Shown here piece by piece: positions 1 to 20,941 of a DNA stretch of 20,941 bases; the stretch's first letter is position 1; the number at the start of each line of letters is the position of its first letter. Made by a program: the position numbers and the translations under genes. Under the pieces are notes generated by a model. It ran no database searches, had not been told where the DNA came from, and saw only the letters and a program-made list of their open reading frames with translations. The stretch is taken from the NCBI GenBank assembly GCA_043804895.1, contig JAZDIN010000053.1:1-20941 (forward strand), written 5' to 3'. The DNA is from Candidatus Altiarchaeota archaeon. GTDB lineage: Archaea; Altiarchaeota; Altiarchaeia; IMC4; SCGC-AAA252-I15.

Positions 1-1242
1 GAGGCATTCGCCTAGGTTGAATGGCATGATGACAATCGCGTCGGATGGTATTTGGGCCTTCATCATGTCCCAGAAGGGTTGGTAGGCCTGCCTGAGGTTC
101 ATGTACGTGTAGGAGTAGGCGTAGGAGCCGCCGATGAAGGAGAGGAGCGCCAACGCCAGGATGTAGTGCGTGTATTTTAACTTCAGTGAATTGTAGCCTA
201 ACGCCAATGCTATGACCATGAAGGGGATGAATGCGACGAACATCCTGGACAGGCCGTTGAGTGCGAATGCCAGGAGGGATATGAGGAAGACGAGGAGTGG
301 GAGGATGAGGCTGCGCTTTTCCTTAACTGAGGCTACCCCTTTCACCATGAGCAGCGTGGATGCTGTTATGAGAATCAGCCAGCCGAGAAGGAAGACTGTG
401 AATAGGGGGTAGATGCTAGTTCCAACGTTGATGTTGTCCATTATGTCGTCTCCGGAGTTTGGGGCTCCAATCCAGAAGTCGAAAAAGACCCCGACCCACC
501 TTCCAGGGTTTGATATGTCCCTCAAGGCCACCGACAACGGGAGAGACTGGACTGAGGGGGAGTTCGGGTAGAATCCGCCGTATAGTTTAGGCCATATTGG
601 GTTGCCGAATACCAGGTAGTTTTTGATATAAGCGGGGGATGCTAAAAGCATTACAGCCACGATGAACAGGAGCGCCTTTTTACGTTCCCTCAGGAATAGG
701 TGGGCTGCGATGGACAGCGGAACGACCATGCCATAGTAGTGTGTCAGAGCGCACAATGCTGAAGTTAGGATAGGATACAAGAGACCCTTCCCAGACTTAA
801 TGTAGTTCAGGTAGAGGTGGTATGATGAGACCGCAAGTAGGAAGATGAGGGAGTCGACATACCCTATGCTGCTGTAGTAGACGTGGAATGGTAGGAAAGA
901 CAATATGAGCGTCGCAGTTTCCGCAATGTCAGGATAATGTCGCCGACATAGGAGGTAGAATGCTACCAAGCCGATGCTGCCGAAGAGGAAGGGCGATAAT
1001 GTTAAGATTCCAGTAAGCTTGTATATTGCTGCTGTGAGGACATGGAAGAGCGGCGGCCACCAGAATGGATCTGGGCCTGTGACGTACTCGAACGTCGGCA
1101 GCTTCAGATTAGTTGAGATGTATTTAGCGATAGAGTAATGGAAGCACGCATCGCCTGTAACCGGCGTAGTGACAAAGAAGAGTAACCTCACTAGCACACC
1201 CGCCAGGAGGATGTATGGCAGCACCCTATTTGAAAGCATCAT
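1..1242 (-). CDS. GT-C fold membrane glycosyltransferase (GT39/PMT/ArnT-like), 3' end runs off the window
   Basis: Not in the ORF track because it has no stop in the window. Hand translation from ATG 1242 (or 1239) is open to base 1: MMLSNRVLPYILLAGVLVRLLFFVTTPVTGDACFHYSIAKYI...FWWPPLFHVLTAAIYKL...FLPFHVYYSSIGYVDSL...KNYLVFGNPIWP. It has many TM helices, an acidic first loop, a PPLF motif and a GNP motif typical of GT-C enzymes. Confidence 0.8.
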   Translation of the reverse strand, partial: MMLSNRVLPYILLAGVLVRLLFFVTTPVTGDACFHYSIAKYISTNLKLPTFEYVTGPDPFWWPPLFHVLTAAIYKLTGILTLSPFLFGSIGLVAFYLLCRRHYPDIAETATLILSFLPFHVYYSSIGYVDSLIFLLAVSSYHLYLNYIKSGKGLLYPILTSALCALTHYYGMVVPLSIAAHLFLRERKKALLFIVAVMLLASPAYIKNYLVFGNPIWPKLYGGFYPNSPSVQSLPLSVALRDISNPGRWVGVFFDFWIGAPNSGDDIMDNINVGTSIYPLFTVFLLGWLILITASTLLMVKGVASVKEKRSLILPLLVFLISLLAFALNGLSRMFVAFIPFMVIALALGYNSLKLKYTHYILALALLSFIGGSYAYSYTYMNLRQAYQPFWDMMKAQIPSDAIVIMPFNLGECL

Positions 1243-1337
1243 TAAACCTTTTGAATGAGACCTTTAATAGGATAACGGATGATGGAGCCTGCGTTCTCAA
1301 GCTCGTTTAGGTTGTCTTTGGCAAAAAAACACCGTAG

Positions 1338-1841
1338 TTAGATTATTAGGCCTGCTAGGGGTTTCATGATGAATTTAGGCGTTACTTTCACAATCAGTCC
1401 GAGTAACATGGAGAGTATGCCCTCGTTTTCTACCTGCACATTGCCGCGGTAGGTGTAGACTCCAGTCTGGCTGCCGCTGTAGTGCACCTTGGCTGTTATG
1501 TCATATTCGCCGGCAGGAATGAAGCCGGGGAGGTCATAAGAGTTCGTGTCTTCAGTCGATTCAAGGGTTTTCGGGAAGTCTACCCGACTTTCCAGGAATG
1601 CTTCTAGTATCCCGGCCATCGCAGATGGGTCTGATGTGAATTCAACGCCGGAGACGACGACATCCTGGGAGTCCACATTCACTTCCACTGATACTTGGAC
1701 CGGTTCTCCGGCTGAGACGACTGCCATCTCCTTTGAGGGGTCGACGCCGTTGACTTGGACGTTAACGCTGAACGGCGCAGCCGATGCGCTGTTCAAAAGC
1801 AATGTAATCATCAAAAACCCTAAGAGTAATCTCACTTCCAT
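1338..1841 (-). CDS. Hypothetical secreted/membrane-anchored protein with a beta-rich domain
   Basis: 167 aa with signal peptide MEVRLLLGFLMITLLLNSASA|A, an acidic beta-strand-rich body and a hydrophobic C-terminal tail. A TATA-like box lies ~23 nt upstream. Confidence 0.75.
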   Translation of the reverse strand: MEVRLLLGFLMITLLLNSASAAPFSVNVQVNGVDPSKEMAVVSAGEPVQVSVEVNVDSQDVVVSGVEFTSDPSAMAGILEAFLESRVDFPKTLESTEDTNSYDLPGFIPAGEYDITAKVHYSGSQTGVYTYRGNVQVENEGILSMLLGLIVKVTPKFIMKPLAGLII

Positions 1842-1863
1842 GGATATTCCATTAAACGAACTG

Positions 1864-1871
1864 ATTTATAA
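1864..1871 (-). promoter_or_regulatory. Putative TATA box (TTATAAAT) for the 1338-1841 gene
   Basis: AT-rich box ~23 nt upstream of ATG 1841, which is the spacing expected for a leaderless archaeal transcript. Confidence 0.5.
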
Positions 1872-1890
1872 GATAGGGATTCATCAGGGC

Positions 1891-3138
1891 TTATCTTGTT
1901 GTTAGGTCTTTAGCGACTTCCGAGACTTTCTCCATCAGCTCCTCCTCGCCCTCGACTTTCCGCCCTTCCATTATCATCTTACCGTCGCAGATGACTGTAT
2001 CCACGCAGCCTCCGTTGGCGCTGTAGACGAGGTTAGATATTAGGTTGTGGCATGGAGTCAACTGCGGACTTTTCATGTCTATCAGGACTATGTCCGCGAG
2101 GGCGCCCTCCTCTAGTCTGCCCGCGTCTATCTTCAGCGACCTTGCGCCATCCAGTGTCGCCATCCTGAACGCCTCCTTCGCAGGCAGCAGTGTCGGGTTG
2201 TTCCACACCATCTTCTGCAAGAGGGCGGCAGTCTTCATTGACTCGAACATGTCCAGGTTGTTGTTCGACGAACACCCGTCGGTGCCGAGCGAGACGGTAA
2301 CTCCAGCCTTCCTGAGGCCTTCGTTGTTGAGTGCCGCACCGACCGATAGTTTCATGTTTGAAGTCGGGCAGTGTGCTACCTTAACCTCATGTTGTGCGAG
2401 TATTCTTATCTCCTCCTCGTTGAGCCAGACTGAGTGCGCGCAAAGTAGATTCGGGCCTAGGAATCCTATGTCGTTTAGGTACTCGACAGGCCGTTTACCG
2501 TGGTCTTTGATGCAATCGTCCACCTCCTTTTTTGTCTCGCTGAGGTGGAAGTGGATTAGTGTACCGTGCCTGTCTGAGTATTCCTTAGCCCACCTGAGGC
2601 TTTCCTCGGTAACGGTGTAGATAGCATGTGGGCCGAGCGCCAGCTTAACCCGCGGGCTGGTCTTTATGTCCTTCAACTGCCTCTCAGCCTCCCTCCACTG
2701 TTCACGTGACTTGTCTTTGCTGAACCTGTCTATGAACACGCTGTTCATGACCCCCCGTATTCCTGATTCTTCAACAGCCTTCACCGCACCCTCAAGGTGC
2801 CAGTACATGTCGTTGAAGCATGTTGTGCCCGATTTTATCATCTCAAGGCATGCGAGCCTAGTACCCCAGTAAACGTCTTCACCAGTCATCTTAGCCTCAA
2901 CAGGCCAGATGAACTTCTCAAGCCACTCCTGTAGTATGACGTCGTCGGCGTAGCCTCGAAGCAACGTCATCGCAGCATGCGTGTGCGTGTTCACGAGGCC
3001 TGGTATCGCAGCCTTCCCGCGGCCGTCTAACACGAACTCTGCCTTGTCCTTGGAGCCGACTCCGGTTATGCGATTGCCGTCAACGTGTATGCTCGTCCGC
3101 CTTCCGTCCAAAAGGACGTCCTTGATGAGGATGCTCAT
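1891..3138 (-). CDS. mtaD: 5'-deoxyadenosine/MTA/SAH deaminase (amidohydrolase superfamily, MtaD/DadD family)
   Basis: Motifs PGLVNTHTH, EWLEKFIWPVE, GPHAIYT, HFHLSET, AHSVWL, HCPTSNMKL and LGTDGCSSNNNLD. Adjacent to a nucleoside phosphorylase. Confidence 0.88.
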   Translation of the reverse strand: MSILIKDVLLDGRRTSIHVDGNRITGVGSKDKAEFVLDGRGKAAIPGLVNTHTHAAMTLLRGYADDVILQEWLEKFIWPVEAKMTGEDVYWGTRLACLEMIKSGTTCFNDMYWHLEGAVKAVEESGIRGVMNSVFIDRFSKDKSREQWREAERQLKDIKTSPRVKLALGPHAIYTVTEESLRWAKEYSDRHGTLIHFHLSETKKEVDDCIKDHGKRPVEYLNDIGFLGPNLLCAHSVWLNEEEIRILAQHEVKVAHCPTSNMKLSVGAALNNEGLRKAGVTVSLGTDGCSSNNNLDMFESMKTAALLQKMVWNNPTLLPAKEAFRMATLDGARSLKIDAGRLEEGALADIVLIDMKSPQLTPCHNLISNLVYSANGGCVDTVICDGKMIMEGRKVEGEEELMEKVSEVAKDLTTR

Positions 3139-3810
3139 CTAAAGGCCTCCGATTATCTGTTCTATGGAAGCCTGCTGTTTCATGGCAGCTGACTTGACTT
3201 CATGGAAGTCCAGCTTTTTTTTGGTGAGTCCGTTGGCATAGTTGTCGACGGAGCAGATTGCAGCGTATTTTAATCCTAGTTCGGATGCGAGGGTGGCCTC
3301 TGACGCTATTGTCATCCCGACTATGTCAGCGTATTTCGTTAGCATCCTCACCTCAGCTTTAGTCTCAAGACGGGGGCCCCTGGTTTGGACGTATATTCCC
3401 TTATCGATGACCTTGATTTTACTTTTACGTGCAGTGGAGAGGATTTGTCTTCTTAGTCCCTCGTCGAATCCGGGGGTGACGTGCCTTATCTCGTTATCGT
3501 AGAACGTCTGCGGATTTGAGTCTATGTAGTCATCAGGCACAACAATCGCTGGCGGCTTAATGCTCAACTTCAGGCTCCCACTTGAGCCGACCCCGATAAC
3601 ACTCTCAGCCAGCTTACTGAGGGCCCATATGTTGGCTCTGTGGTTTATCATGTGAGGTGGGATGTTTCCGCTGCCATGCCGTTGGATGAACGTTATGTCG
3701 TCGCCCTCAACCACAGTCGCCTTCCCGTAGGGGGTGTCAACTTCCCTTCCCACACCTCCCTCAATGAACTGCGTCTTCGAAAGGACTGTCCCGCCTATGA
3801 TTCCAATCAA
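3139..3810 (-). CDS. mtiP: MTAP-family purine nucleoside phosphorylase, probably S-methyl-5'-thioinosine phosphorylase
   Basis: Motifs IGIIGGT, VDTPYG, RHG, PPHMINHRANIWAL, GPRLETKAE, VGMT and DNYA (6-oxopurine-type Asn rather than the MTAP DxD). TTG start preceded by an AGGTG SD-like motif. Its stop abuts the deaminase ATG. Confidence 0.8.
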   Translation of the reverse strand: MIGIIGGTVLSKTQFIEGGVGREVDTPYGKATVVEGDDITFIQRHGSGNIPPHMINHRANIWALSKLAESVIGVGSSGSLKLSIKPPAIVVPDDYIDSNPQTFYDNEIRHVTPGFDEGLRRQILSTARKSKIKVIDKGIYVQTRGPRLETKAEVRMLTKYADIVGMTIASEATLASELGLKYAAICSVDNYANGLTKKKLDFHEVKSAAMKQQASIEQIIGGL

Positions 3811-3834
3811 TTTTACACCTATCGCTTTTATCGA

Positions 3835-3982
3835 GGGTTCAGCAGAATACCTCGCCGTTAGGCGGAGGATGTGGCTGAGAGCTGTCTGCTCTCAGACACA
3901 CGCCAGAGACTACTGTCTCTGCCGTGTGAACGCCCATAATGCTGAACCCGAGAGAATATCGCAGCCTTCAGGCTGCGGTATT
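3835..3982. ncRNA. Candidate structured non-coding element (multi-helix junction plus terminal hairpin), identity unknown
   Basis: 10-bp closing stem 3835-3844/3940-3949 enclosing three hairpins (3850-3868, 3875-3895, 3897-3928), followed by a 12-bp hairpin 3955-3982. The pairing is read directly from the sequence, but the RNA function is inferred. Confidence 0.5.
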
Positions 3983-4016
3983 TATTTATGCCCGCAAATA
4001 GTTAAAAGGTGTTCCA

Positions 4017-4484
4017 TTGGAGAAACTCAATTCCCTTGTTTCGAGGATACGCTGGAAGTCTGTCATAGCAGTCATATTACTCGTAGCGGTGGCATACACC
4101 CTTATCCAGTATTTTCCAGGCGGTTACCAGACGAGCGGGAACATCGGCCTAAAAGTCTCAGCCAAACCTGATTCGATGACTCCAGGCGGATCGACAACCC
4201 TCGAGGTTGAAGTGAAGAACATGAACTCTAAGGAGGAGGTGACGGTCACAATCAGAGGCCGCACCTTCGAGAAGGAGATTATGTTCGCAGACACGCAAAC
4301 CCAGAACTATGCGAGCGACCCGATACAAATTGGCCCACAAGGCGTGAGGAAGCTGAGTTTAAGCGTCAAATCAAGCAGGGCCGCGCTTGAAGGCGAATAC
4401 CCCGTGGAAGTTACAGTCTCGGCCGAGGGAGTCGACAAGCCTCCGGAGAAGATGGTGCTGATAAAGGTCGAACGCCCCAGTTAG
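4017..4484 (+). CDS. Hypothetical membrane-anchored exported protein with an Ig-like beta-sandwich domain
   Basis: TTG start with AGGTG SD-like motif, one N-terminal TM helix (VIAVILLVAVAYTLI), then the beta pattern PGGSTTLEVEVKN...EGEYPVEVTV seen in CARDB/NPCBM-associated-like domains. Confidence 0.7.
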   Translation: MEKLNSLVSRIRWKSVIAVILLVAVAYTLIQYFPGGYQTSGNIGLKVSAKPDSMTPGGSTTLEVEVKNMNSKEEVTVTIRGRTFEKEIMFADTQTQNYASDPIQIGPQGVRKLSLSVKSSRAALEGEYPVEVTVSAEGVDKPPEKMVLIKVERPS

Positions 4485-4512
4485 GCGATTGCACATTTGT
4501 TCGGAGTATTGG

Positions 4513-5520
4513 TCAGTGTAGTAGAGAGAGGAGAACGTAGAGTGTGCCTGAGAATGCCGCCGTTGCTGGTATCGTTAATATCCAGGCCCATAATATTTTC
4601 CTCGCAGTCACCCATCTGACACCTCTTGCGTGTTCTACGGTTCCTACACCCATTATGGAGCCTGCTATGACATGGGTTGTGCTGACTGGTATGCCTGAGT
4701 GAGCTGTGCCTAAAAGGACTGCAGCCGATGAGGTTTCGGCGCAGAAGCCTTCCATCGCACGTATCTTTGTTATGCTGGTACCCATAGTCTTCACAATCCT
4801 CCAGCCGCCGAGCACAGTCCCAAGTGCTATCGCAGCCTGGCAGGACAGCATCACCCACTCGTCTACCCTGAACTCATTGTTTATCCCAGCTGAAAAGAGG
4901 ACTAATGCAATCACGCCCATAGTCTTTTGGGCGTCGTTGGTGCCGTGACCTATGCTGTATAGGGTTGCCGAGACTAGTTGGAGCTTTTTGAAGAGGCCTG
5001 CGACGTTTTCCCTGTGATATCCCATGTTTACGGCTGTGTGTGTGGCCCGGATTACTATGATAGAGAAGATGACTGCTCCGGCCATCCCGAGGAGGGGGGC
5101 TATAATTATGAATGAGGCGACTTTGGCAACGCCGTGGAATACGACTGCTTTGGGGCCGACAGCCGCTAATGCTGAGCCTACCAAACCGCCGATGAGTGCG
5201 TGGCTGCTTGATGTGGGCAGGCCAAGGAACCAGGTGAGTATGTTCCAGACTATTGCCCCCAGTAGGGCTGAGAATATTATTTGCAGAGTCACGTATTCGC
5301 TGACGATGATACCTTTGCCTACGGTCTCGGCTACAGCGACTCCGAATATGAAGTATCCTGCGAAGTTGGCGGCGCCCGCAAGAAACACCGCTTGTAGGGG
5401 AGAGAGTGTCCTTGTCACAACTATCGTCGCGACTGCGTTGGCTGCGTCGTGGAATCCGTTGAGGAAGTCGAACGCCAGGGCGAATGCAACTATCAGGTAG
5501 GCGGATAATAAGACGTCCAT
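4513..5520 (-). CDS. pit: Inorganic phosphate transporter, PiT family
   Basis: PiT signatures NGFHDAANAVAT, PTSSSHALIG, HGTNDAQKTMG and PVSTTH. Confidence 0.93.
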   Translation of the reverse strand: MDVLLSAYLIVAFALAFDFLNGFHDAANAVATIVVTRTLSPLQAVFLAGAANFAGYFIFGVAVAETVGKGIIVSEYVTLQIIFSALLGAIVWNILTWFLGLPTSSSHALIGGLVGSALAAVGPKAVVFHGVAKVASFIIIAPLLGMAGAVIFSIIVIRATHTAVNMGYHRENVAGLFKKLQLVSATLYSIGHGTNDAQKTMGVIALVLFSAGINNEFRVDEWVMLSCQAAIALGTVLGGWRIVKTMGTSITKIRAMEGFCAETSSAAVLLGTAHSGIPVSTTHVIAGSIMGVGTVEHARGVRWVTARKILWAWILTIPATAAFSGTLYVLLSLLH

Positions 5521-5521
5521 T

Positions 5522-6163
5522 CTATCCCTGTTTTATCCTTACTCCACGAACTATCTTGCCGACGTGGTCTACAGAATCCACAGCCTCCTCAAGGTGTTCG
5601 TAGATTTCCTTCAGCTTGATTATCTCCACTGGGTCCTTACACTTGAATAGTTCGGCTAGGCTGATGTGGAATAGATGGTCCGCTTCATTTTCAAGCCTGT
5701 GAATCTTCTTAAGCAGTATCTTGGTGTCTTTCTTGTCCTTTAGGCTGGATATGAGCCTCTTCTGCTCCACTGAGATGTCAACAAGTATCTCTGCGAACTT
5801 CACTATGTTCTCGGGGACTTTCTTTACCCCGTATATCTCTATCTTCTGGGCTGTGTCATTTAGGATGTCCACGGATTTATCGACTTCGACTACTATCGAG
5901 TGTATGTCCTCCCGGTCTAGCGGCGTTATGAACGTGGTGTCAAGCTTGTCTATGATATACCTCTCCTCCGCGTCGCCTTTCAACTCTAACTCCTTTATCA
6001 TGGAGACTCGCCTGCGAAGCTGGTCAGAACTTAGAGTGCTCAAATCGGATACCATGCCCTTGAATTCCACGCACGCCTGGCAGAAGACCTCGGCCAGCCT
6101 CTCCATGGCGTCGAAGAACGCTATCTCCCTCGGAAGCAGCAAATCCAGCAATGATGAACCCAT
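5522..6163 (-). CDS. DUF47 (PhoU-like) phosphate transport regulator
   Basis: Motifs ELELKGD, TFITPLDREDI, LENEAD and EIYEHLEEAVD. Lies 1 nt upstream of pit. Start reassigned to ATG 6163 (MGSSLLDLLLPRE), preceded by GGTGG. Confidence 0.88.
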   Translation of the reverse strand: MGSSLLDLLLPREIAFFDAMERLAEVFCQACVEFKGMVSDLSTLSSDQLRRRVSMIKELELKGDAEERYIIDKLDTTFITPLDREDIHSIVVEVDKSVDILNDTAQKIEIYGVKKVPENIVKFAEILVDISVEQKRLISSLKDKKDTKILLKKIHRLENEADHLFHISLAELFKCKDPVEIIKLKEIYEHLEEAVDSVDHVGKIVRGVRIKQG

Positions 6164-6241
6164 TAAACCACCAGAGTACAAGATACTGGTTACAGTGTAA
6201 ATAAATATGAAAAACCTTGAGGGCAAATTCCTGGTTAGGCA

Positions 6242-9200
6242 CTACATGAAGTCTGCGAGGCTTACCTGTTTTTCCATGTCGTTGGTGGTGAGGGATTGTA
6301 CGTCCCTTTCGAGTAGGCGCAATCTGGATTTAAGGTAGTCTGAGAGATGGTATTTTTCGGCCAGGTCCATGGACATCTTCAGGTATTTTGTGATGTTCCC
6401 CTGGCTTACGGTGAGGATGAGTTTGCCGCCGCATTTGTTGCACTTGCCGGATAGGGGAACCCTCCTGTAGTTCTCGTTGCATTTGACGCACCTGACGTGT
6501 TGTCGTGAGAAGGCCCTCAGGTTCCCGTAGGTGTCCCTGAGGAAGTGGGAGTTTATGACTATCTCCGCGACTTCCCGCTCGTCTATGGCCCTTATCTTTT
6601 CCGCGACTGCGAGTTGGGCTTTAATCTTCTCTTGCATGCTTTTGAGTGTGACGTACCTGCTTTGCGTCACCGGGCCTGTCACGTCGCCTGTGTCGTGGGT
6701 GAATTTTATTCCATGGTAGGGGTCGTTGTCCAGGAGGCTTGCTACGGTTTTCACTCCCGCTTCTGAGGGGTTCACGCCCTGGAGTGTCTTCTCGTAGAAT
6801 TCGATGCCGTAGGAATCGGAAACCTCCATCTTGTGTGCTTCGTCGTCTATCTCCTTCGGGTTCATTATGGTCGTCACGACGAGTGGCGCGTCCATCTTGC
6901 CGCCTCGTTTCTCCGGGAGGTAGCTTCTGCTGAAGTTTAGGAGCATGTCTGTGAGGAGCATTATGCTGTCTTCGTCGCCGTCGGCGTTCCTTCTTTTGGC
7001 TGCGTGCCAGAACGGGTGCGCGTAGCATACGTTTGCTTTCGTGTAGCCTACGATTCTGCCGACTATTCCGGCTGAGGTGTGCGGCGCAAGGCCTACGATG
7101 AGGTGCCCTAGGAGGTCATCTCTTGAGTTGATATTGTATAAGCGGTTGAGTTTGTAGAATTTTTGGAGTAGGTCGTCTGTGAATTTTGCGACTTTCACCA
7201 TGTAGTTCCCACAGTATTCTGAGACGATTATGTCCTGGGTTTTGAGTTCCAGTATCTGGTCTTCGAAGTCCAGGGATTTACCCTGGTAGTCGACTTCGTA
7301 GCCAAGCTCCCTAAGCCTTTGTACCTGAACACCAACTTCCTTCGGCTTGAAATGTGTGAGAGGAGCGTCTGTGGCGTCGAACCGTATCGTCCCATCCTTG
7401 AAGACGTAGATTTCGTGTATCGCCCTGAGGAGACCCTTCTCCAGGGGCTCCGGTATCTTGCTCTCCGAGATCATACCAATTACCCCTTTGACGTTTGCCG
7501 ATTTGCCTATCCTCCTGACTGCGGCATCCCACAAATCCTTCAGCTCTATGTTCGCTTTAGTGTATTTCCTGGTTGGGACGTTACACCTCGGGCAGACTTT
7601 ATTCTTTCCCGCGTAGCCGCATTGCCCGCAGAAGTTGATTTCAACCGTCTTTCCCCCGCAATCAGGGCAGACGGGGGATATCACCTTACGTTGGCAGTTT
7701 TGGCACAGGAACTGCGAGACCTCGACTTCCACCCTGTTTTTGTCGACTGCGGAATTTATACTCCTCTCACGGCCGCCTCCTTCGCCTATCGGGAACAGTG
7801 CATGGACCGGCGGTTGCATCTTACGTTCGCGGGATTTCTCAGGCCTGCCCATCCTACACCCTATGTAGACTCCGGACTTGTCCCGGATTTTGACCTTGCT
7901 TGCGGCATTTACAAGTTCGAATGCGTTTGAGTCGGGGGTTACGTTAACGTATGCTGCGTCAAATCCAGTTTTGTCGAGGTCTATGATGCCAAGTTGTGTT
8001 AGTAGGGGCCTGTGTTCGTCGATAATAACCATTCCATCCTGGACTTTGTGTGGGATGCCCAACACCTCAAGATTCCTTTTGGCTTTTGGGTTGTCGTTCT
8101 TGACATGCAACACTCCCTCAACCGTTCCTAATGCGAGCCAGTCCACGAGAGCTTTAACTTCCTGGGCTGTGACGTCAGCCCACCTGTAGGTGTATCTTGG
8201 GTGCAGGGGCACACCCTTCGCCAGAGACAATTCCACTGCCTCGTCTGGTCCGACGCTCAGATTCGCCTGCCCTGCCTCAAGAGACCACCATTCCTCGACG
8301 TAGCCTGAGGGGATGAGTTTCGTGTTAGTCTGCATGAAGTCGCCGAATGAGACGAGTATGTCCCCGAGGAAGAGTATCTCCTCAACCTGGTCGTCAACCT
8401 CGTACGCCTTAGCCCTTGAGTCGACCAACACGACGTCTCCGTTTTTCAGCTTCACTATCGGCCCTTCTATGGTGTCGCATTCTGTCACGACGCATCCTTT
8501 GCCGGGCTTTTCGACTTTCACTTGGGTTCCTGTGGCTAGGAAGTCATCCAAGAGTATCATGGTCGCAGGGTGTATGGACTTCGCAGCTATGCCGTTGGAC
8601 CTTGAGTGACCGTACCTTAACCTGAATCCACCCTTTGTCGACGGGGCTGAGAATATGGGCCTTCCTCCGACGACTTCGTCCATGAACTTCGCAGTCGGCT
8701 TTTCAGTGTCGGATTTTTTCCCACCCTTGTTGAGTGTGCCAAGCCAGCTCCAGTCTAAGCCGATTTTTTTTGCGTGGTCCATGACCTTGCGGCTTTTCTG
8801 CGCGACTCCTTCTGCGATGACGAGGCACATCCCACCCCGGACCCTGTTGGACTCCACCCTAGCGAGGTCCCTGTGTATCGCCACTTCAATATCCTCGGTG
8901 GGGTCGCCGTCCACGCATACTGCGAGGTTCCTGATTATCTCCCGCACCTCCTCCTCGCTCGGCGTGTACTGTAGCCTGCTCGCCTGCTCATCGTATATCT
9001 TTATCTCCTCAACGTACCGTTCCACCTCGTCCGGCGTCGGCCTGTACTCGGCTAATCCGATTCTGCGCCTGATGTAATCCCCGACAAGGACTGCTAGGCC
9101 TTGCGCAGTCCCGCCCGCGCTTCTAATCGGGCCTGCGAAGTACACGCTCAGGTATTCGCTCCCATCCGGGTTCTGTTTTATCTTCACCCCGGATATACCC

Positions 9201-9541
9201 TCAATCGGTGCTGCCACGACTCCCTCGGTGAGTATCGCAAGCGAAGTCCTCAGAGCCTGTTCTACGCACGCCTCCTTCTCTTCCTTAGTCTTATATGGCT
9301 TCGAGTTGAGGACCCACTCCACGATAGTTGGCAGGTTATCTCTTCCGAACTCCCTTATCTTTGATGCTATGCCAGGAGGGCCAACAAGCCCTTCGACCCG
9401 GTCTGCGAGGTCTCCTGCCGGGAGGGCTTCGACGTCCGGGCTCGGGTCATAGTTCAGGGCTCTCGCTTTCCTTGCGAGGTCGTATATCCGCTCTATCTCA
9501 GACCTCATGCCGTCGTGATATCTTCTAGTGCGTTCGTCCAT
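6242..9541 (-). CDS. polC: DNA polymerase D large subunit DP2, intein-free
   Basis: Motifs TEGVVAAPIEGI, YFAGPIRSAGGTAQ, GGFRLRYG, RMGRPEK, FKDGTIRFD, GLAPHTSAG, HAAKRRNADGDED, Zn-finger CxxC pairs and a C-terminal PIP-like QVSLADF. Confidence 0.97.
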   Translation of the reverse strand: MDERTRRYHDGMRSEIERIYDLARKARALNYDPSPDVEALPAGDLADRVEGLVGPPGIASKIREFGRDNLPTIVEWVLNSKPYKTKEEKEACVEQALRTSLAILTEGVVAAPIEGISGVKIKQNPDGSEYLSVYFAGPIRSAGGTAQGLAVLVGDYIRRRIGLAEYRPTPDEVERYVEEIKIYDEQASRLQYTPSEEEVREIIRNLAVCVDGDPTEDIEVAIHRDLARVESNRVRGGMCLVIAEGVAQKSRKVMDHAKKIGLDWSWLGTLNKGGKKSDTEKPTAKFMDEVVGGRPIFSAPSTKGGFRLRYGHSRSNGIAAKSIHPATMILLDDFLATGTQVKVEKPGKGCVVTECDTIEGPIVKLKNGDVVLVDSRAKAYEVDDQVEEILFLGDILVSFGDFMQTNTKLIPSGYVEEWWSLEAGQANLSVGPDEAVELSLAKGVPLHPRYTYRWADVTAQEVKALVDWLALGTVEGVLHVKNDNPKAKRNLEVLGIPHKVQDGMVIIDEHRPLLTQLGIIDLDKTGFDAAYVNVTPDSNAFELVNAASKVKIRDKSGVYIGCRMGRPEKSRERKMQPPVHALFPIGEGGGRERSINSAVDKNRVEVEVSQFLCQNCQRKVISPVCPDCGGKTVEINFCGQCGYAGKNKVCPRCNVPTRKYTKANIELKDLWDAAVRRIGKSANVKGVIGMISESKIPEPLEKGLLRAIHEIYVFKDGTIRFDATDAPLTHFKPKEVGVQVQRLRELGYEVDYQGKSLDFEDQILELKTQDIIVSEYCGNYMVKVAKFTDDLLQKFYKLNRLYNINSRDDLLGHLIVGLAPHTSAGIVGRIVGYTKANVCYAHPFWHAAKRRNADGDEDSIMLLTDMLLNFSRSYLPEKRGGKMDAPLVVTTIMNPKEIDDEAHKMEVSDSYGIEFYEKTLQGVNPSEAGVKTVASLLDNDPYHGIKFTHDTGDVTGPVTQSRYVTLKSMQEKIKAQLAVAEKIRAIDEREVAEIVINSHFLRDTYGNLRAFSRQHVRCVKCNENYRRVPLSGKCNKCGGKLILTVSQGNITKYLKMSMDLAEKYHLSDYLKSRLRLLERDVQSLTTNDMEKQVSLADFM

Positions 9542-11009
9542 CTTTTGAGAAGTCGAGCATGCTGACTTCGTGGTTTTGTAGGTCCATTACTGGGACCAGT
9601 GCGGGCGTAGGTTGGTGTCCCAGGCGTTCCTGGTAGGCTGTCTTAGCCTGCCATGTGCCGGAGTTTATTATGTTGACCCCCTTGTAGAGGGCATAGCCGT
9701 TTGTGTGCACGTGCCCGCAGTGTAGGACGTCAGGCACGTCCTTGATGAACAGGTAATCCCTTTCTTCAGGTGATATGCTGTCTGAACCGTATGCTGGGAC
9801 AAGGTTGCGCCTTTTCAGAAGCTCAATCATCGCGGCCTCCGGCCGGTTGTATGAGCCGCCTGATAGGCTACCTATGACTGTGTCTAGGGAGGTTCCATGG
9901 TACATAAGGAATTCCACCCCGTGCGCTGAGAACCTGCAGGGGTTCCCTGTTATGTGGACATTAGGTAGGCTGTATAGGTGTGGCGCCAGGTCTTTTCCTA
10001 TTCTCGGTTGGGGTTCAGCGTTCCTGACCGCATCGTGGTTGCCCATCCCAAGGACGACTTCGATGTGTTCTGGTATTTCGGAGAGTAGTAGGCTTAGGAA
10101 CTCGTACTGCCTGTATATGTCGGGTATAGTCAGCTCCTTTTCCTGGCTGGGGTATATCCCTATGCCGTCCACGAGGTCGCCTGCGACGAAGATGTACTTC
10201 ACCTTAGAGGATATGTCGTCCCGGTTGCCTTTGCCTTTAAGCCAGTCTATGAAATTCTGGAATTCCCGCTCCAGGAATAGGTAGCTGCCAACATGTATGT
10301 CTGACATGAAGACAGCATAGACTTCCTCGTCAGCGTAATGTCGTGGATGGTTTAACGGTATGTCTGGGGGGATTATCTCCGAGGCTATGAACAGGTCGCC
10401 CATGAGGATTCCTTCGACTCCAATAACTTCGTCGTGAAGTATCCTCTCATACGATGCCCGGACGCTATCGTTCTTCTCCTGCACGAGTACTGTGAGTTCT
10501 CCAGTCTGGTCTTCGACGACGAGGAACCTGTTTCCTTTGCCGCTCTCCCTCTTCTCCCTAACCATGCAAACAATCCTACCCTTCCCTTTATGGCCGCTTT
10601 TGCGAAGCTCGGCTATCGTAATGGGCGCGGAGTAGTCGATACGCTCCTGCAGTACTCCCTTGAGGTTCTCATACCTGACGTTGAAGTACCTGACGAAATC
10701 ATCAATCACACCTGAGCAGGTGCTCTTGCCGCTGACATCGCTGTCGTCGCGTATCACAAGCCTGGATTCGATATCACGGGATGACAACTTAGACTCTCTG
10801 ACGACCTCAACCTTCTGCTCATCAACAGCCTTCCCGCCCGCTATCCTCTCCTCTATGTATTCAGGGCCTATGAACCATTCGCCAGAGTCCTTAGCAGCCT
10901 TGAGTATGGCCTCTGAGTCGAGCTTAAGCTCGACCATCCTGTCGAGCGCGACTGAGCTGAGGATGAGACCATACTCTGAGGCCTTAAGGCTTATTTCATT
11001 CCTGTCCAC
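9525..11009 (-). CDS. polB: DNA polymerase D small subunit DP1 (Mre11-like 3'-5' proofreading exonuclease)
   Basis: OB fold followed by calcineurin-like motifs SDIHVGS, GDLVDGIGIYP, GNHD, YHG, GHVH and NSGTWQ. GTG start; overlaps DP2 by 17 nt. Confidence 0.95.
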   Translation of the reverse strand: MDRNEISLKASEYGLILSSVALDRMVELKLDSEAILKAAKDSGEWFIGPEYIEERIAGGKAVDEQKVEVVRESKLSSRDIESRLVIRDDSDVSGKSTCSGVIDDFVRYFNVRYENLKGVLQERIDYSAPITIAELRKSGHKGKGRIVCMVREKRESGKGNRFLVVEDQTGELTVLVQEKNDSVRASYERILHDEVIGVEGILMGDLFIASEIIPPDIPLNHPRHYADEEVYAVFMSDIHVGSYLFLEREFQNFIDWLKGKGNRDDISSKVKYIFVAGDLVDGIGIYPSQEKELTIPDIYRQYEFLSLLLSEIPEHIEVVLGMGNHDAVRNAEPQPRIGKDLAPHLYSLPNVHITGNPCRFSAHGVEFLMYHGTSLDTVIGSLSGGSYNRPEAAMIELLKRRNLVPAYGSDSISPEERDYLFIKDVPDVLHCGHVHTNGYALYKGVNIINSGTWQAKTAYQERLGHQPTPALVPVMDLQNHEVSMLDFSKDGRTH

Positions 11010-11026
11010 CCCGTTCCTCGAGTAAT

Positions 11027-11944
11027 CTACTTATGCTTCGCGAAATAGTCCCTCAGTTTCTCGACTATCACCATCCCGGCCCTCGTCTGGCCTTCGTGGG
11101 TGTTTGCGCCGAAATGCGGGACTAGTACTATGTTCTCCAAGGTCGGAAGCGGGCTCCCTTCCGGAGGCTCCTTCTTGTAGACGTCCAAAGCAGCGCCTGC
11201 TATTTTCTTCTCGCTCAATGCCTTATACAGCGCGTCCTCGTCGATTGCATGGCCTCTTGCAGTGTTCACGATGAGCGCTGTAGGCTTCATCATCGCCAGC
11301 GTCTTCTCGTTTATTATGTCCTTGGTCTCAGGTATCGCTGGAACGTGTAGGCTGATGACGTCAGCGGTCTTGAAGAGGGTGTCAAGGCTCACAAGTTCCA
11401 CGTGGAGTGCCTTTGCTTCCTCATGCTTCACTATAGGGTCTGCTGCTATGACCTTCATCCCAAACGCCTTTGCTCTGGAGGCAACCTCCTTCCCGATGCG
11501 GCCGAATCCGACGAGACCTAACGTCTTTCCGTAGAGTTCTGTGCCCATCATCTTCCGGTCCCACTTCCCCTCCCTCATCATCTTGTCGCCTTTCGTTATG
11601 TTCCTGCACAAAGCAAGCAATAGGGCGAACGCGTGTTCTGCGACGCTTATCGTGGAGGCCTCAGGGGAGTTCACAACAGTGATGTTCCTAGCCTTCGCAG
11701 CCTCCTTGTCGACGTTGTCCAAGCCGACCCCCGCCCGGGCTATTATCTTCAACTTCGTCCCAGCATCTATGACCTTCTTTGTCACCTTCGGCTTGCTGCG
11801 CACCATGATGGCGTCGTAGTCGCCTATTATAGCAGCCAACGCGTCCTCTTCAAGTCCAACTTTCACGTCCACGTCAGCGAACTCGCGAGCCTTCGCGACC
11901 GCAGACTCGTGGATCTTCCCTGCATCAAGAATTCTAGGTTTCAT
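11027..11944 (-). CDS. serA: D-3-phosphoglycerate dehydrogenase-like D-2-hydroxyacid dehydrogenase (short form without regulatory domains)
   Basis: Motifs VRS, ARAGVGLDNVD, VAEH, GFGRIG (NAD binding), NTARG, ALDVYKKEPP and PHFGANT. Start reassigned to ATG 11944 (MKPRILD), giving 305 aa. Confidence 0.8.
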   Translation of the reverse strand: MKPRILDAGKIHESAVAKAREFADVDVKVGLEEDALAAIIGDYDAIMVRSKPKVTKKVIDAGTKLKIIARAGVGLDNVDKEAAKARNITVVNSPEASTISVAEHAFALLLALCRNITKGDKMMREGKWDRKMMGTELYGKTLGLVGFGRIGKEVASRAKAFGMKVIAADPIVKHEEAKALHVELVSLDTLFKTADVISLHVPAIPETKDIINEKTLAMMKPTALIVNTARGHAIDEDALYKALSEKKIAGAALDVYKKEPPEGSPLPTLENIVLVPHFGANTHEGQTRAGMVIVEKLRDYFAKHK

Positions 11945-11963
11945 GCGAATGTATTCGACGTCC

Positions 11964-11973
11964 ATTAATAAAT
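11964..11973. promoter_or_regulatory. Central AT box (ATTAATAAAT), possible bidirectional TATA for serA-polB-polC and pyrDKEF
   Basis: Sits in the middle of the 51-bp divergent gap 11945-11995, about 20-30 nt from both ATGs. Confidence 0.5.
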
Positions 11974-11995
11974 TCAAAGAGTAATATGTTAGGGG

Positions 11996-12916
11996 ATGGC
12001 TGACGTGACCGTTGAATTGGTTGGACTCACTCTCAAAAACCCTACTATTCTCGCTTCTGGCGTTATGAGCTCTGATAAGGCCTCCCTTAAGAAGGTCGCC
12101 TGTGGCGGTGCTGGTGCTGTGACGATGAAGTCCATCACCCGTGAGCCGCGACCAGGCCACCCTAATCCCACAGTCATACAGGTTGAGGGCGGCATCATGA
12201 ACGCGATGGGCTACTGTAACATGGGCTTGGATAACGCTAAGACCGAGTTCACTGGGGTGTCGAGCGTTGGGGTCCCGGTTTTTGCTAGCATCGTGGCAGA
12301 GGATGCTAAGGGGTTCGCATACCTTGCGAGGGAGCTATCCTCCTTCGAGTTCTCAGCGATTGAGGCTGTCTTATCCTGTCCGCACACGCCAGGCTTCGGG
12401 TTGTTGGCTGGGCAGGGGACTCCGGAGGCAACGTACGAGATAACCAAGGCTGTTAAGAAGGCCACTAAGCTTCCTGTGATAGTCAAACTCTCGCCTAACA
12501 CTATGAACCTCGGGGAGACTGCTAAGTCAGCAGTCAAGGGCGGAGCGGACGCCATAAACATGGGCAACTCACTCGGCCCTGGGATGGTCATAGAGACGAC
12601 TTTAGGGAAGCCTGTGCTCGCTTTCAAGGTGGGGGGGATGAGCGGCCCTGCGATTAAGCCGATAGCTGTTAGGTGCGTTTACGACGTGTATGAGGCCACC
12701 AGCGGGAAGACTGAGATTATTGGGACAGGCGGCGTGATTAGCGGAGTAGACGCTGTGGAGATGATGATGGCAGGCGCTACAGCGGTGGGAGTCGGCACCG
12801 GAGTGTATTATCGCGGCATGGACGTGTTCAGGATGATATCCAAGGAGGTTGAAGAGTACATGTCAGCCAATGGGGTGAGGAAGCTCAAGGATTTGGTTGG
12901 GGTAGCCCATGGATAG
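11996..12916 (+). CDS. pyrD: Dihydroorotate dehydrogenase class 1B, catalytic subunit
   Basis: Motifs LKNPTILASG, KSIT, NAMG, SCPH (catalytic Cys), VKLSPN, GGMSGPAIKP and GTGGV. Confidence 0.93.
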   Translation: MADVTVELVGLTLKNPTILASGVMSSDKASLKKVACGGAGAVTMKSITREPRPGHPNPTVIQVEGGIMNAMGYCNMGLDNAKTEFTGVSSVGVPVFASIVAEDAKGFAYLARELSSFEFSAIEAVLSCPHTPGFGLLAGQGTPEATYEITKAVKKATKLPVIVKLSPNTMNLGETAKSAVKGGADAINMGNSLGPGMVIETTLGKPVLAFKVGGMSGPAIKPIAVRCVYDVYEATSGKTEIIGTGGVISGVDAVEMMMAGATAVGVGTGVYYRGMDVFRMISKEVEEYMSANGVRKLKDLVGVAHG

Positions 12917-13679
12917 GCCTGAGATTGTGAGGGTACTTGACGTTAGGACAAACAACTCCTCCCACCGTACGTTCACACTCGCTAAGAGGGTGGATGCTAG
13001 GGCAGGACAATTCTGCATGCTCTGGATCCCAGGTGTGAACGAGAAGCCTATGAGCTTCAGCAACATATCAGGGTACGTGGATGTGACTGTCAAAAAGGTT
13101 GGTCGGTTCACGTCGCACCTTTTCATGCTCGACAAAGGCTCCAATATAGGCTTCAGGGGACCATATGGGAGGGGATTCGATTACGTTGCAGGCGAAGTAT
13201 GCCTTGTCGGCGGCGGCTGCGGGATAGCACCGCTGAGGCCGCTTAAAGACAAACTGAGAGGCCATGTCATAATCGCAGCTAAAAACGCTGACAACATCAT
13301 GTTCGAGGGAGACTTCGTTGAAGCCGGCTTTGAGGTTCACACCGCCACAGACGACGGCTCCAAGGGCGTTAAAGGTTACGCCCATGAGGTGCTTGAGAAG
13401 CTTATGGACAAGAAAGATTTCAAATGCGTCTACGCCTGCGGCCCTGAGATTATGATGAGCAAGGTCCTTGACATGTGTGCAGAGAGGAAGGTGCCATGCC
13501 AGCTGTCGCTTGAAAGGTACATGAAATGCGGCATAGGCGTGTGCGGCTCATGCACCCTGGCAGGGATGAGGGTGTGCAAGGAGGGGCCGGTGTTCAAGGG
13601 CGAGGAGCTTGCAGGCACCGAGTTCGGGAGTTTCACCAGGGACGCTTCAGGTTCAAGGAGGATGACAGATGGATGCTAA
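12909..13679 (+). CDS. pyrK: Dihydroorotate dehydrogenase electron transfer subunit
   Basis: Motifs GQFCMLW, RGPYGRGF, GGGCGIAPL, TDDGS, ACGP and the 2Fe-2S motif MKCGIGVCGSC...VCKEGPVF. Confidence 0.93.
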   Translation: MDRPEIVRVLDVRTNNSSHRTFTLAKRVDARAGQFCMLWIPGVNEKPMSFSNISGYVDVTVKKVGRFTSHLFMLDKGSNIGFRGPYGRGFDYVAGEVCLVGGGCGIAPLRPLKDKLRGHVIIAAKNADNIMFEGDFVEAGFEVHTATDDGSKGVKGYAHEVLEKLMDKKDFKCVYACGPEIMMSKVLDMCAERKVPCQLSLERYMKCGIGVCGSCTLAGMRVCKEGPVFKGEELAGTEFGSFTRDASGSRRMTDGC

Positions 13680-14289
13680 GGAGACTGCGAAGATACTTTT
13701 GGACGGGAACGCATTGAACTTCAACGTGAAGGAGCCGTACACCTTCGCCTCGGGCATCAGGAGCCCAGTATACATGGACTGCAGGCTCCTGATATCAGAC
13801 GTGAAAGGGCGCGGAAGGATAGTCGACGGGATGGTGGATGCCGTGAAGACACTGAAGGCCGACTCCATAGCTGCCGCGGCCTCGGCAGGCATACCATGGG
13901 GCGCGTGGGTCGCAGACAGGCTCAGCCTCCCCCTACTGTACGTGCGGCAGAGCGCGAAGGACCACGGTAAAGGCAAGAAGGTGGAGGGTAAAGTCGTGAA
14001 GGGCATGACCGCCGTAGTGGTGGAGGACCTTGTGAGCACCGGGGGGAGCTCGCTCGCCACAGTAGAATCACTGAGAGAGGAGGGGGTGAAAGTGGAGGAC
14101 TGCGTGTCCATCTTCACCTACGAGTTCGAGGAGGCGAAGGAATCATTCAGCAAGGCAGGCGTTAGATTACACCCGCTATCCAACTTCCCGCAAGCAGTGG
14201 ACGTAGCCCTGCAGAAGGGGAAGCTAACGAATGAGGAAGCGGATGAAGCTAAAAAATGGAACAAGGATCCTAAGAGGTGGAAGATATGA
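13669..14289 (+). CDS. pyrE: Orotate phosphoribosyltransferase
   Basis: Motifs FASGIRSPVYMDCR, YVR..AKDHG and the PRPP-binding VVVEDLVSTGGS. Confidence 0.93.
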   Translation: MDAKETAKILLDGNALNFNVKEPYTFASGIRSPVYMDCRLLISDVKGRGRIVDGMVDAVKTLKADSIAAAASAGIPWGAWVADRLSLPLLYVRQSAKDHGKGKKVEGKVVKGMTAVVVEDLVSTGGSSLATVESLREEGVKVEDCVSIFTYEFEEAKESFSKAGVRLHPLSNFPQAVDVALQKGKLTNEEADEAKKWNKDPKRWKI

Positions 14290-15080
14290 ACTTCATAAAA
14301 GAGTACGTGAGAGTAAGTGATGAGCCGACGAGCAACCTGTGCGTCGGCCTCGACCCCGCGCTGCCGGAGCAGCGCAGGTCTGACGTGATAAAGAAACAGT
14401 ACGCAGGCGACGCAGGAGACATAATACTCCAGTTCAGCCTAGACATAGTCGACGCGGTAGGAGACCACTGCTGCGCTATAAAGACGAACTCACAGTACGC
14501 CCTCTTCGCACTAAGCCACAACAAATTGGAGACACTCAACCAGGAGATACACAAACACGGCCTCCTGTCGATACTCGACCACAAGCTCGGCGACATAGGC
14601 TCCACCAACGACAGCGCACTCTACTGGGCGAAGAAGTGCGGCTTCGACGCGATAACCTTCAGCCCCTACGCAGGCAACATCAGGGAGGCGACGGAGATGG
14701 CCCACCAGCGTGAGTTAGGGATATTCGTCCTAGACTTGATGAGCAACCCGGAGGCTGAAGGATTCCAGAAGAGGACGCGCTTCAACGAGACCCCACTATT
14801 CCTGCGGGTAGCCGACGACAGCAAGAGCGCAGGCTCAGACGGCGTCGTCGTAGGCGCCACAGACCACGTCCGCGAAGTAGACATACAGAAGATAAGGAAG
14901 ACGATAGGCCCGAACACGATAATACTGTTCCCAGGCATAGGAAGCCAGGGAGGCGACGTCAAAAAAGTCTTCTCAAACGGCGGTAAAAACATCCTAATCA
15001 ACGTAGGCCGCCACATAATCTACGCCAACGACCCAGGCAAGACAGCGGAGGAATACAACAAAAGGCTGAAACCGAAGTGA
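14286..15080 (+). CDS. pyrF: Orotidine-5'-phosphate decarboxylase
   Basis: Motifs LCVGLDP, DHKLGDIGST (DxKxxD), SPYAG, MSNP, VVGAT, PGIGSQGG and NVGR. The ATG at 14286 overlaps the pyrE TGA (ATGA). Confidence 0.92.
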   Translation: MNFIKEYVRVSDEPTSNLCVGLDPALPEQRRSDVIKKQYAGDAGDIILQFSLDIVDAVGDHCCAIKTNSQYALFALSHNKLETLNQEIHKHGLLSILDHKLGDIGSTNDSALYWAKKCGFDAITFSPYAGNIREATEMAHQRELGIFVLDLMSNPEAEGFQKRTRFNETPLFLRVADDSKSAGSDGVVVGATDHVREVDIQKIRKTIGPNTIILFPGIGSQGGDVKKVFSNGGKNILINVGRHIIYANDPGKTAEEYNKRLKPK

Positions 15081-15111
15081 ATTTTTATTAGAATAATGTT
15101 CTATATTAACT

Positions 15112-15456
15112 ATGGAAAAACAAAAGAACCCAGTTGAGGAGACAATTGATAAGGCCAATGGGTGGGGTAAGGATAGGCTTCTCATTAAGTATTCTAAGGG
15201 TTATGAAGGGAAGCAGACAATAATCACAAGTTGCAGTATAAGTAGTGTAGTTAAGGGTAGAGATAGCCCAGGAGACCCAAACCATGTTTTGATTATGACC
15301 GATAGTGGACTAGGCCTCATGCTAGGGCAGATATCTGAGGTTAAGACCTATGGGGGCGAAGTTTTACGGAGTATTCCGGAAAAAGATGCTGCAAACTTTG
15401 TTAAAATGACACGAGCTCCGCCACAAAACGTGAGTGAAAAGGTAGATCTGAAGTAG
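15112..15456 (+). CDS. Hypothetical protein, AT-rich orphan
   Basis: 114-aa ORF filling the gap between pyrF and the convergent DUF6282 gene. AT-rich box upstream; no recognised motif. Confidence 0.55.
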   Translation: MEKQKNPVEETIDKANGWGKDRLLIKYSKGYEGKQTIITSCSISSVVKGRDSPGDPNHVLIMTDSGLGLMLGQISEVKTYGGEVLRSIPEKDAANFVKMTRAPPQNVSEKVDLK

Positions 15457-15470
15457 CAACGAATGGTATC

Positions 15471-16373
15471 CTAAACCCCTAGTATCTTCTTCGGGTTGTC
15501 TTGCAGCATTACTTTGAAGTCTTTACCCTCCAGACCGTGTTGTTCGAGTAGGTTGATGTATTGTTTCAGGCTTTCGCTGCTGCCCGGGTTACTCTTCTGG
15601 CCTGCGTCGCTTGTTAGTACGATTCTTTCCGGCCCGATTTCTTTTATGCACCGGACTTGTTCCTGGAGCGGGTAGTCCCCGGGGTGGTCGCGGTCCAAAT
15701 ACATTATGTAACAGTATTCTATGTACGCGCCCTTATCAGCGAGCTTCCTTTGCACTTCAATGGGCATAGCGATTTCCTTCTGCATCGGATGCGTTATTAT
15801 CGTCGGAATCCCGCGATCCAAGGACTCACTCACAAGTTTCTCTGACTCCTGCCAGGATATGTGGCCTGTCGCGAGGATGCACCCCATCTCCTGCATCATC
15901 GCAAGACAATGGTTGGCCTTCCTTATGAGCTTACCTGACCATTCTGTTACCCTGATGGCCTTCAAATCGTCCTTAGTCCTTGGCTTGAAGTTTGGGTCCT
16001 TCACCCATTCGGGGGGTATCTCGTACTTGCTTTTGTTCTTTAATAGGTGGTTTTCTGCGTGGACTGTCGGGAACCAAACGATTATGGGGTTGTCTTTGCT
16101 CATCACCGAGCTCGCGTATATGGCGCTCTCGTTGAATCCGCCCATGAAGTAGTTCAAAGTCACGGAACCTATGAGTTGCATGCCCTTAGGGTCTTTGAGT
16201 GCGTTTATCAGCGCTATCGTCGGGAAACTGTGCGACTTCAAGGCGACTCCCTTTATTTTCCCGCTCTCCTCTTTGACCAACTCCTCCACAGTGTACTTCC
16301 TAGGCAGGATGTCGGGGCCGATGTGGAAGTGGAGGTCGTACGATTCCCTTAGGAGTTCATCTATGCCGTCCAT
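15471..16373 (-). CDS. DUF6282-like TIM-barrel metal-dependent hydrolase (amidohydrolase-related)
   Basis: Motif order DLHFHIGPD, ALKSH, VWFPT, ATGH, ITHP, YIEYC and TSDAGQ, ending in NPKKIL. Confidence 0.75.
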   Translation of the reverse strand: MDGIDELLRESYDLHFHIGPDILPRKYTVEELVKEESGKIKGVALKSHSFPTIALINALKDPKGMQLIGSVTLNYFMGGFNESAIYASSVMSKDNPIIVWFPTVHAENHLLKNKSKYEIPPEWVKDPNFKPRTKDDLKAIRVTEWSGKLIRKANHCLAMMQEMGCILATGHISWQESEKLVSESLDRGIPTIITHPMQKEIAMPIEVQRKLADKGAYIEYCYIMYLDRDHPGDYPLQEQVRCIKEIGPERIVLTSDAGQKSNPGSSESLKQYINLLEQHGLEGKDFKVMLQDNPKKILGV

Positions 16374-17604
16374 GATGCACCTCCAGCTTAGACTCGCAAA
16401 CCACCCTACCCCCCCTTATCACATTGGGTATCACCGGCTGCCCGTTCAACGCGTCTCTGTGACTTGCTGCGTTTAATATGATTAGGTCAGCTTTACAACC
16501 AGGCTTTACGCCGTAGTCCAATCCCATAATCCTGGCGCCGTTTACGGAGGCCATGTTGAAGAGGCTGCATGGGTCATGGGCGCCTGTCATCCTGGTCGCG
16601 GATGCGAGTACGTGCATCTCCCTGAGGATGCTGCAGTTTCCAAGGGGGTAGAATATGTCGCGTATGTTGTCAGTCCCCAACGCCACGTTCACCTGCGCGT
16701 CCAAAAGCTCCTTCACCCGTGTGATGCTGTTTGCTGCCCTCCGGTGGACTCCATCTGGTACGCGAAACTGCGTTATCAGGTTCGCGCTTGGGGTTACTAT
16801 GACGTTCAACTGCGCCTTCACCAAGAGCTTTATCGTCTCTGATGCGACTTTGTCATCGACTGCTGACAGGGATATACAATGCGTCGCACTCACACGACCC
16901 TCCATCTTGTTCTCAATAGTCTTCTCAGCAAGCATCGGTAGAATGAAATCCTGGGGGTTGTTGCTCTCATCAACCTGAACCTCAAGGTCAACGTCATATT
17001 CCCTAGAGAGCTCGAACAGTACTTCCAGGTGCTGTTCCTGCTCCTCCCGAGTCTTCTCAACAAGCGGGAGGCCGCCCAAGAGGTCGGCGCCCTCCTCCAA
17101 TGCGTGTTCGACCATGGCCCTGGAGCCTTCCTCCAATACGCCCTCCTGCGGGAAGGCGCACAACTGTAGCGTTACGCCAGCTTCATCTTTTAGACCCTTT
17201 AGAGCTAGTAGTGGTTTCAACCCTCCAGTCGAATCAACATCCACTTGGGTTCTGATGGCAGTCACGCCGTTTTCTATGAACTCCCGTATAACTCTGCCAG
17301 CACGCTCTCGAATATCCTCGACGGTGTAACTTCCCTTGAACGTCTTCAGTAGCTGTCGGTTGCCCTCAAGGCTTCTGCCGAAGTGTTCCGGCCTCATCCG
17401 AAAGAGGAGGTCTGACTTGTCGAGGTGAGTGTGGACGTTCACGAAACCCGGGGTGATAAGGCGGCCTTTAGCGTCAAGGCCTTTTCCGTTCAGCCTCCCG
17501 ACCTCCGTGATGTAGCCGTCTTCTATGAGGATGTCAACAGGTTCAGGTGAGCTGATAGTGAGTGCGTTTTTTATCAGCAGGTTATCTTCTGAGTCAGCCA
17601 CCAT
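16357..17604 (-). CDS. Cytosine deaminase (CodA)-like amidohydrolase with an altered metal site
   Basis: Motifs PGFVNVHTHLDK, RTQVDVD, AFPQEG, QVDE, ATHC, TRVKEL, GTDNIRDIFYPLG and ADLIIL. Start reassigned to ATG 17604. Confidence 0.8.
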   Translation of the reverse strand: MVADSEDNLLIKNALTISSPEPVDILIEDGYITEVGRLNGKGLDAKGRLITPGFVNVHTHLDKSDLLFRMRPEHFGRSLEGNRQLLKTFKGSYTVEDIRERAGRVIREFIENGVTAIRTQVDVDSTGGLKPLLALKGLKDEAGVTLQLCAFPQEGVLEEGSRAMVEHALEEGADLLGGLPLVEKTREEQEQHLEVLFELSREYDVDLEVQVDESNNPQDFILPMLAEKTIENKMEGRVSATHCISLSAVDDKVASETIKLLVKAQLNVIVTPSANLITQFRVPDGVHRRAANSITRVKELLDAQVNVALGTDNIRDIFYPLGNCSILREMHVLASATRMTGAHDPCSLFNMASVNGARIMGLDYGVKPGCKADLIILNAASHRDALNGQPVIPNVIRGGRVVCESKLEVHHGRHR

Positions 17605-17629
17605 TTGAATGGATATGAGATGGGCGAGA

Positions 17630-17637
17630 TATAAATA
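17630..17637 (-). promoter_or_regulatory. Putative TATA box (TATTTATA) for the CodA-like/DUF6282 operon
   Basis: About 25 nt upstream of ATG 17604, inside the small inverted repeat GATAT-AA-ATATC (17628-17639). Confidence 0.5.
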
Positions 17638-17690
17638 TCCCACTAAGGCGCCGGTTTTAAAGGGGGCATATCATATATGTAACGATTTTT

Positions 17691-18653
17691 ATGAGGAGAC
17701 TGTTGCTCATACTGGCTTTCGTGGCACTTTTTTCAGGGTGCATATGCTGCGGTGGCAAGGACCCGTCAAGCTTCTTATCCGATTCTAGCGAAGATGAAGA
17801 GGAGCCTTTATGCGAAGCGCCCTACATTGAGGGCGGTGTAGAGTGCTGCCTAGACCAAGATGACAGCGGAGTCTGCGACAGCGAGGAAGGCTCCCAGGAG
17901 GATGAAGTAGAGGAGACTACTGAGTCGACTGAGACTACACAGCCTGAGACGCAGACTACCCAGCCTACTTCTACTACTCAGGCAACCTCAACAACGCAGA
18001 CTACGGCAACAACGATAGCTCCGACGACAACAATACCGGCAGGAGAATGCACCTATGACATGCTACTTTCCTGTAAGGAGAACACCGATTGCGGGGGAGC
18101 CTGCAGCGGATACTACGTTTTCAGGCTCACCTCAGGGTGGAAGGAGTTCATGGACACAGGCTATGAGTTCAGGTTCAAAGACAGGGAGGGGGCGGAACAG
18201 ACACTCAAGTACATTATAGAGGTTAAGACGCCAGAGGGCATAAAGGATGAGCGACCAATCTCGACAGGGGAGAGCTTCGTCGACTACCTGCGGTTGAAGG
18301 CCATAAACTACGGCGAGGAACAACCTAAGGTTTACGTCAGAGTCAACACAGAAGACCTCTCGACGATACCGTCACAGGCCACCCTCATCACGGTCGGCGG
18401 CCAATCCTGCGCTCAATCAGGCGAGGGAATGTGCGAGAGAAACTACGGAGGCTACAAGATTCGGATGGCGAACAGGATAGAGAACGGGGCAAGCATCTGG
18501 ATAACCGGATCAGACGGCGTGCAGGTTAAGACGCAGGTGACAGGCTCGGCGAAAACATTCTCCCCAGACAACGGACTTGTAGTCGGCGGATTCTTCGACC
18601 CAAAACACTTCATCCAGGGAGGATACAACCTATTCTACGTTTACACAGTGTGA
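17691..18653 (+). CDS. Cys-rich putative lipoprotein/surface protein with a Thr-rich linker
   Basis: Signal peptide ending in the lipobox-like FSGCICC, acidic segment, CCLDQDDSGVCD motif, Thr/Glu/Gln-rich stalk and a beta-rich C-terminal region; 13 Cys in total. Confidence 0.8.
   Translation: MRRLLLILAFVALFSGCICCGGKDPSSFLSDSSEDEEEPLCEAPYIEGGVECCLDQDDSGVCDSEEGSQEDEVEETTESTETTQPETQTTQPTSTTQATSTTQTTATTIAPTTTIPAGECTYDMLLSCKENTDCGGACSGYYVFRLTSGWKEFMDTGYEFRFKDREGAEQTLKYIIEVKTPEGIKDERPISTGESFVDYLRLKAINYGEEQPKVYVRVNTEDLSTIPSQATLITVGGQSCAQSGEGMCERNYGGYKIRMANRIENGASIWITGSDGVQVKTQVTGSAKTFSPDNGLVVGGFFDPKHFIQGGYNLFYVYTV
17912..18036 (+). repeat. Low-complexity degenerate tandem repeats encoding the Thr-rich linker
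   Basis: Recurrent GAGACTAC/CAGACTAC/CAGCCT/ACAAC units encoding ETTESTETTQPETQTTQPTSTTQATSTTQTTATTIAPTTTI. Confidence 0.6.
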
Positions 18654-18655
18654 CA

Positions 18656-18988
18656 ATGCCAAAACTCCTTAAACCGACGCTGCGGGAGCGGAACCGCTAC
18701 CTGGTCTTCGAGGCCATGTCAGATAACGCATTAGAACGGAAGGATGTGGTCGATGCAGTATGGAGTTCGCTGCTGCGCCTATACGGCGAAGTCGGCGCTG
18801 CGAAGACGTCCCTGTGGGTCATGGACTGGGATGCGAAGAAAAAGATGGGAATCCTGAAGGTCAACCACAAAAGCGTGGACACGATGCGCTCGGCAGCAAC
18901 TATGGTGAAGGAGATTAACGGAAAAAGAACATCAGTCAACATACTCAGAGTCACAGGAACGCTGAGGAAAGCGAGACAAAACTTATGA
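18656..18988 (+). CDS. rnp2: Ribonuclease P protein component 2 (Pop5/Rpp14 family)
   Basis: N-terminal PTLRERNRYLVFE, LYGEVGAA and C-terminal LRVTGTLRKA. ATG lies 2 nt after the upstream stop. Confidence 0.88.
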   Translation: MPKLLKPTLRERNRYLVFEAMSDNALERKDVVDAVWSSLLRLYGEVGAAKTSLWVMDWDAKKKMGILKVNHKSVDTMRSAATMVKEINGKRTSVNILRVTGTLRKARQNL

Positions 18989-19471
18989 GGCGTTCCTCAA
19001 GGCTGTGAGCTTTTTCAGTTCATCCCTCATCTTCCTTGAGCCCTTGCCCAAGTCAGCCTCCTCAATCTTCTCACCGCACTGCGGACACGTGAAGCCCAAC
19101 TCGATTGCGGTGCCGTAGTCGACCCTCCTACACCCGCACTCGAACACGATGTCATCGGATCCTGAAAGCTTGCTGTCCAAATCCCTTATTTTGCAGTCAA
19201 GGTATTCGTCCACATACTCCCTAAGCTTATCCTCCCTCCGCACCCACTTGTAATAACAGTAGCCTGTGTCAAGTCGGTCGCGGTCTAAACGAACAAGGTT
19301 CTTCACCAGAAGCTCGTTCAAAATGGCCCTCACCCTCGAAGTCTCCAGCTTAACCTCCTTAGAGATCGCCTTATCCTCCATAGGCGTGTCAATAACCTTG
19401 ATCACCTGAGTGAACTCGTCACCAAGCAACTCGACCAAAACCCCGCCATAAACTCCGCCCAAACCGGCCAT
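18983..19471 (-). CDS. tfe: Transcription factor E (TFE/TFIIE-alpha) homolog
   Basis: Winged-helix segment (EDKAISKEVKLETSRVRAILNELLVKNLV...TGYCYYKW), then the Zn ribbon FECGC...AIELGFTCPQCG and a coiled-coil tail. Confidence 0.8.
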   Translation of the reverse strand: MAGLGGVYGGVLVELLGDEFTQVIKVIDTPMEDKAISKEVKLETSRVRAILNELLVKNLVRLDRDRLDTGYCYYKWVRREDKLREYVDEYLDCKIRDLDSKLSGSDDIVFECGCRRVDYGTAIELGFTCPQCGEKIEEADLGKGSRKMRDELKKLTALRNAS

Positions 19472-19495
19472 GACCTACATAATGACCAACACAAG

Positions 19496-19503
19496 TATAA
19501 AAA
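19496..19503 (-). promoter_or_regulatory. Putative TATA box (TTTTTATA) for tfe
   Basis: 24 nt upstream of ATG 19471. Confidence 0.55.
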
Positions 19504-19546
19504 CATGTCGGATGACGATTTAGAGGTCAACGAGGCAAAAAAGATA

Positions 19547-20941
19547 TTATCCTAGCCTGTTTTCAGCGTATTTGTTCAAGGCAGATACAGCCCTCTGCAT
19601 ATCTGGAAAGACTGCGAATCCGGCCCCCTCTAAAGCCTCGTACTCAGCAGGGTAATCCATTCTAGTTCCTATCAGGGACATTATAATAGGTTTTTTGTAC
19701 TCCTCACTCAAGCGGACAATGCCTTTCACAAGTTCGGATGCCCCAGAATCCTCGGGTTTAAGTTGCATTGCCTCCAGCACATGTTTTTGTACAGTCTCAT
19801 CTCCGAGGACATCTTCCAGCGAGACGCCAACGCCTCCGATGCTTTTAGCAGCTATCACCTTGGTCAGACTCCTGCCTATTGGACCGACCTTGTCCATGTC
19901 AATTCCCAGTCCTGGCACGGAGGGTATCAGACCCACAACCAGATTATCCACGTCTTCGCTAGAAATGAGTCTTTCCATCACCTCCAGCATTTTGGAAGCC
20001 TTCATAGCGCCCGACATATCCAAGGGAATCTTGATGTCGACAATAGGGGGGACAATCTTCTTCAAAGATGCCTTGTCATCATCGCTAAGTTTCGTAAAAA
20101 TTAGGCTGCCTTTCTCCTCAACTGCCTGGATGCAGTCAGCGCCGCCAACGCTTGTGACAGCCGTCCTGCGGTCAACCACGTTTTTGCTCGCAGGCGAGGA
20201 GGATATGCGAATCGCATCCTCTAATTCAGTTGGTGTTTTTACAACCCAGACGCCGGCCTGCCTTAGGGCGGCGACTGCATTATCATAGTCCCCGGCCACA
20301 TTCGAAGTATGCGACGCAGTAGCCTGAGCAGCCTCCGTAGTCTTGCCGGCTTTTAAGACAATCACTGTCTTGCCGGCCTTTTTAGCTTTTTCCGCCTCCT
20401 TGGTGAAGGCTTCGCCTTCTCCGGGCTTGAACGACTCGATGTAAAACGCCAGTACGTCGATGTCCGGCCTTTTTCTGAAATAACCGAGGAGGTCTGCGGG
20501 GCCGACGTCAAGCTGGTTTCCTGTTGAGACTACCGCAGCGGCCCCTGCGGCTTGCATCCGTTGGCCGAGTTCGTCTATGATTTCCCCGCCGCTCTGGGAG
20601 ATGAATGCGATGTTGTTCTTCCCCCTGGAGGGTATTTTAAGTTTCCCCGGACCTTGGAAGAATAAGTAGTAATTCGCATCGTCTGCGGAGACTGACAAGC
20701 CCATAGAGTTGGGGCCTATAACCCTCACGCCAGAGCCTTCCAGTATCTTTTTCATTTGTTCGTTGAGTTCCTTGCCTGACTCGGCCTCCCCAAAGCCGGC
20801 CGATATTATAAGCACAGACTTCGCCTTTTTTGAGTCCACGATATCCTTTAGGACAGCAAGACAATCCTTAGCAGGCACTGTGATGACAGCAAGATCCACT
20901 GATTCCTCGATATCTGAGAAAGATGAGTGGACTTTCTGGCC
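19547..20941 (-). CDS. ADP-forming acyl/acetate-CoA ligase alpha-type (CoA-binding, succinyl-CoA-synthetase-like domains), 5' end outside the window
   Basis: The frame is open to the window edge (GQKVHSSFSDIEESVDLAVITVP). Motifs ISAGFGE, RVIGPNSMG, AFISQSGG, STGNQLD, YIES, LKAGKT and ASHT (phospho-His). Confidence 0.85.
   Translation of the reverse strand, partial: GQKVHSSFSDIEESVDLAVITVPAKDCLAVLKDIVDSKKAKSVLIISAGFGEAESGKELNEQMKKILEGSGVRVIGPNSMGLSVSADDANYYLFFQGPGKLKIPSRGKNNIAFISQSGGEIIDELGQRMQAAGAAAVVSTGNQLDVGPADLLGYFRKRPDIDVLAFYIESFKPGEGEAFTKEAEKAKKAGKTVIVLKAGKTTEAAQATASHTSNVAGDYDNAVAALRQAGVWVVKTPTELEDAIRISSSPASKNVVDRRTAVTSVGGADCIQAVEEKGSLIFTKLSDDDKASLKKIVPPIVDIKIPLDMSGAMKASKMLEVMERLISSEDVDNLVVGLIPSVPGLGIDMDKVGPIGRSLTKVIAAKSIGGVGVSLEDVLGDETVQKHVLEAMQLKPEDSGASELVKGIVRLSEEYKKPIIMSLIGTRMDYPAEYEALEGAGFAVFPDMQRAVSALNKYAENRLG

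Follow-up and report, generated by a model that had tools for sequence, protein, structure and literature searches.

A 154-nt gene-less element in a divergent archaeal promoter spacer: a probable palindrome-associated transposable element of the IS200/IS605 family

Transposons of the IS608 type read their cleavage motifs by pairing with a short guide located 5' of each hairpin foot. For IS200/IS605 transposition, TAM, TEM and DNA guides are described in the part of PMC10055086 drawn on here. Palindrome-associated transposable elements (PATEs), as presented in the cited portion of PMC3119063, have no inverted terminal repeats, carry near-terminal palindromes related to those of IS605-type transposons and cause no target duplication; in Haloquadratum, according to the same portion, small mobile repeats insert into the near-terminal palindromes both of PATEs and of IS605-type transposons. 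According to the cited section of a census that relied on terminal inverted repeats (PMC11602168), no other archaeon has so high a MITE density as Candidatus Altiarchaeum hamiconexum.

The DNA considered here, referred to throughout as the window, is the whole analysed stretch of 20,941 nt and belongs to a genome assembly of 1.58 Mb in 71 contigs (88.7% complete). An earlier note had singled out a densely paired stretch between the divergent genes mtiP and orf4017 and had proposed it as a candidate undescribed structured RNA. In our view, positions 3832-3985 represent, with a probability of roughly 0.8, a PATE, that is a gene-less 154-nt derivative of the IS200/IS605 family, and not an RNA gene. 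We rely for this on the structure of the copies, on empty sites, on the homology of both ends to tnpA-bearing elements and on the covariation of guide and target. The features of the locus are collected in Table 1.

Table 1. Features of the candidate element and its flanks (window coordinates; G numbers denote related genomes)
Feature	Positions	Strand	Observation
Host target motif TTTAT (transposon-adjacent, left flank)	3827..3831	+	(T)TTAT directly left of CGAGG in 5/5 scaffold copies
Whole non-autonomous element (probable PATE), 154 nt	3832..3985	+	Excision restores the spacer of G003 and G001
Outer stem P1, 5' arm	3835..3844	+	Pairs with 3940-3949
AGAAT, proposed left-end guide pentamer	3844..3848	+	5' of left hairpin foot, within conserved CAGAATAC
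Left-end subterminal hairpin (first hairpin of the earlier note)	3850..3868	+	Aligns with hairpin upstream of Y1 tnpA in G020 and G026
Nested 58-nt twin-hairpin small repeat (hairpins 2 and 3 of the earlier note)	3872..3929	+	Splits family motif GGATGAATGCC; boundaries ambiguous by 2 nt owing to a TG repeat
Outer stem P1, 3' arm	3940..3949	+	Pairing seen in sequence and fold
Right-end subterminal hairpin, (A)ATA(C/T) foot	3955..3982	+	Aligns with hairpin downstream of tnpA in G042, G026, G020 and G023
Element-encoded terminal TTTAT (putative right cleavage site)	3981..3985	+	Three identical G042 IS copies end in ...ATATTTAT, flanks then diverge
Host spacer, putative promoter: TTAT (rest of split A/T box) and ATAGTTAAAA at 3998-4007	3986..4016	.	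Boxes conserved in G001, G003 and G004

The gap between mtiP and orf4017 is 206 nt long and is the largest in the window; by crude longest-ORF calls the other gaps are all 95 nt or less, in keeping with the earlier statement that they fall below 100 bp. All of the pairings proposed from inspection of the letters are present (3835-3844/3940-3949, 3850-3868, 3875-3895, 3897-3928 and 3955-3982), and the minimum-free-energy fold of the gap consists of the 10-bp outer stem around three hairpins, followed by the 12-bp hairpin. Judged against 200 dinucleotide shuffles of the whole 206-nt gap, the + strand folds as RNA at -93.6 kcal/mol (shuffled mean -56.5, s.d. 4.3, z -8.64) and the - strand at -87.5 kcal/mol (z -7.33), with 0/200 shuffles as good in either case; positions 3826-3992 folded as single-stranded DNA gave -48.6 (z -8.92). 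Neither strand is favoured as an RNA, which speaks against the RNA-gene proposal. A T-G pair at the base of the last hairpin had been read as a slight hint of a + strand RNA; this change is private to the window copy, the other copies and related transposon ends reading ATACC...GGTAT, and it is therefore uninformative on the RNA strand. The T-rich run following the last hairpin does exist, but it is made up of the terminal TTTAT of the element and the host TTAT and is not a dedicated terminator; the two jointly rebuild the A/T box found in the uninterrupted spacers of related genomes.

Searches for known RNAs agreed with the earlier impression that no familiar class is present. There were no Rfam matches in the window at gathering thresholds, and a permissive search returned STnc50 alone (16.3 bits versus a threshold of 55, E = 5.2), which is noise. 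ARAGORN reported 0 tRNA genes in the window, and no tmRNA was detected there. K-turn, C/D-box and H/ACA assignments for CAGAATAC / GGATGAATG were dropped by eye, the GA dinucleotides being misplaced relative to the stems. An integron attC site was likewise discarded, GTTAGGC in the first hairpin being taken as a coincidence with the inverse core absent. The TnpB Zn-ribbon (PF07282) and reverse transcriptase (PF00078) models each gave 0 matches in this genome, which argues against an omega-RNA or a retro-element. The only ORFs across 3832-3985 are long shadow frames from the neighbouring genes, and at 154 nt the element is too short for a transposase. To the left of the gap, the name mtiP agrees with our assignment of a MTAP/MTIP-family phosphorylase, which scores below the equivalog cut-offs and lies beside a deaminase-like amidohydrolase. 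On the other side, orf4017 (window 4017-4484) encodes a 155-amino-acid protein that belongs to no Pfam or NCBIfam family and has an N-terminus that looks hydrophobic; it is conserved beside the phosphorylase gene in 4/5 relatives searched, with 36-43% identity.

The orthologous site is available for comparison in related genomes. The orf4017 protein was found in four of the five nearest genomes searched and is encoded divergently beside the phosphorylase gene in all four, as in the window; the amidohydrolase-mtiP/orf4017 synteny is kept in 4/5. The spacer measures 53, 48, 92 and 85 nt in these four relatives, which are distant ones (flanking proteins 32-56% identical), versus 206 nt here, and the element claimed as an RNA gene is absent from it in all four. 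The relatives' spacers carry two conserved A/T boxes, ..TTTTATTTAT.. and ..ATAGTTAAAA.., and taking out 3832-3985 restores their uninterrupted TTTTATTTAT box: at this place G003 has ..TTTTATTTATCCCC.. and the window has TTTTAT[154 nt]TTATGCCC, the order in the window being TTTTAT, the 154 nt and then TTATGCCCGCAAATAGTTAAAA. The filled site has one TTTAT (five bases) more than the empty site. As read from the sequences, an element that ends in TTTAT and causes no duplication and a 5-bp TTTAT duplication would fit this comparison equally well. A second copy (C52) gives the same picture: its lipoprotein/dapL-like spacer is ~105 nt here versus ~47-50 nt in G001 and G003, which are those of four same-genus loci keeping that neighbour. 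For copy C40, synteny is not kept at the orthologous site in G003, and the orthologous site of an element in G001 has just a weak paralogue in this genome. We note that the divergent mtiP/orf4017 spacer of ~50 nt keeps its two A/T boxes across the genus (window 3986-4016; loci L022, L023 and L024), each lying ~33 nt from the start codon of the far-side gene in the relatives; this spacing suggests crossed TATA boxes, and hence crossed promoters, for two short-leader genes.

Five scaffold copies occur in the genome, with interiors that differ and only the ends common to all. Three are long, namely that of the window (C53), C3 (90% identical) and C40 (74%). The short copies C29 and C52 keep the outer stem, last hairpin and flanks with little or nothing between, C52 being outer stem plus last hairpin and nothing more. 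TTTAT stands on both sides of all five. The four-way junction on which the proposal of an undescribed RNA gene had been built is not conserved among the three long copies: in C3 the 5' arm of hairpin 1 has been lost, and C40 differs both in its third hairpin and in its topology. Outer stem P1 shows a compensatory G-C to A-T change in C29, and the P1 sequences of other subfamilies differ with pairing kept. The last hairpin recurs at ~30 loci in the genome, behind other upstream modules, and has compensatory variants (CGCAGCC/GGCTGCG, CACAGCC/GGCTGTG, CTCAGCC/GGCTGAG and CACAGGC/GCCTGTG). Orientation with respect to neighbouring genes varies, C40 being co-directional and both C53 and C52 lying in divergent gaps. 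Two different family members are found head to tail at L003:1395-1662 (G000:C40:16863-17130), the terminal TTTAT of the first being followed at once by the start of the second; a relative shows this arrangement as well (G042 L251:868-992), a PATE there lying directly behind the TTTAT end of a full IS.

Comparison of loci ending in the same hairpin reveals a common plan: TTTAT, the 5' arm of a long outer stem and CAGAATAC; a hairpin, followed by GGATGAATGC and a short spacer; then the 3' arm of the outer stem with a linker, ATACC-hairpin-GGTAT and TT(T/G)AT. The outer stems are wholly different between subfamilies and always pair. The family numbers ~25 members in this genome. RNAalifold on 12 uninterrupted members recovered the inner and last hairpins, with both-sided changes in 11/18 pairs, and each of the seven stem pairs of the left hairpin has both-sided changes in at least one sequence among these 12. 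Stem covariation would be expected for a functional RNA also. The left flanks of the 12 aligned members are TTTAT in eight, (A/T)TCAT in three and CTGAT in one.

The covariance model R1, built from the alignment of the 12 uninterrupted members, has 25 matches in this genome, among them the window copy at C53:3824-3991(+) (36.8 bits, E = 1.3e-4), and the TTTAT target motif occupies positions 4-8 of the model consensus. The + strand is the 'top' strand bearing both end hairpins. R1 matches 29/60 related genomes with several copies each (12/20 of the same family, 12/22 of a sister family and 0/8 of the most distant family). By BLAST, the full-length element is found in none of the 60 related genomes, while modules of it occur in five. 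An outer-stem 17-mer hit 71 loci in a public genome collection and 93 in a metagenome collection (80 of the 93 fetched); of the 151 filtered loci none carries the rest of the element, and they look like chance matches. The cited parts of the MITE census (PMC11602168) and of an archaeal insertion-sequence survey contain no description of this family; the kind of element is known and the family is apparently new. Two members (G000 C3:33368-33483 and C25:148512-148627) have the interior, comprising the hairpin and GGATGAATGC motif, inverted between the outer-stem arms, which points to a recombination or template-switching event across these inverted arms. An inversion of this kind is readily explained for DNA palindromes but not easily for an RNA whose loops are conserved.

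Relatives of the element carry a transposase. PF01797 (Y1_Tnp, the IS200/IS605 TnpA) matches in 21/60 relatives at E <= 0.001, 20 of them over the family cut-off; it has 0 matches in this 88.7%-complete genome and in 0/4 same-genus genomes searched. A tblastn search with six ORFs from related IS loci, four of them Y1 TnpA, gave a best E of 0.059 in this genome, to an unrelated HD-domain gene. A REP/REPIN system with a RAYT was rejected, a single-copy Y1-type gene flanked by repeats not having been found in this genome. Nine R1 matches lie within ~400 nt of a PF01797 match on the same strand, in six genomes (three in G020, two in G026 and one each in G023, G042, G031 and G043). At four IS loci (two in G020, one each in G023 and G026), the left end, upstream of tnpA, scores 33-46 bits against R1, and in three of the four the right end, downstream of tnpA, scores 20-24 bits. 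Three identical IS copies in G042 begin TTTAT-TTTTATCG-TAATACC-hairpin and end AATACC-hairpin-GGATATTTAT, the flanks diverging beyond; their left boundary is ambiguous (TTTAT-TTTTAT-CG) and the register against the window copy is inexact. In alignments of the left ends (A5) and right ends (A3), the first and last hairpins of the window line up with those of tnpA-bearing elements from G020, G026 and G042, as do the ..AT-AC feet and the terminal pentamers; G023 contributes a right end only. The shared left layout is TT(T/C)AT | ... A(G/A)(G/A)AT-AC-hairpin-GA(T/G)GAAT, and the shared right layout is (A)ATACC-hairpin-GG-N1-4-TT(T/C)AT |, where the vertical line marks the boundary. G042 itself contains 17 PF01797 matches (for example at L251, L255 and L256), several identical IS200-like copies and 14 PATE-model matches; this expansion is active-looking and could supply a TnpA for testing.

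At 32 of 34 assessable ends, four gapped ends being left out, position 3 of the cleavage pentamer forms a Watson-Crick pair with position 3 of the pentamer that lies 5' of the hairpin foot. Three pair types occur (T:A, C:G and G:C), and the remaining two ends are T:G. At the left ends alone, 15/16 pair and the other is T:G. Twenty of the ends were read by column (alignment A2: left, eight pairing, one T:G and three dropped for gaps; right, 11 pairing and one dropped) and 14 by eye from the printed A5 and A3 rows, with one row left out. TTTAT accompanies A-A/G-A-A-T/G, TTCAT accompanies A-G-G-A-T/G, and TTGAT or TTGGT accompanies A-T/C-C-A-T/C; the AGAAT of the window aligns with AGGAT in those tnpA-bearing IS copies whose target is TTCAT. 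Guide pairs can differ between the left and right ends of a single element. The pairing register is deduced from covariation at this one position, the other positions varying too little.

Hairpins 2 and 3 of the earlier description prove to be one module of 55-62 nt, ATGTGG-hairpin-ACACAC-hairpin-GTGTGA, in which each half has a 3-bp GUG/CAC base, one mismatch and a stem of 6-8 bp. A pattern search found 20 copies in this genome, including that of the window, and by BLAST three relatives also have matches, G039 with 13, G014 and G040 with one apiece. The sense strand is the stabler one in 3/20 copies and equal in 2/20. In the window the module splits GGATGAATGCC into GGATG and AACGCC; in both the window and C3 the break in the family motif GGATG|AATGCC falls at the left hairpin's 3' foot. 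C40 keeps this motif intact and has a module in the loop of the left hairpin instead, and these different positions imply independent insertions. Paralogous filled and empty sites for the module are also provided by the sister family. The nested insertion is common to C53 and C3, which lie at unrelated loci and are both flanked by TTTAT, from which it follows that the composite was copied after nesting. The four-way junction is thus only apparent, resulting from a second small repeat nested at the foot of the left hairpin of the first together with the clamping stem. The earlier alternative of a four-way-junction ncRNA or a structured DNA element holds in its second half and is not supported in its first. 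We also note three twin-hairpins in this genome (G000 C4:79489-79547, C33:5166-5224 and C48:12200-12237) that lie between inverted CCTTTCTTTCTT / AAGAAAGAAA runs, the flanking runs at C33 and C48 being the same as at C4:79489; the C4 module is directly behind an apparent tRNA 5' half and may sit in an intron.

Read as a PATE, the element starts after a TTTAT target, carries left- and right-end hairpins with ..AAT-AC feet and finishes in its own terminal TTTAT, P1 clamping the two ends together; the twin-hairpin entered afterwards, beside the left hairpin at its 3' foot. From these observations we infer the effect on transcription and, by analogy with IS608, the enzyme and the single-stranded DNA route as follows. 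A Y1 (HUH) TnpA supplied in trans would bind both hairpins on single-stranded top-strand DNA and find the cleavage pentamers through the guide bases 5' of each hairpin. Excision would proceed as a single-stranded circle, with insertion 3' of another TTTAT. Within the divergent mtiP/orf4017 promoter spacer the element landed in an A/T box, the one that would serve orf4017, and its terminal TTTAT would rebuild this box. The putative mtiP box (3998-4007 on the - strand, with a presumed TATA role) would now be ~190 nt from the start codon, and the mtiP mRNA probably starts near 3975-3980, in which case the whole element would form a structured leader on the - strand.

That this leader has been co-opted to modulate the stability or translation of the mtiP mRNA is compatible with a PATE origin, and we consider it unlikely. 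The element has entered between the conserved ATAGTTAAAA box and the start of mtiP, AGGTG and then TTG lie just outside the fold, the - strand also folds strongly, and a sister family is positioned directly before a start codon in 11/11 copies with insertion confirmed at ilvN. However, the promoter is assigned by deduction, the position is already explained by target choice (TTTAT / NNCAT) and the scarcity of non-coding DNA, and there is no conservation at the site outside this genome among the genomes searched.

The sister family, which we term B, has at least 13 loci here and two in G003, and has its right-end hairpin in common with the window family. The loci are L218:1501-1613 (G000:C3:52366-52481), C1:23801, C11:45639, C24:31170, C41:5180, C41:12445, C44:11768, C47:16787, C61:1678, C3:44760, C4:118135, C4:123162 and C25:96674. 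The B left end (TACAAATACGCGAGGAT..) matches that of the G020/G026-type IS, and its target, NNCAT, is the reverse complement of the start codon; every one of the 11 inspected copies directly abuts the ATG of an unrelated gene. Several of these neighbours look like housekeeping genes by their N-termini (ilvN-like, L10e, Hjc, ileS-like, ABC ATPase and PIN). The leader that B adds is ~113 nt long and includes GGAGGTG; the ilvN spacer measures 159 nt here versus ~48 nt in G001 and G004.

A conventional MITE mobilized by a DDE transposase, with TTTAT as a 5-bp target-site duplication, would also account for the TTTAT on both sides of the 5/5 scaffold copies and for the five extra bases of the filled site. 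We consider this very unlikely. Terminal inverted repeats are absent: the termini, CGAGGG.. and ..GGTATTTAT, are by eye not inverted copies of each other (~8/15 matches), and the ends are instead different subterminal hairpins on the same strand. Moreover, both ends align with the ends of Y1-transposase IS, which themselves finish in TTTAT, and the covariation of guide and cleavage site plays no part in transposition by DDE enzymes. A stand-alone structured small RNA gene on the + strand, ended at the T-rich run and with the other copies as its paralogues, would explain the very stable fold, the stems that covary within the family and the purine-rich internal-loop motifs CAGAATAC / GGATGAATG conserved among members, but is barely credible given the orthologous spacers without the element in four relatives, the interior architecture that differs among the three long copies and is inverted between the outer-stem arms in two members, the orientation not fixed relative to neighbouring genes, the same end structures flanking transposase genes and the lack of any Rfam match.

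Under the preferred interpretation of a PATE, a false lead is removed, one of the most strongly structured intergenic sequences of the genome being a transposon relic and not a new RNA class; structured-RNA screens of compact metagenome-assembled archaeal genomes will meet many such elements. An IS200/IS605 lineage of this archaeal order is also described, with its end structures, its TTTAT/TTCAT/TTGAT targets and its covarying guide position. Its elements insert into A/T boxes and beside start codons, in promoter spacers that are very short, and lengthen leaders by 110-155 nt. If the genome does belong to the Altiarchaeota, hairpin-ended elements of this sort may partly underlie the MITE density of Candidatus Altiarchaeum hamiconexum. 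A broader scheme is offered only tentatively, and we would not presume it to be correct: an otherwise ordinary PATE might host a twin-hairpin of an undescribed class of transposase-less small mobile repeats, which would home to the hairpin feet or loops of other elements and to tRNA-adjacent or intron sequence and be moved by some enzyme or at the RNA level; the composite would then have transposed again, nesting not having disabled the PATE, and the PATE superfamily, including the start-codon sister family, might supply structured leaders to housekeeping genes.

Comparison with known systems places the element closest to the PATEs. With the REP/BIME and REPIN sequences and their RAYT it shares dispersed intergenic hairpins, compensatory stem changes and a link to the Y1/HUH superfamily. 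However, REPs are 20-40 nt long and tagged with GTAG or CGTC, as characterized in the cited part of PMC3733652. They are also linked to a RAYT gene present in single copy, whereas the window elements are whole fused transposon ends in a genome with 0 PF01797 matches. The twin-hairpin resembles SMR-A of Haloquadratum, which in the cited part of PMC3119063 is a small transposase-less repeat in or beside PATE palindromes with no evident target duplication. Compared by description with that account, it is shorter (~55-62 nt versus ~110) and its ends are direct (TGTGG...GTGTG), not inverted; unlike SMR-A, it also occurs outside PATEs, including beside tRNA halves. The one-strand subterminal hairpins, left target pentamer and element-encoded terminal motif are those of IS608/ISDra2/ISGst-type elements, as far as these are treated in the cited part of PMC10055086. 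The guide 5' of the hairpin foot, complementary to the cleavage motif in IS608-type elements, has its counterpart here in the T:A, C:G and G:C covariation. Unlike those elements, the window element has no transposase, TnpB or omega-RNA, and its target is TTTAT (TTCAT/TTGAT in sister subfamilies).

The closest likeness is to the PATEs of Haloquadratum walsbyi. As described in the cited part of PMC3119063, these too are too short for a transposase, have no inverted terminal repeats and carry near-terminal palindromes related to IS200/IS605; in the same account they have a left-flank targeting oligonucleotide, heterogeneous interiors and, frequently, small repeats in or beside the palindromes. 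The window element likewise has a fixed left-flank targeting sequence within the 4-6 nt characteristic of a PATE. The two belong to different archaeal lineages, and the end hairpins of the window element, left and right, are unlike each other in sequence. The window family also differs from the Haloquadratum PATEs in that its left and right ends are held together by a long covarying stem, which makes a three-way junction.
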